Assembly (NCBI GenBank): GCA_039111475.1 | Contig: JBCCIP010000010.1 | Location: 62,677-126,676 of the forward strand | Direction: 5' to 3' | Length of the DNA: 64,000 nucleotides | Origin: Pseudomonadota bacterium | Lineage (GTDB): Bacteria > Pseudomonadota > Gammaproteobacteria > Pseudomonadales > JAUIET01 | Shown: one piece after another, positions 1 through 64,000 of the stretch | Layout of the letters: each line of letters starts with the position of its first letter | Numbering within the stretch: the first letter of the stretch is position 1 | The notes under the pieces: generated by a model | Told to the model about the DNA's origin: nothing | The model's database searches: none | What the model saw: only the letters and a program-made list of their open reading frames with translations | Made by a program: the position numbers and the translations under genes

Positions 1-92
1 GCGCGTCTTGGACAAAACAATAGAGCAATAATTTAAACGCTTGAATTGCTAGTTTGCCTAAACACGTTCACCGAGTAGTCGGTAAAACTCCG

Positions 93-851
93 CTAATGAA
101 TATGGTCTGTACTGCAACCATCAACCACAATATGCGCGCCATTGACCAAGCTGGCCATAGGACTTGCGATAAAGCTGACCACGCGTGCAATTTCCTCAGG
201 CGTGCCCAGACTGCCGCGCGGGTTGCGTTGTAGCACCTGCGCAAAGAGCTCGGGCTTATTGATGCGTATTCGGTCCCAGACGTTGCCCTCGGTAATGATG
301 TCACCAGGTGATACGGTATTGACCCGAACGCCCTCATTGACCAAGGTTTTTGCAAGCGTTTTCATATAGTGGTTCATTGCCGCCTTGGCTGCCCCATAGG
401 CTGGCAAGGAAGGCGTAGCAATTATGCCCGCCATCGAGCTGATATAGACAATAGCCCCGTGCGAGGATTCCTTCAGCCTGGGCAGTGCTGCATCTATGCC
501 CCCAACCGTACCTAATATGTCAGCGCTTACAGCGTTCTCCCACACGGTCTTGCCTGTAGGTGGGGCGCCGCCGGTTACATTGGCAACGAATATGTCTATG
601 CCGCCAAGTTCGGCGGCCACAGAGTCCACCCATTGTTGGAAATCTTGCTGATTGTTGACATCAACCGCTGAGCCAATTGCTTTGCCTGGAAGGCTTGAGA
701 ATTGCTCGATTGTAGCGTCCACATTGCCTTGCTGTCTTGAGCATACGGCAACTTGGGCGCCTTCTTCACACAATGTTTGTGCAATAGCTCTGCCTATTCC
801 AGCAGTACTGCCCGTGACAATGGCTCTCAAACCGTTCAATTTTAAATCCAT
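93..851 (-). CDS. Short-chain dehydrogenase/reductase (SDR) family oxidoreductase. The start was trimmed to the MDLKLNG methionine.
   Basis: N-terminal Rossmann motif TGSTAGIGRAIA and an SDR-length protein. The 5' extension of the ORF is low-complexity and unlikely to be coding. Confidence 0.8.
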   Translation of the reverse strand: MDLKLNGLRAIVTGSTAGIGRAIAQTLCEEGAQVAVCSRQQGNVDATIEQFSSLPGKAIGSAVDVNNQQDFQQWVDSVAAELGGIDIFVANVTGGAPPTGKTVWENAVSADILGTVGGIDAALPRLKESSHGAIVYISSMAGIIATPSLPAYGAAKAAMNHYMKTLAKTLVNEGVRVNTVSPGDIITEGNVWDRIRINKPELFAQVLQRNPRGSLGTPEEIARVVSFIASPMASLVNGAHIVVDGCSTDHIH

Positions 852-1101
852 GGTCAATTCCCAATAGCCGCAATAAACACGTAAGAAAAGAAATTTTATT
901 ATACTATTTCTATAGTAAAAATAGGAAGAGCGTAGCATCTGTTGACCGACAGATAATTATGCCCAGCAGAGATGGGGTTCGTATGCGTGACTCGCTTAAA
1001 TGTAAAATAAAAACAATCCAGACTGTTTTATTTAGTCGATCGCGCTATAATGACGGTGCGTGCCAATAATCATACAGTAGCGTTACAGAGGGCTTCTAGC
1101 C

Positions 1102-2565
1102 ATGCAACAACTGAGTGGCCAAGACGCAATGTTCATTCATTCTGAATTGGACGGACTGCCGCAGCATATCACCGGGGTTAACGTTTACGACCAATCCACT
1201 GTACCCAGTGGAGAAAACGTCCGCTTCAAAGACATTCTGTCGATGCTCGATAATCGGGTTCATTTATCGCCCATATTCCGGCGAAAGTTGGTCGAAGTTC
1301 CAAAGAACCTGGGACAACCTTACTGGGTTGAAGATGCGGATTTTGATATTGAGCACCACGTGCGGCACATAGCGCTGCCCAAGCCAGGTGATTGGCGCCA
1401 GTTATGTATCCTCGTATCGCGATTGCACTCGCAACCACTGCGGCGCGACAAACCCGTCTGGGAAATTTACGTGATTGAGGGGCTCAACAACGTAGCGCAC
1501 TTACCGCCAAACTGCTTCGCGGTACTGACCAAGATTCATCATGCGGCAATGGATGGCGCGACTGGGGCTCAATTCACTGGTTGCGTGCATGACCTTACAC
1601 CTGAGACCAAGGTGTTTACGCCCACTGATAAATGGCGACCGGAATCGGCGTCTGTGCCGAAGATGCTGACCAGTGCTTACCTGGATGCCTGGAAGAAACC
1701 AGGTGAGTTCTATCGTTTCGCCAGAGAAGCCGTGCCGGCATTTAGCAGGTTGCGCAAGGGTTTGAAGAATCAGGATTTTCAAACCCTGGACAGTAAGCAA
1801 AAAACGCGCTTCCAGGGTAAATTATCCAGACACCGTGTCGTAGAGTCATTGAAATTTGATTTCGAAACTGTCAGAGCCATCAAGAATACGGTGCCAGGTG
1901 CAACAATCAACGACGTGATGCTTTGCATTATCGCTGGTGGCTTGCACACGTACTTGGACAGTAAAGGGGAGACGCCGGCGAGCACTTTGGTTGCTGGATG
2001 CCCGATTGATGTACGAAGTCCAGAAGAAAAGGCGTCTGGTGGCAATATGGTCGGTATGATGAATGTTGCCTTGTGTTCGAATGTTGCTGAGCCTGTTGAC
2101 AGACTACGCGCTATTCAAAATGCGTCCACTGAAGCGAAGGCCTACGCGCAAGCGCTTGGACCAAGGATGATGTTGGACATCAGTGATCTGCTCCCAGGTG
2201 GCGTGTTGTCGGTGGCGCTGCGTGCGGCTGCGGCCACTGGATTGACGGAAGCAACAGTGGTCCAAAATACCTTTGTTACGAATGTACCCGGCCCGGCAGT
2301 GCAGTTTTACTTTTGCGGCGCGTTGCAGGTTGACTCCATGAGTTTTGGACCACTGATGCCCAATGTGGGCCTCTTCCACGTAGTGTACAGCGCAGTGCAA
2401 AACAAGACAGGCACCATTTCCATCAGTATTACTGCCTGCAGGGATATGCTACCAGACCCTGCATACTATGTTGACTGTTTGCAACAATCCTTCAAACAGT
2501 TGAACGATGCCGCGCTGAGTGTAGGCAAACGCTCTTCGACTAAGCAAACCAAAGGTGCGAAATGA
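1102..2565 (+). CDS. Wax ester synthase/acyl-CoA:diacylglycerol acyltransferase (WS/DGAT family).
   Basis: Catalytic HHxxxDG motif (KIHHAAMDGATG), a length of about 487 aa typical of WS/DGAT, and an AGAGGG Shine-Dalgarno before the ATG. Confidence 0.85.
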   Translation: MQQLSGQDAMFIHSELDGLPQHITGVNVYDQSTVPSGENVRFKDILSMLDNRVHLSPIFRRKLVEVPKNLGQPYWVEDADFDIEHHVRHIALPKPGDWRQLCILVSRLHSQPLRRDKPVWEIYVIEGLNNVAHLPPNCFAVLTKIHHAAMDGATGAQFTGCVHDLTPETKVFTPTDKWRPESASVPKMLTSAYLDAWKKPGEFYRFAREAVPAFSRLRKGLKNQDFQTLDSKQKTRFQGKLSRHRVVESLKFDFETVRAIKNTVPGATINDVMLCIIAGGLHTYLDSKGETPASTLVAGCPIDVRSPEEKASGGNMVGMMNVALCSNVAEPVDRLRAIQNASTEAKAYAQALGPRMMLDISDLLPGGVLSVALRAAAATGLTEATVVQNTFVTNVPGPAVQFYFCGALQVDSMSFGPLMPNVGLFHVVYSAVQNKTGTISISITACRDMLPDPAYYVDCLQQSFKQLNDAALSVGKRSSTKQTKGAK

Positions 2566-3829
2566 ACCGAATCAGATGCCAGACAACGTGAATAGCCGAC
2601 GCACATACATCGATGGGTATTGCCACGAAGATTTTCAAGACGTAGACAGCGAGTTTCTCCGCCAACTAAAACTGACGCCTGGCGGCGCTGCGATATGCGT
2701 TTATCACCACGGCGAGCGCGTGGTGGATTTATGGGGAGGGTACCGTGACGAATCGGGTAGTTTGTGGTTAAAAGACACCATGGCCCCCAGTTTCTCTACA
2801 ACCAAAGGTGTTTGCTCTACTTTGCTGCATATCTTTGCAGATCGTGGTCAGGTGGACTACGACGAACCAGTTGCCAGCTATTGGCCAGAGTTCGGGCAGG
2901 CCGGCAAAGAGAATATAACGGTGCGTCAGGTGATGACACACCAGTCGGGAATGTACCATATTCGACAAATGATCGATTCAGCGTCGAGAATGCTTGACTG
3001 GCAGCATATTATCCGCGCTATCGAACAAGCCTCACCGGTGCACGAGCCCGGCACGCGCGCTGGTTATCACGGCTTAACGTATGGTTTCATTATTGGAGAG
3101 ATATTACAGCGTGTGAGCGGCCAGTTATTTGCTGAGCTCGTGCAACAGGAACTTGCACAACCACTCGGTCTGGACGGCCTTTATGTCGGTGCGCCAGAAT
3201 CCGAGCTGCATCGAGCCGCCAGTCTTTTTAAGCCTCGCGGTCCTGGTAAATACGCGCGACGTTTGGCGGGGCACTACCTGGAGTTTTCCTTATTCGGAGC
3301 TAACACAATATTAAAGGTAGCCGGAATAGACTCGCAGTTAAGCAGTTTTCATGACGCGCTTGCGCCAAAGGGAATGCGTAATTTTGACTTTGGTGCGGCC
3401 GAGACGCTGCGGGTATCAATACCAGCTGGAAACGGCTTGTTCACCGCGCGCTCATTATCTGCCATGTATGCGATGTTGGCCGAAAGTGGCACACTCAATG
3501 GTGTTCGCGTGTTGTCAGATGATACCGCGCAGCAACTGTCTGTTATTCAGCCGGCTCCCGAAAAACTTGCAGTAATGCCCATTAACATGCGGTGGAGACT
3601 TGGCTATCACGGTGTTTATAGCAACCGTGGTTTCCAGGCCAGCGCGTTTGGGCACTTTGGCTGGGGTGGTTCTGGTGCCTGGGCAGACCCTACTCAGAAT
3701 TTGTCATTTGGGATGATTACCAATAGCGGCGGAGGGACACCCTTTGGCGACTCCAGGATTTCCCGCCTGAGCGAAGCGGCTCGTTCTGCCGCAAGGCTTC
3801 GCGAGCCGCCTGCAAGGTTGGCTGGCTAG
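2555..3829 (+). CDS. Serine hydrolase of the beta-lactamase/transpeptidase-like superfamily, esterase type (class C / EstB-like).
   Basis: S-x-x-K active-site motif (SFSTTKG) near the N-terminus and a family-typical length. The start is either the GTG at 2555, overlapping the upstream stop, or the ATG at 2576. Confidence 0.75.
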   Translation: MRNEPNQMPDNVNSRRTYIDGYCHEDFQDVDSEFLRQLKLTPGGAAICVYHHGERVVDLWGGYRDESGSLWLKDTMAPSFSTTKGVCSTLLHIFADRGQVDYDEPVASYWPEFGQAGKENITVRQVMTHQSGMYHIRQMIDSASRMLDWQHIIRAIEQASPVHEPGTRAGYHGLTYGFIIGEILQRVSGQLFAELVQQELAQPLGLDGLYVGAPESELHRAASLFKPRGPGKYARRLAGHYLEFSLFGANTILKVAGIDSQLSSFHDALAPKGMRNFDFGAAETLRVSIPAGNGLFTARSLSAMYAMLAESGTLNGVRVLSDDTAQQLSVIQPAPEKLAVMPINMRWRLGYHGVYSNRGFQASAFGHFGWGGSGAWADPTQNLSFGMITNSGGGTPFGDSRISRLSEAARSAARLREPPARLAG

Positions 3830-3862
3830 CTCAACCGAGAGCCCGACATTGAGGTATTAGCA

Positions 3863-4747
3863 ATGAGTGAACAGCAACAATTTAACAGCGTGTTCCGCGC
3901 TGACCTGTTTGGCGGCCAAGTCATTCTGATCACAGGTGGTGGCACTGGCATCGGCCGTTGCATAGCGCATGAATTGGCTTCATTGGGTGCTACGGCCGTT
4001 ATCAGTGGTCGTACAGAGCAGTCGCTTAAGGACGTTGTCGAAGAGATTAAGGATGCGGGCGGCAAAGCGGACTATGTCGTGTTCAATATTCGCGACCAGC
4101 CGGCGGTGGATCAGGTTGTTGCTGGGCTGGTGGAAAAGTATGGGCGGTTGGATGCGGTAGTGAACAACGCAGGCGGACAATTTCCGGTGCAGGCTGGCGA
4201 GCTGAAACCGAAAGGCTGGTTGGCGGTGATGGATACCAATTTGAACGGCACGTGGTGGGTGACGCAAGCGGCCTATCAACACGCATTCCGCGATCATGGC
4301 GGTGCTATCGTCAATATTGTTGCCGATGTATGGCTTGGCATACCCGGCATGGTGCATTCGGGCGCGGCCAGAGCAGGTGTTATGAATATGACAATGACAC
4401 TCGCCGCTGAGTGGGCGGCTGATGGAGTGCGGGTCAACTCAATCGCGGCGGGTCCTATTCTTTCCAGCGGTCTTGCCACCTATCCTGAGGCCGTGCAAAA
4501 TCAATTTCTAAACGAAGTTCAGGTAACGCCTGCGGCACGGTTAGGCACTGAGAGTGAGATTTCAGCGGCCGTCGTTTTTCTTTTGTCCCCAGCCGCATCC
4601 TTTATCAGTGGCGAGAACATGAAAGTTGACGGCGCATCTCCAATGTTCAAGAACCCTATGGTTCCTATAGGGCATCATGCTGGCACGCCGACCTGGGATG
4701 GATTTCATCTGCGCTCCAAGCTTGGTGGAAAATTTGCCGAAGAATGA
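3863..4747 (+). CDS. SDR family oxidoreductase, 2,4-dienoyl-CoA reductase-like.
   Basis: TGGGTGIGRCIA glycine-rich NAD(P)-binding motif and a SGR..YxxxK-like catalytic region. Confidence 0.8.
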   Translation: MSEQQQFNSVFRADLFGGQVILITGGGTGIGRCIAHELASLGATAVISGRTEQSLKDVVEEIKDAGGKADYVVFNIRDQPAVDQVVAGLVEKYGRLDAVVNNAGGQFPVQAGELKPKGWLAVMDTNLNGTWWVTQAAYQHAFRDHGGAIVNIVADVWLGIPGMVHSGAARAGVMNMTMTLAAEWAADGVRVNSIAAGPILSSGLATYPEAVQNQFLNEVQVTPAARLGTESEISAAVVFLLSPAASFISGENMKVDGASPMFKNPMVPIGHHAGTPTWDGFHLRSKLGGKFAEE

Positions 4748-4760
4748 GTGCCAAAAAGAA

Positions 4761-5930
4761 CTAAATCGTTGATGACTCATTAACATTGGCCGCGACGGTC
4801 ACCGAGTTCTCTTTGCGACTGAAAAGACTTTGGTCGGCAATAAAAGGCGCGATCATTAGGCCGGCCATGGTTTGGGGATAGTCGGGTGAACCACCCAGTC
4901 CAATAGCGTCAATGGGTCGCTTGCCTTTCGGCTTGTGGAATGTCCCAAATACTATGTCCCAGACGATGAACTCGCCGCCGTAATTGGAATCACCCACTTC
5001 TTTGTTGGGGTAATGATGGTAACGATGGTTATCGCCAATAGAGAATATGTACTCCCAGAAGCCCAGTTTGGCGTCTATGTTTGCGTGCTGAAAAATGCCT
5101 ATGGACAAAGCCATGAACACGGCTACCAATGCCACCTCCGCCGGTGGTTGCAGCAGTGCCAGTGGAATCGCGTACACCAGGGTTTGAATGAGGATTTCCA
5201 TTGGATGCGCACGGACACCGTTCAGCCAATACAACCTGTGAGCCGAATGGTGAACGGCGTGCCACCGCCAAAGAAACGGAATTTCATGCAGTGCGCGGTG
5301 ATACCAATAACGAAAAAAATCCTTCAGCAGAACAAACAGCAAAACCTGTATCGCAGCGGGCAGAGATACTGGCCAGATTTGATGACCATAGGGTTCAAGC
5401 CATGCGATCAGAGAGGTGATGAATAGCAGGCTTAGCAGGAATTTGGACAGAACGCCCCAAACAATGCCTGAGAAGAACATCATGATATCAACCGACAAAT
5501 CGTTCTCACCATGCAACCACTTGCGGCTGTAAGGGAATAAGCGCTCAAGCGGCGCAAAAATCAGCCCGTAGATTATCAGCACGAGCGACAGCGCTGAAAC
5601 GGATTGTAGCGACACGCCGTCTCGGGCCAGCGCCAAACCGATGACCATGGTGATTATCAGCGTAGCTGGAAACAACACTCTCGAAAAAATGTCCTTGAAC
5701 AGCGTGCCTTCAATTTTGTGAGAGAGAGCGTCCAGTGATGCGAGCAACTGTTGGGACGGTCTGGTAACGCAGTATAAACCAATGAATTCAATTGCATTGA
5801 ACGGCAGACCTATCCACTTCTCTATCCAGCGACCGAGTTCTACATGGGTTGGTAGTGATTTGTTTGCCCGTGCGAGCGGATCCGATTCCAGGTGTTTTAC
5901 TGTGTTGGTGGTGGGGTTGATAGCGGTCAT
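4761..5930 (-). CDS. Fatty acid hydroxylase / sterol desaturase superfamily integral membrane protein.
   Basis: Multiple hydrophobic segments and histidine boxes (HRALH, HAVHHSAH, HRYHHYPN) characteristic of di-iron membrane hydroxylases and desaturases. Confidence 0.75.
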   Translation of the reverse strand: MTAINPTTNTVKHLESDPLARANKSLPTHVELGRWIEKWIGLPFNAIEFIGLYCVTRPSQQLLASLDALSHKIEGTLFKDIFSRVLFPATLIITMVIGLALARDGVSLQSVSALSLVLIIYGLIFAPLERLFPYSRKWLHGENDLSVDIMMFFSGIVWGVLSKFLLSLLFITSLIAWLEPYGHQIWPVSLPAAIQVLLFVLLKDFFRYWYHRALHEIPFLWRWHAVHHSAHRLYWLNGVRAHPMEILIQTLVYAIPLALLQPPAEVALVAVFMALSIGIFQHANIDAKLGFWEYIFSIGDNHRYHHYPNKEVGDSNYGGEFIVWDIVFGTFHKPKGKRPIDAIGLGGSPDYPQTMAGLMIAPFIADQSLFSRKENSVTVAANVNESSTI

Positions 5931-6108
5931 TGTTTTTGCTCAGTGGCGCGCTGTTCGACTTGGGCGCTGAAACATGTATAGTGAACATGTTCATTATATT
6001 ATTTTACGACGGACTGTCAAGCCGGCTATCTGTCATAATTCGGTTCGCTCGTGGCGGGGCATTGTCGTTCGTACTTGCTCAGTACACGCCAGACGGGAAG
6101 GGGGTTTC

Positions 6109-7185
6109 TTGAAGAAAGTACAGCTTGGTATCTGCTTGTTAGCGTCGTTGCTGTTGATGCAGGCCTACCGCATATCGCAAGACGCCGGCATATTTGTCGA
6201 GATCAGGCCGCTAGCTTACGGTCATTGTGAGAAACTGTCGGGGCCGCCTGGATCTGAAGATATTACGATCGATCGGCGGCAGAAGGTGGCCTTCATCTCA
6301 GCTGCCAATGGCCGAGCGGCGTTGCAACACTATCAAGATGGCACTGCATCGGCGCTAGAGAATGGTGACATCTGGTTGCTGGACTTGTCTGAAAAAGATG
6401 GCCAGCCCTATCCCTTAAATGTGGATATCGATGGCCGCTTTCATCCTCACGGCATTGACTTGCTGACGTTGGATAACGGCCAAAGAGAGCTGTACGTCGT
6501 GAACCATCCCTTCCGCGAACAGCATGAAATACTCATTTTTGACGTTGGTGATAACCATCGCCTGAGTTTCAGACAGCGAGTTAAGTACCCTGAGCTTATC
6601 TCGCCGAATGACATAACCACTCTGCAGCAAGGGCAATTCTTGGTAACCAACGATCATGGCAGCCCACAAACATCATTCATGGCGAGGGTTGAGGAGTACT
6701 TGGGTCTGTCCAGATCCTCGGTCACGTATTACGATGGGTCACAGGGCTCGTTTGTCATTAAAGGCTTAAAGAGTGCCAATGGAATAACGCTGTCTGCTGA
6801 TCAGAAGATGTTGTACGTGGCTGAGGCGATAGGCCGAAAGATCAAGCGATTTGAACGCGGCCAGTCTGTTCGTGAGTGGTTATTGGTAGAGGAGTTGTCA
6901 GTTGGTACGGCTGTCGACAATCTGGAATGGCGTGCCGAAGGATCACTACTCGCAGGAACGCACCCCAAGCTGTTTGATTTTCTCGGGCACGCCGCCAACG
7001 TCGAGCACTTGTCCCCTTCCCAAGTTATCGAAATAGACGTAAGAAATTCACCCATGACGTTTCAAAACGTGTATATGAATGACGGTGAGGAGTTGTCAGG
7101 ATCCAGTGTGGCAACAAGCTATGAGGGTCAGCTGCTGATAGGTGCGGTATTCGAATCACATTTTTTGAGATGCCATGAGGATTAG
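6109..7185 (+). CDS. Secreted paraoxonase/arylesterase-like (SMP-30 / strictosidine synthase-like beta-propeller) hydrolase.
   Basis: Likely TTG start giving the signal peptide KKVQLGICLLASLLLMQA. PON-like motifs are present (HPHGIDLL, LYVVNH). The longer ORF from 5974 is probably non-coding at its 5' end. Confidence 0.55.
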   Translation: MKKVQLGICLLASLLLMQAYRISQDAGIFVEIRPLAYGHCEKLSGPPGSEDITIDRRQKVAFISAANGRAALQHYQDGTASALENGDIWLLDLSEKDGQPYPLNVDIDGRFHPHGIDLLTLDNGQRELYVVNHPFREQHEILIFDVGDNHRLSFRQRVKYPELISPNDITTLQQGQFLVTNDHGSPQTSFMARVEEYLGLSRSSVTYYDGSQGSFVIKGLKSANGITLSADQKMLYVAEAIGRKIKRFERGQSVREWLLVEELSVGTAVDNLEWRAEGSLLAGTHPKLFDFLGHAANVEHLSPSQVIEIDVRNSPMTFQNVYMNDGEELSGSSVATSYEGQLLIGAVFESHFLRCHED

Positions 7186-7251
7186 CAATGTTCGGATTTT
7201 CCACCTTTTGGTTTCTGGCAAGCCATATGGTGCCTCCAGATTGAGAAAACT

Positions 7252-7881
7252 ATGCCCAGACCTCCGGTAACACCGCAACAAAGAACTGAGATGCGACAAC
7301 ACATCCAGGCCTCTGTTGCGCGAATAATTAAACAGCGACAGATAGCGCCAGGAGATGTTCGTGGTTGGGATGACATCACGATTCGTGATGTCATCTCGGA
7401 CGCCGATATCTCAATTGGCACTTTCTACAAGTATTTTGACAGCCGGAGAGAATTGGCGCAGTCAATGTGGTTGGAACCCGTTGCAGAACTCAGGGAGGTC
7501 ATGCAAGTCGACTTTAATCACGCTAAGGGCGCCTCCAGCCGAATTCAAACATTGCTAGAGAATTATGTTCGATTCGCTATTGAGAACCAACGTGTATTTA
7601 GAGGAGCTTTACTGTTCGTCAGGCCGGATAGTGACCCAAAGCCTGAACTAGTCGATCTAGATGAAGAGGCATTCTACGAGAATCTTCGATCTGCCTTCCG
7701 TGAAGGCCAGGAACAAGGTGATTTTAGATCATTTGACGCGCACGAGATGGCGCAGCTTTTCTGGGCCGCCATTCACGGCGCATTGGCGTTGCCCATTCAC
7801 GTGGACCGCTATAAATTTGATCCGCCGCCGGTGCTTAGCGCCAATATGATCAACGCGCTACTCAGTATGATTCGCGCTTGA
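7252..7881 (+). CDS. TetR/AcrR family transcriptional regulator.
   Basis: N-terminal HTH region (ITIRDVISDADISIGTFYKYF) and a size of about 209 aa. Confidence 0.85.
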   Translation: MPRPPVTPQQRTEMRQHIQASVARIIKQRQIAPGDVRGWDDITIRDVISDADISIGTFYKYFDSRRELAQSMWLEPVAELREVMQVDFNHAKGASSRIQTLLENYVRFAIENQRVFRGALLFVRPDSDPKPELVDLDEEAFYENLRSAFREGQEQGDFRSFDAHEMAQLFWAAIHGALALPIHVDRYKFDPPPVLSANMINALLSMIRA

Positions 7882-7927
7882 CTGTGCATTCCGTGATTCG
7901 ATTGAAAGGCAACATCGTCTGGCATCG

Positions 7928-8983
7928 TCACGTAGAACCGTCACTGTCAAAGTTCTGCGATGAAAATATCGATTCATCGCTTATTTTTTGAAAGCCTAGT
8001 AAATTACCGTCTAAGTCTCTGCCAAGTAGTACTAGACCACCGTCCATCTGGCTGGATTCGCTAACAATGGTGCCGCCAGCGGCAAGGAGTTGTTTGCGCG
8101 CCAAGGAAAGATCCTCCACATCGAAGACAATCATCGAAAATCCCGGCGCATCAAACGGCCTGGGTTGGTCTGGCAGGCTGGTTGGGTGGCTAATGTACTG
8201 GGCTATTTCGAGTTCCATATTCCTGACCTGAAAAAAGGCCATTTTTAACTTAGCTCCGCTAAACCCCGATACACTGTCGAAACCCTCACCTTGTAAATTG
8301 ATAAAACGCCCGAGACGACGCGGTTTTTCCTGTTGGAGTAGTATCGAATAAAAATTTACCGCTCGATTGAAATCGGGCGTGGCAAGTGCAACATGTCGAA
8401 TCCTATAGTTGTATTTGGGAGGGGCAACTCGATCGAGTTGGGTAATGTCAACGTGTTCAAACTCATACATAGTGTCGTTAGCATCACGGGCATAGGCATA
8501 AGTGACTGGATTAGCAGCGTTTAGCTGGGTCATTTCTGAAGTACCATTAACGGGTGTGCCGCCGGCCTTCAAGAATCTATCGTAGGCCTTAGTTTCTTTG
8601 TTCACCTGAAAGGCCACATGTGCGATGCCGGGCCCGTTTACTTCAACGCGGGGATAATCTGATCTTTTTGCTGGCAGGTTCTTGAACTGAATAAATCGTA
8701 ACTGCGCATTGCTACTTTTTATCAATCGCGTTTTAGTACTAAATTCATCGCGGCCCAGCAACGCCATGGGCGCCGGCACCTCGTCTATATCGCCTTCGTT
8801 CACTGTCTCAAGATTAACAGCGCCAGCAAGCAGTCTTGTCGACTGATCCAGATCATTCACCGTCACCGCAACATAGTTTATGCCACGAACAATCGCATCG
8901 TTGGCTCGCCTCGATGCGTCGCCAACAATCAGGAAATCGCACGCACTCAAAAGTGGTAACAATACAACGAGCAGCTTACGCAT
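7928..8983 (-). CDS. Lipoprotein with tandem VOC (glyoxalase/bleomycin-resistance/extradiol dioxygenase-like) domains.
   Basis: Lipoprotein signal MRKLLVVLLPLLSAC. Two repeated beta-alpha-beta-beta-beta-like halves, each with an IRHVALA / IAHVAFQ type motif. Confidence 0.6.
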   Translation of the reverse strand: MRKLLVVLLPLLSACDFLIVGDASRRANDAIVRGINYVAVTVNDLDQSTRLLAGAVNLETVNEGDIDEVPAPMALLGRDEFSTKTRLIKSSNAQLRFIQFKNLPAKRSDYPRVEVNGPGIAHVAFQVNKETKAYDRFLKAGGTPVNGTSEMTQLNAANPVTYAYARDANDTMYEFEHVDITQLDRVAPPKYNYRIRHVALATPDFNRAVNFYSILLQQEKPRRLGRFINLQGEGFDSVSGFSGAKLKMAFFQVRNMELEIAQYISHPTSLPDQPRPFDAPGFSMIVFDVEDLSLARKQLLAAGGTIVSESSQMDGGLVLLGRDLDGNLLGFQKISDESIFSSQNFDSDGST

Positions 8984-9081
8984 GTTTTATCCCCTCCTAA
9001 AAAGAATGTCCTAACTGCGCGCAGAGACATCGATACTTCCTGCATTGATTACTCACGTCGCTACTCCACCAGGATGCTCTT

Positions 9082-10887
9082 TTAATCCCTGCAGCCGCTT
9101 TCGCCGAGCGTCTCGTATTCATTCTGAACAAAAGCACGCCGCGTAAACAGCAGTTTGTAAGCCGAACAGTATTCTTCCTGATCAGTGAAGCTGCTATCTG
9201 CAAGAAAACGCCTTTTCAGGTCTTCGAGCTCTATGTATTCAGGCGACATGCGAATTCCGTCATCGAGGCCAGTATCGAAGATCATTAATCGATTAGCACC
9301 GTCGGTATTCTGCCATGCAGTCCATTCAATTTGTTTTCCATCCAAACCAATTCCAGGATTTCCGTTGTGGGCGAAAGCAGCCCAATAAGACATCATGGAA
9401 TCAGACAGGCTGTCTCTCGCCGCGTGATGTGCCGCAGGATGAACAATATTGCTCATTCGGGTTACAAAATTGCCAAATACATAGGGAATTTCAAACCCAT
9501 GTGATGCGCCATACAATTCTTTCAAATCCAAAAATCCGAAGTTTCGCAAATCGTCAGCGTCAAACCGATAGGCAAAGACGCTCTCGCCTTGTGATTCACG
9601 CATAACTGCTGCCAAACTGTCGACGCCATCGATTTTCCACTTATCGCTGGCATAGCGATTGAATTTATCATAGCGTTGCGGGTCCTTAATCCCAATCGGC
9701 AATTTCATAAACGTATTGACGTGATCAGAACTGAAGCTCAGGAATATTTTCATTTCATCGCGATTTGTACCTAGCATTACAGGCACGGCATTGTAATTTG
9801 ACGGATGTGCAAATAATTCTCCGGAGTCCGAGACCTTGGGCAATACGATGCCATCGCCTATAAGGTCCAGGGTATTGAACACCTTGCCTCCCGTATCACT
9901 GCGGAAGGCCCGAAACATCGATTCAGTACTTTGCTCGCGCAGCAATACGCCAAGTTCGTCGTCAGTCATCGCCTCTTGTGCCTTCCTGGCAGATGCGTCA
10001 TCCGTGGCCTTACCTTCTGCGATCAACAATTGGTTTATGAATTGACGAGAACTGTGCTTGTGTCCGCCATCACTTTCATAATGCTCGGCTGTCTCTATGG
10101 ACTCAATATTCAAACCGCCACTTTGAACGATCGCACGGTGAAACAAATTTTTTGCCAGTGGCGATGCCATCAGCGCCAGCACGTTCCAGCCCCCTGCAGA
10201 TTCGCCAAAAATCGTTACCTTATTAGCGTCACCACCAAATTTGGCTATGTTTTTTTGCACCCATTTCAGGCCTTCTATTTGATCTAATGTACCGTAGTTG
10301 CTCGACGCATCACTGGGTATAGCCGGGTTAGCGCGCAATGCAGGATGCGATAGCCAGCCAAAGATGGACAAGCGATAATTGATGGTGACCACCACAACGT
10401 TGAATTTTGCGGCTAAGTTGGAGCCGTCATAGGCCGGGTGACTGCTACTGCCGCCATTATTTGCGCCACCGTGTATCCAATACATAACCGGTCGCTCTTG
10501 CGCGTTTTTAGGCGCGTATATGTTTAAGTATAGGCAGTCTTCAGAGCCATTGAATTCATTGTTTTCCGCAGCGGTCTTATTGTTTTGGCTAGCACACGCG
10601 GGGCCGATATTCAGTGCCGATTTCTGTCCTTGCCAGGGCGTTACGGGACGTGGGGCGCGCCAGCGTAAGTCGCCAACAGGCGGTTGCGCGTAGGGTACAC
10701 CCTCCCAGACCCATGCGCCCATATTGTTTTGGTAACCTATCAGGTCGCCGCTTTCGAGCGTAACGTGCGTCGCATCCGATGCAACAGCTATAGGTTTTCC
10801 GTCTGGCGAAACGTAGGCATACAACATAGCGAAGCAAGAAACCACCAGCACGATGAGAATTAGTGTGAATCGTAAAATAGTTTTCAA
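9082..10887 (-). CDS. Carboxylesterase type B (para-nitrobenzyl esterase-like), secreted.
   Basis: EDCLYLNIYAP and GESAGG nucleophile-elbow motifs. TTG start preceded by AAGGAG, giving the signal peptide MKTILRFTLILIVLVVSCFA. Confidence 0.85.
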   Translation of the reverse strand: MKTILRFTLILIVLVVSCFAMLYAYVSPDGKPIAVASDATHVTLESGDLIGYQNNMGAWVWEGVPYAQPPVGDLRWRAPRPVTPWQGQKSALNIGPACASQNNKTAAENNEFNGSEDCLYLNIYAPKNAQERPVMYWIHGGANNGGSSSHPAYDGSNLAAKFNVVVVTINYRLSIFGWLSHPALRANPAIPSDASSNYGTLDQIEGLKWVQKNIAKFGGDANKVTIFGESAGGWNVLALMASPLAKNLFHRAIVQSGGLNIESIETAEHYESDGGHKHSSRQFINQLLIAEGKATDDASARKAQEAMTDDELGVLLREQSTESMFRAFRSDTGGKVFNTLDLIGDGIVLPKVSDSGELFAHPSNYNAVPVMLGTNRDEMKIFLSFSSDHVNTFMKLPIGIKDPQRYDKFNRYASDKWKIDGVDSLAAVMRESQGESVFAYRFDADDLRNFGFLDLKELYGASHGFEIPYVFGNFVTRMSNIVHPAAHHAARDSLSDSMMSYWAAFAHNGNPGIGLDGKQIEWTAWQNTDGANRLMIFDTGLDDGIRMSPEYIELEDLKRRFLADSSFTDQEEYCSAYKLLFTRRAFVQNEYETLGESGCRD

Positions 10888-11040
10888 GAAAACTCCTTTG
10901 ACTGAGAGTAAGTGCAGATTGGGGGTTGGGCACTGCATTCAGGCGAGCGAGCGGACTAATTATGATGCTTGTCTTTGAACGCTTTTCGAAACTTCAGCTT
11001 CAACTTCAGATGCGTGAACTCCACGGATAAGCAGCAATCA

Positions 11041-11628
11041 TCAGGCCTTCGGAAATAGATTTAAACCGTTGAAAATGAAATCTATTGTAGTGGCCACGTG
11101 TTCCTCTCGGTCCTTGTGATTGAGCGCATAATATTCGGCCGCACCAATGGATGCAGAAGACGCCATGCGAAGGACTCTTCGCGCATCAACCCTTGAGATC
11201 GCATAATGTTCCATGGTTGCTTTGATCAAGAATCGTCCTAGGTTCATTCGCCGTTTTGTTCGAGACGTCTGAAATATGGCAGCAACATCGGGTTGATCTA
11301 CCAATACGGCCCACACATCGCCTTTAGAGCGCTCATCAAAATTATGGTTTACCACAGCCCTGACAATTTGCTCATACCCTTTAGCGCTCGCCAAACTGCG
11401 GCGAAGTTTCGAATACCTGCGTTCATCCTCTCTAGCGAGCAAGGCCTGCAATAGATCAAGTCTGGTATCGAAGTACTTGTACAACAGTGGCTTGCTGACA
11501 TTCGCCTGCCCAGCAATAGATTTCATCGTCAAAGAATTCAAGCCATTATTTACAATACACTGCTTGGCGGCGTCCAGCAGTTGTTCATGCCGGTCTTCGA
11601 CCGACAATCGGGATCTTTTCCGTGTCAT
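11041..11628 (-). CDS. TetR/AcrR family transcriptional regulator.
   Basis: HTH region LTMKSIAGQANVSKPLLYKYF and a size of about 195 aa. Confidence 0.85.
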   Translation of the reverse strand: MTRKRSRLSVEDRHEQLLDAAKQCIVNNGLNSLTMKSIAGQANVSKPLLYKYFDTRLDLLQALLAREDERRYSKLRRSLASAKGYEQIVRAVVNHNFDERSKGDVWAVLVDQPDVAAIFQTSRTKRRMNLGRFLIKATMEHYAISRVDARRVLRMASSASIGAAEYYALNHKDREEHVATTIDFIFNGLNLFPKA

Positions 11629-11748
11629 AATAATCTGATGTCATCAGTGAGGCGTAGGCAATAAAACTAACGTAGAAGATAGAGATAAGCCAGTCCTGAT
11701 TACGCATATTGTATCTATGTCAGCGTTCAAGTCGAATCGTTCAGGTTG

Positions 11749-11771
11749 TTATTATACAGTTGGTATAATAA
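11749..11771. promoter_or_regulatory. Perfect 9-bp inverted repeat TTATTATAC-agttg-GTATAATAA that overlaps TATAAT hexamers on both strands. Candidate TetR operator and -10 element.
   Basis: Read directly from the sequence. It lies about 120 nt upstream of the TetR gene start. Confidence 0.45.
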
Positions 11772-12300
11772 ATGTTCTACACTATTTTTCAATTGATATA
11801 GTTTTACCGCAAGAGTAAGTAGTCGCGGTAATAGGTACTAGCTGCTGTGATTCCATCAATATAAGGTAATCAGTCGGCGCAGGTGGCTATCCTAAAAGCC
11901 GCCAGTTTAACGACGATTGGCCAGCTGATGAATATGTGCCTACTCGCGCATCAAGCCCCGGATATGCTATCGATATCCAAGAGTGGGGTCACAGAGGGGC
12001 TGCATTCGATGAACCCAGCCGCTTCATCGATAGTATTGCCGTTGAGCAAACAAACGCAGCTACAAGCACCGAAAATCAGTGTTCAATAAAAGTTGGCGCC
12101 GCTGCCGAATAAGTCGGTAAAAATGGGCGTTGTCGTTGACATAGGCGAGTTCCTAGATAGGCAAAATGTCAATCTGCAACCGTTAGAACTAATATTGCTC
12201 GCTGTGCAGTGCCGCCTGAACACATCGATATTAGCGAAGCCCAGCCTGCGATAGCGGCAATTACAGAAACCAGACCTATATGGACTGTATTTGAATCCAA

Positions 12301-12355
12301 ATTGGATTTTTATCCAATCTGTTTACAGCGCTTCGTTGACTTGTTATTATAACAA
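12301..12355. promoter_or_regulatory. Cluster of dyad symmetries (ATTGGA-6-TCCAAT and TTGTTAT-t-ATAACAA) plus a direct repeat of TTCGTTGAC, upstream of the TonB-dependent receptor.
   Basis: Read directly. Located 170-230 nt upstream of the receptor start. Confidence 0.35.
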
Positions 12356-12527
12356 AGATATATTAAGGAAAAGCTTTGGAATGTTGTTGTTCGTTGACAA
12401 GGTATTATGTGCCTGTCACCACTCAACGAAAACTAACTACCAGTTCGTTAGCTGCGCGAAAACCTGGTTTCGTCAGTGATTTATAAGGTAAATCAAGGTG
12501 AGAAGTTCGTCGCTTCAAGAGGGAAAG

Positions 12528-14855
12528 ATGATTATGCAAGACATTAAGCTGATTAAAATACTATTTTTGGCAAGTTTCGTTTCTATTACTGTTTCCGCTG
12601 AATCGGCGGCGCAGGAAAATATCGGGTGGCAATTAGAGGAAGTCATAGTAACTGCGAGAAAAACAACTGAATCACTTGTAGATACGCCGATCGCGGTGTC
12701 GGTTTTGAGCACAGAGTTCTTTAAAGAGAGCGGTTTCAATACGATTACTGAAGTTGCAAAATTTGTTCCCGGTTTTGACTATTCGCCAATAACGACCACA
12801 CGCGCAGCTGCGCCATCGATTCGCGGAATTTCAACGTTTAGTTTTAGTGAAGGCTTTGAATCCAGCGTTGCAACGGTCATTGATGGCGTGGTGATGGGCC
12901 GCGAGGCGCAGGGCTTCTTCGATCTTTACGATATTGAGCGTGTTGAAGTGCTCAAAGGTCCGCAAGGCACCTTGTTCGGAAAAAATACATCAGCGGGTGT
13001 TGTCAACGTTATCACTAAAAAACCGGAGTATGATTTCTCGGTAGGTGGTGACGTCTTATTTGGCAGCCATGGAGAATTGCGCTTTCGTGGCTCCGTAACC
13101 GGGCCATTGATTGATGACAAGCTGGCCTATCGAATTACCGGTTCGAAGCACGAAAACGACGGGCTGATCGACAATGTGTTGGCTGGCGAAGACGACGTCA
13201 ATAGTAAGGACACTTGGTCCGTTAGAGCCAAGTTGCTGTTTAACCCAAGCGAACGCTTATCCGCCTTACTGACGCTTGACACTGTGAAAGAAGATCACGC
13301 CTGCTGTGTGGCAACATACAATACGGCCGGTAGTCCTCAAGATCTGGCAAATGGATTGTTATCCGCCGTGTATGGGGGTCTGGATCCTCTGTTGTTCTTG
13401 AACGTACCAGGCAGTGTGCCACACCTTCAAGATGCGCTGGCTGCAGCCGGTGTCACACCGGGTGAAGGCAACCGTTCCGTGGCATTGTTCGAAGATTCCT
13501 TGCGTCATGATTCTGAAGCGAAAGGGGTTGCCTTGGAGATTAATTATGACATTGGTGGCGCTACTCTCACCTCTATTACAGCGTGGCGTGATTGGGATAT
13601 TGATGAGACGAATGATCAAGACTTACTGGGTGAAGCTGACTTCTTTAACTTCAGTGGTGCAATGGCGTCCGCCAAGCAGGTCAGTCAGGAGTTTAGGCTG
13701 GCGGGTAATTGGAACGATTCAATCACCTATGTGGGTGGTCTTTTCTACTTTGACGAAGAGCAAGATGCCGATGGTGGTAATACGCTCAATATTTCACTCG
13801 CACCGGGTTTACTGAATCTGCGAAATCGTTCCATACGCTCTGTCGAGACAACGCATTATGCAATTTTTGGCGAAGTGACATGGGACGTGACCGACCGCCT
13901 ATCTTTAGTCTTTGGTGGCCGTTACACCGACGAGGAAAAGGAAGCGTCAGCAATTTATACAGAGACTGTGTTAGACCCCAGGTTTGGTTTTAACTCACTG
14001 GGTTTAGGTGGCGGTAATTATTCAGGTCGTACCACTGTAGAAGATACTGATTTTTCAGGCCGTGTCATTGGCCGTTACCGTATTTCCGATCAATTCAACA
14101 CCTACCTTACATTTTCGCGCGGTTACAAAGGCGCTGGTCTTGATGTTTCAACTGGGGTTAATCCGGCGAACATCGCCGTGGACGGAGAACTTCCGGTTGT
14201 ACAACCAGAAATCCCAACGCTTATTGAACTTGGTTTTAAAGGCGTTTTTCTGGACAACACCTTGTCGATAAATACGGCAATTTTCCATCAAACAGTTGAA
14301 GATTATCAACGCATAATCCGCAACGATGATCCCACGTTTACGCAAAATCTGGGTGTTGATGAAATTAAATCACAAGGTCTTGAAATTGATGCCAGCTATG
14401 CCACACCAATAGAAGGCCTGAGCCTGTCCGCATCGTATTCGTATATGGACGTCACCTACGAAGATTTTGTGCAGCGGCCAGACTTGGAGGGCACTCGAAT
14501 TACGACCGTACCCGAGATTTCAACTTCCTTCGTAGCGAACTACCGCTTTGATCTTGGCAGCACAGCGTGGAAAGCATTTTCACGGCTTGAGTACACCTGG
14601 CAAGATGATAAGAACACAAATGGAGAAACAAATCCTCGCTTCGACATTGACTCCTATGGTCTTCTTAATGTGCGATTGGGTGCCACGTCGCCGTCCGGGA
14701 AATACAACGCCAGTTTGTCAGTAGAGAATGTGACGGATGAAGACTACGCCCATGCGATTTTCTCTTCGATTTACGGCTTATTGGACAGTACAACGAATGC
14801 ACAGTTTTTAGGACCTGATAGAACTATCCGTCTATCATTAGGTGCCGAATTTTAG
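12528..14855 (+). CDS. TonB-dependent outer-membrane receptor.
   Basis: Signal peptide, a plug domain with a TonB-box-like stretch (EEVIVTARK), ERVEVLKGPQGTLFG, and a C-terminal aromatic residue (terminal F). The ATG at 12528 is preferred because of a GAGGG Shine-Dalgarno. Confidence 0.9.
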   Translation: MIMQDIKLIKILFLASFVSITVSAESAAQENIGWQLEEVIVTARKTTESLVDTPIAVSVLSTEFFKESGFNTITEVAKFVPGFDYSPITTTRAAAPSIRGISTFSFSEGFESSVATVIDGVVMGREAQGFFDLYDIERVEVLKGPQGTLFGKNTSAGVVNVITKKPEYDFSVGGDVLFGSHGELRFRGSVTGPLIDDKLAYRITGSKHENDGLIDNVLAGEDDVNSKDTWSVRAKLLFNPSERLSALLTLDTVKEDHACCVATYNTAGSPQDLANGLLSAVYGGLDPLLFLNVPGSVPHLQDALAAAGVTPGEGNRSVALFEDSLRHDSEAKGVALEINYDIGGATLTSITAWRDWDIDETNDQDLLGEADFFNFSGAMASAKQVSQEFRLAGNWNDSITYVGGLFYFDEEQDADGGNTLNISLAPGLLNLRNRSIRSVETTHYAIFGEVTWDVTDRLSLVFGGRYTDEEKEASAIYTETVLDPRFGFNSLGLGGGNYSGRTTVEDTDFSGRVIGRYRISDQFNTYLTFSRGYKGAGLDVSTGVNPANIAVDGELPVVQPEIPTLIELGFKGVFLDNTLSINTAIFHQTVEDYQRIIRNDDPTFTQNLGVDEIKSQGLEIDASYATPIEGLSLSASYSYMDVTYEDFVQRPDLEGTRITTVPEISTSFVANYRFDLGSTAWKAFSRLEYTWQDDKNTNGETNPRFDIDSYGLLNVRLGATSPSGKYNASLSVENVTDEDYAHAIFSSIYGLLDSTTNAQFLGPDRTIRLSLGAEF

Positions 14856-14870
14856 TTATTCTTGCATTCA

Positions 14871-14937
14871 TTTCCTCGTCCGAAAATAGAATGTACGGAC
14901 AGGAATTAACGAATAGGCTGTTGAGTAAATCAGTTTC
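14871..14937. terminator. Two imperfect GC hairpins between convergent genes. Possible bidirectional terminators, with no clear U-tract.
   Basis: TTCCTCGTCCG...CGGACAGGAA and GCTGTTGAG...CTCTACAGC. Confidence 0.3.
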
Positions 14938-14948
14938 TCTACAGCCTG

Positions 14949-15944
14949 TTATTGGCTTTCCCGCAGGATGATACGATCAATTAGGCTATCCAGCTTTGGA
15001 TCTGGTTGGTAACCTGAACGCATAAGCCGCTCTGTTATTTGCCACGCTTGTGTCATGCCGTCTTGCAAAGAAACGTTACAACGCCAGTCATTGATCAGAC
15101 GCGTGATCTTACGATTATCGAATAGAAGACTGTTGGACTTATCGCCCAGTAGCGGTCCCTCCAATCTAGGTTCATAGCGAACCAGCGTTTTAGACAAGAC
15201 CGGTGTGATGGCAGCTTCTTTTCCCATGGTATTGGCTACGCCGCGGAGTATATTATTCCAGGTGTGCGCCTCGCTGGCGGTGATGTGGATGCATTCCCCA
15301 AGCGATCCCTCCAAACCGCACAAGGCCACAAATGCCCTGGCAAAGTCGGAAGCATGAGTAAGCGTCCAAACCGATTCGCCATCTCCGTGAACGATAACCG
15401 GTTTGTTGTTTAATAGACGCCAGGCAAGATGGTTGCCATCGATGACAGTACTCGGTAGTCGCGCTCTATAGGTATGGCTTGGGCGGACAATTGTTACCGG
15501 TAAAATACCCGCTTCGTGCGCTTCTAGAAGCCGTGTTTCGCAGGCCGCTTTTCGGCGCGAATACTCCCAAAAAGGGTTTGAGATCGCCGTATCCTCGCTA
15601 ATAATGTGGCTGTGTGGCGGCTGTGCCCATTGCGATTTCTCATAGGCTGAGGCCGTGGACACGAAGACATATTGCGCGCAGTGTTTGGAAAAAAGGCCTA
15701 TATCGCGTTCAACCTGCTCGGTGTTATAGGCTAAAAACTGGCAAACAACGTCGAAGTCTTGACTCGCCAGTGACTGGTAGCTGGCGTTATCCAAAAAATC
15801 ACCGACCATCTGTTGAACTTTGTTTGGCGGCGGCGGTTTCGTCAAGCCTCGGTTAAACACGGTGACCTTATGTCCGGCAGCAATCGCTTGTTCCACACAG
15901 GCAAAAGAGATTTCACCCGATCCACCTACGAACAGTATCTTCAT
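14949..15944 (-). CDS. NAD-dependent epimerase/dehydratase family protein (extended SDR).
   Basis: N-terminal MKILFVGGSGEISFA glycine-rich motif and a length of about 331 aa. Confidence 0.8.
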   Translation of the reverse strand: MKILFVGGSGEISFACVEQAIAAGHKVTVFNRGLTKPPPPNKVQQMVGDFLDNASYQSLASQDFDVVCQFLAYNTEQVERDIGLFSKHCAQYVFVSTASAYEKSQWAQPPHSHIISEDTAISNPFWEYSRRKAACETRLLEAHEAGILPVTIVRPSHTYRARLPSTVIDGNHLAWRLLNNKPVIVHGDGESVWTLTHASDFARAFVALCGLEGSLGECIHITASEAHTWNNILRGVANTMGKEAAITPVLSKTLVRYEPRLEGPLLGDKSNSLLFDNRKITRLINDWRCNVSLQDGMTQAWQITERLMRSGYQPDPKLDSLIDRIILRESQ

Positions 15945-15947
15945 GCC

Positions 15948-16976
15948 CTATTCAACGACAGTAAGAGTGTCTTCACTGACCACTCTTGCACCACCAACAA
16001 ATTGCGCATCGAGAAAGTGATTAATTCTCAACGGTTGATCGACAAATCGTATGTTTCGGTCGATGCCATGCAGGTTTCTCGATGCGTCTAATACGTCGCG
16101 CGTGTCTTCTTGAAACACCAATCTGCCGTCGCCCAATTCCCCATTGTCCAATACGCGTAAGTGTGATTTCTGCTCACACTTCTTAAGGTCAATCGGATCC
16201 ATGTCACTCATTAGCAGTCCACGCCAATGCTTGGCTAATCTGGAGTGATAGGTGAGCGCTAGCATAGCACGAGGATTTGCTGAAGGATTGGGCACGCCAC
16301 GGTGCCACATACGTGGGTCCCTGAACACTACGCCGCCAGCGGGTATCAGCATGCGTTGTGGTGGGCCCCACTTTTCAAGCAGCGCGGGATGCGCTTCCAG
16401 GCGGCTACCTTGCAAAAGTTCAATCACTTCCGTTGCATGGTGCGTTCCAGGATAAATTTCCGTGGCGCCGTTATCCAAACTGATTTCGTCAAGGGCGACG
16501 GAACAACTCAAGGTCGTCGTTGGCGGTGGCCAGCTTTGGCCCGCCTGCGCAGCTTCCTCCGGGCTTTTCCAGGCAAAAGGGCGATCCATATGCAAAGGTT
16601 GCGAGGTACTGCCCGGGCAATTCACGTTGCCATTATAAAATCCAAGCCATGCCGAACTGCCCAGCACCGTGGCAACGATGGACTCGATGATTGGATTGGC
16701 GATAAGGTCCGACCTCACGTACGGCGCGTATCGCCTTAACCCCAGTTGCAAATGCCCTTGGCCGGTGTACTGCTCATGCAGCGTCGGTTTGCCAGCTTCT
16801 CGGATTCTAATCACGTCTTCATGTATCGAGTCCGCCAACAGAACGCAGGTGTCCTCCGACACCACACGGCTGACCACAGCGTAGCCGACCGTATGAATTT
16901 GTTGCACAATGCTGTTCAGCGTTGCTTCGTTGGGGGCTCCATCTGTTTTTTCTCGCTCAGAAATATCCACTACCAT
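15948..16976 (-). CDS. Phytanoyl-CoA dioxygenase (PhyH) family Fe(II)/2-oxoglutarate oxygenase.
   Basis: HxD...H-type facial triad context (PLHMDRPF, MWHRGVPN). An internal ATG start was chosen to avoid a 49-nt overlap with the downstream-read gene. The alternative start is at 17060. Confidence 0.6.
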   Translation of the reverse strand: MVVDISEREKTDGAPNEATLNSIVQQIHTVGYAVVSRVVSEDTCVLLADSIHEDVIRIREAGKPTLHEQYTGQGHLQLGLRRYAPYVRSDLIANPIIESIVATVLGSSAWLGFYNGNVNCPGSTSQPLHMDRPFAWKSPEEAAQAGQSWPPPTTTLSCSVALDEISLDNGATEIYPGTHHATEVIELLQGSRLEAHPALLEKWGPPQRMLIPAGGVVFRDPRMWHRGVPNPSANPRAMLALTYHSRLAKHWRGLLMSDMDPIDLKKCEQKSHLRVLDNGELGDGRLVFQEDTRDVLDASRNLHGIDRNIRFVDQPLRINHFLDAQFVGGARVVSEDTLTVVE

Positions 16977-17011
16977 GTTACTTACCTGCTTATCCAGTGC
17001 ATGTTCACCGC

Positions 17012-17515
17012 TTATTTCTCCGAGCCGTCGCGCCAGCGATGAGGTCTGTCTTTGGGCCACAATTGAACCATGACGCCGTTTGCAGAACAGGGAACGATAA
17101 ATACGTTTGGTGTTCCAAGACCTTTCAGTTCAACTCTGGCTTGTTGCAGCGCTTGAGCGCTTTCCTCTAGATCATCAACTCTAAGCGCAAGCACATGCAC
17201 GCCTTCACCGTTAGACTCGATCAAACCGGCAACCGGAGACTGGTCGTGTGCTGGCGCCACAAGCTCTAAAAACGAACCATCGTCCAGCGAAAAGAATGCT
17301 TGTCGAATGCCGACGTCCTCTAATTCGACATGGTGACTAAGTGATAGGCCAAATTGATCTCGCCATCTCGCGATACCGTCGTCAAGATCATTTACAAGAA
17401 TGACAAGGTGATCAAATGCTCGAATGGCCAATACAGCGTTCTCCTCCAATGTAATGACGTAGCTGCAGTGTCGTCTCTGCAGCCGCCTATACCTTAGTTC
17501 GCTCACTAAAAACAC
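17012..17515 (-). CDS. VOC/glyoxalase-family small protein.
   Basis: The IRAFDHLVILVNDLDDGIARW motif is typical of glyoxalase-like proteins. The start is uncertain. Confidence 0.55.
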   Translation of the reverse strand: MFLVSELRYRRLQRRHCSYVITLEENAVLAIRAFDHLVILVNDLDDGIARWRDQFGLSLSHHVELEDVGIRQAFFSLDDGSFLELVAPAHDQSPVAGLIESNGEGVHVLALRVDDLEESAQALQQARVELKGLGTPNVFIVPCSANGVMVQLWPKDRPHRWRDGSEK

Positions 17516-17805
17516 GGCTGTGTCGTTCGCTCCCGATCTACAATCGCTTGCAATTCATCTTCACCGCAAGCCGCTAAATATCGCAAGTCTGAAACGCGAC
17601 CTTAACTTTGTTCATAGCAACTATCGCGCGCACTTAGACCTGAGTGAGTGATAATTCTATTATATCAATGATATAATAGAGGATAAGCTTGGTCAAATGT
17701 TGTTATTGATTGCGCAAAGAACGTATGGAATAAAGGCGATGGTTTATTTCTATTCTATTAAAGTTATAATTAGTCTATGCCTTAATAATTGAGTTTAGTG
17801 CTCCA

Positions 17806-19773
17806 ATGAGCTTTTCTAAGAAAGCGAAATCACCTACTCAGCCACGCGCGTTTTGCAATCGCCGCCGTCTGCTTGCGCTCTTAACGCCAGTGTTCGCAAT
17901 TCAAAGTATGGGCCTGACGGCGTTTGAATCAGTCTGGCCAAAGGAATGGTTTGAGCCTGCCATGACCGCTTCGCAATTGGGTATTAAACGGTTTTACGAA
18001 AGCCCAGTGTTGTCCCCTGATCTGCCTCTGATCACACAGCGACTGCCAAATGATCCTGTCGTTATCGTACCCCTGGACTCAATTGGAAGCTATGGCGGCA
18101 CCGCCCGCATTATTGCTGAAGACTTAGGAATGCTGTTTGGCCGTGAGGGCTTGTTCATCATTTCTGCCGATCATAAAACCATTCTGCCAAACCTGGCGAA
18201 ATCCTGGCACTACAGTGAGGATGGGCGCACGCTTACGGTAAATTTGCGTGAGGGCTTAAAGTGGTCAGACGGACATTCTTTGACTGCGGACGATTTCTTG
18301 TTCGCTACTAACGACTTGTTACTTAACACACAATTCCTGCCGAATACGCCTTCATTGATGCGCGGCTTGACGTTACAGGCGAAAGACGCGTTAACCCTTG
18401 TCTATGGGTTTCCAGAACCACGCCCTCTGTTTATAAATTTTATGGCGCAGTCGCCGGAACTGTTCATGATGCCAAAACACTACTTCGCTGCGTATCATCC
18501 ACGCTATACCACGCCCGATACACTCAAGCAGCGACTGGACAAAATTGGTTTTCTGAATTGGTCGACGTTCATTACCAACACTGGATTGCAACAACGGCGA
18601 ATTCCGGAGCTCGCCAATCAACCATCGATGGGTGCGTTTGTCCCTGTCAGCCTTACCCCCAGCGTTTCTCGCTATGAGCGCAATCCCTATTATTTCAAAA
18701 TAGATCCACACGGCCAGCAATTGCCCTATATTGACGCCATAGATGCGGAAGACGTGCGTGATAACGCGGTGGCGGTCGCCAAGGCGTCCACAGGACAGCT
18801 GGATTTTGCTGGAATCCGCATGCCGACGCAGGACATACCGTTACTGAAACTTGGCGAAAGCAATAGCGGTATCAAAGTCAATATCTGGCGTCGCCTACAC
18901 GGCAATGATGTCGTAATACAAGCCAATTTCAATCACGCTAATGCCAAACTGAGATCGCTGTTTTGGGACATCAGATTCCGCCGTGCACTTTCTTTGGCCA
19001 TAAATCGCGACGAGATGAACGAGATAATTTACTTCGGGAGAGGCGTGCCTCGGCAGGTGACAGTCATTCCGGAAAGTGATTACTTTGAGCCCTATTTTGC
19101 AACGGCGTATGCGAATTTTGATCTGGCGGCGGCGCATAAGCTACTCGATGATATGGGGCTGAAGGACGTCGACGGAGACGGCTTGCGTGAGTACCCTGAT
19201 GGTAGTCGCTTAACCTTGACTGTTGAATTCGTTGCCACAGAAACGCCCAAGCAGATATCCATGGAGTTGGTCATCAGTTACTGGAAGGCGGTTGGTATCG
19301 ATGTGCGCTTGAAACAGATTGATCGTGGTCTGCAGTACGCACGCGCGATCGCGGGCAAGATGGAAATGACCGTATGGCATGCGGATCGTACCACCGACAT
19401 TTTGTTCCCGATCAGCCCTGACTTCTGGGTGCCACGCAAGCTCGCCGCAAGCCTGTCTATGTGGAACCAATGGTCGCTTTGGTATATGAGCAATGGTCAC
19501 CAGGGCGAGAAGCCGCCGGCCGAGATCCGCGACCTTCAGGCTTGGGCGGATCAGTTGGCCACTTCGATGGATCCTGCACAACGCGTACGCTTGGGTAAAA
19601 AGATACTTGGCTCCAACGCTGACAATGTCTGGACAATAGGAACCATCGGCCTGGCGCCACATCCTGTGGTGATATCGGACCGTCTGAAGAATGTGGTGGA
19701 ACGTGGATTATGGGGCTGGGACACGCGATGGACTTCACCCTACCACCCAGCGACCTGGTTTCTCGCGAAATGA
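17806..19773 (+). CDS. ABC transporter periplasmic substrate-binding protein, family 5 (peptide/oligopeptide/nickel type).
   Basis: Size of about 655 aa, general family-5 SBP sequence character, and its position at the head of a five-gene ABC operon. Confidence 0.8.
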   Translation: MSFSKKAKSPTQPRAFCNRRRLLALLTPVFAIQSMGLTAFESVWPKEWFEPAMTASQLGIKRFYESPVLSPDLPLITQRLPNDPVVIVPLDSIGSYGGTARIIAEDLGMLFGREGLFIISADHKTILPNLAKSWHYSEDGRTLTVNLREGLKWSDGHSLTADDFLFATNDLLLNTQFLPNTPSLMRGLTLQAKDALTLVYGFPEPRPLFINFMAQSPELFMMPKHYFAAYHPRYTTPDTLKQRLDKIGFLNWSTFITNTGLQQRRIPELANQPSMGAFVPVSLTPSVSRYERNPYYFKIDPHGQQLPYIDAIDAEDVRDNAVAVAKASTGQLDFAGIRMPTQDIPLLKLGESNSGIKVNIWRRLHGNDVVIQANFNHANAKLRSLFWDIRFRRALSLAINRDEMNEIIYFGRGVPRQVTVIPESDYFEPYFATAYANFDLAAAHKLLDDMGLKDVDGDGLREYPDGSRLTLTVEFVATETPKQISMELVISYWKAVGIDVRLKQIDRGLQYARAIAGKMEMTVWHADRTTDILFPISPDFWVPRKLAASLSMWNQWSLWYMSNGHQGEKPPAEIRDLQAWADQLATSMDPAQRVRLGKKILGSNADNVWTIGTIGLAPHPVVISDRLKNVVERGLWGWDTRWTSPYHPATWFLAK

Positions 19774-19789
19774 TGACGTCACTGGGCTG

Positions 19790-20779
19790 ATGAAGCGCTA
19801 TATATTGCGTCGATTGTTGGGGATGATCCCCACTCTGATCGCCATATCGATCATCGTGTTTATTGTTATTCAGTTACCCGAGGGCGATATTGTTACATCA
19901 ACCCTGGATCAGTTGACAGCAAGCGTTGTTGATCTAAACGATGATCGGGTGAAAAACCTTCGCGCGCAATACAATTTGGATCAGCCCCTGCCACTGCAGT
20001 ACTTAAGCTGGATTGGCAATTTCATCACCGGCGACATGGGTTTTTCGTATTTGTTTTCCAAGCCCGTCAACGAACTTGTGTGGGAACGCATTGGCTATAC
20101 ATTGCTGGTGACCGTGTCAGCGTTGATATTTACTTGGCTTTTGGCCTTGCCCATCGGTATCTATTGCGCGGTTCGTCAGTACTCAGTGGGCGACTATGTG
20201 TTTACCACCATTGGCCTGCTGGGTTTGGCCACGCCTAATTTTCTCATTGCGTTAATTCTAATGTACCTGGGCTACACCTGGTTCGGTTTAAGCTTTGGTG
20301 GATTGTTCTCACCAGAATATCTCAATGCGCCGTGGAGCTGGGCGCGCGTAGGGGATTTAATAAGCCATCTGTGGATTCCTGTGATCGTGCTTGGTACGTC
20401 TGGCATGGCAGTCACCATGCGACTAATGCGAGCCAATCTGTTGGACGAGCTCCAAAAACCCTATGTGACAACGGCGCGTGCCAAGGGCATGGCGCCGGGC
20501 AAGCTGTTATTAAATTACCCGGTGCGTATTGCGATCAATCCATTCATTAGCACGATTGGCTTATTACTGCCGGCGCTATTGTCCGGTGAAGCCATTGTGT
20601 CGGTCGTCTTGAACTTACCCACCACGGGTCCGCTGCTTGTGCAAGCACTGATATCGCAGGACATGTATCTTGCCGGTAGCCTGATTATGCTGCTCAGTGT
20701 GCTCACGGTAGTGGGCATGTTGCTGTCGGATATTTTGCTCGCCTGGGTTGATCCACGGATTCGCTATGGTCGAACCTGA
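19790..20779 (+). CDS. ABC transporter permease (DppB/OppB-like).
   Basis: Typical N-terminal MKRYILRRLLGMIPTLIAISIIVF, multiple TM segments and an EAA-like loop. Confidence 0.85.
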   Translation: MKRYILRRLLGMIPTLIAISIIVFIVIQLPEGDIVTSTLDQLTASVVDLNDDRVKNLRAQYNLDQPLPLQYLSWIGNFITGDMGFSYLFSKPVNELVWERIGYTLLVTVSALIFTWLLALPIGIYCAVRQYSVGDYVFTTIGLLGLATPNFLIALILMYLGYTWFGLSFGGLFSPEYLNAPWSWARVGDLISHLWIPVIVLGTSGMAVTMRLMRANLLDELQKPYVTTARAKGMAPGKLLLNYPVRIAINPFISTIGLLLPALLSGEAIVSVVLNLPTTGPLLVQALISQDMYLAGSLIMLLSVLTVVGMLLSDILLAWVDPRIRYGRT

Positions 20780-21872
20780 ACTTCTATCACCACGCCGAAT
20801 GGCATGGCGGCGGTTTCGCCAGCACCGCCTGGCTGTACTGGGCGGGGCCATACTCATTGCTCTGTATGGCGTAGCGTTATTTTGTGAGTTTATTAGTCCT
20901 TATACGCCAGACCAACGAAACGCCAAGGCCATCAACGCGCCACCGATGAACATTCGAGTCTTCGACAGTGAAGGCCGCTTTCACCTGCGTCCGTTTGTTC
21001 ACGGCTTGGAATTAACCATTAATGACGATACTTGGCAGCGTGAATATTCTGAGGACAAAAACATTCGCTACCCATTGCATTTCTTTACCGAGGCCGAGCC
21101 GTATGAGCTTTGGGGCATTATCCCGGCACGGCTCCGTCTCTTTCAAGTAGAGCCTGGCAGCCAGGGTTACGTGCATTGGTTGGGTACGGATTCCCTGGGG
21201 CGGGATATGCTCTCGCGAATTCTCTACGGCGCTAGAGTATCTTTATCAATTGGCCTCATAGGCGTTGGTCTAACGCTTTTTATTGGCGTTTTGCTAGGTG
21301 GCTTTGCCGGTTATTTAGGAGGCAGGGTGGACAGCCTTGTTCAGCGCAGCATAGAAATTCTGCAATCCATTCCTACCCTGCCATTGTGGATGGCGCTGTC
21401 CGCCGCGTTGCCAGTCGCCTGGTCACCCATCGCGACGTACTTCGGCGTAACCATCATCCTGTCATTTTTCGGTTGGACGACCTTAGCCAGACAGGTACGA
21501 GGGCGCTTCCTATCAATGCGTGAGGAAGATTTCGTGGTTGCTGCCCGACTAATGGGCGCCAGCGATACGCGCATAGTGTTTTACCATATGCTGCCAAGCT
21601 TTAGCAGTCATATCATCACCACGGCTACTCTGGCCGTACCGGCAATGATTCTGGGCGAAACAGCGCTCAGCTTCCTGGGCATTGGCTTGCGCGCGCCAGT
21701 GGTCAGTTGGGGTGTTTTATTGCAACAGGCACAGAATTATCAGGTAATCGTTATGACGCCGTGGCTTCTATGGCCCGGTGCCTTCATTGTCGTCGCGGTG
21801 ATTGCGTTTAATTTGCTGGGGGATGGGTTGCGTGATGCAGCCGATCCTTACAACCACCAAGGCGAACGCTAG
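20766..21872 (+). CDS. ABC transporter permease (DppC/OppC-like).
   Basis: N-terminal extension followed by TM segments. Overlaps the neighbouring genes, consistent with translational coupling. Confidence 0.8.
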   Translation: MVEPELLSPRRMAWRRFRQHRLAVLGGAILIALYGVALFCEFISPYTPDQRNAKAINAPPMNIRVFDSEGRFHLRPFVHGLELTINDDTWQREYSEDKNIRYPLHFFTEAEPYELWGIIPARLRLFQVEPGSQGYVHWLGTDSLGRDMLSRILYGARVSLSIGLIGVGLTLFIGVLLGGFAGYLGGRVDSLVQRSIEILQSIPTLPLWMALSAALPVAWSPIATYFGVTIILSFFGWTTLARQVRGRFLSMREEDFVVAARLMGASDTRIVFYHMLPSFSSHIITTATLAVPAMILGETALSFLGIGLRAPVVSWGVLLQQAQNYQVIVMTPWLLWPGAFIVVAVIAFNLLGDGLRDAADPYNHQGER

Positions 21873-22795
21873 TGTCTGACTGCCTGCTATCCATCAACGA
21901 CCTAAGTGTTGTATTCAAAACCGAGTTTGGTTTTGTCCAGGCTCTCGACCAGGTTAGTTTCAATGTGCCAAGAGAATCCGTCACCGCTCTGGTTGGTGAA
22001 TCGGGATCGGGGAAATCGGTCACAAGCAATAGCATAATGCGATTGCTACCGAGTAATGCAAAATGCGTTGGCGGCATTACGATGTATCCGGCCAACGCTG
22101 ATCCCATACCCATTTCTTCCCTGAAACCCAAGGATGCGCGCTTGCGACGCGTACGTGGTGAACTTGTAAGTATGGTTTTTCAAGACCCAATGACGGCGCT
22201 ATCGCCTGTGCACCGGATTGGCGATCAGGTTGCTGAGGCGATACTTTGCCATCGCAAAGTAAACAATAAAACAGCTTGGAACGAGGCAGCAACCATGCTG
22301 ACGCGTGTAGGCATTCCGGATGTGCAGCAAAAGATGCGTATGTACCCATTCGAATTTTCAGGAGGCATGCGTCAACGCGCCATTATTGCAATGGCATTGG
22401 TGTGTAACCCGCAACTGCTGATCTGCGATGAGCCAACGACTGCGCTCGATGTCACTGTTCAGGCAGAAATTCTGGTACTGATCAAGTCTTTGCAGAAATC
22501 ACTGAAAAATTCTGTGCTGTTCATTACCCACGACCTTGGCGTTGTCGCCCAGGTTGCCGACCGAGTAGTGATTATGTACAACGGACAGATCGTGGAAGAA
22601 GGCAGCGTGCGTAAGATACTGGGGACACCTGAGCATCCCTATACACGCCATTTGCTGACATCATTCCCAGGGGCTCAGCGCAAGCAACAGTCAGGCTCAC
22701 GTCCTGGCAATTTGAAAAAAGCAGCAGCGACGGGCGCTGACACGGAATTAATCTGGACATCTGCTGATCACCGTGTACGCAGGTACATCCAATGA
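21872..22795 (+). CDS. ABC transporter ATP-binding protein (DppD/OppD-like).
   Basis: Walker A GESGSGKS, signature FSGGMRQR and Walker B LLICDEPTTALD. Confidence 0.85.
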   Translation: MSDCLLSINDLSVVFKTEFGFVQALDQVSFNVPRESVTALVGESGSGKSVTSNSIMRLLPSNAKCVGGITMYPANADPIPISSLKPKDARLRRVRGELVSMVFQDPMTALSPVHRIGDQVAEAILCHRKVNNKTAWNEAATMLTRVGIPDVQQKMRMYPFEFSGGMRQRAIIAMALVCNPQLLICDEPTTALDVTVQAEILVLIKSLQKSLKNSVLFITHDLGVVAQVADRVVIMYNGQIVEEGSVRKILGTPEHPYTRHLLTSFPGAQRKQQSGSRPGNLKKAAATGADTELIWTSADHRVRRYIQ

Positions 22796-23607
22796 ACCAA
22801 TTGTTGTCTGTGAATGGACTTTGCAAATCATATTCTGAGCAAATGGTGGTGCGCTCGGTTTCCTTCGACATTAGAGAATCCAGCACCGTGGGTATTGTCG
22901 GTGAATCTGGTTCTGGTAAAACGACCTTGGTGAAGTCTATTTTGCGGGCGATCAAGCCCGACGCCGGGTCGGTGCGCTATCACAGCCGGGCCGGGTGGAA
23001 AAACCTTGATCAACTGAGTTCAAAAGACTTGCTGCCCCTGCGCCGCGAGATTCAGATGATTTTCCAAGACCCATTCGCATCGCTCAACCCGAGGATGACT
23101 GTGCAGGCGATTCTGGAAGAGCCATTGAATATCCACAAGATGGGTAACTCAACCTGGCGCAAACAGCGCGTTGCGGAGATGTTGCAACGCGTGCAACTTG
23201 ACGCCAGCTCAGCGGGCCGTTTTCCGCATGCATTCTCTGGCGGTCAACGACAACGCATTGGCATTGCAAGAGCGCTGATCTTGGAACCCAGGCTGGTGGT
23301 GTGCGATGAGTCGGTGTCTGCGTTAGATGTATCGGTGCAAGCCCAGATTCTGGATCTGCTGAACGATCTGCAAAAAGACCTTGGATTAACCTATCTCTTC
23401 GTTGCTCACGATTTAAGCGTGGTTCGAGAATTCTGCGATGAGGTATTGGTCATGTATAAGGGCCGCCTAGTGGAACAGGGAGCGACAAAGCAAGTCTTCG
23501 ATAAGCCACAACACGACTACACCAGGCTGTTGCTTTCCGCCATACCTTCGTTGAATCCAGATGAACCTCTGCAACCGCTTGATCGCAAATTATTGGATCT
23601 TGATTAG
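22792..23607 (+). CDS. ABC transporter ATP-binding protein (DppF/OppF-like).
   Basis: Walker A GESGSGKTT, signature FSGGQRQR and Walker B LVVCDESVSALD. Confidence 0.85.
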   Translation: MNQLLSVNGLCKSYSEQMVVRSVSFDIRESSTVGIVGESGSGKTTLVKSILRAIKPDAGSVRYHSRAGWKNLDQLSSKDLLPLRREIQMIFQDPFASLNPRMTVQAILEEPLNIHKMGNSTWRKQRVAEMLQRVQLDASSAGRFPHAFSGGQRQRIGIARALILEPRLVVCDESVSALDVSVQAQILDLLNDLQKDLGLTYLFVAHDLSVVREFCDEVLVMYKGRLVEQGATKQVFDKPQHDYTRLLLSAIPSLNPDEPLQPLDRKLLDLD

Positions 23608-23888
23608 AACCTACGGCATCACCGTCAATCGTGAATTCGCAGCAAAGCACGCCATTCGACCGATAGCTATCTTTGCTGATCGGTGAGCAAGCCGTAGACA
23701 TTATTGACGCTTCCCTAGCTGCTTTTCTCCAATCGGTGTGTGAATTGGGAATCTGTGACCCAGCTTGTAGGTCTATATTCCCAGAGCTTATTAAACAAGC
23801 CTTGATAGTACGAGTCGTTCTAAGTGTTTCATTGTATTAGGTCATTTTCAGGCATAGGGTAGGCCATTCAAATAAAAGGAGAGAGGAA

Positions 23889-24683
23889 ATGAAAATACCC
23901 TTAGGATGTTTTTCGATTAAATGTTTGTGTCCCATGGTTATGGCCCTGGCTATCACCGCGAGCTGTTCTTTACGCGCAGACAATCATCCCGCACCGACGT
24001 TTTCGCCGACGGAAATATTTATGTGCAGCTACCGAAAGGGTAAAGATGCCGATGATTTGGCCAAAGCCACTGAGCAATGGAATGAGTGGATGGACGAGCA
24101 GAATGACCATGGCTATCTGGCATTGACCTTAACGCCGTACCTCAATGATCCGGCAGTGGATTTTGACACTTTCTGGGTAGGGTCCTGGAAAGATGGAGCG
24201 GCTATGGCGAAAGCCTTGGACCGTCAGGGCACGGGCGATGGTCCTGAGGTTATCGGTGAATTCTTTGAGGTGGTTGACTGTCCAACGCACGCCGTATTTG
24301 CGGTAGGCACGGTCAAAAAACCGAGCAGGCAAAGCGCTCCGGAAACAGCTATTATGTCGTTTTCTGATTGCTCAATTGCGGAAGACAAATCTACTGGAGA
24401 CGCTGCAAGTGCTTTAGCAGCGTGGGGTGAATACCTGACGTCGGAAGGCCTGAGCGGACCAATTTGGATGTGGTGGCCGGCTTACGGCGGACCAAAGGGC
24501 GATTTCGATTTTAAATTGGTTGAGGGCTATGCAACTAATGCAGAATTTGGCGCGGCGTTTGATCAGTATGGAAATGGCGGTGGCTTTATGAAAGCGGCGG
24601 AGTTGCTAGATGGCACCATAAGTTGCGATGTGCCGCGAGCCTATAATATGGCATTGCAAAGATCGATAAAAGCGCCTGAGTAA
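23889..24683 (+). CDS. Secreted or lipoprotein-like hypothetical protein made of two homologous halves of about 100 aa.
   Basis: N-terminal hydrophobic signal. Internal repeat: DFDTFWVGSWKDGAAMAKALD aligns with DFDFKLVEGYATNAEFGAAFD, and DADDLAKATEQWNEW aligns with TGDAASALAAWGEY. Confidence 0.5.
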   Translation: MKIPLGCFSIKCLCPMVMALAITASCSLRADNHPAPTFSPTEIFMCSYRKGKDADDLAKATEQWNEWMDEQNDHGYLALTLTPYLNDPAVDFDTFWVGSWKDGAAMAKALDRQGTGDGPEVIGEFFEVVDCPTHAVFAVGTVKKPSRQSAPETAIMSFSDCSIAEDKSTGDAASALAAWGEYLTSEGLSGPIWMWWPAYGGPKGDFDFKLVEGYATNAEFGAAFDQYGNGGGFMKAAELLDGTISCDVPRAYNMALQRSIKAPE

Positions 24684-24745
24684 TCGGCCGTAATATACGG
24701 CTGGCCCACACCTCGCAGGAAGAATGGGCCAGCCGGCAAAACGGC

Positions 24746-25627
24746 CTAGCCGACTGCGCGTAATGCATTGTGCAAAGCATTGATTGCCGGCGAAGGAGGA
24801 TTATTCGCGATAGTAAACATCGCCAATTTCACGTCCATATCCAAATCGAAATCGCGCCACTCAAACACTTTTCGCGCTTTTACCAGTGACAGTGGTGCCA
24901 GGCTCACGACGTTGCAGCGTGAGGTAAGGTGCAAACACGAGCCCAAGCTCGCCAAGCGGTACCGCGGGAAACGCAGTGATTGGCTGACGTGACTGGCGAA
25001 ACCTTCAAACAGGCGGTTTTCATTGAAGTAGAGACTGGGTATCGCCCACGAATAATCCTGCAACAGGTCTGCCAGCGGCGCGTTAGTGCCGGGGTGGCCT
25101 TCTCTAAAAACGACCACCAGAGGTTCGTGCTGTAGCGGCACCATGCGCAGGGCAGGGGCATGAGGAGAGGCCTGGAAATTCGCTTCATCGCCAATGGCAA
25201 CGTCGCAACGGCCGGTGGCAAGGTCCTGGTACATATCGTCACTGCCTATCGCCACTTCCACTTCCAGCTCCGGGTGCGTCTCAGACAATACCGTCAGGCA
25301 ATCGGCAACCAGTAAGTCTGCTGCCAGTGCTATTACTCCCAAACGCAGGGCGCCTCTGGCGCCGCCCGCAATTAGCCGCCCCTCTTCCATAAAGTCGTCC
25401 ATCGCCGACAGCGAGGCACTGGCAGAGTCGATCAATTGCCGCGCGTTGTCCGTGGGCTGCACCGCTCGGGTCGTGCGATTAAACAGGCGCAGTCCCATCT
25501 CTTTCTCCAGCCGCTGCACGCCTTTGGTAATGGTGCTCTGTGAAACGCCAAGGGAATCCGCCGCATTTCGAAAGCTGCCCTTCTGATAGACCGCCACAAA
25601 ATATTGCAGCAGCTGAATGTCATTCAT
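24746..25627 (-). CDS. LysR family transcriptional regulator.
   Basis: N-terminal HTH (FRNAADSLGVSQSTITKGVQRLE) and a size of about 293 aa. Divergent from the receptor operon. Confidence 0.85.
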   Translation of the reverse strand: MNDIQLLQYFVAVYQKGSFRNAADSLGVSQSTITKGVQRLEKEMGLRLFNRTTRAVQPTDNARQLIDSASASLSAMDDFMEEGRLIAGGARGALRLGVIALAADLLVADCLTVLSETHPELEVEVAIGSDDMYQDLATGRCDVAIGDEANFQASPHAPALRMVPLQHEPLVVVFREGHPGTNAPLADLLQDYSWAIPSLYFNENRLFEGFASHVSQSLRFPRYRLASLGSCLHLTSRCNVVSLAPLSLVKARKVFEWRDFDLDMDVKLAMFTIANNPPSPAINALHNALRAVG

Positions 25628-25643
25628 TCCAATTCTTCCTTAT

Positions 25644-25664
25644 TTATTTCCACTTTGGAAATAA
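25644..25664. promoter_or_regulatory. LysR-type recognition site: perfect inverted repeat TTATTTCC-acttt-GGAAATAA containing T-N11-A.
   Basis: Read directly. It sits 17-37 nt upstream of the lysR start, in the lysR / receptor divergent region. Confidence 0.5.
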
Positions 25665-25758
25665 TACACGCATTTCTATGGGTTTAGAATGGATGCACTT
25701 CCGAGACTCGGAATACCAACACCTTCAATTATTAAAACAATACAGTGGAGAATGCAGC

Positions 25759-28080
25759 GTGAAGAAGAATCTACGCCACAATCAAAAGACAATCGCCATA
25801 GCACTGGGATTTGCGCTTGCAGCGCCCGCCATATCCTACGCACAAGATTTGGAAGAAATTGTAGTCACGGCGCAAAAGCGCCAGGAAAGTTTGGCTGAAG
25901 TACCGGTAGCTGTGTCTGTTTTGACAGAAGACACGATAGACAACGCGTTTGTATCCAATATGGAAGGCTTGCAAGCGCTAGTGCCTTCGGTGAGCTTCAG
26001 AACGGGTAACACTACTCGTAACAGTGCGCTTACCGTGCGGGGCATTGGTACAATCTCTTTCAGTATTGGTGCCGAGCCCAGCGTATCGACGGTGGTGGAC
26101 GAAGTTGTGCTGGGTCGCTCCGGCCAGGCCTTCGGTGACCTATACGACCTGGAGCGCGTGGAAGTGCTTAGAGGGCCGCAAGGCACACTGTTTGGAAAGA
26201 ACGCGTCGGCGGGGGTCGTTAACCTAACCACACGCAAACCTACAGACGAGTTGGAAGGCTACATAAGCACTACGTTCTACCAGGACAATGAACGTCTTAT
26301 CAAAGCAAGATTGTCTGGACCCATCTCTGATCAGCTGCGAGGCGCTGTTACCTTGATGGATGGCGATTTTGATGGCTATATAAACAATGTTTACAACAAT
26401 GAGACTGTACAAGGTTACGACAAGCGCGGTATTCGAGCCATGTTTGACTACGACGTTAGCGATGTAACCCGAGTTCGCTTCATTTACGAAGATTACGAAG
26501 CAGACAACAATTGTTGTGCCGATCTGGAGGCGCGACCCAGCGGACGCAACCCGGCTTCAGAAGCCGCACCCAATGGAACGGGGCTTGATCTTGATCAGCG
26601 ACAGATTGATCACGATTTCGAGACGCGTACTCTGGATGCAACCACTGCTGTATCAGTACAGATTGAAACCGAGTGGCGCAATCACACAATAACGTCGATT
26701 ACCGCACAACGTAATTGGGATAACACTGAATTTCGTGAAGGTGATTTCACCTCTATTGCCGGTGATAGCAACCTTCCAGTATTTGGCGTGCCGTTCCAAT
26801 TGCACGATGTAGGCCCCCAGGAATGGCGGCAGTTTTCTCAGGAAATCCGCATCGCCTCAAACGGTGACGGCGCCTTGCAATATCAGTTTGGTGCTTTCTA
26901 CTGGGACATTGACTCCGAGCGCAACTTCACTCGTGATGCAAGCTGCCAAAATAACAACGGTCAACTCGACGCCGCCATTGCCAATCATTTGGATTTAACC
27001 CTTGGGCAAGCGAATGGCGCGGCTGATGTTGCGAACTTCATCGCTGCGAACAACGTGACATGCAACGCCAATGACATTGTCTCGGCTACCGCGTTTTTTA
27101 ATACTGAGTTCACCAACCTTGCCTTGTTCGGCCAGGGTAGCTTTGACATTACCGAAGACCTCAGTGTGCTGTTTGGTTTGCGCTGGACAGATGATGAGTT
27201 GTCGTTCAATCACAACCGCATTAACAATGACGAATTTGGTCGTCGCGGTGTTGGTGTTCGACCGCGATTCTCCGATGGCAACAACCAGTTCGACACCAAT
27301 TTCTCAGGTGAAACCGATGAAGACAATGTATCGGGCAAGTTAGGAGTTCAGTGGCAGTTTAGCGATGCCGGCAATTTCTACGCGACCTACGCCACAGGTT
27401 ATAAAGGGCCAGCCTTTAATATCTTTTACAACATGGATGATGACGACCTTACGCCAATTGATGCGGAAGAATCTGACACCATCGAAGTGGGTTTGAAGTA
27501 TGCCTTACCCGGTGGACTGGTCAGCCTTGCGCTGTACAGCACTGAGATTGAAGACTTTCAAGCCAATGACTTCGACACCTCTGACGGCACCACGGTTACT
27601 GGTTTTACCAATGGTGGTGACGTGGAAACGCAAGGTGCAGAAGTTGATTTTATCTGGCGACCGATGGAGAACTGGATGCTCAGCGGTGGTATCGCTGTCT
27701 CCGAAGCTGAGGCTAAAACAAGTGGTGCACCTCTGCCATTTGCGCCTGACCTGAAGTATTCACTGGTCAGTGATTACAGCTTTCCGTTGGCCAGTGGTGC
27801 AGAAATTGGCTTCAATATCAGCTATGTGCATACCGACGAACAGCTCTCTGGCAACATAGGACAGACTGACGCCGACCCGTTTTTGCTGCCTGAATACGAT
27901 ATAGTGAACGCCAGCGTAGGCTACACGAGCGCCGACGGCCGATACAGTGTTAAATTGATCGGCAAGAACCTGGGCGATGAGAGCTACGCCACCACCTTTA
28001 GTGGCGACGGCTTCAGGTACCAGATTCCGCGTTCTGCCGATCGCTATTTTGGCGTAAACGTACGAATCAACTTGTTCTAG
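25759..28080 (+). CDS. TonB-dependent outer-membrane receptor.
   Basis: GTG start preceded by GGAG. Signal peptide KTIAIALGFALAAPAISYA, plug motifs (EEIVVTAQK, ERVEVLRGPQGTLFGKN) and a C-terminal F. Confidence 0.85.
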   Translation: MKKNLRHNQKTIAIALGFALAAPAISYAQDLEEIVVTAQKRQESLAEVPVAVSVLTEDTIDNAFVSNMEGLQALVPSVSFRTGNTTRNSALTVRGIGTISFSIGAEPSVSTVVDEVVLGRSGQAFGDLYDLERVEVLRGPQGTLFGKNASAGVVNLTTRKPTDELEGYISTTFYQDNERLIKARLSGPISDQLRGAVTLMDGDFDGYINNVYNNETVQGYDKRGIRAMFDYDVSDVTRVRFIYEDYEADNNCCADLEARPSGRNPASEAAPNGTGLDLDQRQIDHDFETRTLDATTAVSVQIETEWRNHTITSITAQRNWDNTEFREGDFTSIAGDSNLPVFGVPFQLHDVGPQEWRQFSQEIRIASNGDGALQYQFGAFYWDIDSERNFTRDASCQNNNGQLDAAIANHLDLTLGQANGAADVANFIAANNVTCNANDIVSATAFFNTEFTNLALFGQGSFDITEDLSVLFGLRWTDDELSFNHNRINNDEFGRRGVGVRPRFSDGNNQFDTNFSGETDEDNVSGKLGVQWQFSDAGNFYATYATGYKGPAFNIFYNMDDDDLTPIDAEESDTIEVGLKYALPGGLVSLALYSTEIEDFQANDFDTSDGTTVTGFTNGGDVETQGAEVDFIWRPMENWMLSGGIAVSEAEAKTSGAPLPFAPDLKYSLVSDYSFPLASGAEIGFNISYVHTDEQLSGNIGQTDADPFLLPEYDIVNASVGYTSADGRYSVKLIGKNLGDESYATTFSGDGFRYQIPRSADRYFGVNVRINLF

Positions 28081-28089
28081 ACACAGTGT

Positions 28090-28113
28090 GCGGCGGCCGT
28101 CAGTGGTCGCCGC
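28090..28113 (+). terminator. GC-rich 9-bp stem-loop (GCGGCGGCC-gtcagt-GGTCGCCGC) 10 nt after the receptor stop codon. Candidate terminator, with no U-tract.
   Basis: Read directly. Confidence 0.35.
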
Positions 28114-28210
28114 TACTCGAACAAGAACCAACTCTGTTAGCAAAAGAGTACGCCAGGTTGCTCACCAACCGTGGCGGCGTTTACTTATTTGACACAGTGC
28201 CAGGTGCAAT

Positions 28211-29434
28211 ATGAGCCCACGGAAAGAACACCGACTGCGCTATTTTGAGCAATCAAGCGGTCAGCAACACATCGCGGCCGAAGACAAGTATTTATACCAA
28301 CAGCCACCAACCCAGTTGAATATCGCCGTTATTGGCACTGGAACGATGGGCGTTGAGCACATCCGTATCGCGTGTTTGGCCGGTCGCGCCAGAATCATAG
28401 GCGTGTACGACCCGCATTCTCCCAGCATAGAGATGGCACGCGCCGAGCTTACTCAGCTGAACGCCGAGCCGGCTAAGGAGTATGCCAGCCTTGATGAGGC
28501 AGTGCGTGACGACAAGGTTGACGCTTATATTATTTGCACACCTAATTACACGCACAAGCAGGTAGTTGAGCAGGTCTTGCAGGCAGGCAAACCCATTCTG
28601 TTAGAAAAGCCAATGGCCACTACCGTGGATGACGCATCCGAAATTGTTCGCATGGCTCAAAAGCACAAGTCTGCATTACAAATAGGCCTGCAATATCGTT
28701 ATAAACCTATTTACCAAGAGAGTATTCAAGAAGCCTTGCACAGAGCCACCATTGGTAATGTTTGTACGGTCAACATCAGCGAGCATCGACCGCCGTTTCT
28801 CGACAAGGTGGGTCAGTGGAATAAATTTTCGCAGTATTCCGGTGGCACGCTGGTAGAAAAGTGTTGCCACTATTTCGACTTGATGAACTTGTTTGCAGGT
28901 TCAAATCCCAAGCGAGTCTACGCCAGTGGTGGGCAAGCCGTTAATTTCAGCGAGTTTCAATACAAGGGCCAGAAGTCAGATATCGCTGACCATGCATTTG
29001 TCACGGTTGACTATGAAAACGGGGCAACCGCTGGTTTCAATTTAAATATGTTCAGTCCCAGCTTCACCGAAGAACTGACCGTGGTAGGCGACCGCGGTAG
29101 GATAACAGCGAGCGAAAAGTTCGATTACCTGGACAACGCAAAGCTGGAGCAGTACGTAGACGTTCAATTGGGTGAGCATGGCGCGTCACGTTTGATTGAG
29201 CCTCGATATCCGGACTTTATCGCCAAAAGCGGTCACCAGGGCTCGTCCTATTTCGCGCACCAACAATTTCTGGATGAAATAGCTGGCATCAATTCCCCAG
29301 TTGCTGATGTATACGATGGGTTTTGGTCCATTGTGGTTGGCGTCGCCGCCGAGCGTTCTATGAGTTGTGCAGCACCTGTGGAAATAAGCGCGTTACTGGA
29401 TGAGTACCAGTGCAAGGACCTGATCGTTGACTGA
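28211..29434 (+). CDS. Gfo/Idh/MocA family NAD(P)-dependent oxidoreductase.
   Basis: N-terminal Rossmann IAVIGTGTMGVEHI and the characteristic EKP motif (LLEKPMA). Confidence 0.85.
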   Translation: MSPRKEHRLRYFEQSSGQQHIAAEDKYLYQQPPTQLNIAVIGTGTMGVEHIRIACLAGRARIIGVYDPHSPSIEMARAELTQLNAEPAKEYASLDEAVRDDKVDAYIICTPNYTHKQVVEQVLQAGKPILLEKPMATTVDDASEIVRMAQKHKSALQIGLQYRYKPIYQESIQEALHRATIGNVCTVNISEHRPPFLDKVGQWNKFSQYSGGTLVEKCCHYFDLMNLFAGSNPKRVYASGGQAVNFSEFQYKGQKSDIADHAFVTVDYENGATAGFNLNMFSPSFTEELTVVGDRGRITASEKFDYLDNAKLEQYVDVQLGEHGASRLIEPRYPDFIAKSGHQGSSYFAHQQFLDEIAGINSPVADVYDGFWSIVVGVAAERSMSCAAPVEISALLDEYQCKDLIVD

Positions 29435-31163
29435 TACCGATTTGCTTATCACGCTGCTTACCTGCGTCATGCTGATGGCTCTGGTGGGCTGGGTGTCGTA
29501 CGCCAAGACCAAAGGCTCAGTGGATGATAAAGACGGGTATTTTCTCGCAGGCCGAGGCTTAACAGGCACCTTTATTGCAGGCTCTATGTTGCTGACCAAC
29601 CTGTCGGCAGAGCAACTCATCGGTCTCAATGGCTCAGCCTATGGGTACAACTTATCGAGCATGGCCTGGGAGGTTACCGCGGGCTTCGCCACACTAATTA
29701 TGGCGCTGGTATTCTTGCCGCGGTATTTGGCGGGCGCATTCACTACCTTACCCGAATTTCTCAGTGAGCGTTTTGATGATGACGTGCGTCGCGCCACAGC
29801 GGCATTGTTTTTACTGGGGTATGGATTAATTACGATCCCGTCGGTTTTATACTCTGGCGCGCTGGCGGTTCTACGCTTGTTCAATGTGCCGGAGATGCTG
29901 TCAATTGGTCATTCGGAGTCGTTGTTGGTTACCATTCTGGTGATTGGTATGGTCGGCGGCGTTTATGCGGTATTTGGTGGCCTACGTGCGGTAGCGGTGT
30001 CCGACACCTTGAACGGAGCGGGCATGCTTATCATAGGCATCCTGGTGCCATTGTTCGGATTTGCGGCCCTGGGTGACGGCAGTGTTTTGGAGGGTATAAA
30101 AACCCTTACCAGCACCCATAAGGAAAAACTTAACGCCATTGGCACACCGAGTGACCCCACGCCATTTGCGACCATTTTTACTGGCATGATCTTTGCCAAC
30201 CTGTTTTATTGGGGTACCAATCAATACGTTATTCAACGCACCTTGGGCGCAAAGAATCTGGCCGAAGGTCAAAAAGGCGTGATATTGACTGGGTTTCTAA
30301 AGTTAATCGTTCCTTTTCTGATGATGATTCCAGGCGTCATCGCTTTCCATTTGTACGGTCCGGAACTTGCCACTATTGATTTGGCGTATCCGCATTTAGT
30401 GGCTAACGTGATGCCTGTGTATCTGTCAGGCTTTTTCTTGGCGGTGTTATTAGGGGCCGTTTTTAGTTCGTTCAACTCCTTGCTGAACAGCGCCGCCACC
30501 TTGTTTGTGCTTGATATCTACGCGCCGATGAAAAAGAAAGTCATCGATGATCAAACCCTGATTTCGTTGGCGAAGAAAGCCAGTATTGTCATTGCTTTGT
30601 TTTCATTTGTTGCCGCACCGATGTTGCAATACGCGCCGCAGGGCTTGTGGCAAATCATCCGAATATTCACTGGCTTCTACAACATTCCAATCATCGCCAT
30701 TGTGCTGGTCGGTTTGTTTGCACGGCATGTGCCCGCGCAAGCGGCCAAGATTGCGATGGTCTTTCATCTTGTGGCCTACAGTGTTTATCAGCTGTTTGAT
30801 GACGTAATCACCATCCACTTTATCCATATTTACGCCATATTGTTTGTATTGGAGGTGTCGATCATGCTGTTTATTGGGTGGCGTAAACCGAAAGCAACAT
30901 CTTGGCAGGCCAGCAATCGTCGAGCGGTCGATCTGACTCCCTGGCGCTTCGCCTTGCCATCGGCCATATTGTTGTTGGCCAGCATTGCCCAGCTCTACTT
31001 ATTGTTCTCGCCACTCGGCTTGGCGGGTGAAATGGGCAGCGGTTTTTGGATTGCCAGTGCGCTACTGTCCGTGCTGACTGTTGTGCTGTTTTATCTTGCG
31101 CTCACCCGGTGGAATCGTCGATACGAGAATCAACTGGAAAAAATTCATCTAGGAGAATCATGA
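29427..31163 (+). CDS. Sodium:solute symporter (SSS) family transporter.
   Basis: About 13 predicted TM helices and SSS-like conserved stretches (FLAGRGL, GTNQYVIQR). TTG start overlaps the upstream stop. Confidence 0.8.
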   Translation: MTDTDLLITLLTCVMLMALVGWVSYAKTKGSVDDKDGYFLAGRGLTGTFIAGSMLLTNLSAEQLIGLNGSAYGYNLSSMAWEVTAGFATLIMALVFLPRYLAGAFTTLPEFLSERFDDDVRRATAALFLLGYGLITIPSVLYSGALAVLRLFNVPEMLSIGHSESLLVTILVIGMVGGVYAVFGGLRAVAVSDTLNGAGMLIIGILVPLFGFAALGDGSVLEGIKTLTSTHKEKLNAIGTPSDPTPFATIFTGMIFANLFYWGTNQYVIQRTLGAKNLAEGQKGVILTGFLKLIVPFLMMIPGVIAFHLYGPELATIDLAYPHLVANVMPVYLSGFFLAVLLGAVFSSFNSLLNSAATLFVLDIYAPMKKKVIDDQTLISLAKKASIVIALFSFVAAPMLQYAPQGLWQIIRIFTGFYNIPIIAIVLVGLFARHVPAQAAKIAMVFHLVAYSVYQLFDDVITIHFIHIYAILFVLEVSIMLFIGWRKPKATSWQASNRRAVDLTPWRFALPSAILLLASIAQLYLLFSPLGLAGEMGSGFWIASALLSVLTVVLFYLALTRWNRRYENQLEKIHLGES

Positions 31164-32137
31164 ACAACATTGAATTGTCGAAAGGCACATCGCTGCCGCA
31201 GGTTGGTTTGGGTTTCTGGAAAGTCTCTCCAGAAGACGCTGCGCAAACGGTCATAGCGGCAATTGACGCTGGTTATCGCCACCTGGATAGTGCCGCTGAC
31301 TACGGAAACGAAGCCGCGGTTGGTGAGGGCATTGTGCAAGCAATCCGTGCCGGACAGTGCAGCAGAGAAGAGCTATGGGTCACGTCCAAGCTTTGGAATA
31401 CTGACCATAAAGCCGAGCATGTCCGACCGGCGCTTGAAAGAACCCTGCGTGATCTGCAACTGGATTATCTCGACCTTTATATGATTCATTTCCCTATTGC
31501 GCTGGAATATGTAGACCCGGCACAGCGTTATCCGGCCGAGTGGTTTTTTGAACCGTCCGACCCAAAGCCAGCGATGAAGCCGGCCAAAGTGCCCATTTAC
31601 GAAACCTGGCGTGCCATGGAAGAACTGGTGGATGCCGGTTTGGTAAAACACATTGGCGTCTGCAATTTTGGTGTCAGTTTACTGCGTGATCTGCTCAACT
31701 ACGCGCGCATTCCACCAGCCGTATTGCAAGTAGAGTTGCATCCGCGATTATCGCAACAAAAACTGCTGCGGTTTTGTGCTGACAACGACATAGGTGTTAC
31801 AGGCTTCTCACCACTCGGTGCTCTGTCCTATGTGGACATCGACATGGCGCAACGTGATGATTCTGTATTGGAATTGGAAGTCATCCGCACTATCGCCAGC
31901 AGAGCGCAGCGCAGTCCAGCCCAAGTTGTGTTGCGTTGGGCGATTCAGCGCGGCACGGCGATTATCCCTAAAACGACGCGCCCTGAACGCTTACGGGAAA
32001 ACCTGGCGCTGTTCGATTTTGAGCTCAGCGAGGAAGAGATGAAGGCCATTGATTCCCTAAATGAAGACAGACGCTTTAATGACCCCGGTCACTTTTGTGA
32101 GGCCGCGTTCAATACTTTCTTTCCAATCTACGAGTAA
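31160..32137 (+). CDS. Aldo/keto reductase (AKR) family oxidoreductase.
   Basis: AKR motifs (GLGFWK, YRHLDSAADYGNE, IGVCNF). AGGAG Shine-Dalgarno, and the ATG overlaps the upstream stop (ATGA). Confidence 0.85.
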   Translation: MNNIELSKGTSLPQVGLGFWKVSPEDAAQTVIAAIDAGYRHLDSAADYGNEAAVGEGIVQAIRAGQCSREELWVTSKLWNTDHKAEHVRPALERTLRDLQLDYLDLYMIHFPIALEYVDPAQRYPAEWFFEPSDPKPAMKPAKVPIYETWRAMEELVDAGLVKHIGVCNFGVSLLRDLLNYARIPPAVLQVELHPRLSQQKLLRFCADNDIGVTGFSPLGALSYVDIDMAQRDDSVLELEVIRTIASRAQRSPAQVVLRWAIQRGTAIIPKTTRPERLRENLALFDFELSEEEMKAIDSLNEDRRFNDPGHFCEAAFNTFFPIYE

Positions 32138-32145
32138 GTGACACT

Positions 32146-33156
32146 ATGAACTCATCATCTGCCCCCGCTTTTGTAGATTGTGCTGGAATAGAGACGGCAT
32201 TGCCCGCTACTGCCACGGTGTTCAATTACGATGACTTGCAGTTTCCACTCATCATCGAGAAGCAAGGCAGTGGCGCCGCCAGTCATGACGCCTTGCAACA
32301 ATGGATTGACACTAATTCCGAACAAATTGAATGGCATCACGACCAGGTCGGCGCAGTGTTGTTTCGCAATTTTGATCTGTTTTCCAGCGACGATTTCGAT
32401 CGATTCATTAGAGCCTTCGATCTACCAAACTTCACCTACAAGGAATCGCTGTCAAACGCAGTGCGCGTAAATCGTACAGAACGTGTGTTTACTGCAAACG
32501 AGGCGCCGCCAGACGTGAACATTGTGATGCACCACGAAATGGCTCAAACGCCCATTTACCCCAGTCGCCTATTGTTTTTCTGCGAAAAAGCAGCTGAGAT
32601 TGATGGCGCCACACCGCTTTGCCGTTCGGACGTCTTGTTACAACGACTGGAGGAACAAGAGCCAGAATTGGTGCGAAATTGCGAAGCCCATGGTTTGAAA
32701 TACTCCTCTGAAATGCCCGCCGATTCGGACGAATCTTCCGGCCAAGGTCGCTCATGGTCGAGTACGCTTGGGGTCAGCAATATGAAGGAAGCCGAGCGCA
32801 AGCTGGCAGATCTTGGTTACGATTGGGCCTGGATTGACGGCGATTGCTTACGTGTAACCACACCGGTGTTGCCAGCCATTCGCGAATTAGACAGTGGCCG
32901 CCGCACTTTCTTTAACCAGCTTATTTCGGCGGCGTACGGCTGGAAACCGGTCAACGGAAAACCAGCTGTGTGTTACGGCAATGGGGCGGCTATTCCTGAC
33001 GGCTCGCTCAAGGCCATCGCCGACTGCGTTGAAGCGCTCAGTTTCGATTTGGATTGGCAACAAGGCGACGTTGCGTTGATCAACAACTTCCTGGTGATGC
33101 ATGGACGTCGCTCATTTCAGGGAACTCGCCGAGTTTTGGCTTCTTTGGTTGCGTAA
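32146..33156 (+). CDS. TauD/TfdA-like Fe(II)/2-oxoglutarate dioxygenase (clavaminate-synthase-like fold).
   Basis: HHE...H arrangement (MHHEMAQ ... FLVMHGR) and a size of about 336 aa. Confidence 0.6.
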   Translation: MNSSSAPAFVDCAGIETALPATATVFNYDDLQFPLIIEKQGSGAASHDALQQWIDTNSEQIEWHHDQVGAVLFRNFDLFSSDDFDRFIRAFDLPNFTYKESLSNAVRVNRTERVFTANEAPPDVNIVMHHEMAQTPIYPSRLLFFCEKAAEIDGATPLCRSDVLLQRLEEQEPELVRNCEAHGLKYSSEMPADSDESSGQGRSWSSTLGVSNMKEAERKLADLGYDWAWIDGDCLRVTTPVLPAIRELDSGRRTFFNQLISAAYGWKPVNGKPAVCYGNGAAIPDGSLKAIADCVEALSFDLDWQQGDVALINNFLVMHGRRSFQGTRRVLASLVA

Positions 33157-33225
33157 GGTGTTGCCAGGTCTTAGTGAGACGGGGTTACAAAAGTAGGTAT
33201 TAACAACCGCTAATCATCCGAATGG

Positions 33226-34155
33226 CTATCGCAAAAACGCCGTGTGCTCCAACAGCCAATCCCTCACTAATTGAATTTCCGGGCTAGCTTGCAAGCGCTC
33301 ATTTGGAATGAGCAAATAGTGTTTTCGGTCAATAGCAAAACTTTCCTGCAGCGGACGTACTAAATGCCCTAGTGCCAGCTGTTCATGGACAAGGTGCAGC
33401 CAGCCTATGGCAACACCAACCCCACTGATTGCCGACTGCACCAGCAGAGAATAGTTATCCAATGAGTAGCCGCCTTCTTTTACGGCTTCCGTACAACCCA
33501 GTTCTCTGGCCAACGTTTGCCAGTTAATAGGGCCCCAGCTTAGGTCGCGCCAATGCGAGTCTCGTAGGTGTATCAGCTGTTGACTGGCAATGGCATCGGG
33601 ATCGGTGAATTCTGGGTGCTGCTCCAAATAGGCAGCGCTGCACACTGGAAATACTTCTTCCGAAAACAAAAAGTCGGCATGAATACTGGGCTGAGGTTCA
33701 TGGCCTAACACGATGGCCATATCGGCCGAATCGAGTAAGCTTGTGGGGTTTTGCTCGGTGGTGAGTATGTTCAGTTCTATGTTGGGGTACAGGGTTTGCA
33801 GCGAAGACAACTTTGACGCCATAAACTGGGTGGCAAACGCAAGGCGCATTGCCACCGACACCCGGTGTCCTGCTTCCGAAGATTTAAGCCGATCAGCTGT
33901 ATCGGCAATATAACTCAGGCCCATGGAAACGGCTTTAGAAAACTGCTGTCCGGCATCGGTTAGCGAGACAGAACGCCCTTTGCGATTGAATAGCTTTTGG
34001 CCCAGGTATTCTTCCAGCAGATTCACCTGTTTACTGACGGCAGCCTGCGTAACACACAACTCGTCGGCCGCTTTTGAGAAACTCAGATGGCGGGCGGCGG
34101 CTTCAAACGGCTTAAGGCTGCTCATGGGTGGCAGGCGACTATGGGTAGTTTTCAT
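33226..34155 (-). CDS. LysR family transcriptional regulator.
   Basis: HTH FSKAADELCVTQAAVSKQVNLLE. Divergent from the dapA-like operon. Confidence 0.85.
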   Translation of the reverse strand: MKTTHSRLPPMSSLKPFEAAARHLSFSKAADELCVTQAAVSKQVNLLEEYLGQKLFNRKGRSVSLTDAGQQFSKAVSMGLSYIADTADRLKSSEAGHRVSVAMRLAFATQFMASKLSSLQTLYPNIELNILTTEQNPTSLLDSADMAIVLGHEPQPSIHADFLFSEEVFPVCSAAYLEQHPEFTDPDAIASQQLIHLRDSHWRDLSWGPINWQTLARELGCTEAVKEGGYSLDNYSLLVQSAISGVGVAIGWLHLVHEQLALGHLVRPLQESFAIDRKHYLLIPNERLQASPEIQLVRDWLLEHTAFLR

Positions 34156-34308
34156 GGTGAGATGTTACTGTAAAGGTTGACGTTTTAGTATTACTTCAAG
34201 TTATATCATGATGGAGCAAATGTTGTTGGATTTTTTCGGTTCGCAGGCGTACCTTAAGATATATATAAAAAGAGGTCTCGAGCATGAGGCAAATCACGAG
34301 TAAGCCGG

Positions 34309-35271
34309 ATGAGTAAGCTGAAGGGCATTTTCGGAGCAATGTGTACTCCCTTCGACACCAGCGGCGAACACATTGATGACGCGCGCTACACAGAACACAT
34401 TGATGAGCTGATTGAGGCGGGGCTGCACGGGCTTGTTCTTTGCTCCGGTACTGGTGAGTACGCCTATCTGCGCGAAGAAGAAAAAGCACATTTAATAGAG
34501 CTGGGTGCGCGCCACGTGAATGGTCGCGTTCCTACCATTGCGCAAACCACAGCACTCAGTACCGCCGATTGCATTGAGAAATCTCGCCGCGCCCAAGACG
34601 CTGGAGCCAGTGCCGTGATGGTGTTGCCGCCGTATCTGGAAGCACCGGGTGAGCGCGGTATTATCTATCACTACGAAGCGATTGCTAAGGCCATCAGCAT
34701 ACCGGTGGTGATGTACAACGTACCCGAGCAGTCTTGCGTCACTATTACGCCTCAGTTGTATCGCAAGTTACTGGCCATCGAAAACCTGGACTACATCAAA
34801 GACAGCTCAGCTGACTTCACTGCTGTTCAACAACTGATTGAGGTGGGTGGCGGCGTGCTCTGTGGCATTGATGCCCTGGCGCCATATTCTTTAATGGCGG
34901 GTTGCTGTGGAATGATCTGGGGCGCTGCCAACTTCATGCCGCATGAATGCGCGCGGCTATACGATCTGGTGGCTGAAGGCAATCAGTCGGAAGCCTTGGA
35001 ATTGTGGCAAACCATGCTTGCCATTTCGCTGTGGTTTGGCGCCAATCCGCACGGCGTGGACTATTTAACCGGCGTGAAAGCTGCTGCGCGCTTAACCGGG
35101 CGCGATATGGGGCCGTGTCGCAGACCATTGCCGCCGGTACCAGGCCCAGCGCGCCAGGCCATGCGTTTAGCCTTGGCCAAGCTTCCCATTAACGCACCAG
35201 GAAACGAGCGCTTGGTATGGCGTGATTGGGAAGAAGAGCGTGACTGGCTTGTTCAGTCGTATAGAAAGTAA
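34309..35271 (+). CDS. Dihydrodipicolinate synthase/N-acetylneuraminate lyase (DapA) family enzyme. May be a pyrroline-hydroxy-carboxylate deaminase or KDG-aldolase-type enzyme.
   Basis: DapA-family pattern (GLVLCSGTGEYAYL, VMVLPPYL). Confidence 0.8.
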   Translation: MSKLKGIFGAMCTPFDTSGEHIDDARYTEHIDELIEAGLHGLVLCSGTGEYAYLREEEKAHLIELGARHVNGRVPTIAQTTALSTADCIEKSRRAQDAGASAVMVLPPYLEAPGERGIIYHYEAIAKAISIPVVMYNVPEQSCVTITPQLYRKLLAIENLDYIKDSSADFTAVQQLIEVGGGVLCGIDALAPYSLMAGCCGMIWGAANFMPHECARLYDLVAEGNQSEALELWQTMLAISLWFGANPHGVDYLTGVKAAARLTGRDMGPCRRPLPPVPGPARQAMRLALAKLPINAPGNERLVWRDWEEERDWLVQSYRK

Positions 35272-35301
35272 CGCACAGAGATTGACCCGCAGGCAACGAC
35301 T

Positions 35302-36780
35302 ATGAACAACACAACACCTTTGCCCATTAAATTGTCCACACAATGCGTGATAGGTGGCCGCAGCGTGGATGCGCAAAGTGCCGATACTTTCGACACCATC
35401 AACCCGGCTACCGGGGAAGTTCTGGCCAAAATCGCTCGTGGTGATTCTGCTGACGTAGATGCTGCGGTTGCAGCTGCCAGGCGCGCTTTCGACGAAGGTC
35501 CTTGGCCGCGTCTGGCTCCTGCCGAGCGCAAAGTTATTATGCAGCGATTTGCCACTTTGCTTGAAGCCAACCTGGACGAACTAGCGATGATGGAAGCGTT
35601 GGAAGCGGGTAAGCCGATTACCGACTGCATGGAAATTGATTTGCCAGACACCATCAACACGCTGCGTTGGCATGCGGAGGCTGCAGACAAAATTTATGAC
35701 CAGGTATCGCCGTCGTCACCGGGCGTGGTGTCCATGATAGTGCGCGAGCCTATTGGCGTGGTTGGTGTAATTCTCCCCTGGAATTTTCCGCTTATGATGG
35801 CGGCATGGAAACTTGGGCCCATTCTTGCCAGCGGCTGTTGTGCTGTATTGAAACCGGCTGAGCAAACGTCGCTGTCCACTATTCGACTCGCTGAGATCGC
35901 AACGGAAGCAGGTATTCCCGATGGCGTAGTTAATGTGGTGCCAGGCTTTGGCGAAACCGCGGGACGCGCTATTGGCCTGCACAATGATGTGGATTGCGTT
36001 GGCTTTACCGGTTCAACAGAGACCGGCCGACTGTTCTTGAAGTACTCCGCCGATTCAAATTTGAAGCGCGTATTGCTGGAGTGTGGCGGAAAAAACCCGC
36101 TGATTGTAATGGCAGACGCGGAAGACCTGGACAGTGTGGCTGATCACGCCGCCAATTCCATCTTCTGGAACATGGGAGAGAATTGCTCGTCAAATTCTCG
36201 ATTGCTCGTGCACTCATCATTGAAAGATGAATTGATAGAACGACTTTTGGAAAGAACCCACGATTGGACTGTGGGTGACCCACTGGAGGCTGCGACTCGA
36301 ATAGGACCGCTCATTGAACAAGCGCACATGGACAAAGTGCTTGCTGCAATCAACACTGCGAAAGAGCAGGGGGCTACGTTGGTGTGCGGCGGCAACGCAG
36401 TTCGGGTAGACAGTGGTGGGTATTTTGTCGAGCCGACAATATTTGCTGATGTCACACCCGATATGGCATTAGCGCGCGAAGAGGTGTTTGGGCCAGTGTT
36501 GGCCATTCTCAGCTTCGACACACCGGAGCAGGCCATTGCTTTAGCGAATGACTCTGATTACGGGTTAGCCGCGTCAGTATTCACGGCTAATAATAAAACG
36601 GCACACAACGCAGCGCGCGCAATTCGTGCTGGAACCGTTGCGGTTAACTGCTACGGCGAAGGCGATGTGTCCACGCCTTTTGGGGGCTATAAACAGTCGG
36701 GGTTTGGTGGTCGCGACAAGTCACTTGCTGCACATGATCAGTACTGCGAATTGAAAACAATCTGGATCGATTTGTCGTAA
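35302..36780 (+). CDS. NAD(P)+-dependent aldehyde dehydrogenase.
   Basis: ALDH motifs (catalytic-Glu region LECGGKNP, Cys region GENCSSNSRL, GFTGSTETG). Confidence 0.9.
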   Translation: MNNTTPLPIKLSTQCVIGGRSVDAQSADTFDTINPATGEVLAKIARGDSADVDAAVAAARRAFDEGPWPRLAPAERKVIMQRFATLLEANLDELAMMEALEAGKPITDCMEIDLPDTINTLRWHAEAADKIYDQVSPSSPGVVSMIVREPIGVVGVILPWNFPLMMAAWKLGPILASGCCAVLKPAEQTSLSTIRLAEIATEAGIPDGVVNVVPGFGETAGRAIGLHNDVDCVGFTGSTETGRLFLKYSADSNLKRVLLECGGKNPLIVMADAEDLDSVADHAANSIFWNMGENCSSNSRLLVHSSLKDELIERLLERTHDWTVGDPLEAATRIGPLIEQAHMDKVLAAINTAKEQGATLVCGGNAVRVDSGGYFVEPTIFADVTPDMALAREEVFGPVLAILSFDTPEQAIALANDSDYGLAASVFTANNKTAHNAARAIRAGTVAVNCYGEGDVSTPFGGYKQSGFGGRDKSLAAHDQYCELKTIWIDLS

Positions 36781-36784
36781 CACG

Positions 36785-38101
36785 ATGAAACTGTCGATAC
36801 TTCCGCATAACGATAACAATAACGGTTGGCTGCGAATTCTGCCCGAGCTACCCTTGGCCAATGTGTTACGAGGCGAGCATTCTTTTGACGTAGCTATTGT
36901 CGGAGCAGGGTTTACTGGCTTGGCCGCCGCTCGCAGGCTGGGCGAGTTATGTCCAGATGAGCGCATCGCCCTGATTGACGCTGGAAGAATTGGCAACAAC
37001 GCCGCCGGTCGATGTTCGGGGTTTGCTATTGATCAGGCACACAATATTCGCGCGAAAAGCTTTGCTGATGAGCTGGCGAACGAACGATTTCAGCTGCAAC
37101 TCAATAGGCACGGTCAACAAGCGTTGCGTGATGCTGTTGAGCAACACGCCATTGATTGTGATTGGCAAGAAGCGGGCAAGATTCACGGCGCTGGTACTGT
37201 GAAAGGTCAGCAGCTGCTGCGTGATTTAAGCAAGAACATTGAAGCGCTGGGAAATTCCTGTGAGTTTTATGATGCCGAGAAAATGCAGAGTGTCACTGGC
37301 CTGAGATTTTATCGTGAGGGCTTGTATACGCCTGGTACACAGCAAATGCAACCAGCCGCGCTGGTGCGAGGCTTGGCAAAGACCTTACCTGAAAACGTTG
37401 CCGTGTATGAAGATAGCTTGATTACCGATGTGGAATACGGTGATTCACATCGCTTGATCAGTTCAGATGGTGAATTGCAGGCGAACACTCTGGTGCTGGC
37501 AAATAACAGTTTTGCAGCGGCGTTTGGCTTTTATGAAAAACATCTGATACCGCTGCCCACGTTTGCCAGCATGACGCGTGAACTAACAGCTTCTGAATTA
37601 GATACTTTGGGTGGTGAACAAAGCTGGGGCATTGTGCCGGCGCACCCTTTCGGGTCAACGGTGAGAAGGTTAAACAGCAATCGCTTATTGGTTCGCAATA
37701 TCTACGCCTACTCGCATAAGCACAACCCCACCGAGTCGCAGCGGCAGTGGGCCAGAGGAAAACACATTAAGTCATTCAAAGATCGTTTTCCCATGTTGGA
37801 TAAGGTGGAGTTTGAATACAGTTGGGGCGGTACATTGTGTTTGTCCGATAACGGTAAGCCGGTCTTTGGTGAAGTAGCACCCAGAGTTTTTGCCTCACTC
37901 TGCCACCAGGGTGTTGGTATTGCCAGAGGCACCAGTTGTGGAAAGCTCATTGCCGAAGAAGTGGCAGGCGAAGAGTCTGATCTTCTGAGTGCAATGCGTG
38001 CAGAGGGCAGACCGAACAAGAGTTTTCCTAGCTGGATGATGCGCATAGGTGCGCCGCTGAATCTTGCCAATCGACGCCGAATGGCCGGCGGGGAGTTGTA
38101 G
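36785..38101 (+). CDS. FAD-dependent oxidoreductase of the DAO family (D-amino-acid / sarcosine / N-methyl-amino-acid oxidase-like).
   Basis: N-terminal GxGxxG dinucleotide fold (VAIVGAGFTGLAAA) and a length of about 438 aa. Confidence 0.8.
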   Translation: MKLSILPHNDNNNGWLRILPELPLANVLRGEHSFDVAIVGAGFTGLAAARRLGELCPDERIALIDAGRIGNNAAGRCSGFAIDQAHNIRAKSFADELANERFQLQLNRHGQQALRDAVEQHAIDCDWQEAGKIHGAGTVKGQQLLRDLSKNIEALGNSCEFYDAEKMQSVTGLRFYREGLYTPGTQQMQPAALVRGLAKTLPENVAVYEDSLITDVEYGDSHRLISSDGELQANTLVLANNSFAAAFGFYEKHLIPLPTFASMTRELTASELDTLGGEQSWGIVPAHPFGSTVRRLNSNRLLVRNIYAYSHKHNPTESQRQWARGKHIKSFKDRFPMLDKVEFEYSWGGTLCLSDNGKPVFGEVAPRVFASLCHQGVGIARGTSCGKLIAEEVAGEESDLLSAMRAEGRPNKSFPSWMMRIGAPLNLANRRRMAGGEL

Positions 38102-38102
38102 C

Positions 38103-38870
38103 ATGGCAACGTTGGCATTGTCTGATAAAACGGTAGTAATCACCGGTGCAACGTCCGGTATTGGCGCTGCAACCGCACGCGTGATGGCAGCTCAAGGCGC
38201 GCGTTTGCTGCTACTTGGTCGAAATGCAGAGCGCGCTAAGCGTGTGCAAAAAACCGTTGTTGACGAGGGTGGTGTTGCGGAAACCTTCATTGGAGATGTG
38301 AGCGAATCAACGACTGCGGAGGCAGCGGTTAAGCAAGCGCTGCAGAGTTTTGGCCATCTAAATGCGTTGGTAAACGCAGCCGGTGTCATTTATCGAGGCA
38401 ATGCCGTACAGACCAGCGACCAGCAATGGCGCGACAGTATGTCTGCCAATGTGGATGGCAGTTTTTTCATGTCTCGTGCTGCGGTGAGCGCAATGAAGCA
38501 TGGCGGCAGTATCGTCAATATTGCCTCTACCTGCGGCTTGGTCGGGGCCAAAGATCTTACCGCGTACTGCGTCAGCAAGGGAGCGATTGTGCAACTCACG
38601 CGCGCAATGGCGCTGGATCACGCTGATGAAAACATTCGAGTGAACTCAGTTTGCCCGGGGGCAATTGACACGCCCATGTTGGTATCAGGTCACGAGCGCA
38701 GCGGTGCTTCCGCCGAGCAAGTACTAGCAAACAATTTAGCGGAGATTCCTCAGGGGCGCATACCTGGCCCGGAAGAGGTTGCCGAATTGATTGCGTTTCT
38801 CTGCAGTGATGTCAGTTCTCATATTACCGGCACCAACATACCGATTGATGGCGGGTACACAGCGCAATGA
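38103..38870 (+). CDS. SDR family oxidoreductase.
   Basis: TGATSGIGAATA motif, NAAG, and catalytic YCVSK. The ATG overlaps the upstream stop. Confidence 0.85.
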   Translation: MATLALSDKTVVITGATSGIGAATARVMAAQGARLLLLGRNAERAKRVQKTVVDEGGVAETFIGDVSESTTAEAAVKQALQSFGHLNALVNAAGVIYRGNAVQTSDQQWRDSMSANVDGSFFMSRAAVSAMKHGGSIVNIASTCGLVGAKDLTAYCVSKGAIVQLTRAMALDHADENIRVNSVCPGAIDTPMLVSGHERSGASAEQVLANNLAEIPQGRIPGPEEVAELIAFLCSDVSSHITGTNIPIDGGYTAQ

Positions 38871-39667
38871 GCACGTCTTTACGCAATAAGGTTGCCGTTG
38901 TAACCGGTGGTTCACAGGGCATAGGACGCGGAATTTCTGAGCGTTTAGTGGCTGCGGGGGCCCACGTTGTTGTTGCCGACTTGAAAAAAGCTGATGACTT
39001 TCAGCAATGGCGGAATGCGAGCGACGATCAGGTGAGCTATCTGAAGACCGACGTCACCTCTGGCGAATCGGTACAGTCATTGGCTGAGCAAATCGAGGCG
39101 CAGCAAGGGCGCGTGGATGTACTGGTGAACAATGCAGGCATCATGTTTGAGAAAAGTCTCGAAGAGCAAACAGAAGCCGACTGGGACTTAATGATGGCCA
39201 TCAACGTTAAAGGCCCTATGTTGATGAGCAAATTTTTGTTGCCGCTGCTGCGCTATGGCGCAGCGAAAAACGGTAGTGCAGCTGTAGTAAATATAGGGTC
39301 TATTGAAGGGTTTGCAGTTAACCCCAAGCACACGGCTTACAGCGCGTCCAAAGGCGCGGTACACGGGTTTACAGCGGCACTTGCAGTGGATCTCGGCTTG
39401 GACAAAATCCGCGTTAACGCGATAGCGCCTGGTTGGATCGATACCGACTTAAATCGAGCCTATGTCGAATCGGTTGGCGATGTTGAGCTGGCCAAACAAG
39501 AGTTGGCGAAATTACACCCTATGGGTTCTATTGGCGAACCCTCAGATGTTGGCGATGTTGTTGTATGGCTTGCCAGCGATGAATCGCGTTTCGTGAATGG
39601 GCAGGTCATTACTGTTGATGGCGCGCGCACCAGGAAACTGTCCTTACCTCCTATTTTTCAAACTTAA
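38867..39667 (+). CDS. SDR family oxidoreductase.
   Basis: TGGSQGIGRGIS motif, NNAG, and catalytic YSASK. The start overlaps the upstream stop. Confidence 0.85.
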   Translation: MSTSLRNKVAVVTGGSQGIGRGISERLVAAGAHVVVADLKKADDFQQWRNASDDQVSYLKTDVTSGESVQSLAEQIEAQQGRVDVLVNNAGIMFEKSLEEQTEADWDLMMAINVKGPMLMSKFLLPLLRYGAAKNGSAAVVNIGSIEGFAVNPKHTAYSASKGAVHGFTAALAVDLGLDKIRVNAIAPGWIDTDLNRAYVESVGDVELAKQELAKLHPMGSIGEPSDVGDVVVWLASDESRFVNGQVITVDGARTRKLSLPPIFQT

Positions 39668-39692
39668 CCTTCCAACCTAAAAGGCATCCACT

Positions 39693-41237
39693 ATGAGTGA
39701 AGCGGCGATATCCGGTAGCTCCCAGGGCAGAAGAGGTCGCTCGGCACGTCGCAACGCGCGTCTGGCAACCAGTTTTGATTCACTCCCTGCGTTGGAGAGA
39801 GGGCTGCCGTATCTGGATTTGATGACACCTGCCCAACTCGAGAAAATGCACGATGCGACCATGCGCATACTTGAGAATAAGGGAATAGAGTTTCGAGACG
39901 ACGAATCGGCCGAGCTTTGGAGAGCAGCAGGAGCAACAGTCAACGGCCATCATATTCGCATTCCCCGTGAATTGCTGATGCAGTTAATCAGTACGGTTCC
40001 TAGCAGCTACACCATGCACGCTCGTAACCCGGAGCGTACCGTGAAGTTAGGCGACGGTCATACCTGCTTCGTGCCGGCGTATGGTTCGCCCATGATCATA
40101 GACATGGACGGAAAACGCCGAAACGCCACGCTGGAAGACTTCAACAATTTTGCGAAGCTTGCTTATATGGCACCTGCCATGCACATGACGGGCGGAGTAT
40201 TGGTAGAGCCCATGGATGTGCCGGTACCCAAACGTCATTTGCACATGATGTACAGTTTGTTGAAGTATTCTGACAAGCCGTTTATGGGCATGGTGCTCGG
40301 TCGCGACAAAGCCATCGACAGTATGGAAATGGTTAAGCTTGTATTCGGTGAAGAGTTCCTTGAAACACATACGGTAATGACATCACTGGCTAATGGCAAT
40401 TCGCCGCTAGTGTGGGACGAAACCATGCTGGATGCCGCGAAAGTCTATGCACGCCACAATCAGGCGATGTTGTTTTCACCGTTCGCGTTGTGCGGCGCAA
40501 GCACGCCTGCCAGTGTTGTTGGCACCATGGCGCAGATAAGTGCTGAGGCCTTGGCTGGCGTGGCATTTTCGCAGCTGTGCAGAAAGGGCGCACCGGCTGT
40601 TTACGGACAATGGTTGGCAACAGTGTCAATGCAAAGTGGGGCACCCATGGCCGGCACACCCGAAATTTGCCACATTAACATGTTAATGGGGCAGTTGGCC
40701 CGGTTTTACAAACTGCCCATGCGCTGCAGCGGTATGTGCACCAGTTCTAAAGTGGTAGATACACAGGCTGGCTATGAAGCTGGTAGGAATATGTACGGTG
40801 TTTTGATGTCGGGGGCGAACTTTGTTTTGTCTACCGCAGGTTATATGGAGGGGGCCATGGCACAGAGCTACGCCAAATACGCGATTGACATCGAGCAGAT
40901 GGAGTTGTTTTATCGCCTGGGGAAAGGCCCAGATTTCGACGGGCTTGGTGGTGCGTTAGACGCCATTGATGACGTAGAAATTGGGCATCACTATTTGGGC
41001 AGTGCGCACACGCTTGAGAATTTCCAAACCGCATTTTCCATGCCGAATTTGATGGACCACAACAGTTACGAGCAGTGGGCGGCCGAAGGGGGTAAAGACG
41101 CGAACCAGCGCGGCATAGAGAAGATCAAAAAGATGCTTGGCGATTATCAAGAACCTGCGCTTGATTCGGCTGTTGATGACGCCTTATTGGAATTTATTGC
41201 AAGGCGTGAAGCTGAGATTGGCGATCGAACGCTCTAG
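39693..41237 (+). CDS. MttB-superfamily (trimethylamine methyltransferase-like) corrinoid-dependent methyltransferase of the non-pyrrolysine type. Candidate betaine or quaternary-amine demethylase.
   Basis: About 514 aa, an N-terminal Arg-rich region (RRGRSARRNARL) and overall MttB/MtgB-like sequence character. There is no in-frame amber codon. Confidence 0.75.
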   Translation: MSEAAISGSSQGRRGRSARRNARLATSFDSLPALERGLPYLDLMTPAQLEKMHDATMRILENKGIEFRDDESAELWRAAGATVNGHHIRIPRELLMQLISTVPSSYTMHARNPERTVKLGDGHTCFVPAYGSPMIIDMDGKRRNATLEDFNNFAKLAYMAPAMHMTGGVLVEPMDVPVPKRHLHMMYSLLKYSDKPFMGMVLGRDKAIDSMEMVKLVFGEEFLETHTVMTSLANGNSPLVWDETMLDAAKVYARHNQAMLFSPFALCGASTPASVVGTMAQISAEALAGVAFSQLCRKGAPAVYGQWLATVSMQSGAPMAGTPEICHINMLMGQLARFYKLPMRCSGMCTSSKVVDTQAGYEAGRNMYGVLMSGANFVLSTAGYMEGAMAQSYAKYAIDIEQMELFYRLGKGPDFDGLGGALDAIDDVEIGHHYLGSAHTLENFQTAFSMPNLMDHNSYEQWAAEGGKDANQRGIEKIKKMLGDYQEPALDSAVDDALLEFIARREAEIGDRTL

Positions 41238-42187
41238 TAAGCCTCAGTAAACGCTTTGATAAACGTATCGAGCTCATCGCGCGGCAGTTCGTTAATTCCT
41301 GCCGCCGCAGTACGACCACCACCCGTAGGAAATTGCATGCATAGCTCCGCAGCGCCCTGTCTGTTGCTTAGCGGCGCGCGAACGCTGACCAGATAATTGC
41401 CGTTGTCTTTCTCTGTAACAACCGCATGTGCGCGATTGGGATTTTCGATTGCCAGGTCGTTACCGTACACGCCGCGCACTCTTAACGCCCATGCTGCATT
41501 GGGCAGTTGAAATACGGCGGTGGCTTCCTCACAGTGTATGGGCTTAAGCTCCGCTGCTTTAGCCATATCTTCTGCATAGCCAATACTGAGCTTCTGATAA
41601 TCCGGTGAGCTGGCGATAAACTCCAGGGCGCTGTCTGCCTCGAACAGAGTTTGGTAAAGATCTTTGGGGTTAAAATGCAGATCGTCGATGGATGAACCAT
41701 AACCGTTGTAGTTAACGTAAATGCCAAGCGTCTCCAGAGATTCAAGGTCAACGTCAGACAGGTTCAAAGGTTGAGCTAGCTTTCGAGCGGTTTTTTTGAA
41801 GTTATCACCAAATGCACCCACCACAGCCCAGTCTGAAAATTGACCTTTCAAATGACCATTGATCAATACGGCAGTGCACACCTCTGCACCTTCATTGATG
41901 ATTGCGTGAAGGTTTGCATGCTCAGGAATATCGCCGGCGAAATGATGATCTACATAAAACACAGATGCACCGTGTTCCAGAACACGCTGCAAGTCCTCTT
42001 TGTTTTTGTCCATCGAAACATCCAGCACAGTGATCTGATCCCCAGACGTGGCGTCTACTTTCGCTAACAGATTGATATCACGTTTTACACCTGAGACAAG
42101 AACCGACTCTCTCGGCTCCGCTTTTCGCAACTGGATTAACGCGCAAATACCATCGGCATCTCCGTTGAATACATCGTAATTTGGCAT
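41234..42187 (-). CDS. DHH/DHHA1 family phosphoesterase-like protein.
   Basis: DHH motif (YVDHHFAGD) and a C-terminal GGG(R) motif (FPTGGGRTAAAG). Confidence 0.55.
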   Translation of the reverse strand: MPNYDVFNGDADGICALIQLRKAEPRESVLVSGVKRDINLLAKVDATSGDQITVLDVSMDKNKEDLQRVLEHGASVFYVDHHFAGDIPEHANLHAIINEGAEVCTAVLINGHLKGQFSDWAVVGAFGDNFKKTARKLAQPLNLSDVDLESLETLGIYVNYNGYGSSIDDLHFNPKDLYQTLFEADSALEFIASSPDYQKLSIGYAEDMAKAAELKPIHCEEATAVFQLPNAAWALRVRGVYGNDLAIENPNRAHAVVTEKDNGNYLVSVRAPLSNRQGAAELCMQFPTGGGRTAAAGINELPRDELDTFIKAFTEAY

Positions 42188-42305
42188 GGGGTGATCTGAC
42201 GGTGCTAGATGTTTACCCCATGGTATTGGTAGCTGTTGCTAAAGGGAACAAAAACTGTGTAAAAGTAGATTCTGCTGGTTTATCGTCTATTCAGCTGCGT
42301 AAGTT

Positions 42306-42713
42306 TCATTCGGCAACGTGCAAACTCACGCTGGTTGCACCGCCCATGCGTGCATAATCCAGCACGGGTACAAAAACAGAGGTTGGCGTTGTTTGCTCTG
42401 TACTGACCACAACAGACCGCGCTGGGTCCTGAGCGAGTAGTTGCTCTACATTGGAGCGCACAGACAACTTATCGATGCGTCTTTTCGCCAACCAAATTTC
42501 GCCACTTGCCGTGATGTTGAGCACAATCGGTACAGCGTCAGTGCTACTGGCAGGGCCATATTCCGGGCGTTGCACGTCCAGGCCCTTTTCCATCACGAAT
42601 GTTGCGGTCACCACAAAGAAGATCAGCATGATAAACACCACATCCAGCATGGGAGTGAGTTCAATATCATCGCCGTCATCAACGAGACGTTTTGAGGCAA
42701 TTCGACTGCTCAT
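42306..42713 (-). CDS. exbD: ExbD/TolR family biopolymer transport protein.
   Basis: Conserved N-terminus (IELTPMLDVVFIMLIFFVV), a single TM helix and a size of about 135 aa. Confidence 0.85.
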   Translation of the reverse strand: MSSRIASKRLVDDGDDIELTPMLDVVFIMLIFFVVTATFVMEKGLDVQRPEYGPASSTDAVPIVLNITASGEIWLAKRRIDKLSVRSNVEQLLAQDPARSVVVSTEQTTPTSVFVPVLDYARMGGATSVSLHVAE

Positions 42714-42717
42714 AGAT

Positions 42718-43341
42718 TCACTCCGCTATCTGAAATCGAACACGTGTGGTTACGCCGGCTTTACGAACGGCTTCGCCATTATCAGCAATTTGTGGTCGGT
42801 ACTTCCATTTTTGTACAGCGCGCACTGCGGCGCGGTCAAAAACATTGGCAGGCTCTGCGCCGATTACGCGCACATCTTCGGTAGCACCTGTTACGTCAAT
42901 GGTGAACATCACGTCAACGTAACCGCTAAGGCCTCTTCGTATCGCGATTCCAGGGTAAATAGGTTGTGAGCGAAGGTAAGGGATGGGTTCGCCAGGGGGG
43001 AGGGCCGTCAATGTTGGCCCAGCAGCAGTGGGGTCAACGGGCGGAATGAGAATTGCTTCGGCAGTAGGGCCAACGGCGAATTCCCTTGGTGCTGGTGGCG
43101 CAGTGGGTGGTGCTGCAACTGGCTCTGGCGGTAGCACCTCATCAATTTGAGTTTCTATCACTGTATCATCCGTCATTACAACGGTCGGCATAGGTCGGAC
43201 ATCTCGCGGTACGTACTGATAATCATGCCGAATCAGCAGCAACATGAATAAAAGCAGCGCAAACGTCGCCATGGCTGCAAACATGGCCGATGAAGCCGTG
43301 CGGTAAATATGATCAGTACTTAACAATCTAGAGGTGGTCAT
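42718..43341 (-). CDS. tonB: TonB family energy transducer.
   Basis: N-terminal TM anchor, a Pro-rich spacer (PEPVAAPPTAPPAP) and a C-terminal TonB domain (VDVMFTIDVTG...RAVQKWKYRP). Confidence 0.75.
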   Translation of the reverse strand: MTTSRLLSTDHIYRTASSAMFAAMATFALLLFMLLLIRHDYQYVPRDVRPMPTVVMTDDTVIETQIDEVLPPEPVAAPPTAPPAPREFAVGPTAEAILIPPVDPTAAGPTLTALPPGEPIPYLRSQPIYPGIAIRRGLSGYVDVMFTIDVTGATEDVRVIGAEPANVFDRAAVRAVQKWKYRPQIADNGEAVRKAGVTTRVRFQIAE

Positions 43342-44887
43342 AGCGAACTCCTTGGGCGATTAGAACTTCTGATGAATTATGTTCAGGATTTTCTTCGGGT
43401 GTTGCATTTTGATCGGTATCAGTAAGGCGAAACACATAGCGATTCTCCACGTCTTGCACCTTCACCGCCGTGCCGTTTACCTGGTGCGGCGCATATCGTG
43501 ATTTCCGGATGGCGTTTAGTGCGGCGCGATCAAATATTCGGCCTGGTTTAGAGTGAACCACTCTGGCGTTGGCTACGGTTCCATCAGTCTGTATGTCGAA
43601 TAACACATCGACAAAACCCTCAATGTTGCGGCTTATCGCTCTTAATGGATAAATGGGCATTACAGTAACCGTGGGCATAAAGCCACTGCGACTAATAGTG
43701 GGTGTGGTAGCTGCCGTTAGCTGGCCAGCTAAAATGGCAGGCTCCGGGCCCTGTACTACAACCCTATGCGCAACCGGGCGGGCTGCGGGCTCTGGTAGCC
43801 ACTGCATGCTTCGCGCAGGCGGGTGCGGGAAAGGTCTACTGGGCTCGCCAATTGCTGGCATAGGTGGGAGTTCGTAAATCACAGGCATATACGGCGATGC
43901 GCTCAGACCCATGTTGTCTGGCAATCCTTTTAACTCTGTAGGCTGAACAATTGGCACGGCTCGCAGCACAGTAAAAGGAAGCAGCAATAAAAGAAAAAAG
44001 ACCACGCTTTCAGTGAGACCGAAGCCGTCGTAATAATGTCTTGGTGTTCTTTGTGTTAAGGCGTGAACTCGGTCGGCAAGGCCAGGTCCAAGCATTGCTG
44101 CCCAGAGAGGCATTTTGGTTTTGTGTTCTATTTTGCCCTGTTGTCTGGCGTAGCCTAGCAATACGCCTGCGTAACTCGGTGCCTGTGTACCCGCTAACAC
44201 CACTTCATCGTCTGCTGCAATTTCTGCCTGGTTGCGAAGACCGCGTGCACAAGCATGGACAAGTGGGTTGAACCAGAAAAATGCAACAATCAGTCTAGTG
44301 ATTAACTGGATGACCCAGTCGTGCCGACGAATATGTGCCAATTCGTGCTGCAACGCAGCGTTGATAACGTCGCTCGATTGCGTGAGGAATTCACGCGGTA
44401 AAATAACTTTCGCTGATAATGCCCCGATTGTTATTGGACAGCGCAGGTCGTTCAGCAGCCAAAAACTTATTTTCTGATTGCCTGCAGAAAGCTGTCGCTG
44501 AACTGCAAGCGGCAACGCCGCAACGTTGAATTCAGTGGCATATTTTAACTGACGCCGTAATGCAGCGTAGTCCAGCAAAATCCTTAGCAGACCAACCAAA
44601 ACTCCAACGACATAAATACTGCCTATAACTAGCGCCATATTCGAAGTGACTGGTAACCAACGAGCGGCCGGATCCGGTACCAGTTCTGAAGTAGTCGGCA
44701 GTACCTGAAGCGCTAACTTCGGTGCCATTTCAAGCATGGGCAGTATTAACAGCACTAGCAGCGCAGCGGCCAGCTTGTTGTGCTTAACAGCAGCGGTGTT
44801 GCGCGTGGACCGTTGAACAAACAACAATACCAAGGCCAGAAGCACCGAGCCTTTTACTATTGTATTTAATGCGATATCAAACAGCAT
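43328..44887 (-). CDS. BlaR1/MecR1-like M56 family membrane metalloprotease fused to a C-terminal TonB-like domain.
   Basis: Polytopic N-terminus, zinc motif HELAHIRRHDW (HExxH), a Pro-rich linker, and a C-terminal TonB_C-like domain (VDVLFDIQTDG...NAIRKSRYAP). Confidence 0.8.
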   Translation of the reverse strand: MLFDIALNTIVKGSVLLALVLLFVQRSTRNTAAVKHNKLAAALLVLLILPMLEMAPKLALQVLPTTSELVPDPAARWLPVTSNMALVIGSIYVVGVLVGLLRILLDYAALRRQLKYATEFNVAALPLAVQRQLSAGNQKISFWLLNDLRCPITIGALSAKVILPREFLTQSSDVINAALQHELAHIRRHDWVIQLITRLIVAFFWFNPLVHACARGLRNQAEIAADDEVVLAGTQAPSYAGVLLGYARQQGKIEHKTKMPLWAAMLGPGLADRVHALTQRTPRHYYDGFGLTESVVFFLLLLLPFTVLRAVPIVQPTELKGLPDNMGLSASPYMPVIYELPPMPAIGEPSRPFPHPPARSMQWLPEPAARPVAHRVVVQGPEPAILAGQLTAATTPTISRSGFMPTVTVMPIYPLRAISRNIEGFVDVLFDIQTDGTVANARVVHSKPGRIFDRAALNAIRKSRYAPHQVNGTAVKVQDVENRYVFRLTDTDQNATPEENPEHNSSEVLIAQGVRYDHL

Positions 44888-44900
44888 ATGCGTCTCAATC

Positions 44901-45293
44901 TTACTTTTTGTTTTTGCGAGCTTGTTTTATCTTCTGTTCGAGTGCTTTTAACTCATCGTCGCTCATTTCGTCTGAATGATTGTCGATAAACGCAGTGGCC
45001 GCTCTGAGCGGTGAACCTGAAAAAAACGTGCCCACCAACCGCCTTATGGCGCTCACGCTGGCATTGTCTTTTTCCAGAATAGGCATATAGATGTAACGCG
45101 CGCCTTGCTCGGTATGAGTGATGTGGCCAGCCTCTTCAAGCCGGGCCAGCATCGCTCGTACAGCAGAGTAACCAGGGGGGTTGGGAATATGCTCCTGTAC
45201 GGTCTTTGCGTCTGCACGCTCAAGGCGATACAAGGCATCCATTATTTGCCGCTGTCGGCGACTTAGGTGGGTATGTGGATCATTGCTGGGCAT
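44901..45293 (-). CDS. BlaI/MecI/CopY family transcriptional repressor.
   Basis: Size of about 130 aa. Winged-helix N-terminus with the RRQRQIMDALYRLERADAKTVQE pattern typical of the family. Confidence 0.85.
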   Translation of the reverse strand: MPSNDPHTHLSRRQRQIMDALYRLERADAKTVQEHIPNPPGYSAVRAMLARLEEAGHITHTEQGARYIYMPILEKDNASVSAIRRLVGTFFSGSPLRAATAFIDNHSDEMSDDELKALEQKIKQARKNKK

Positions 45294-45329
45294 GGTTTGA
45301 CTCTCGCAGCGCTGTGGGTTTTCTAGGTG

Positions 45330-45365
45330 TGCTACTTTTATAGCATTATGCTACAAAAATAGCAC
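45330..45365. promoter_or_regulatory. Tandem dyad operator GCTACTTTTATAGC-atta-GCTACAAAAATAGC. The whole 35-bp element is near-palindromic. Candidate BlaI-family repressor binding site.
   Basis: Read directly. It lies 37-72 nt upstream of the blaI-like start, in the divergent promoter region. Confidence 0.45.
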
Positions 45366-45569
45366 CTTTGTGGATTGAATCAACCACTTTCTTACATCAA
45401 GATGAGATAAGCGCTTGGTTTTTATAGAACGGAACGTTATAGAGTTGCTGCTAAGAACACCGAGTACCTGTGCATGCCCGGTAACTGTGGGTATGGCTAA
45501 ATAGTCACTGCATAAAGTGCAGCACTCGCGTTATATTAGCAACCGTTAAGAACTACTCGGAAATAAACC

Positions 45570-46976
45570 ATGCTTGCCACTGAAACCACAAGTTCAGTTA
45601 ATTTCTTTCTCGATGGGAATTTCGCACCTGTTGTTGATGAGCGCGATGCAGATGAAATGGAGGTGCGCGGCCGCATTCCTAAAGACCTGGCGGGGCATTT
45701 CTTGCGGATTGGTCCAAACCCATTGCACATTTTCAGCGAGGAGGCATATCACACCTTCGACGGCGATGGCATGATTCACGCGATTGAGTTTAATGATGGC
45801 GCTGCCCATTATCGAAATCGGTTCGTACAAACGGACGGATTTAAGGTAGAGCAGAAGTTGGGTCACTGGGTGTACAAGGGGATGCTTTCAATGATGGACC
45901 CCACGCCTGCACCCATTCCTGAAGGCGCTCCCGCTGAAAAAAACCGCGCAAATACTGCATTGGCCTATCACAACAATACCTTGTATGCCTTGCACGAGGC
46001 CTCACGCCCGACTGTTATTCGCTTACCTGGATTGGAAACAGAAGGCGAAACAGATTTTAACGGCAAGTTGCAACATCCGTTTACTGCACATCCCAAAGTG
46101 GATCGCAAGAGCGGAGATATGCTGAGCTTCGGTTATGGATTTGAGCCGCCTTTTGTGCACTACTCGGTTATAGATGGTAATGGAGACCTGGTTCATTCAA
46201 CGCCTATCACTATTGAAAAGCCAGTGTTCATGCATGATTTTGCGGCCACTGCGAACTACACATTGGTTCTTGATTTTCCGATCACGCTGGACATTGAGCG
46301 GGCGATGGCTGGTGGCCCTGCACTTGATTTTGAGCCAGAGCATGGGTCAAGAATTGGCGTGGTCCCTCGTTATGGTTCTGACAAAGATGTGCGCTGGTTT
46401 GAGGTGGAAACCTGTTCGGTAATTCATACCGCGAATGCATGGGATGAGGAAGACTGCATTGTTCTGCAAGCGTCAAGAGCTGAAACAACCGATATTGCTG
46501 GCGCAGGTCTGGATGCAGAAAACCTGGAGGATACTCAAGGGCAGCTCTATGAATGGCGCCTTGATTTAAACGCCGGCACTGTTACGGAGCGTATGCTCAG
46601 CGAAGTACATTGTGATTTCTTGCGAGTGAATGACGAGTATGCTTGTCACAAAACTCGTTATATTTACGGCGGAGTATTTAATTCAGAGCGCGCATTCACG
46701 TTCGACGGACTGATGAAATACGACAACGACACCCACATAATCAGCACCTATGACTACGGCCACCAACGCTATGGCGGTGAGGCCGTGTTTGCACCAAAAA
46801 TTGGCGCCGTTGCTGAAGACGACGGTTACCTGATTTGCTTTGTGCACGATGAATCACTAAACCAGAGTGAATGCTTGATTTTGAATGCGCAAGATATAGC
46901 GGGCGGGCCGATAGCAACCCTGTTGATGCCTTACCGTGTGCCGTACGGTTTTCACGCCGGCTGGGTGAGCTCTTAG
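45570..46976 (+). CDS. Carotenoid cleavage oxygenase family protein (RPE65 / lignostilbene dioxygenase / apocarotenoid oxygenase-like).
   Basis: Length of about 468 aa with conserved His-containing blades (HTFDGDG, HPKVD, FMHDF, HTANAW) and acidic second-shell residues. Confidence 0.8.
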   Translation: MLATETTSSVNFFLDGNFAPVVDERDADEMEVRGRIPKDLAGHFLRIGPNPLHIFSEEAYHTFDGDGMIHAIEFNDGAAHYRNRFVQTDGFKVEQKLGHWVYKGMLSMMDPTPAPIPEGAPAEKNRANTALAYHNNTLYALHEASRPTVIRLPGLETEGETDFNGKLQHPFTAHPKVDRKSGDMLSFGYGFEPPFVHYSVIDGNGDLVHSTPITIEKPVFMHDFAATANYTLVLDFPITLDIERAMAGGPALDFEPEHGSRIGVVPRYGSDKDVRWFEVETCSVIHTANAWDEEDCIVLQASRAETTDIAGAGLDAENLEDTQGQLYEWRLDLNAGTVTERMLSEVHCDFLRVNDEYACHKTRYIYGGVFNSERAFTFDGLMKYDNDTHIISTYDYGHQRYGGEAVFAPKIGAVAEDDGYLICFVHDESLNQSECLILNAQDIAGGPIATLLMPYRVPYGFHAGWVSS

Positions 46977-46981
46977 TGTTT

Positions 46982-48106
46982 TCAGTGTTCCATAGAGCGG
47001 TAATGCGCCATGAAATTCTCCACCATGTTTTGCACGTCGAAGCGTTGAGCGGCGTCTCTCTGCGCTTCGTTACCTATAGTCTTAGCCATTTGCGTATGCA
47101 GCATCAATTGCTCGATATTCTCTGAAAGTTCAAGCGCATTACCGGGGCTGAACATCAAGCCGGTTACATTCTGTTTAACCACTTCGGCATTGCCAGGAAT
47201 GCGGGACACAATTACCGCCAACCCGTTCATCATGGCTTCTACCTAGGTGTTGGATATGCCTTCATCTTCGGACGGTAGAATAAGAAAATCAGAGTGATTC
47301 AATAGGGCATGGATATCAGTGCGTTCGCCAATCATTTGTACATTTGACCGCAAACCCCGACGACCAATTTCTTGTCGAATGTCTTTTTCTTCCGGGCCAG
47401 ACCCGGCGATCAGAAAATGAAAGTCATGATCTTTTTGTTTCAGTATCTCAAGAGCCTGCAAGATCACGGGAACATTCTTCGATTTAACCAAGCGTCCAAC
47501 GAACAGGCCAAGCGGTTTATCCTTGTGCTGAGGGCTACCTTCTATCGGTAAAAGAGACTGATCTTGTTTGACCACGCCGTTGTAGATCGTGGCTAACTTT
47601 GGCGCCAATCCTGGCATTTTTTGCAGCGCATATTCGCTGCCTGAGTGCGAATTTGACACCACTGATTTCGACATATGTGTAATGAAACGTTTCAGCAACC
47701 ACTCAGTTGATGTAAACCACTCATACCTTGCGCGAATAGATGTGTGCAAATTCGTTTTTGGACTGAAGAGGTAAGCAACGCAACACCAAAATTCGGCGGT
47801 AAGCGAAAAACAATGTATATGGTCGAACCGCTCTCGCCAGAGAAATCGGGATATACCCAGTAAGAATAACGGGTCAATCTTGAAGTGCTTTGGAATGTGA
47901 GTTACGCGCACGCCACTGGCATGCAATTCCTCAAGCAAGTAAGAGTGCTTTCGAAAGTACAACAGATGTGGCTCAAATTGCCGCCTGTCTATATTTTTTA
48001 CCAGATTGACAATCTGCCGCTGAGAGCCTCCAACCTCCATCTCATCGCAAACAACGAGTAGTTTTTTCTTTGCGCGCGTGGGCAGCGCATTGTCTACGGA
48101 TTTCAT
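46982..48106 (-). pseudogene. GT4 (GT-B fold, family-1-like) glycosyltransferase interrupted by a single in-frame TAG at 47243-47245.
   Basis: The two adjacent ORFs are in the same frame. The sequence reads ...LPSEDEGISNT-TAG-VEAMMNGLAVIVSRIPGNAEVV, which matches the canonical GT4 PSxxEG...EAM core. The TAG sits where Leu, Val or Ile is normally found. Confidence 0.7.
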
Positions 48107-48664
48107 CAGACTGCGGTCTCAATATTTCAAGGCAACGTTGCTGTGGCAACATAGTGGGCCGTTTGTAAAACTACAGAATACGTCGTCAATAGCCGTGCAA
48201 GCTAGACCGCTCAGCGAAGTGTTATGCAGTTTAACATTTGACCAATCTCTCACGTATTTGTTCAATCTCAACATGATATTCATGAGGCGAAACTACGTGA
48301 GCGATGCTTCAGTGACAACTGCACAGGGACCGGTGGCGATTTATCGATACTCAGCGCATAGGGTGAACGGTCGGGGATACAGTCGCTATTGTTTCGGCTC
48401 GCAGAGTGACGAGAAAATTTACAATTTTATGGGTGGTGCATGCGACTATGTTCTAAAACCAGCAATGCGGCGATTGCCTAAACAGTGGGATTTTTGACGT
48501 CCGTTCATCGAACTAATCTCTAGAGTGAGAGTAAGCGGACGCCTTGCAGACCGGCGCGGGGCTGGCCAGAATTGACGGCTTGTTGCTTAGCCTTAGTTTG
48601 AACGTTTGTCGACGTAGGAGCGCCTATATACTTGGAGTATTACTGCATACTTTAGTGGAAAGCA

Positions 48665-49630
48665 TCATTCGTAAAACTGCGAAAACCATTTTCGATGTTT
48701 TGCTATCGGTCCATCACCATCACAGAGAACCGGGTTCGCCTGATATTTCTTTTCCTGCCAAATCGGTATATCCGCCAAGACCCCTTCGGGATAGGACTGC
48801 AACATGGTTTTGCCCATATCGTCTTCTGCCAGATCGTTGGTAACGGTCATGCTCCAGCGCAGAAGCGTACGGTCTTCTTCCACGGGCGTTGAAACGCTGT
48901 ACAGAAGAAACTCACCCATCACGCCAGGTTTTACACCAACAATATTTTTTGACCACACGCTGACATGTCCCGGCCCATGTGACTCCCTGAACGACATGTA
49001 TTCGGTGCCTTCTTCTACCTCACCAACTGACATTTCTTCGCGGGTTTGAAACGCCTGTGTGGTTTTCTTGATGGGACCGTCAATAATGGATTCAGCCTCC
49101 GTGAAACTTGGCATACCATGCAAGTAGGGAAAATGCGCTGTATCAACATCATTTTCCGAAATTTCTTGTACGCAGGTCGGTAAGTCATGTACCAGAAACT
49201 CGGCAGGAATCCAGCCTTCGGCAGCACCATTGAAAGGAGCCAGTTCGGGCACTTCGAAATACGGTGGCTTTCCCTCGCGATCGTGCCAAGCCATGATCAT
49301 GCCATTCACCTCGCGTACATGAATGCTTTCAATCACTGCTCGCTCAGGTATTTTCTTCGCATACGGAATATGTTCGCATTGGCCATCGCCATTCCACTGC
49401 CAGTGATGAAACGGGCAGCGAAGTGTTTCACCAATTACACAGCCTTGACTAAGCGGAGCGCCGAGATGTGGGCAGTAGTTATCAAGCGCAGCTGCTTTGC
49501 CCGACTCAGTTCTAAATGCAACAAGGTCGCGACCACAAAAGCGCACTTTTTTGACCTCGCCTTTTTGTAACTCGTGGGCGAAGCACAGGCCAAACCAGCC
49601 GTGGGGCAATGGGAAGGGGAATTTACTCAT
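48665..49630 (-). CDS. Rieske [2Fe-2S] non-heme iron oxygenase, small alpha-subunit type (VanA/PDO-like).
   Basis: Rieske ligands CPHLGAPL...CPFHHW and mononuclear-iron motif D-x2-H-x4-H (DTAHFPYLH). Confidence 0.8.
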   Translation of the reverse strand: MSKFPFPLPHGWFGLCFAHELQKGEVKKVRFCGRDLVAFRTESGKAAALDNYCPHLGAPLSQGCVIGETLRCPFHHWQWNGDGQCEHIPYAKKIPERAVIESIHVREVNGMIMAWHDREGKPPYFEVPELAPFNGAAEGWIPAEFLVHDLPTCVQEISENDVDTAHFPYLHGMPSFTEAESIIDGPIKKTTQAFQTREEMSVGEVEEGTEYMSFRESHGPGHVSVWSKNIVGVKPGVMGEFLLYSVSTPVEEDRTLLRWSMTVTNDLAEDDMGKTMLQSYPEGVLADIPIWQEKKYQANPVLCDGDGPIAKHRKWFSQFYE

Positions 49631-49911
49631 AGACAGTAAAACGATGTGGTTGTGGATTCATTTCTCAATAGTACCTTGTTGGCCGTAGGCATGTATTTCA
49701 ATTCGTATATGTGGGCAAGACTTGAGCCAATCCTACGTTGCTAATCAGCGCTGCAAGAAAACAGACATTGAACGCGGCGCCAACGCAGCTCCGCAGTTGC
49801 GACGAACTACACCTTTGCTGCGGTAACTGACATTGCGCGTTGCTTTCGCGGCATTGTAGTGTGCTAGTGCCACGACACAGAGGTACTAGTTCGCAGCTAA
49901 TGTACACGCTA

Positions 49912-50379
49912 ATGATCTCACTACTTATAAATGAAAAGCCGGTAACACTTGAATTGGAGCCCAACATGCCGTTGCTGTGGGCCTTGAGGGAGCACCTCAA
50001 CTTAACCGGGGTAAAGTTTGGCTGCGGAATAGGCCAGTGCGGTTCATGCACAGTGCACGTTAATGGCGTGGCACAACGAAGCTGCGTAACACCTGTGGCA
50101 TCTGTTGCGGGTAAGCGTGTTACCACGATCGAAGGTTTGGCGGCGTCAGAGCAACAATTGCATCCCGTGCAGCAGGCGTGGATGGCCAATGATGTGCCGC
50201 AGTGCGGCTACTGCCAGGCAGGGCAAATAATGGCCGCCGCGCATTTTCTGCAGAATTTTCCGGAACCCACTGATGAAGACATTGACACCCACATGACCAA
50301 TATTTGTCGCTGTGGGACTTACGTGCGCATTCGAAAAGCAATTCATGACGCAGCACAATTAATTGCCAAGGAGTCTTGA
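49912..50379 (+). CDS. (2Fe-2S)-binding small subunit of a xanthine dehydrogenase / aldehyde oxidoreductase-family molybdoenzyme (IorA-like).
   Basis: Two cluster motifs ([11 protein letters not shown] and CGYCQAG...CRCGTY). The start is uncertain (49900 or 49912). Overlaps the large-subunit start. Confidence 0.8.
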
Positions 50380-52652
50380 ATATGTCTTCGTTATCCAGCT
50401 CCCAACTTTCCAGTTCCAGACTGCGCCGCCGGCAATTTCTGATAGCCGGTGCTGGATTGTCGGGCTCGTTTGTTCTGGGGTTGCCGATGCACTTATTGGC
50501 AAAGCCAAGCCAGGACGCGGAACCCGTTGATGCCCATGGAACACTGGGCTTCTTTATCGAAATTGACAGCGAAGGTGTGATTACAATTGGCAGTAATCAG
50601 CCAGAAATTGGACAGGGTGTGAGAACCGCTCTGCCAATGCTGGTTGCCGAAGAGCTGGATGCCGACTGGAAAAACGTACGTGTGACGCAAATGCCGCTGG
50701 GCATTGTCAAAACGGCTGATGGCTTCGCCTGGAAATATGGTGGCCAGGGCGTTGGTGGCAGCACCGGCCTGACCAGCAATTGGGAGTTTATGCGCCAGGT
50801 CGGCGCGCAAGCACGTGCTCAACTGATGTCGGCAGCAGCCCAGCGCTGGAATGTGCCAATACAGGAATGCGGTACTCGCCCAGGTTATGTGATTCACCAA
50901 GGTGGCCAGCGAGAGCTAAGCTATGGTCAACTTGTCGGAACGGCCGCGCGGTTGCGACTACCGGGTGAGACCGCGCCGCTAAAAAAACATCAAGACTATC
51001 GAATTATTGGTAAACCAACGGCCAGCGTTGATACGAAAGACGTTGTAACGGGAACCGCTATCTATGGCATAGACAGTGCTGTCGAAGGAATGCGCTACGC
51101 TGTTGTTGCGCGTTCTCCAGTTTTGAATGGGCGAGTGAAAGCATTTGATGCCAAAGATGCGTTGAAGATTCCAGGTGTTTTGCAGGTCTTTCGATTGGAA
51201 GGCCCTAAGCCAGGCGACCCTTACCGGATTCTGGCGGATGGCGTGGCGGTGGTGGCAACATCAACGTGGACGGCCATGAAAGCCCGGGAGGCATTGCGCA
51301 TTGAGTGGGCTTCAAACCCCAATGCAAACGACAACAGCACCGATTTCTGGCAAGACAATCAGCAGATGTTAAAGGCGAAAGGACAAGTAGTTTTGGAGGA
51401 CGGCGATTTTGATCTAGCCGTGTCGAATGCTGCACGTCGTATGGTTCGCCAATACAAAGTGCCGTTTGTATCTCACGCGCCATTGGAGCCACAGAACTGT
51501 ATTGTTCATGTAAAAGAAAACTCCGCGCACGTGATTGCGCCAACCCAAATGCCCAGCGGCGCATCTCGCGCCGTGAACGCAGTGACTGGCATAGAGCGTG
51601 AACACATTAGTGTTGAGATGACCAAGGTGGGTGGCGGCTTCGGTCGCCGCCTGAGCAATGATTACGTCGCGGAAGCGGCCATGATTTCACAGCAAAGCGG
51701 CCTGCCAATCAAGCTGCAGTGGAGCCGTGAAGACGACATCAAAAATGACTTCTATCGGCCCGCCGGTTTGCACGAAATGCAGGCGGGTTTAGATGCACGT
51801 GGCCGGGTCATTGCCTGGGCGCAGCGACTGGCAAGCGCGAGCAAATATTACCGGCGACCCAACATGCCCGATGAGAATCTTTGGGAAGCAGAACTCTATG
51901 TTGATGACTTCCCAAGAAGGCGAGTTGAGAACGTACGGCTGGAATATTTTCACAACGCTATTGGCCTGCCACGTGGCTCCTGGCGCGCACCAGCGCACAC
52001 AGCCAATGCCTTTGTTGTGCAAAGCTTTATCGATGAAATTGCGCACGCGAGCGGGCAAGATCCACTGCAACTGCAGCTGGATCTGTTAGGCAAAGAGGAG
52101 GATCTGGAGTACTCAAATCATGGCGGCCCGGTATTTAATCCAGGCCGGCTCGCCAAACTTTTGAAGTTTGTTGCCCAGCAAATTGACTATAAGCGGAGCA
52201 GACCGGAAGGCGTTGGTGTAGGACTGGCAAGCCATTTCACCTTTGGTGGCTATGCGGCGCACGCAATAGAAGTGTCGGTAAACAACGCAGGTCGATTGAC
52301 TATTGAGAAAATTGTTGCAGCCATTGATTGCGGGCTGGTGGTTAATCCACAGTCCGTCAGGGCTCAACTGGAAGGCGGCACCATCGATGGCATTAGCACT
52401 GCGTTGGGTCTGGAGATTACTGTCAAGGATGGTCAGGTGCAGCAAAGCAATTTCCATGACTACCCATTAATGCGGATTGCACAAGTGCCTGAACAATTTG
52501 AGACACACATTCTGCCTTATGACGACGTGCCGACAGGCGTGGGAGAAATGGGCATACCGTCTGCAGCCCCTGCGCTTACCAATGCAATCTTTGCGGCCAG
52601 TGGTCAGCGAATTAGAGCGCTACCTATTAAGGATCAGCTGAAAAAGTCTTGA
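50376..52652 (+). CDS. Molybdopterin-binding large subunit of an IorB-like aldehyde oxidoreductase or isoquinoline 1-oxidoreductase, Tat-exported.
   Basis: Twin-arginine signal [14 protein letters not shown], a length of about 758 aa and family-typical sequence character. Confidence 0.85.
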
Positions 52653-52658
52653 AGCTCC

Positions 52659-53354
52659 CTAGCTACCAGCATCTTGCAAAATACCTTCTCCTTTCACGAA
52701 CCATGAAACACCAAAAGCGACAATAGCTAACGCTTCCAACCAAAACACGAACTCAAGCTCATTCTGCCAATCCAATTGAACAAGCGCATATTGAACACCA
52801 ATCAGCACAACAGAGCTGACAATCGCATAACCACACACGGTGTACACTTTGTTGCGTTTGATTTTCGCTGCCGTAGGTTCTTGATCCGGACTGAATTTCT
52901 TGAACAGCACCAGGCAAAAATAGGCTAGGGCAAAGAAGAAAAACGCGGCAAACGTCGCGTGCAATAGATCGCAGACTATTTGAGTCGGCGTTAAGGTTTC
53001 TAATTCGGGTGCTACCGGAAACAAAGCAACCCCAATCGCGCTAATGCCGGCAACATCGCCCGCTAGATTGTCTCGCCAGTCCCACCCTTGATACGTCATC
53101 AGAAAAACGGCTATCGCAAACAAGCTGCCTACAAACACGTCACCCATACGGGTGTAGTAGTAGGCGCTCATGGTTTTCTCTATGCCTTCTGCACCGAGTA
53201 ATAGATTGCCTATCGCCAGTACGAAGGGCAGAGAGATGCCTATTACGCCGACTATGCGTCGGAGAGATAAATAGGAGATAACCATGGAGGTGCTAGGCAT
53301 TTGCAGGGATCGTATGCATTGTCGGCTGGCGAGTATAAATGAAGTCTGTACCAC
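52659..53354 (-). CDS. Hypothetical integral membrane protein.
   Basis: Five or six hydrophobic helices with no recognisable motif. The start is uncertain. Confidence 0.45.
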   Translation of the reverse strand: MVQTSFILASRQCIRSLQMPSTSMVISYLSLRRIVGVIGISLPFVLAIGNLLLGAEGIEKTMSAYYYTRMGDVFVGSLFAIAVFLMTYQGWDWRDNLAGDVAGISAIGVALFPVAPELETLTPTQIVCDLLHATFAAFFFFALAYFCLVLFKKFSPDQEPTAAKIKRNKVYTVCGYAIVSSVVLIGVQYALVQLDWQNELEFVFWLEALAIVAFGVSWFVKGEGILQDAGS

Positions 53355-53481
53355 AGTTGTGGGAGCGGTGGCTCAAAGTCAGGCCTGCGGATGCTCAAAA
53401 TTGCAAAAATCATGGTTTTTCTGTCACCACTGGTCTGAATCTGGATGTTAATTGAGGCCATTCATTCAATAAGTTCTTTAA

Positions 53482-53551
53482 TTACAGTAGGTTACAGAAA
53501 TTACAGTTTCAGTTATTGTTACATGTAATAATTTGATATATCACATGTAAG
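53482..53551. promoter_or_regulatory. AT-rich control region. Three TTACAG repeats phased at about 10 bp, then the perfect palindrome TTACATGTAA and a second ACATGTAA copy 23 bp downstream.
   Basis: Read directly. Immediately upstream of the pspA-like operon. Confidence 0.4.
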
Positions 53552-53567
53552 TTGTTAGGATATGTGC

Positions 53568-54188
53568 ATGGAAAAGAAAACATCAGCCCACTATCAGCGC
53601 GAGTTCCGAAGAAGGCTCAGAGAACAAGGACTGATAAAGAAAGAGGTCTGGATTCACCCTGAACGTGCTTCACAGCTTAGGGAGATCGAGAAACGACTGA
53701 GATTTAGTGGCGAAAACGTATTAACGGACGGAGAAAATAGCATGACGAGTAGAACCAACGGCACATGGCATACAACGGATCTTTACACTGAGATTGAGAA
53801 GTCGGAGCTGATCAGTTCTGGCGCCGCGAGCGTCGAACTTATAGAAGGCGTGGATCCCAGTATTCATCTCGAGATGCGCGACTACGGCGACCTGCCTATT
53901 TTTGTCACGGTTGCCGGCGAGCAAATAACGGCCGACGCTGTTTTATGGCCGAAATCAGCCGTTTCAAATGCAGCGGGCTTTAATGACGCAGTACTGCGAA
54001 CACACAAGTACTTCCCGTTATCCACGATCAGTTTGGAAACGGTGAATGGCGAAGATTATTACTACATGTTTGGCGCATTGAGCGCGGCATCGGGTCTGGA
54101 TGACGTGCTGGTAGAAATAGACGCGCTGGCTTCAAACGTAATTAACGCGACTGAAGCTTATGGCGAGTTTCTGAAGTTTGATTCGTAG
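53568..54188 (+). CDS. Hypothetical protein with a basic N-terminal extension and a C-terminal domain resembling YjfI/DUF2170 (assigned by gene-order analogy).
   Basis: It is the first gene of the operon directly preceding a PspA/YjfJ-like gene, as in E. coli yjfI-yjfJ. N-terminus KKTSAHYQREFRRRLREQGL. ATG at 53568 has an AGGA Shine-Dalgarno. Confidence 0.45.
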   Translation: MEKKTSAHYQREFRRRLREQGLIKKEVWIHPERASQLREIEKRLRFSGENVLTDGENSMTSRTNGTWHTTDLYTEIEKSELISSGAASVELIEGVDPSIHLEMRDYGDLPIFVTVAGEQITADAVLWPKSAVSNAAGFNDAVLRTHKYFPLSTISLETVNGEDYYYMFGALSAASGLDDVLVEIDALASNVINATEAYGEFLKFDS

Positions 54189-54223
54189 TTAGATACACAT
54201 ACGCATATCCAAAGGAGAGAGTT

Positions 54224-54937
54224 ATGAATATTTGGGCAAAGATGATCACAGCACTTCGCGGAGGTGTTAATGAAGCCGGAGAGGCGATAGTTGACACTCA
54301 AGCACTGCGAATACTTGATCAAGAAGTGCGCGACGCAGCTGAAGAGCTGAAGCAATCGAAAGACGGTTTGGCTAACATTATTGCACAGCAAAAATTGGCG
54401 GAGGAGAAGGTCGCTAAGTTAGAGAGTGAGATAAAAGCTCATGAAGGCTATGCTGTGAAAGCACTTGAGAAGGGCGATGAAGTGCTTGCGTTAGAAGTTG
54501 CCGAAAAAATCGCCAATATGGAAGTTAGTTTGGCGACGGAACGGAATTCTGCCAATGAGTTTGCGGCCAGCGCTGCTAAACTTAAGTCAGCTATCAAGCA
54601 TGCTGAAAGTAATATAAGGCGTTTGAAGCAGCAGGTTGATACAGTTCGTGCCACCGAGAGCGTACAGCGCGCCCAAGCGGCAGTGTCAGAACGGCACAGC
54701 GGTTCAAACTCAAAAATGCGCACTGCCATGGATTCCCTTGAAAGAATCAAGGAAAAACAGGCCCTGAATGAGGCAAAAATGAACGCCGCAGAAGAGCTAA
54801 GCGAAGAGCTTGGGGAAGAATCTTTACAGGCAAAATTGGCGGAAGCGGGAATTACTGGGTCTGAGCGAAGTGCCGAAGACATTTTGGCAAAATTGAAGCC
54901 AAAGGTGAAAAAGGCAACGACTAAGCGTAGCAAATAG
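54224..54937 (+). CDS. PspA/IM30/Vipp1 family protein (YjfJ-like), a member of the ESCRT-III superfamily.
   Basis: All-helical, coiled-coil-rich protein of 237 aa. N-terminus MNIWAKMITALRGGVNEAGEAIVDTQALRILDQEV matches the PspA-family amphipathic helix and core. GGAGAGAG Shine-Dalgarno. Confidence 0.8.
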   Translation: MNIWAKMITALRGGVNEAGEAIVDTQALRILDQEVRDAAEELKQSKDGLANIIAQQKLAEEKVAKLESEIKAHEGYAVKALEKGDEVLALEVAEKIANMEVSLATERNSANEFAASAAKLKSAIKHAESNIRRLKQQVDTVRATESVQRAQAAVSERHSGSNSKMRTAMDSLERIKEKQALNEAKMNAAEELSEELGEESLQAKLAEAGITGSERSAEDILAKLKPKVKKATTKRSK

Positions 54938-54974
54938 AATCTCGGCAACAATAGGCTAGAGGAGAGGGAGAAAG

Positions 54975-55679
54975 ATGTTCGCAATTCTGTTAAGTGACAA
55001 GATGAATCCGTTCTACGAGAACATTGCGTCCTTTCCTACCGTTGTATTCACGTTTCTTCTGGTGCTGTGCACGCTCTATTGGCTTACTGCCATATTGGGA
55101 TTAGTCAGCGTCGACATGCTTGATTTTGATCTGCCCGAAATGGCCGGCCTCGAAGATCTAAATGCTGACGTTGATTCTACCAATCCTGATGTGCTTGCGG
55201 GTTTGATGTTGCGATATGGCCTACACGGTGTACCAGTAACCATCATAGTCAGCTTGTTAGCCATGATTGGCTGGATCGTTTGTTATTACCTGGTGCACTT
55301 CGGCTTCAGTTACACTCCCGATTGGATATCAGATAGCTTTGTTCGTTATCTGGTCGGAATACCGATATTCCTCGTTTCGCTCTACCTGGCTGTGCTTGCC
55401 ACCGCTGTGCTTATAAAACCGCTTCGACCGTTCTTTCTTCGGGCAACGCAAGAAACCACAAAATATGTGATAGGTCAGACGGCGGTAGTTCGAACTTCCA
55501 GAGTGGACAACGGATTCGGTGAGGCGCTGTTGGATGACGGTGGTGCCGGGTTGATTCTGAAAGTGCGTTGCACAGATGGGGAAACGTTTGAGAAGGGAGA
55601 TCGTGTAGTGCTGATCGACCAAATTGAAGGTACCGATTTTTATCGAGTGATCTCTGAAGCAGAATTCACTGATTCCTAG
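54975..55679 (+). CDS. YqiJ/DUF1449-like inner membrane protein with a C-terminal NfeD-like OB-fold.
   Basis: N-terminal TM helices, then a soluble C-terminus (GQTAVVRTSRVDNGFGEALLDDGGAGLILKVRCTDGETFEKGDRVVLIDQIEG) typical of short NfeD proteins, which partner with SPFH proteins. Confidence 0.65.
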   Translation: MFAILLSDKMNPFYENIASFPTVVFTFLLVLCTLYWLTAILGLVSVDMLDFDLPEMAGLEDLNADVDSTNPDVLAGLMLRYGLHGVPVTIIVSLLAMIGWIVCYYLVHFGFSYTPDWISDSFVRYLVGIPIFLVSLYLAVLATAVLIKPLRPFFLRATQETTKYVIGQTAVVRTSRVDNGFGEALLDDGGAGLILKVRCTDGETFEKGDRVVLIDQIEGTDFYRVISEAEFTDS

Positions 55680-55732
55680 CGAGTGCTGGTAGCTCGTTAC
55701 AAACAAAAAGGACACTAACTAAGGAAAATACT

Positions 55733-57643
55733 ATGGCTGATTTATCGATTTTGATGCCGATTCTCGTATGGATAGGCGTGGCATTCGTAACATTGCTTGG
55801 TCTGGCGGGTTTGTTCAAAGCGTTTTACTACAAAGTAGAGCAGGGCACCGCGCTTATCGTCAATGACATGAGCTCAACACCCAAGGTCCATTTTACCGGC
55901 GCTCTGGTGTATCCAATCATCTACAAAAAGGAGCTGATGAAAATCTCCTTGATAACCCTGGAGGTTGATCGCAGGGCTAAAGACGGCCTGATTTGTAATG
56001 ACAATATGCGTGCAGACATAACGGTAGCGTTTTATTTGCGGGTTAATGAAACCGCTCAAGACGTGCTAAAGGTTGCAAAGTCGATAGGTGCTGAACGAGC
56101 TTCTGATCGTGAAGCAGTTCATGACTTGTTTGCCGCCAAGTTTTCTGAAGCACTGAAAACCGTGGGCAAGCAGATTGACTTTGTACAGTTGTTTGAGAAT
56201 CGCCAGCAATTTCGTGAAAAAATCATCGAAGTTATTGGCGAAGATTTGAATGGTTATGTACTGGAAGATGTTGCAATCGACTATCTGGAACAAACTCCAA
56301 AAGAACATTTGGACCCAAGTAATATTCTCGACTCAGAAGGCATAAAGAAGATTACGGAGTTAACCGCTGAGCAGAACGTTCGAACCAATATCCTTGAACG
56401 GGACGAAGAACTTGCGATCAAGAAGAAAAATGTAGAAACAGTGGAAGCAATGCTAGAGCTTGAACGCCAGCAAGCAGATGCCGAAGCGCGACAAGAAAGA
56501 GAAGTGCTGACCATACGCGCTCGTGAAGAAGCAGAAACGAAAAAAGTGCAGGAAGAGGAGCGTCAAAAAGCTGAGCAGGCGACGATTACTGTAGATCAGG
56601 AGCTGATGGTACAAACAGAAAACCAGAAGCGCGAAGTAGAGGTAGCGGAGCAAAACCGTCAGCGCGCTGTTGCGGTAGAAGAAGAAAAGGTCACACGTGC
56701 TCGTGACCTGGAGATAGTATCCAGGGAAAGAGAAGTTGACGTAGAGCGCGTGCTTGCAGAGAAAGCCGTGGAAGTTGAGAAGAAAGAAATCGCCAACGTA
56801 ATTCGTGAGCGAGTCGCCGTCGATAAAACAGTGGCCATTGAGGAAGAGCGAATTAAGGAAGTGAGAGAAGTATCAGATGCTGACCGTAAGAAGCAAGTGC
56901 AGGTACTCGCTGCTGAGGCAAATGCTCAGGAAGGCAAGGTGAAAGAGGTCACAGCTGCGGCCGCTGAAGAAGAAGCTGCGAAACACAAAGCAGCTGAAAT
57001 CACTACAATTGCGGCGGCAAACCTTGATGCTGCTGATATGGAAGCCAAAGCACAAATCCGCTTGGCCGAAGCCATTCAGGCTGACCAAGCGGCACCGGGT
57101 CTTGCGGAAGCTCAGGTACAAGATGCGAAAGCAGACTCTTTGCAGAAAGAAGGTCTTGCTGAAGCTGCTGTGATCAATGCCAAAGGCGACGCCGAAGCCA
57201 GTGCCTCGAAAGAAATTGGAATGGCCGGAGCGGAAGTCACTCGCCAGCAATTCAAGGCTGAGGCCGATGGCTTGGTGGATAAGTTCGATGCTATGAATTC
57301 AATGAGTGATAATGCCCGCGAGCATGAGGAATTCCGCATGGCGCTTGAAACAGCCTTTAAGGAAGCCATTGCCGCGATTGAAGCAGGTAAGGAAATCGCC
57401 AAAGAAAACGCTGAAGTGTTGGGTACAGCGCTGGAACGAGCGAAGATCGATATTGTGGGTGGAGAAGATCACTTCTTCGACAACTTCGCCAAGTCTTTGT
57501 CCATTGGCAAAGCCGTGGATGGACTGGCCAACAAGAGCGACACACTTGGCTTGATCCTCGACTCTGTGCTCAAGCGTGCAAGCGGTGACGTGGTTGCTGT
57601 AGACCCGGAGCAAGAAGCGCCCGCCTCCGAGCCGGCCGCCTAA
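55733..57643 (+). CDS. Flotillin / SPFH (band-7) domain protein, YqiK-like.
   Basis: N-terminal TM helix, an SPFH domain (VEQGTALIVNDMSSTPKVHFTGALVYPIIYKKELMKISLITLEV), then a long EA-rich coiled-coil flotillin tail. Confidence 0.85.
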   Translation: MADLSILMPILVWIGVAFVTLLGLAGLFKAFYYKVEQGTALIVNDMSSTPKVHFTGALVYPIIYKKELMKISLITLEVDRRAKDGLICNDNMRADITVAFYLRVNETAQDVLKVAKSIGAERASDREAVHDLFAAKFSEALKTVGKQIDFVQLFENRQQFREKIIEVIGEDLNGYVLEDVAIDYLEQTPKEHLDPSNILDSEGIKKITELTAEQNVRTNILERDEELAIKKKNVETVEAMLELERQQADAEARQEREVLTIRAREEAETKKVQEEERQKAEQATITVDQELMVQTENQKREVEVAEQNRQRAVAVEEEKVTRARDLEIVSREREVDVERVLAEKAVEVEKKEIANVIRERVAVDKTVAIEEERIKEVREVSDADRKKQVQVLAAEANAQEGKVKEVTAAAAEEEAAKHKAAEITTIAAANLDAADMEAKAQIRLAEAIQADQAAPGLAEAQVQDAKADSLQKEGLAEAAVINAKGDAEASASKEIGMAGAEVTRQQFKAEADGLVDKFDAMNSMSDNAREHEEFRMALETAFKEAIAAIEAGKEIAKENAEVLGTALERAKIDIVGGEDHFFDNFAKSLSIGKAVDGLANKSDTLGLILDSVLKRASGDVVAVDPEQEAPASEPAA

Positions 57644-57664
57644 GCCGGCGCGGAGCACAGCTGA

Positions 57665-60600
57665 ATGGCTGAAGAACACGAAGAACACGCATCGCTAGTT
57701 GAGGCTGCTGTAGCCGAAGGAGGCGCTTATGAAATTATTCGCAAGCGCTTGGAGGCACAAGGTCTTACGCTGGAAGAGAAGACGCTCGCCCTGAATGCTG
57801 CGCGTACAGAGGAGATTGGCAGTACCGATCTCGAAACTATTGCGCGAGTGCGGGTGAGAACGGAAAACAATTGCATTGCCAGAGACCTGGTTCAGGTTGG
57901 CGACTGTTTGCTGTTTGGCTACAACGTCTTCATTGGCCTTAAAAAACAGACAAAGGTTGAAGACGTATTTGCGTTATTCAGGCTGTCTGACAAAGAAGAC
58001 GGCCATGGCATAGAACCGGCAGAGCATCAATCAAACTTCCTGACACAGCCGCGTTTTCTCAATGATTTTCGCGAGCTGTATGAATACTACAAAAATGCCC
58101 GCCTGATTCAGCTGACTGTTAACAATGGTAAGTTGCTGGCCGGGTTTCAGATAGGGGAAAAGCACACTGATATTCGTGTATTCCGATGGAGTGTTGGCGC
58201 TGATGGAAGCCGTGTGGAATACATTGATAATCGTGGGGAGCGCGATATTCAATTGCCACCAGCCTTTGATTTTGAATGGCAGGCCAGCAGCAGAGAAGAT
58301 TTTGTGAATGGCCGCCATCCGCACATCAATATTCTGGATACCTTGTTTGTAGACAACCTTGATGGTTCAATCGGCTTTAAAGTAGAAAACAACACAGAAT
58401 CAGGTCTGGGTGTTTTCAGCGAGCCATTGGCAGAAAGCAATCAATCACTCGATGATCTTGACGTATTTTTCGCGAAACTGGGCGATTTGCTGTTACTTCG
58501 CGTGCTTCCGTACCGCGAGGAAGACTGGCGCCATTATGTGTTCAATAGTAATACGCAACTTATTGAGCGAATAGATTCGATTGGCGAGTCTTGCGTTCAA
58601 TTGCCGGAGGATCACGGTTTAATCTACCCCGACGGTTACTATCTGCAAAGCGGTGAGTCAAAGAACTTTGGTGAAATGACCAAAGGCTTTAAGTTCAAGC
58701 GCAGTGTGCGCTCACCCAATGGCGAAGACTACCTGTTTGTGTTCTATGAACCGGCTGCCGGCCGCGTAGCCTTGTTTTCTTACAATCTGATCGAACGGAG
58801 TTTGCAAAACCCTATTTTTGGAAACGGTTATGCAAGAGCTGAAAATGGCAAACTGGTGATTTTTACCTCCGAGGATGAGCCTACCCGTGTTCACCCCATG
58901 CAAGTCTGGCAAACGCCATTCACATCACAGGAATTTGCAGACCAGGAACCAGCGGCACAGACCTTCTTCGGTAAGATAGGCAACTCCGCGCTGGTTCGTG
59001 GGGTATCAGATTTGTATCGAGTGTGTAAGCAAATCCGCCAGCAGCAAGTAACAGCTGTGCATTACGAACGCCTTCAAAAAGACATTGCCAAGGTCTTTGA
59101 TGCTCATTACTGGTTGACCAGCGACGAGCTGGATGGCTTGGACACGGTACTTAAAAGTATCGCTGATACCTCCGAACTTATTATCGATGAATTCGAGAAA
59201 GTGACAGCGATACGGGAACAATCAAGCCTGGCTATTGAGGATGCTGTGCGTAGCCAGGGCAACTTGATTGGCGAGATAGACAACGCCAGTCTGGAGCAAG
59301 TCGCTGACTTTGTGAGTTTTCTCGATCAAATTCGCCACCAGCGTGGACATCTAGCCACAATTGCTGAATATCGATACATTGATGCTGAGCGAATTGCCAC
59401 TCTGGATCAAGCGCTTAAACAGAGAGCGGACGAATTAGGTAAGAAGACTATTGAGTTCCTCGCTGAAGAGCAAGCACTAGTACCTTACACCGAGAAAATA
59501 AAGGCGTTGGAACAGCAGCTGGATGGCGCCAAAACAGCAACTCAATTTGAGCCCTTTATTAATGAAATAGAATCAATAGCGGGCAGTCTTGATCTACTGT
59601 CCGAATTGGTTACCACGCTTAAAGTTGACGATGCAACGGTTCGAACGAAAATCATTGATGGAATATCAGCCGTTTATGCGCAGCTTAACCAAACGAAGGC
59701 AAGCGCCGAGATTAAAAAATCTGACCTAACGTCAGAAGAGGCTGTTGCCCAGTTTGCGGCGCAATTCAAATTACTTTCCCAGAGTGTTAATAATGCGCTC
59801 AGTCTTGCGACTGACCCGGAAAAGTGCGACGAACAGCTGTCGCGGCTGCTGGTTCAGCTTGAAGAACTGGAAAGTCAGTTTGGCGAGCACGACCGCTTCC
59901 TTGGTGACATTGTAGACAAGCGGGAAGAAATCTATGACAGCTTTGAATCGCATAAGCAACAACTGGTAGAAGGCCAGCAAAGGCGCATTGCTGCCTTACA
60001 AAGCGCTGCCGAGCGCATGCTAAACAGCATTGATAAGCGAAGTATCAAGTTCAATGACGCAGATGAACTTAATACCTACCTGGTGTCAGATGCACTGGTG
60101 CTAAAGATCAGCGACCTCACCGATCAACTCAGTGCAATTGGTGGGGATTTGCAAGCAGATGATATTGGCGCACGCCTGAAACTCATCAAAGATCAGGCCT
60201 TGCGTTCTCTGCGAGATAAGTCTGATATTTTTGAATCTGGCGGCAAGGTTATCAAGCTGGGTGACAAGCACAGGTTTACTGTGAATACGGAAGAGCTTGA
60301 CCTAAGCATTATTCCGATTGATGAGCATTTGTCTGTGCATCTAAGTGGTACACAGTATTTTGACAAAATTGAAAACGATGATCTTGAAATACGACGACCC
60401 TATTGGGATGTTGTTCTTGAGTCTGAAAGCAACACCGTTTCCCGGGCAGAGTATCTCGCGTACCAGTTTGCGCTCGCGCTGAGAGCGGGCGATATAGCAA
60501 CTGATGAGCTAGGCAAAGAGCCGTACAGTCATGAGCAGCTGTATCCACTAATTCAAAAGTTTGCGGCACCACTCTATAAGCACGCTTACGAGAAAGGCAT

Positions 60601-62884
60601 ACACGACCATGATGCAGCTCGAATTACCGAGAACTTGCTGCCGATTCTAAAGACGGCTGGCCCGCTGGTGTACTCACCTGAGAGCCGCGCGCTCGCGATG
60701 TCGTTCTGGTACCAGCAAGCGCAGGTTGATACCGATGGGAAGCTCATCGACGTAATCACTCAGAGAGCAAAGTCAGCGTTCGCGCTGAAGAAAGCGCTTA
60801 ACAGCAATAATAGTCTGGACATTTTAATCGCTGATGTCTTGGAACTGATTTCGGAGTATCAACAAGATAAAGGCATAGATGTATCCAGCCAGACGATGAG
60901 TCAAGCTGCCAGCTACCTACTGGCGGAGTTGGAAGAAGGCAAGCCGGAATTCTCAGTGAGCCCCGCAGGGCAAGAGTTGCTGGATCTGTACCATCGCAAG
61001 CTTGGCAAGCGAGCGGTTCAGGGTCATACGAAGTCTATTGCCGGCATGCGGGGCGATCCAATGAGGCAATGGTCACTGAGCCGCGCCTGGTTGCTGGCCC
61101 TTCTGGATGAAATTAAAGACGAGAGCAAGCGAGCGGTGCTAAACGTGTTCGTTGACGAAGCTGTTGCAGTGTTGAATTGGGGCGAAGGTATCGATACTCG
61201 TTGCAGCAACGCGGAGCTGCGCATGTCTGTGGATGGCTTGCTGAGTTCGCATGAGAGAATCTCAGATCAGCGACTGAATTTTACGCTGGATGATTTCATG
61301 CATCGAATGCTACACCATCAGGAAATCTTTATTCCAGAGTACAAACATTTCATTGAACTCAAGCAGCAGATCGCGGCCCAGCAGCGTTCGGATCTTCGCC
61401 TGGAATCCTTCAAGCCAAGACCGCTTAGCTCATTCGTTCGAAACAAACTAATAGATCAGGCCTATCTTCCTATTATCGGCGACAATCTTGCCAAGCAAAT
61501 GGGGACTGTGGGTGACAGCAAGCGTACCGACTTGATGGGTTTACTGATGATGATTTCCCCACCGGGTTATGGCAAAACCACTTTGATGGAGTATGTTGCC
61601 AGTCGACTAGGCTTAATCTTCATGAAAATTAACTGCCCGGCATTGGGGCACGATGTGGTTTCAGTTGATCCGCAACAGGCAAGTAATGCCACTGCACGAC
61701 AGGAACTCGAGAAGCTCAATTTGGCATTTGAGATGGGCAACAACGTGATGCTATATCTGGACGATATCCAGCACACGAATTCCGAGTTTCTGCAAAAATT
61801 TATTTCACTGTGTGATGCGACGCGCCGGATAGAGGGTGTGTGGCGGGGTGATGTAAAGACCTATGACTTACGCGGCAGGCGATTCTGCGTAGTGATGGCT
61901 GGTAACCCGTATACGGAATCTGGTGAGAGCTTCAAAGTGCCAGACATGCTGGCCAATCGTGCCGATATTTACAATTTGGGTGACATACTCAGTGGCATGG
62001 ATGAGGTATTTGCGCTCAGCTACATAGAGAATTGCCTGACGTCCAATTCAACGCTCGCACCGTTAGCGGCCAGAGATATGCAAGATGTATATCGCTTTAT
62101 TGATATGGCCAAAGGGCGTGAAGTGCCGACTACTGACTTGAGTCATAGCTACAGTGGCGCTGAAGTTTCCGAGATTGTGGGTGTTTTGAAAAAGCTGTTT
62201 GTCGTGCAGAACGTTATTCTGCGAATCAATCAGCAATACATTGCATCCGCAGCACAGGAAGATAAGTACAGAGTTGAGCCGCCTTTTTTACTGCAAGGCA
62301 GTTATCGAAACATGAATAAAATGGCTGAAAAAATCTCGGCTGTTATGAATAGCGAAGAACTTGAGCGGCTCATCGATGATCACTATCTAGGCGAAGCTCA
62401 GTTGCTCACAACGGGTACAGAAGCTAATCTGCTCAAACTCGCTGAATTGAGAGGCGGTCTGGATGACGAGCAGGAACAGCGTTGGCAGCAGATAAAAGAC
62501 GATTTCTTGCGCAATAAATCGCTGGGTGGTGATGCAGATGACGTAGGTAATCGAATAGCGACACAACTGGCAGACCTGGTCAACAGCGTCAGTGATCTTG
62601 ATCGGGGACAAGCTGAGCATGATTCAAACTATCTTGCGAAGCTTGCGGCCAGTGCTGAAAAAATTGCTGAAGGACACCCCAGACAGGAACCAAATATAGA
62701 AGTGGTAAACCAGGCCAACCCGGAATTGGCTAATGCAGTGGGTGTACTGACCAACACGATTGAGAGCACTTTGTTCCCAATTCTTCGATCAATGGACAAG
62801 AAATTGGATATTGATTTAAGAACGCAGGAAAAGATGCACGCTATCTCAGAGCAATTGCGCGCGCTTCAAAAAAGCGTCGAGTAA
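57665..62884 (+). CDS. Giant (1739 aa) cytoplasmic protein with a C-terminal MoxR/AAA_5-type AAA+ ATPase module. The N-terminal 1300 aa or so are unassigned.
   Basis: Walker A PPGYGKTT (around 61559-61582), Walker B MLYLDDIQH (around 61748-61771), and a sensor/Arg region VVMAGNPYTESGESFKVPDMLANRADIY that matches the MoxR pattern NPxExxG...DRF. Long helical or coiled-coil segments upstream. No signal peptide or TM segment. Starts 21 nt after the flotillin gene. Confidence 0.8.
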   Translation: MAEEHEEHASLVEAAVAEGGAYEIIRKRLEAQGLTLEEKTLALNAARTEEIGSTDLETIARVRVRTENNCIARDLVQVGDCLLFGYNVFIGLKKQTKVEDVFALFRLSDKEDGHGIEPAEHQSNFLTQPRFLNDFRELYEYYKNARLIQLTVNNGKLLAGFQIGEKHTDIRVFRWSVGADGSRVEYIDNRGERDIQLPPAFDFEWQASSREDFVNGRHPHINILDTLFVDNLDGSIGFKVENNTESGLGVFSEPLAESNQSLDDLDVFFAKLGDLLLLRVLPYREEDWRHYVFNSNTQLIERIDSIGESCVQLPEDHGLIYPDGYYLQSGESKNFGEMTKGFKFKRSVRSPNGEDYLFVFYEPAAGRVALFSYNLIERSLQNPIFGNGYARAENGKLVIFTSEDEPTRVHPMQVWQTPFTSQEFADQEPAAQTFFGKIGNSALVRGVSDLYRVCKQIRQQQVTAVHYERLQKDIAKVFDAHYWLTSDELDGLDTVLKSIADTSELIIDEFEKVTAIREQSSLAIEDAVRSQGNLIGEIDNASLEQVADFVSFLDQIRHQRGHLATIAEYRYIDAERIATLDQALKQRADELGKKTIEFLAEEQALVPYTEKIKALEQQLDGAKTATQFEPFINEIESIAGSLDLLSELVTTLKVDDATVRTKIIDGISAVYAQLNQTKASAEIKKSDLTSEEAVAQFAAQFKLLSQSVNNALSLATDPEKCDEQLSRLLVQLEELESQFGEHDRFLGDIVDKREEIYDSFESHKQQLVEGQQRRIAALQSAAERMLNSIDKRSIKFNDADELNTYLVSDALVLKISDLTDQLSAIGGDLQADDIGARLKLIKDQALRSLRDKSDIFESGGKVIKLGDKHRFTVNTEELDLSIIPIDEHLSVHLSGTQYFDKIENDDLEIRRPYWDVVLESESNTVSRAEYLAYQFALALRAGDIATDELGKEPYSHEQLYPLIQKFAAPLYKHAYEKGIHDHDAARITENLLPILKTAGPLVYSPESRALAMSFWYQQAQVDTDGKLIDVITQRAKSAFALKKALNSNNSLDILIADVLELISEYQQDKGIDVSSQTMSQAASYLLAELEEGKPEFSVSPAGQELLDLYHRKLGKRAVQGHTKSIAGMRGDPMRQWSLSRAWLLALLDEIKDESKRAVLNVFVDEAVAVLNWGEGIDTRCSNAELRMSVDGLLSSHERISDQRLNFTLDDFMHRMLHHQEIFIPEYKHFIELKQQIAAQQRSDLRLESFKPRPLSSFVRNKLIDQAYLPIIGDNLAKQMGTVGDSKRTDLMGLLMMISPPGYGKTTLMEYVASRLGLIFMKINCPALGHDVVSVDPQQASNATARQELEKLNLAFEMGNNVMLYLDDIQHTNSEFLQKFISLCDATRRIEGVWRGDVKTYDLRGRRFCVVMAGNPYTESGESFKVPDMLANRADIYNLGDILSGMDEVFALSYIENCLTSNSTLAPLAARDMQDVYRFIDMAKGREVPTTDLSHSYSGAEVSEIVGVLKKLFVVQNVILRINQQYIASAAQEDKYRVEPPFLLQGSYRNMNKMAEKISAVMNSEELERLIDDHYLGEAQLLTTGTEANLLKLAELRGGLDDEQEQRWQQIKDDFLRNKSLGGDADDVGNRIATQLADLVNSVSDLDRGQAEHDSNYLAKLAASAEKIAEGHPRQEPNIEVVNQANPELANAVGVLTNTIESTLFPILRSMDKKLDIDLRTQEKMHAISEQLRALQKSVE

Positions 62885-64000
62885 TCAAGCCAATGCAAAA
62901 ACGGTAGCCGTCCAAAGCAACGCTGCCATACCTGCGGCAAAACTTGCCGGTACGATCTGTGTTTTCACGTGATCTGTTAAATCGCAGCCTGTGGTCATTG
63001 CGCTAAGTATCGTTGTATCGGATATTGGGGAGCATTGATCACCGTAAACGCTGCCATTGAGAACCGTCGCAAAACAAACACCCATATACAGCTCTGGATT
63101 CGATAAGCCTTGCGAATGTGCGACAGCCCATGCGAGTGGCATCGCGAGTGGAAAGGCTATTGCATAAGTGCCCCAACTGGTGCCCGTCGAAAAAGCCGTG
63201 ACCATGGTTATTAGCAGCAGGCAGGCCGGCAGAATCCAGTAGGGTATTGTTTGTCCGAGCAGTTCTACCAAATACAGACCGCCTCCTGCTTCCTTGCTAA
63301 CCGAGCCAACCGTAATCGCGAGCATAAGTATTACTGAGGCAACTACCACGCCTTTTAGCCCATCTCCGAAACCTTCCATAAGATCGGAAAGGCTCATTCC
63401 TTTTATCAAAGCAACACCGGCTGAAGCAAGTAAGGCAGCACCAAATGCCCAGTTGACCCGCGGTGTGCCAGTGACTACAAAAGTGCCTACGGCAAGCCCT
63501 AGAATAAGTAGTAGTGGCAGAAAGAATTCGAATACCTGTGGTGAGTAATAGTCCGGAACGCGATTTAGTTCAAGTTCCTTGGCGCTTAGTGGTCTGGCAC
63601 CTGGCGCATCTAACTGACCCGTTTCCTGCGCGCGTTGCATGGCATTTCGAATACCGCGGCCGCTGAATCGAGTGATCCCCAGACTGACCAGAAGTGTGCC
63701 AAGCACTGCAAAAATACTGTAATAACTGAATACTACGCTGCTGAAAAAGAAGGCAATTCGATCGGTCTCAGTAGCCAGAAAAGCAACGCCAGGTACAAAA
63801 ATTAGTGCCTGTATGTAGGCTGGCCATGCATTGAATGCCAGTAGAGAGGCAATGGGCGACGCCGTTGAATCTACGATGTAACTCATTTCCTTGCAATTTG
63901 TAGGCACGTCGCTTTCCTGAAGCCCGAAGCTTTTGCATAGTACGTTGGCGAGGGTTCGATCAGCAAACCAGTCCAGCCGCGCATCATCTCGAAAAACAGG
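62885..64000 (-). CDS. NhaC family Na+/H+ antiporter. 5'-partial: the reading frame stays open to the window edge.
   Basis: Polytopic membrane protein with the NhaC-like stretch [20 protein letters not shown]. The frame continues without a stop beyond 63907 to position 64000. Confidence 0.7.

What the first reader, a model, noticed from the sequence alone, without database searches (positions are those of the whole stretch)
53355..62884. Composite operon: YjfI-like, PspA/IM30 (ESCRT-III superfamily), NfeD-like YqiJ, flotillin, and a giant MoxR-type AAA+ protein
Five co-directional genes with 21-53 nt spacers form one transcription unit behind a dedicated AT-rich control region. The unit joins two gene pairs that occur at separate loci in E. 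coli K-12 (yjfI-yjfJ, a PspA homolog; and yqiJ-yqiK, the NfeD-like/flotillin pair), and then adds a 1739-aa cytoplasmic AAA+ ATPase. PspA/IM30/Vipp1 proteins are bacterial ESCRT-III homologs. In archaea and eukaryotes, ESCRT-III polymers are remodelled by a dedicated AAA+ ATPase, Vps4. Here a PspA-family protein and an SPFH scaffold are genetically coupled to a very large AAA+ protein of the MoxR/AAA_5 clade rather than the Vps4 clade, and the usual MoxR partner, a VWA protein, is not apparent. I propose that this is an uncharacterised membrane-stress, membrane-remodelling or microdomain-organising machine. In that model the giant ATPase acts on PspA and/or flotillin assemblies.
Basis: partly seen in the sequence, partly recalled or inferred. 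Interest (0 to 1): 0.85.

Follow-up and report, generated by a model that had tools for sequence, protein, structure and literature searches.

The report
Known PspA–flotillin–giant ATPase membrane operon
The five genes form a real, conserved operon, but it is the already described "bac" cluster of Pseudomonas aeruginosa (a PspA–flotillin–giant ATPase membrane-stress module) found in another gammaproteobacterium; what this check adds is a conserved repressor-type promoter in front of it.

Summary
Five co-directional genes with 21–53 nt spacers encode a YjfI/DUF2170 protein, a PspA/YjfJ protein, a 3-TM YqiJ/NfeD-like protein, a YqiK-type flotillin and a 1739-aa cytoplasmic AAA+ protein.

The unit is not undescribed. 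It is the counterpart of P. aeruginosa bacABCDE (PA3732–PA3728), shown there to be co-transcribed. It also matches the [quoted passage not shown] operon class of Ravi et al. 2024.

In 68 related genomes, YqiJ–flotillin–ATPase is invariant (68/68). The YjfI–PspA pair is present in 51/68. The ATPase is therefore tied first to the flotillin/NfeD pair, not to PspA.

The AAA+ fold is clear, but its clade (MoxR or other) is unresolved. No VWA, MIT or TM element was found.

New here: the "AT-rich control region" is a σ70-type promoter whose −35 box lies between two TYACATGTRA palindromes. Its −10 box sits 6–7 nt before the ATG, which suggests a leaderless mRNA. Palindrome pairs occur in 42/50 loci whose first gene carries a conserved ~45-aa N-terminal domain, and in 0/19 loci without it. 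This suggests direct autorepression by BacA. No σ54 site was found.

Verdict: new member of a known kind; the mechanism is still open.

The parts
53519..53528 (.). Distal operator-like palindrome TTACATGTAA, upstream of the −35 box
   Evidence: this and the next site are the only two TYACATGTRA sites in the 64 kb window (0.3 expected). Equivalent sites occur in 42/50 related loci at fixed positions.
53533..53538 (+). −35-like hexamer TTGATA, lying between the two palindromes
   Evidence: TTGATA-17-TAGGAT with a TG before the second hexamer. Relatives have TTGAC(A) at the same position.
53541..53550 (.). Proximal operator-like palindrome TCACATGTAA, inside the −35/−10 spacer
   Evidence: the proximal core lies 24–27 nt before the ATG in 36 of 42 aligned loci.
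53556..53561 (+). −10-like hexamer TAGGAT, 6 nt before ATG 53568; implies a leaderless or near-leaderless mRNA
   Evidence: L057 has a perfect TTGACA-17-TATAAT followed by 7 nt and the ATG. An SD-like tetramer is present in only 3/42 loci.
53568..54188 (+). bacA/yjfI-like gene (206 aa). Residues ~1–45 are a conserved basic N-terminal domain (candidate DNA-binding domain); residues ~66–204 are DUF2170 with a CesT-like chaperone fold.
   Evidence: (NF050185 BacA, 286 bits, profile positions 1–204 of 206). The Logan gene call is 206 aa.
54224..54937 (+). PspA/IM30-family gene (bacB/yjfJ-like), ESCRT-III superfamily
   Evidence: 2e-46; 35% identical to YjfJ.
54975..55679 (+). 3-TM YqiJ/NfeD-like membrane protein gene (bacC-like)
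   Evidence: invariant synteny.
55733..57643 (+). Flotillin (YqiK-type SPFH) gene: N-terminal TM segment, then a long Glu/Ala-rich helical region (bacD/PaFlo3-like)
   Evidence: 53–79% identical in 77 related loci.
57665..62884 (+). Giant cytoplasmic AAA+ protein gene (bacE/PA3728-like, 1739 aa)
57770..59110 (+). DUF3686 region of the giant protein (residues 36–482): β-propeller preceded by an N-terminal helix
   Evidence: In the model, strands span residues 57–420 at pLDDT ~70–88. Foldseek hits are to propeller proteins (Sec12, clathrin terminal domain, WD40 proteins).
58964..60220 (+). Long helical / coiled-coil region of the giant protein (residues ~434–852, includes DUF7902 at 603–685)
61421..61984 (+). 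AAA+ core of the giant protein (residues ~1253–1440). Motifs: Walker A SPPGYGKT, Walker B YLDD, sensor-1 GNP, candidate Arg finger LANRAD.
   Evidence: These residues are invariant in 15 and in 30 homologues. Pfam AAA/AAA_5 hits. AAA+ fold hits.

Best explanation
This is the counterpart, in an unidentified gammaproteobacterium, of the bacABCDE 'biofilm-associated cluster' of P. aeruginosa. It belongs to the CesT-like/PspA + YqiJ + flotillin + propeller–coiled-coil–AAA+ operon class.

Shown:
- The five gene identities.
- Their conserved order.
- An invariant YqiJ–flotillin–ATPase core, with the YjfI/PspA dyad as a frequent add-on.
- A cytoplasmic ATPase built of an N-terminal helix, a β-propeller, ~400 residues of long helices, a helical domain and one AAA+ module with invariant nucleotide-binding motifs.
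- A conserved σ70-type promoter bracketed by two TYACATGTRA palindromes, whose presence tracks a conserved N-terminal domain on the first protein.

Inferred mechanism:
1. The flotillin, anchored by one TM helix, forms an SPFH scaffold on the cytoplasmic face of the inner membrane together with the 3-TM NfeD-like YqiJ protein.
2. The giant ATPase, presumably a ring oligomer, docks on that scaffold through its propeller and coiled-coil parts. It uses ATP to assemble, remodel or disassemble the scaffold, and, where PspA is present, the PspA polymer recruited to it.
3. The PspA-family protein supplies the membrane-sealing ESCRT-III-type polymer. The CesT-like domain of the first protein holds it soluble.
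4. The first protein is also the operon's repressor. Its N-terminal domain binds the two palindromes that overlap the promoter. Engagement or withdrawal of PspA at stressed membranes changes repression, a partner switch analogous to PspA–PspF.
5. The mRNA is probably leaderless.
For: Identity:
- Gene assignments.
- Literature match: (PMC10948618; PMC11237479 section 19).
- In P. paraeruginosa the same order is followed by a PLD gene, consistent with the sixth bac gene, bacF.

Linkage:
- 68/68 for the triad and 51/68 for the pentad.

ATPase anatomy:
-.

Regulation:
- Palindromes are at fixed positions in 42/50 loci, against 0.024 expected per locus.
- No palindrome pair occurs in any of the 19 loci lacking the N-domain protein.
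- Promoter alignment and lack of an SD sequence.
- The N-domain is conserved (10 invariant columns of 51). Seventeen of 27 members give weak hits to Pfam MazE-like antitoxin PF11455.
- A bacA::Tn mutant of PA14 over-produces BacB–F 6–13-fold (PMC10948618).
- AlphaFold2 predicts a BacA–BacB contact with probability 0.981 (PMC13092808).
Against: - There is no direct evidence for any protein–protein contact of the ATPase, for ATP hydrolysis, or for DNA binding by the first protein.
- Walker B is DD rather than DE, and Walker A starts with S. These are invariant in the 15 and 30 homologues aligned but atypical.
- The N-domain has no significant match to any solved DNA-binding protein. Its Pfam similarity is sub-threshold (best E 0.0013).
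- Derepression in the PA14 transposon mutant could be read-through from the transposon.
- P. aeruginosa authors propose σ54 control instead. paFlo3 deletion in PA14 has only slight phenotypes (PMC13086221).
- The 80 loci are the closest relatives (48–58% identity), so the 68/68 figure is not a survey of the whole family.
Confidence: 0.65

Rival explanations
1. One reading: the giant ATPase is primarily a Vps4-like disassemblase for the PspA (ESCRT-III-type) polymer, and flotillin/YqiJ are only a platform.
For: PspA/Vipp1 belong to the ESCRT-III superfamily, and bacteria lack Vps4 (review PMC7619361). PspA is in the operon in 51/68 loci. Ravi et al. made a comparable ESCRT/Vps4 suggestion for PspA–AAA+ associations.
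Against: 15/68 loci keep YqiJ–flotillin–ATPase with no PspA nearby. Ravi et al. report that such abbreviated operons are the more widespread form. No MIT-like domain was seen in the model. The C-terminal peptide conserved in this PspA is also present in E. coli YjfJ, whose yjfI–yjfC locus encodes no such ATPase.
Confidence: 0.2
2. The giant protein is a nucleic-acid-directed ('DNA repair') ATPase, or part of an anti-phage or abortive-infection system. The membrane proteins would serve as effectors or sensors.
For: The Pfam DUF3686 label is 'ATPase involved in DNA repair', and NCBI names homologues 'DNA repair ATPase'. In some relatives a PLD/HKD (Nuc-like) gene and, in L021, a ~900-aa ORF carrying a GPPGTGKS P-loop motif that was not scanned against any family library (read here, untested, as a possible helicase) follow the operon.
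Against: The name belongs to a domain of unknown function, and no paper in the library mentions DUF3686. No significant PADLOC hit was found; only coiled-coil noise at E≥3.7e-4. No nuclease or helicase lies in this window's operon. The invariant neighbours are membrane-scaffold proteins.
Confidence: 0.07
3. The operon is a σ54/enhancer-binding-protein-controlled Psp regulon, as proposed for P. aeruginosa bac. The palindromes would be incidental or would bind another factor.
For: Macé 2008 and Wallart 2024 propose a −24/−12 site upstream of pa3732. Classical psp operons are σ54-dependent.
Against: No TGGCAC-N5-TTGCW match with ≤2 mismatches lies in 53355–53561. No pspF-like gene is adjacent. 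A conserved −35/−10 pair sits at fixed distance from the ATG in 36/42 loci. The published site was defined relative to a 16-kDa (short) PA3732 annotation, which omits the conserved N-terminal 60 residues.
Confidence: 0.08
4. The genes are neighbours that merely share a transcript. The yjfIJ-like pair, the yqiJK-like pair and the ATPase would work independently.
For: The two pairs are at separate loci in E. coli K-12. SPFH deletions in PA14 have slight phenotypes.
Against: The same order is kept across orders of Gammaproteobacteria and in Burkholderiales-, Longimicrobium- and Zetaproteobacteria-affiliated genomes. All products rise together in the PA14 bacA mutant.
Confidence: 0.03

Closest known systems
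P. aeruginosa bacABCDEF, 'biofilm-associated cluster' (PA3732–PA3727 / PA14_16140–16200)
   Same: Same first five genes in the same order. In P. paraeruginosa locus L027: BacA 52%, PspA 56%, YqiJ 42%, flotillin 62% and ATPase 53% identity. The same palindromes and −35/−10 layout lie upstream.
   Different: No sixth gene here (PLD/HKD, consistent with bacF). The ATPase stop codon abuts a convergent antiporter gene. ORF1 scores 286 bits against NCBIfam BacA, below the 300-bit equivalog cut-off. The host is a distant gammaproteobacterium.
[quoted passage not shown] 2024, mSystems)
   Same: The component list and domain architectures match point by point. The optional PLD and the abbreviated triad were also seen here.
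   Different: That paper gives no promoter or operator analysis and does not describe an N-terminal domain on the DUF2170 protein in the section read. Rhomboid (25/72) and Zn-ribbon (15/80) neighbours were found here.
E. coli K-12 yjfI–yjfJ and yqiJ–yqiK pairs
   Same: Homologous proteins: 39%, 35%, 22% and 30% identity.
   Different: They are at separate loci, and no giant ATPase lies at either E. coli locus fetched. YjfI (133 aa) lacks the N-terminal domain. yjfIJ continues into polyamine-related genes.
ESCRT-III/Vps4 (archaea, eukaryotes)
   Same: An ESCRT-III-superfamily polymer gene is genetically coupled to an AAA+ ATPase.
   Different: No MIT domain was found, and the ATPase architecture is different (propeller + coiled coil, 1739 aa). 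The AAA+ clade is unresolved. The coupling is dispensable in 15/68 loci.
MoxR-family AAA+ proteins (NorQ/CbbQ/RavA) with VWA partners
   Same: Foldseek's best hits are NorQ and CbbQ. There is a 'GNP…RAD' sensor-1/Arg-finger pattern. AAA_5 scores above its Pfam cut-off.
E. coli PspF–PspA regulatory partner switch
   Same: In both, a PspA-binding regulator is proposed to couple membrane stress to operon expression.
   Different: Here the candidate regulator is a small repressor domain fused to a CesT-like chaperone acting at a σ70-type promoter. It is not an AAA+ enhancer-binding activator at a σ54 promoter.

Membership tests
bac-type operon (CesT-like/PspA + YqiJ + flotillin + propeller-AAA+) | First gene encodes a DUF2170/CesT-like protein | tested here: met
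   Pfam 9e-48; PDB 8q8o 1e-37; NCBIfam BacA 286 bits, just under the 300-bit cut-off.
bac-type operon (CesT-like/PspA + YqiJ + flotillin + propeller-AAA+) | Second gene encodes a PspA_IM30 protein of the YjfJ type | tested here: met
   Pfam 2e-46; 35% identical to YjfJ.
bac-type operon (CesT-like/PspA + YqiJ + flotillin + propeller-AAA+) | 3-TM YqiJ/YuaF (NfeD-like) protein | tested here: met
   3 TM segments; BLASTP to YqiJ 1e-4; Pfam NfeD only 0.18; conserved position in 68/68 loci. Sequence evidence alone is weak.
bac-type operon (CesT-like/PspA + YqiJ + flotillin + propeller-AAA+) | Flotillin with TM + band-7 + coiled coil | tested here: met
   BLASTP to YqiK 2e-47 over 463 aa, including the SPFH region; one N-terminal TM segment. 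Pfam Band_7 itself was not detected.
bac-type operon (CesT-like/PspA + YqiJ + flotillin + propeller-AAA+) | AAA+ ATPase with N-terminal β-propeller and coiled coil | tested here: met
   DUF3686 and AAA hits; model with strands at 57–420 and helices at 434–852; propeller hits; AAA+ fold hits.
bac-type operon (CesT-like/PspA + YqiJ + flotillin + propeller-AAA+) | Co-transcription of the genes | not testable with these tools
   Spacers are 21–53 nt, and terminator-like matches are no more frequent than in shuffled sequence (14 found vs 10.0 ± 3.2 expected). RT-PCR evidence exists only for PA14.
MoxR / AAA_5 clade of AAA+ | Sequence or fold closer to MoxR-type than to other AAA+ clades | tested here: inconclusive
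MoxR / AAA_5 clade of AAA+ | Partner VWA/MIDAS protein encoded alongside | tested here: not met
   No VWA domain was found in the five proteins or in the two flanking genes. ORFs read in the flotillin–ATPase gaps of seven relatives, and the three downstream neighbours scanned with Pfam, showed no VWA domain; most neighbours of the relatives were not scanned.
Vps4-type ESCRT-III ATPase | N-terminal MIT domain and a compact single-AAA architecture | tested here: not met
   The N-terminus is a helix plus β-propeller. The protein is 1739 aa. Vps4 is only one of many equal AAA+ fold hits.
Classical Psp regulon (pspF–pspABC) | σ54 promoter, PspF activator and PspB/PspC partners | tested here: not met
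   No σ54 consensus lies in 53355–53561. Flanking genes are a 231-aa membrane protein and an antiporter. No PspB or PspC was found among the operon products.
SPFH–NfeD pair | An SPFH gene immediately preceded or followed by an NfeD-family gene | tested here: met
   ORF3 and ORF4 are adjacent. They are homologous to the E. coli yqiJ–yqiK pair.
Known anti-phage defence systems (PADLOC) | Significant match of any component to a defence-system profile | tested here: not met
   Only coiled-coil-type hits at E≥3.7e-4.

The most novel reading that the evidence does not exclude
The propeller–coiled-coil–AAA+ protein is the missing ATP-driven remodeller of bacterial membrane scaffolds. It would be a functional analogue of Vps4, acting on flotillin/NfeD cages and, through them, on PspA (ESCRT-III-type) polymers. 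The whole module would be switched on by a chaperone-fused autorepressor (BacA) that reads out free PspA, from a leaderless transcript.
Probability: 0.25. Interest if true: 0.8.

Novelty: new member of a known kind. Interest (0 to 1): 0.38.

Why it matters
A 2025 review of bacterial ESCRT-III systems states that a Vps4-like ATPase appears absent in bacteria, so how PspA polymers are regulated is unknown (PMC7619361). This operon class is among the candidates for an answer, and it is genetically tractable in P. aeruginosa. This window adds only one more example.

The comparison does sharpen the question in two ways. First, the ATPase is tied to flotillin/NfeD before PspA. Second, the operon appears to be run by a simple, testable repressor–operator circuit on a σ70-type, probably leaderless promoter, rather than by σ54. 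The published P. aeruginosa work uses a short BacA annotation that omits the candidate DNA-binding domain, so that work may need re-reading.

Tried and rejected
- Pfam and NCBIfam on ORF3 and ORF4 gave nothing significant. The assignments had to be rescued by direct BLASTP to E. coli YqiJ/YqiK and by synteny.
- Sequence search of the PDB with the giant protein and with the flotillin gave nothing.
- A literature search for 'DUF3686' found 0 papers.
- PADLOC gave no defence-system match.
- A σ54 consensus search found no site in the control region.
- A profile search of the BacA N-domain against PDB sequences found no significant hit.
- Genes inserted between flotillin and ATPase in seven relatives were checked for a hidden VWA or other conserved partner. 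By reading their translations (not scanned against family libraries) they look heterogeneous: duplicated ~310-aa ORFs and small toxin–antitoxin-like ORFs, plus one Zn-ribbon protein confirmed by tblastn. They were dismissed as conserved partners.
- Identity correlations between the ATPase and each partner (r 0.59–0.78) were computed, but they do not discriminate partners because all are inherited together.
- The intrinsic-terminator scan found nothing above the shuffled expectation.


Full report
**1. Observation**

The region holds five + strand ORFs:
- 53562–54188
- 54224–54937
- 54975–55679
- 55733–57643
- 57665–62884

The spacers are 35, 37, 53 and 21 nt. Upstream lies a divergent 231-aa membrane-protein gene (52659–53354). 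Downstream lies a convergent Na+/H+-antiporter-family gene, whose stop codon directly abuts the stop codon of the last gene (62884/62885). G+C dips to 0.42 in the 53250–53749 window.

**2. Gene identities**

- **ORF1** is a DUF2170 protein (9e-48). It is 39% identical to E. coli YjfI. It matches the crystallised P. aeruginosa BacA (8q8o) at 1e-37. It scores 286 bits over positions 1–204 of the 206-position NCBIfam model 'biofilm formation regulator BacA', whose cut-off is 300.
- **ORF2** is a PspA_IM30 protein (2e-46), 35% identical to YjfJ.
- **ORF4** has no Pfam hit even at E=10. It aligns with E. coli flotillin YqiK at 30% over 463 residues (2e-47) and has one N-terminal TM helix.
- **ORF3** is the weakest call: Pfam NfeD 0.18 and YqiJ_N 0.87, and 22% identity at 1e-4 to the C-terminal half of YqiJ. 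It has three TM segments and always sits just before the flotillin gene in relatives (see section 4).
- **ORF5** (1739 aa) carries DUF3686 (residues 36–482; 7.5e-188), DUF7902 (603–685) and a weak AAA/AAA_5 match at 1294–1419. It has no TM segment.

**3. The operon is already known**

The NCBIfam hit led to the literature.
- Macé et al. 2008 (PMC2587700) named PA3729–PA3732 the 'biofilm-associated cluster'.
- Wallart et al. 2024 (PMC10948618) did four things. They extended the cluster to six co-transcribed genes, bacA–F, by RT-PCR. They solved the BacA structure, which has a CesT-like fold. They showed that a bacA transposon mutant over-produces BacB–F 6–13-fold. They proposed σ54 control.
- PaFlo3 (PA14_16180) is the flotillin and PA14_16160 is a short NfeD (PMC13086221).
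- Ravi et al. [quoted passage not shown] They note that abbreviated operons without the dyad are more widespread. For other PspA–AAA+ associations they draw the comparison with Snf7/Vps4.
- An AlphaFold2 screen predicts BacA–BacB binding with probability 0.981 (PMC13092808).

**4. Linkage in other genomes**

The giant protein has more than 4,486 homologues. Most are labelled 'DNA repair ATPase', a name inherited from the Pfam DUF label. No paper in the library mentions DUF3686.

A scan of one genome per species returned 80 loci at 48–58% identity. tblastn with the five window proteins gave these results:

| Loci with ≥5 kb upstream (n = 68) | Count |
|---|---|
| YqiJ–flotillin–ATPase in this order and strand | 68 |
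| Full five-gene order | 51 |
| Triad only | 15 |
| Only one detectable member of the dyad | 2 |

One of the triad-only loci (L037) carries the dyad divergently.

The loci span Cellvibrionales, Pseudomonadales, Xanthomonadales, Orbales/Enterobacterales, methanotrophs, Burkholderiales, and genomes affiliated with Zetaproteobacteria and Longimicrobium.

Accessory genes after the ATPase:
- a rhomboid gene in 25/72 loci;
- a PLD/HKD gene in 25/72 loci;
- a Zn-ribbon protein near 15/80 loci.

None of these occurs anywhere in this 64 kb window. In P. paraeruginosa the PLD gene directly follows the ATPase. This is consistent with bacE being the ATPase and bacF the PLD. That equation is my inference: the passages of the bac papers I read do not describe those two products.

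Genes inserted between flotillin and ATPase in seven loci are heterogeneous, and none looks like a VWA protein. The sample consists of the closest relatives, so the proportions should not be extrapolated to the whole family.

**5. Anatomy of the giant protein**

An AlphaFold2 model of residues 1–1200 (mean pLDDT 76.5) shows:
- an N-terminal helix (6–51);
- a β-rich domain (57–420);
- about 400 residues of long helices (434–852);
- a small β unit (879–901);
- a helical domain (927–1172).

Foldseek matches the β domain to propellers such as Sec12, the clathrin terminal domain and WD40 proteins. It matches the whole model, at very low TM-scores, to propeller + α-solenoid proteins such as nucleoporins, IFT-A and the clathrin heavy chain. 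I treat the latter only as 'propeller followed by helices'.

The block 1253–1440 is almost invariant in 15 and in 30 homologues. It contains SPPGYGKT (Walker A), YLDD (Walker B, DD rather than DE), AGNP (sensor 1) and LANRAD (candidate Arg finger).

In short, the AAA+ fold is confirmed and its clade is unresolved. There is no VWA domain, MIT domain or second P-loop.

**6. The control region (new here)**

Upstream sequences of the first gene were aligned in relatives. They show a fixed layout:
- a TYACATGTRA palindrome;
- about 4 nt;
- a TTGAC(A)-like −35 box;
- a second palindrome inside a 17-nt spacer;
- a TAnnnT −10 box;
- 6–7 nt, then the ATG.

Locus L057 has a perfect TTGACA-17-TATAAT. In the window the elements are:

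| Element | Sequence | Coordinates |
|---|---|---|
| Distal palindrome | TTACATGTAA | 53519–53528 |
| −35 box | TTGATA | 53533–53538 |
| Proximal palindrome | TCACATGTAA | 53541–53550 |
| −10 box | TAGGAT | 53556–53561 |
| Start codon | ATG | 53568 |

. These are the only two such palindromes in the 64 kb window (0.3 expected).

Supporting counts:
- At least two ACATGT cores lie within 150 bp upstream in 42 of 50 loci. The expectation is 0.024 per locus.
- Five Xanthomonadales-type loci carry a TTTCATGTAAG…CTTACATGAAA variant.
- The proximal core is 24–27 nt from the ATG in 36 of 42 loci, and an SD-like tetramer is present in only 3 of 42. I therefore infer a leaderless or near-leaderless mRNA and place the start codon at 53568. 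This agrees with the 206-aa Logan gene call and with the Met that begins most homologues.
- No σ54 consensus is present.

**7. Who binds the palindromes**

The first protein has a strongly conserved ~45-residue N-terminal domain, with consensus KSSAxYQRxxRxRLREQGLVKKEVWILPExAxxLxxxEKxLR and 10 invariant columns.
- It is present in 50 of 53 homologues.
- It is absent from E. coli YjfI.
- It is absent from the crystallised BacA chain (146 aa) and from the 16-kDa PA3732 annotation.
- Seventeen of 27 members give weak hits to Pfam 'MazE-like antitoxin' PF11455 (best E 0.0013).
- There is no solved relative.

In the 19 loci that lack an N-domain-bearing first gene, no paired palindrome is found within 3 kb upstream of the YqiJ gene. 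Four of those loci have a short YjfI-like gene plus PspA.

Together with the published derepression in the bacA mutant, this supports the idea that BacA is a direct autorepressor. DNA binding itself is inferred, not shown.

**8. Mechanism and rivals**

Best-supported reading: this is a membrane-maintenance module. Its core is a flotillin/NfeD scaffold served by a large cytoplasmic AAA+ remodeller. A chaperoned PspA polymer and a chaperone-fused repressor are a frequent extension. Only identities, architecture, linkage and promoter conservation are shown. All contacts and activities are inferred.

Rivals:
- A PspA-centred Vps4 analogue (0.2).
- A DNA-repair or defence function (0.07). PADLOC is negative.
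- σ54/Psp-type control (0.08).
- Functional independence of the modules (0.03).

**9. Verdict**

The unit is a new member of a known, partly studied but mechanistically unsolved operon class. Interest is moderate. The existence of the operon will not surprise a specialist. The ATPase's substrate is a recognised open question (PMC7619361), and the operator/leaderless-promoter/N-domain circuit appears not to have been described.

Noticed in passing
window 53519–53568; L002–L081 upstream of the bacA homologues: Two TYACATGTRA palindromes bracket a σ70-type −35 box, and the −10 box lies 6–7 nt before the ATG. This layout is conserved in 42/50 related loci and absent from 19/19 loci lacking the N-domain BacA. 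It suggests an autorepressed, leaderless promoter. No σ54 site is present.
   Followed up: yes
window 53568–53705 (residues 1–45 of the first protein): There is a conserved basic N-terminal domain with a predicted α–β–α pattern and weak similarity to Pfam MazE-like PF11455. It is missing from E. coli YjfI, from the BacA crystal structure 8q8o and from the 16-kDa PA3732 annotation used in the P. aeruginosa papers. The published 'upstream' σ54 site may therefore lie inside the true coding region.
   Followed up: partly
window 53482–53506: Three direct TTACAG repeats, spaced 10 and 9 nt apart, lie just upstream of the distal palindrome. They were not seen as such in relatives, and their meaning is unknown.
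   Followed up: no
window 62882–62887: The stop codon of the giant gene (TAA, 62882–62884) directly abuts the stop codon of the convergent Na+/H+-antiporter-family gene (TCA on the + strand, 62885–62887). This leaves no intergenic space for a terminator.
   Followed up: no
window 61556–61579 and 61760–61765 (residues 1298–1305 and 1366–1367 of the giant protein): Walker A is SPPGYGKT (Ser instead of the first Gly) and Walker B is DD instead of DE. Both are invariant in the 15 and 30 homologues aligned. This may indicate slow or regulated hydrolysis.
   Followed up: no
L021:15217–19190; L003:15280–16380; L039:14910–16480 and other loci: Relatives often carry, after the ATPase gene, a rhomboid protease gene (25/72), a PLD/HKD gene (25/72), a two-Zn-ribbon protein gene (15/80) and, in some Pseudomonas, a ~900-aa ORF with a P-loop motif that I read as a possible helicase (not scanned against any family library). 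None is present in this window.
   Followed up: partly
L052:8021–9921; L064:6512–9953; L059:6823–8562: In a few relatives, foreign-looking genes are inserted between the flotillin and ATPase genes. By reading the translations only, these are two near-identical ~310-aa ORFs in L052 and small toxin–antitoxin-like ORFs in L064. The junction evidently tolerates insertions.
   Followed up: partly
window 54836–54901 (residues ~205–226 of the PspA-like protein): The C-terminal peptide AGIxGSxxSAxDxLAxL is shared with E. coli YjfJ, whose yjfI–yjfC locus encodes no giant ATPase. It is therefore more likely a docking site for the DUF2170 chaperone than for the ATPase.
   Followed up: no
window 49840–52652: Upstream neighbours encode a [2Fe-2S] small subunit-like protein and a 758-aa molybdopterin (MoCoBD) oxidoreductase with a Tat-like N-terminus. 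They are unrelated to the operon. The same neighbours occur on the Logan contig SRR22824298_158927.
   Followed up: no

What the first reader, a model, noticed from the sequence alone, without database searches (positions are those of the whole stretch)
53355..53561. Structured AT-rich control region upstream of the pspA-like operon
The 207-nt region between the divergent membrane-protein gene and the operon contains three TTACAG hexamers phased at about 10 bp (53482, 53492, 53501). These are followed by the perfect 10-bp palindrome TTACATGTAA (53519-53528) and a second ACATGTAA copy at 53543-53550, directly abutting the start codon. Helically phased repeats plus palindromes suggest a dedicated transcription factor, possibly an IHF-, Fis- or response-regulator-type site. 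Classical psp operons use sigma-54 with PspF. I looked for a GG-N10-GC element and found only GG-N12-GC (ggatgc...ttgca at about 53389), so the promoter type is unresolved.
Basis: seen in the sequence. Interest (0 to 1): 0.5.

Follow-up and report, generated by a model that had tools for sequence, protein, structure and literature searches.

The report
Conserved operator-promoter of a BacA/PspA operon

Summary
TTACAG occurs three times (53482, 53492, 53501), TTACATGTAA lies at 53519-53528, and TCACATGTAA at 53541-53550. The second copy does not abut the start codon, because the -10 box lies between them.

The two palindromes are operators. In 80 orthologous loci and in P. aeruginosa bacA, the same 10-mer occurs 2-3 times at fixed positions (-27 and -50, sometimes -71). 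The copies sit 21-24 bp apart and flank a TTGACA-like -35. A TAnnGT -10 ends 6-7 nt before the ATG and there is no Shine-Dalgarno, which predicts a leaderless mRNA. In the window this is TTGATA(53533)-N17-TAGGAT(53561), with +1 at about ATG 53568.

No sigma-54 element, enhancer-binding-protein signature or Rfam match was found, and the RNA fold is no better than shuffles.

The downstream protein is BacA-like: a conserved 50-aa basic N-terminal domain fused to DUF2170. That domain weakly resembles Pfam PF11455 (MazE-like antitoxin). Bona fide PF11455-MazF modules carry the same GTTACATGTAAC operators. E. coli yjfI lacks both the domain and the motif.

The best model is steric autorepression by BacA, possibly tuned by its PspA-like partner. 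The TTACAG triplet is non-random, specific to this lineage, and made of operator half-sites.

The parts
53482..53506 (+). Three direct TTACAG hexamers (53482, 53492, 53501; at -86, -76 and -67 relative to ATG 53568). Each contains the operator half-site TTACA. Probably auxiliary or degenerate half-sites at the position where 22 of 81 loci carry a third full operator.
   Evidence: the only hexamer-x3 cluster in the window, and the half-site enrichment has P=0.003; a third operator at about -71 in 22 loci; the TTACAG repetition is found only in this locus.
53519..53528 (.). Distal operator O2: perfect palindrome TTACATGTAA (extended form GTTACATGTAAT, 53518-53529). It spans -49 to -40 and ends 4 nt upstream of the -35 hexamer.
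   Evidence: the distal site starts at -50 +/- 2 in nearly all of 80 orthologous loci; same arrangement in P. aeruginosa.
53533..53538 (+). -35 hexamer TTGATA (family consensus TTGAca).
   Evidence: promoter scan: TTGATA-N17-TAGGAT, TG before the -10. T80 T81 G71 A75 C50 A40 of 82 loci; spacer of 17 nt in 70 of 82.
53541..53550 (.). Proximal operator O1: TCACATGTAA (one mismatch to the palindrome). It spans -27 to -18, inside the -35/-10 spacer, and starts 22 bp after O2.
   Evidence: the proximal site starts at -27 +/- 2 in 76 of 81 loci; operator spacing is 21-24 bp in 87 of 102 intervals.
53553..53561 (+). Extended -10 element TGtTAGGAT. The hexamer TAGGAT is at 53556-53561; the family consensus is TAnnGT.
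   Evidence: A at position 2 and T at position 6 in all 82 loci (both are required by that scan, so not independent evidence); T at position 1 in 76 of 82 and G at position 5 in 50 of 82. The hexamer ends 6-7 nt before the start codon in 71 of 82.
53568..53570 (+). Conserved ATG start of the bacA-like gene and predicted transcription start, making the mRNA leaderless. The upstream in-frame ATG at 53562 lies between the -10 and +1.
   Evidence: all homologues start at the aligned Met; an SD-like motif precedes bacA in 4 of 82 loci, against 71 of 81 for the next gene, pspA. Not mapped experimentally.
53568..54188 (+). BacA/YjfI-like gene (206 aa). Residues 1-50 form a very conserved basic domain (SAHYQREFRRRLREQGLIKKEVWIHPE...), the proposed DNA-binding module. 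A variable linker follows, and residues 66-202 are DUF2170 (CesT/Tir-like chaperone fold).
   Evidence: DUF2170, 8.7e-48. NCBIfam BacA, 286 bits against a cutoff of 300. PDB 8q8o covers only residues 66-203; the invariant residues cluster in residues 1-31; weak PF11455 hits; hhalign E=0.002.
54224..62884 (+). The rest of the controlled operon. It comprises a PspA/IM30 protein (54224-54937), a YqiJ-like membrane protein (54975-55679), a flotillin-like protein (55733-57643; no Pfam hit here, label taken from the literature on the syntenic operon) and a DUF3686/AAA+ protein (57665-62884).
   Evidence: synteny in 78-82 of 82 loci; same order in P. aeruginosa; the operon class as described by Ravi et al.

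Best explanation
Window 53519-53567 is a sigma-70-type promoter that drives a leaderless bacA-like mRNA. It is embedded in two copies of a 10-bp palindromic operator, TTACATGTAA. O2 lies just upstream of the -35 and O1 lies inside the -35/-10 spacer, with the two centres 22 bp (two helical turns) apart.

The operators are most likely bound by dimers of the operon's first product. BacA would bind through its conserved N-terminal MazE-like (PF11455-related) domain, with dimerisation or tetramerisation helped by the DUF2170/CesT-like domain. Occupancy of O1 and O2 would exclude RNA polymerase, giving negative autoregulation of bacA-pspA-yqiJ-flotillin-AAA.

The three upstream TTACAG hexamers are extra half-sites. 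They may extend cooperative binding in this lineage, or they may be remnants of a third operator.

A further step is inferred rather than shown: binding of the PspA-like partner (BacB) to the DUF2170 domain tunes repression. This would be analogous to a toxin modulating an antitoxin, and to PspA controlling PspF, so that membrane stress that recruits the PspA-like protein de-represses the operon.

Shown here: the motif anatomy, its conservation and positional constraint, the link between domain and operator across two protein architectures, and the absence of sigma-54 features. Inferred: the transcription start, DNA binding by the N-terminal domain, and the direction and nature of the signal.
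For: 1. Conservation. The 10-mer (up to 1 mismatch) occurs 180 times within -130..0 of bacA in 80 loci from many gammaproteobacterial genera. It occurs only 8 times, none exact, in the other ~490 kb of those loci. Positions are fixed at -27 +/- 2 and -50 +/- 2, with a third site at about -71 in 22 loci. Spacing is 21-24 bp.

2. Promoter. The anchored consensus is TTGAca-N17-TAnnGT, with the -10 ending 6-7 nt before the ATG in 71 of 82 loci. SD-like motifs precede bacA in 4 of 82 loci against 71 of 81 for pspA. The window's TTGATA-N17-TAGGAT was found independently by the promoter scan.

3. P. aeruginosa bacA has the same layout: ATTACATGTGA-gctg-TTGAAA-tc-TTACATGTGA-tctcg-TAGTGT-gagtcc-ATG. 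A bacA mutant accumulates the other Bac proteins, which indicates negative control (PMC10948618).

4. Domain-to-operator link.
- The N-terminal domain hits Pfam PF11455 MazE-like in 17 of 25 homologues, with best E=9e-4. hhalign against a PF11455 alignment gives E=0.002 over the R..R..LR..GL....W core.
- Four metagenomic loci found only by the double-operator pattern are bona fide PF11455 antitoxin + PemK/MazF pairs, scoring 81-95 bits.
- Six PF11455-PemK loci were chosen by protein alone. Five carry GTTACATGTAAC (up to 1 mismatch) just upstream, and the sixth carries the variant GTTACTAGTAAC twice.

5. Negative control. E. coli yjfI-yjfJ (DUF2170 without the N-terminal domain, plus PspA) has no site with 2 or fewer mismatches upstream.

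6. Upstream neighbours are not conserved (0 of 82 loci) while the operon is (78-82 of 82), so no other linked regulator is available. No other protein in the window has the domain.

7. A BacA-BacB interaction is predicted with probability 0.981 (PMC13092808), and Wallart et al. cite unpublished data for it.
Against: - There is no direct evidence of DNA binding by BacA. The similarity to PF11455 is below Pfam's gathering score: the best homologue scores 18 bits against a cutoff of 22, and the window protein itself has no hit. The hhalign probability is only 14%.
- AF2 models of the isolated domain are of low to moderate confidence (pLDDT 65 and 78) and match no known DNA-binding fold.
- Wallart et al. 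interpret BacA as a chaperone-like regulator that acts through protein-protein contacts, and they propose a sigma-54 site. The accumulation of Bac proteins in the mutant could also be post-transcriptional, or a polar effect of the insertion.
- Five of 81 loci (Hahella and others) lack the proximal operator and place both sites upstream of the -35, so strict spacer occlusion is not universal.
- The same double palindrome is common in unrelated metagenomic contexts, so the sequence alone is not diagnostic.
- The transcription start is inferred, not mapped.
Confidence: 0.7

Rival explanations
1. The palindromes are operators, but a different, unlinked transcription factor binds them. This could be a free-standing PF11455-type antitoxin or a global regulator. 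BacA would then regulate only through protein-protein contacts, as proposed in the literature.
For: - BacA's DNA binding is untested.
- The similarity of the N-terminal domain to PF11455 is below threshold.
- PF11455 antitoxins use the same operator, so cross-talk is conceivable in genomes that encode both.
- Wallart et al. favour a chaperone/partner mechanism.
Against: - The operator co-occurs with the N-terminal domain in 80 of 80 loci across many genera, and is absent from E. coli yjfI, which lacks the domain.
- No conserved neighbouring regulator exists.
- No second PF11455-like ORF is present in the 64-kb window.
- The N-terminal 31 residues are the most conserved part of the protein, as expected if they read an invariant DNA site.
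Confidence: 0.15
2. The operon has a classical psp-type sigma-54 promoter with an enhancer-binding activator, as proposed for P. aeruginosa bac. The repeats would be activator (UAS) or IHF sites.
For: Two papers propose an RpoN site upstream of PA3732 from sequence inspection (PMC2587700, PMC10948618). One IHF consensus match lies at 53526-53538 on the minus strand.
Against: - There is no GG-N10-GC on the + strand in 53250-53600.
- No GAFTGA or ESELFGH enhancer-binding-protein signature occurs in any frame of the window.
- The conserved elements are TTGACA-N17-TAnnGT.
- In P. aeruginosa the only GG-N10-GC in 3700-4200 of L082 lies at 4124. That is inside the coding sequence of the conserved N-terminal domain, which the older 16-kDa annotation omitted.
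- An IHF consensus is present in only 7 of 83 loci.
Confidence: 0.04
3. The inverted repeats act in RNA, as a leader hairpin, attenuator or riboswitch-like structure of a transcript that starts further upstream.
For: Arms 53519-53530 and 53539-53550 are 92% complementary with an 8-nt loop and pair in the MFE structure.
Against: - The folding energy is no better than shuffles: z=0.13, with 109 of 200 shuffles folding at least as well.
- There is no Rfam match at E<=1.
- Across loci each 10-mer is conserved in sequence as a self-palindrome, with variable distance and intervening sequence. The intervening sequence contains a conserved -35. This is the signature of protein-binding DNA sites, not of a covarying helix.
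- The predicted -10 lies downstream of both arms.
Confidence: 0.03
4. The TTACAG triplet is the functional core of the region, a phased array for a bending protein or response regulator, and the palindromes are secondary.
For: The triplet has 9-10 bp phasing and is statistically unusual in the window.
Against: Only this locus among 83 has two or more TTACAG upstream. The palindromes, by contrast, are near-universal. The hexamer contains the operator half-site TTACA, so it is more simply read as part of the same recognition system.
Confidence: 0.05

Closest known systems
Pseudomonas aeruginosa bacABCDEF (PA3732-PA3729 and downstream genes; Biofilm Associated Cluster). This is the CesT/Tir-PspA-YqiJ-Band7/flotillin-AAA+ operon class of Ravi et al.
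   Same: - The gene order and families are the same: DUF2170 protein, PspA/IM30, a ~215-230-aa membrane protein, a ~640-690-aa protein and a ~1740-aa DUF3686/AAA protein.
- BacA has the same 206-aa two-domain form.
- The operator/promoter layout upstream is the same.
- Negative control by BacA has been reported (PMC10948618).
   Different: - The window protein is 286 bits against NCBIfam's BacA equivalog cutoff of 300. It is about 60% identical to its nearest named relatives, so it is an orthologue from another lineage (an unnamed Pseudomonadota MAG).
- The published work used a 146-aa construct that lacks the N-terminal domain, and it proposed a sigma-54 promoter. Neither the operator nor a DNA-binding domain is described in the papers found.
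Type II toxin-antitoxin autoregulation by PF11455 (MazE-like, formerly DUF3018) antitoxins paired with PemK/MazF toxins
   Same: - The operator core is the same: (G)TTACATGTAA(C), usually in two copies 21-24 bp apart overlapping the promoter.
- The sequence signature R..R..LR..GL.....W.P and the predicted helix-extended-helix pattern are shared.
- The logic of a DNA-binding module fused to a partner-binding module is shared.
   Different: - The partner-binding part is a 140-aa CesT-like DUF2170 domain instead of a short toxin-binding tail.
- There is no toxin gene.
- The TA promoters have an SD and a leader, whereas bacA is predicted to be leaderless.
- Sequence similarity is below Pfam's threshold.
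- DNA binding by PF11455 proteins was not found documented in the searched literature and no solved structure exists by sequence. That TA antitoxins autoregulate is general knowledge, not shown for this family here.
Classical E. coli Psp system (sigma-54 pspA promoter, activator PspF, anti-activator PspA)
   Same: Both are PspA-family operons with feedback in which the PspA-like protein is thought to contact the transcription regulator.
   Different: There is no sigma-54 element and no enhancer-binding protein. The regulator is a predicted repressor encoded as the first gene of the operon, and the promoter is sigma-70-type.
E. coli yjfIJKLMC (DUF2170-PspA dyad with polyamine-related genes)
   Same: Both have the DUF2170 + PspA/IM30 gene pair.
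   Different: YjfI is 133 aa without the N-terminal domain, and its upstream region has no TTACATGTAA-like site. This serves here as the natural negative control.

Membership tests
bac-type CesT/Tir-PspA-YqiJ-flotillin-AAA+ operon (BacA promoter region) | The first gene encodes a DUF2170 (YjfI/BacA) protein. | tested here: met
   Pfam DUF2170 at 8.7e-48. PDB 8q8o (BacA) at 1e-37. NCBIfam BacA equivalog at 286 bits, just under the cutoff of 300.
bac-type CesT/Tir-PspA-YqiJ-flotillin-AAA+ operon (BacA promoter region) | The first gene is followed by PspA/IM30, a small multi-TM protein, a large Band-7/flotillin-like protein and a DUF3686/AAA+ protein, all on the same strand. | tested here: met
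   PspA_IM30 at 2.1e-46 and DUF3686 at 7.5e-188 plus AAA. Synteny by tblastn in 78-82 of 82 loci. Same order in P. aeruginosa. The 234-aa and 636-aa proteins have no Pfam hit here, so their 'YqiJ/flotillin' labels rest on Ravi et al..
bac-type CesT/Tir-PspA-YqiJ-flotillin-AAA+ operon (BacA promoter region) | Two or more TTACATGTAA operators flank a TTGACA-like -35, with the -10 ending 6-7 nt before the ATG. This feature is defined in this study. | tested here: met
   Window sites at -49 and -27, TTGATA-N17-TAGGAT, and 6 nt from the -10 to the ATG.
Pfam PF11455 MazE-like antitoxin domain | A score at or above Pfam's gathering threshold (22 bits). | tested here: not met
   The window N-terminus has no PF11455 hit. 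The best homologue scores 18 bits. 17 of 25 homologues hit at E<=10, with a best E of 9e-4.
Pfam PF11455 MazE-like antitoxin domain | Profile-profile similarity to family members. | tested here: inconclusive
   hhalign of A2 against A3 gives E=0.002 and probability 14% over 29 columns covering the basic helix and the GL....W strand.
Pfam PF11455 MazE-like antitoxin domain | Gene pairing with a PemK/MazF toxin. | tested here: not met
   The domain is fused to DUF2170 and followed by PspA, not by a toxin. Genuine PF11455 loci all have PemK downstream.
Pfam PF11455 MazE-like antitoxin domain | The same cognate operator upstream of its own gene. | tested here: met
   GTTACATGTAAC lies upstream of 5 of 6 protein-selected PF11455 genes and 4 motif-selected ones. 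TTACATGTAA lies upstream of bacA in 80 of 80 loci.
Sigma-54 / PspF-dependent psp promoter | -24 GG and -12 GC separated by 10 nt (TGGCAC-N5-TTGCW). | tested here: not met
   No GG-N10-GC on the + strand of 53250-53600.
Sigma-54 / PspF-dependent psp promoter | A cognate bacterial enhancer-binding protein (GAFTGA AAA+ protein). | tested here: not met
   No GAFTGA or ESELFGH motif in any frame of the 64-kb window. The rest of the genome was not available.
Sigma-70 promoter producing a leaderless mRNA | -35 and -10 hexamers with a 16-18-nt spacer, conserved among orthologues. | tested here: met
Sigma-70 promoter producing a leaderless mRNA | Transcription starts at (or within 1-2 nt of) the A of the start codon, and no SD is present. 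| not testable with these tools
   Geometry supports it: the -10 ends 6-7 nt before the ATG in 71 of 82 loci, and an SD-like motif precedes bacA in 4 of 82. The 5' end itself needs experimental mapping.
Ribbon-helix-helix (CopG/Arc/MetJ) repressor-operator systems | A beta-alpha-alpha fold with an N-terminal strand inserted in the major groove. | tested here: inconclusive
   The AF2 monomers show helix, extended segment, helix. There is no significant PDB fold match and no sequence match to solved structures.
   An IHF consensus is present in 7 of 83 loci, and the TTACAG repetition in 1 of 83. Fis and response-regulator motifs were not tested specifically.

The most novel reading that the evidence does not exclude
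BacA would be a previously unrecognised chimeric regulator. An antitoxin-type (PF11455-like) DNA-binding domain of still-unsolved fold, reading TTACATGTAA, is fused to a CesT-like chaperone domain that binds the PspA-like protein. The operon would then sense the pool of free PspA-like protein and de-repress on membrane stress. This would be a sigma-54- and PspF-independent Psp feedback circuit built from toxin-antitoxin parts, conserved across many gammaproteobacteria including P. aeruginosa. In P. aeruginosa it would replace the published sigma-54 model and would mean that the crystallised BacA lacks its DNA-binding half.
Probability: 0.35. Interest if true: 0.75.

Novelty: new variant of a known kind. 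Interest (0 to 1): 0.6.

Why it matters
The bac operon affects biofilm formation, swarming, rhamnolipid secretion and virulence in P. aeruginosa. PspA/ESCRT-III-type membrane-repair systems outside E. coli are poorly understood at the regulatory level.

This analysis gives a concrete, cheaply testable model:
- two 10-bp operators;
- a sigma-70-type leaderless promoter;

The model accounts for the reported negative control by BacA. It suggests that the sigma-54 site proposed in the literature lies inside coding sequence, a consequence of an old truncated annotation. It also shows that structural work so far omitted the likely DNA-binding half of the protein.

In addition, it assigns a cognate operator, GTTACATGTAAC, to the PF11455 MazE-like antitoxin family. 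No operator or structure for that family was found in the sources searched. Finally, it documents the re-use of a TA-module DNA-binding domain in a stress-response operon.

Tried and rejected
- **Structure of the N-terminal domain.** AF2 on a 25-sequence alignment gave pLDDT 64.7, with two helices and an unstructured middle. AF2 of a PF11455 antitoxin gave pLDDT 78.1. A Foldseek search of that model against the PDB found nothing with E<=0.001. The domain is probably an obligate dimer, so monomer models are uninformative, and the fold class remains open.
- **Sequence searches of solved structures.** Profiles of the BacA N-terminus and of PF11455 gave only chance-level hits.
- **Profile search of 1.84 billion representative proteins with the N-terminal domain.** It returned 168 hits. 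Many of the hits are about 200 aa long like BacA and many others are short, but none was checked for DUF2170. There are no annotations, so this was not pursued further.
- **RNA explanations.** Rfam at E<=1 gave no hit, and the RNA fold z-score is 0.13. Rejected.
- **Sigma-54.** The GG-N10-GC scan was negative, as was the scan for enhancer-binding-protein signatures. Rejected.
- **IHF.** The single consensus match is a by-product of the operator end plus the -35 hexamer, and it is not conserved. Rejected.
- **Regulon search.** No further good sites were found in the 64-kb window or in the 490 kb flanking the orthologous promoters. A genome-wide regulon could not be tested.
- **Metagenome scan for the double operator.** I had expected it to be specific for bacA. 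It was not: only 13 of 120 loci are bacA and 4 are PF11455 TA modules. The rest are unrelated AT-rich repeat elements and satellites. This scan was nevertheless what revealed the TA connection.
- **Literature.** Searches for the motif string, PF11455 and DUF3018 found no description of this operator.
Full report
**1. The observation**

TTACAG is at 53482, 53492 and 53501. The perfect palindrome TTACATGTAA is at 53519-53528. A second ACATGTAA is at 53543-53550, and the full site there is TCACATGTAA (53541-53550), one mismatch from the palindrome.

The motifs are not chance.
- The TTACAG triplet is the only case in the whole 64-kb window of any hexamer occurring three times within 26 nt, against 0.145 expected in shuffles.
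- The pentamers TTACA/TGTAA occur 6 times in 53440-53567 against 0.57 expected.
- In the segment upstream of the palindromes they occur 3 times against 0.34 expected, P=0.003.

Two details are wrong. First, the second palindrome does not abut the start codon. Second, the longest-ORF start (ATG 53562) is not the real start. An alignment of 31 homologues places the conserved initiator at ATG 53568. The region is AT-rich, 29% GC against 50% for the window.

**2. The genes**

The downstream gene (53568-54188, 206 aa) is a BacA/YjfI-family protein. Residues 66-202 are DUF2170 (8.7e-48). They match the crystal structure of P. aeruginosa BacA, 8q8o (1e-37), which covers only that part. NCBIfam's 'biofilm formation regulator BacA' model scores 286 bits over the full length, against a cutoff of 300.

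Four more genes follow on the same strand:
- a PspA/IM30 protein;
- a 234-aa membrane protein;
- a 636-aa protein;
- a 1739-aa DUF3686/AAA+ protein.

This is the CesT/Tir-PspA-YqiJ-Band7/flotillin-AAA+ operon class described by Ravi et al., and the bacABCDEF operon of P. aeruginosa.

The first ~50 residues (MEKKTSAHYQREFRRRLREQGLIKKEVWIHPERASQLREIEKRLR) have no Pfam family. They are nevertheless the most conserved part of the protein across homologues that are only ~60% identical overall. Invariant residues include S6 A7 Y9 Q10 R11 E12 R14 R16 R18 G21 L22 K24 K25 E26 W28 P31.

**3. Comparative evidence for the DNA element**

Eighty loci encoding relatives were fetched from one-genome-per-species contigs. 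They include Cellvibrio, Hahella, Oleispira, Gilvimarinus, Bacterioplanes and Maricurvus, Methylococcales and Woeseia MAGs, and others.

In every one the upstream 100 nt contains TTACATGTAA-type palindromes. Allowing one mismatch, 54 loci have two copies, 22 have three, one has four and four have one.

Positions are almost invariant. The proximal site starts at -27 +/- 2, the distal site at -50 +/- 2, and the third at about -71 relative to the A of the ATG. The window's sites are at -27 and -49. Successive sites are 21-24 bp apart in 87 of 102 intervals.

Within these 80 loci there are 180 matches in the -130..0 segment. Only 8 matches, none exact, occur in the remaining ~490 kb.

Anchoring on the proximal site reveals a conserved sigma-70-type promoter. 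TTGAca ends 2-3 nt before the proximal operator. TAnnGT begins 5 nt after it. The spacer is 17 nt in 70 of 82 loci.

The window's version, TTGATA(53533-53538)-N17-TAGGAT(53556-53561) preceded by TG, had been picked up independently by the consensus scan.

The -10 ends 6-7 nt before the start codon in 71 of 82 loci. An SD-like motif precedes bacA in only 4 of 82 loci. One of these is the window, where 'AGGA' is part of the -10 hexamer. The next gene, pspA, has an SD-like motif in 71 of 81 loci. The transcript is therefore predicted to be leaderless, starting at the ATG. This is an inference from geometry.

**4. Who binds the operators**

Upstream neighbours are not conserved: 0 of 82 loci share the window's divergent membrane protein. 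The operon genes are conserved in 78-82 of 82 loci. The only conserved linked candidate is therefore an operon product.

Four lines point to the N-terminal domain of BacA.

(a) It weakly matches Pfam PF11455 'Antitoxin MazE-like' (formerly DUF3018) in 17 of 25 homologues. The best score is E=9e-4 and 18 bits, against a cutoff of 22. hhalign against an alignment of genuine PF11455 proteins gives E=0.002 over the shared R..R..LR..GL.....W core. AF2 predicts the same pattern of helix, extended segment and helix for both.

(b) A scan of metagenome contigs for TTACATGTAA-N11-14-TTACATGTAA returned 120 loci. Thirteen are bacA promoters. Four are textbook PF11455 antitoxin + PemK/MazF toxin pairs (81-95 bits and 76-84 bits), with GTTACATGTAAC twice immediately upstream of the antitoxin gene.

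(c) The reverse, unbiased test used six PF11455-PemK loci chosen by protein similarity alone. Five carry GTTACATGTAAC (up to 1 mismatch) in the promoter, and the sixth has the variant GTTACTAGTAAC twice. The same operator therefore accompanies the same type of domain in two otherwise unrelated architectures. Autoregulation by antitoxins binding palindromes in their own promoters is established general knowledge for type II TA systems. It was not found documented for PF11455 in the searched literature.

(d) As a negative control, E. coli yjfI-yjfJ encodes a DUF2170 protein of 133 aa without the N-terminal domain. It has no site with 2 or fewer mismatches in the 330 nt upstream.

**5. Link to experiment**

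P. aeruginosa BacA in current annotation is 206 aa with the same N-terminal domain. Its promoter reads ATTACATGTGA-GCTG-TTGAAA-TC-TTACATGTGA-TCTCG-TAGTGT-GAGTCC-ATG, the same layout.

Wallart et al. found that a bacA mutant accumulates the other Bac proteins and concluded that BacA exerts negative control (PMC10948618). They crystallised only the DUF2170 part. Like Macé et al. 2008, who described PA3732 as a 16-kDa protein, they proposed a sigma-54 site.

In the P. aeruginosa locus the only GG-N10-GC on the coding strand between 3700 and 4200 is at 4124. That is inside the N-terminal-domain coding sequence and upstream of the old short start. I could not see their figure, so identifying this site with theirs is an inference.

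In the window there is no GG-N10-GC at all in 53250-53600, and no enhancer-binding-protein signature in any frame. A BacA-BacB (PspA-like) complex is predicted with probability 0.981 (PMC13092808).

**6. Mechanism proposed**

BacA dimers would bind O1 (inside the spacer) and O2 (abutting the -35), two helical turns apart. They would block RNA polymerase and so autorepress the operon.

The DUF2170 domain is a dimeric CesT-like chaperone. It replaces the toxin-binding tail of the antitoxin and probably couples repression to the availability of the PspA-like partner. This would give a feedback comparable in logic to PspA-PspF but built on repression at a sigma-70 promoter. The sign of that coupling is unknown. 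I favour the partner acting as co-repressor, which gives homeostasis and induction when PspA is drawn to damaged membrane, but with low confidence.

Five loci (three Hahella loci, L019 and L050) place both operators upstream of the -35, so the geometry is not universal.

**7. The TTACAG triplet**

The triplet is real and non-random, but it is unique to this locus among 83. Each hexamer contains the half-site TTACA. The triplet occupies -86 to -62, where relatives often carry a third and occasionally a fourth full operator. I read it as auxiliary or degenerate half-sites. Its function is untested.

**8. Rivals**

- An unlinked factor binding the operators, with BacA acting only through protein contacts, cannot be excluded without biochemistry (confidence 0.15).
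- Sigma-54/IHF models and RNA-structure models are contradicted, and by the pattern of conservation.

**9. Novelty and verdict**

The operon class and BacA's regulatory role are published. The following were not found in the literature searched:
- the operator;
- the sigma-70-type leaderless promoter;
- the antitoxin-like N-terminal domain;
- the shared operator with PF11455 TA modules.

As a cis-element this is an autoregulatory operator-promoter, which is a known kind. The fusion of an antitoxin-type DNA-binding domain to a PspA-binding chaperone is a new variant. Interest is 0.6. Confidence in autorepression by BacA through these sites is about 0.7.

Noticed in passing
window 53365-53377 and 53387-53399: Direct repeat GCGGTGGCTCAAA / GCGGATGCTCAAA with 22-nt spacing. 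It lies in the GC-richer half of the intergenic region, next to the 5' end of the divergent membrane-protein ORF. It may belong to the divergent gene's control region.
   Followed up: no
window 52659-53354 (- strand): The divergent 231-aa multi-TM ORF has no Pfam family, only a sub-threshold NCBIfam CopD hit (20 bits against 195). It is not conserved next to bacA in any of 82 related loci. Its start is ambiguous: GTG 53354, ATG 53300 or ATG 53285.
   Followed up: partly
window 53562 vs 53568: The longest-ORF rule gives the start as ATG 53562 (MCMEKK...). The conserved start is ATG 53568 (MEKK...). The extra two codons fall between the -10 hexamer and the predicted +1.
   Followed up: yes
L082 4001-4621 (P. 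aeruginosa) and PDB 8q8o: PA3732/BacA was originally annotated as a 16-kDa protein and crystallised as 146 aa. The current 206-aa form adds the conserved N-terminal domain. The only GG-N10-GC near the gene (L082 4124) lies inside that added coding sequence, so the published sigma-54 site may be intragenic.
   Followed up: partly
L085-L141 and others (e.g. L090 1473-1504, L103 4155-4186, L117 580-610 and 1790-1822, L125 7090-7120 and 8301-8332): Most exact double-palindrome hits in metagenomes are elements of the form TTTACATGTAAAG-N-CTTTACATGTAAA in AT-rich contigs. In L117 and L125 a pair of such elements brackets a two-gene block. They are unrelated to bacA or PF11455, and their nature is unknown (a repeat element or the site of another factor).
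   Followed up: no
L089, L113, L126, L132, L168, L171: Tandem arrays of (A/T)TTACATGTAA(A/T)-containing units with ~21-51-nt periods. They look satellite-like and are probably eukaryotic or repeat DNA picked up by the pattern scan.
   Followed up: no
L204 (Paraburkholderia hospita), upstream of gene 1001-1210: This PF11455 antitoxin (P0438) has the operator variant GTTACTAGTAAC twice (central CATG changed to CTAG). Uniquely in the alignment it has E instead of the near-invariant Q in RPIQIWVP. This is a possible specificity-determining contact, but it is a single case.
   Followed up: no
L004, L013, L017 (Hahella), L019, L050: These bacA promoters lack the proximal operator. Both operators lie upstream of the TTGACA -35 (at about -49 and -71), so repression geometry differs within the family.
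   Followed up: partly
window 49840-52652: Upstream of the divergent gene lie a 2Fe-2S subunit-like ORF (49840-50379) and a 758-aa ORF with a twin-arginine-like N-terminus (50376-52652). They read like the small and large subunits of a periplasmic aldehyde/isoquinoline oxidoreductase-type molybdoenzyme. This is judged by eye only; no domain search was run.
   Followed up: no
PF11455 family (A3; model m6cb6a379951c): The MazE-like PF11455 family has no relative of solved structure by sequence. Its AF2 monomer gives no significant fold match, so the DNA-binding fold that reads GTTACATGTAAC appears structurally uncharacterised.
   Followed up: partly
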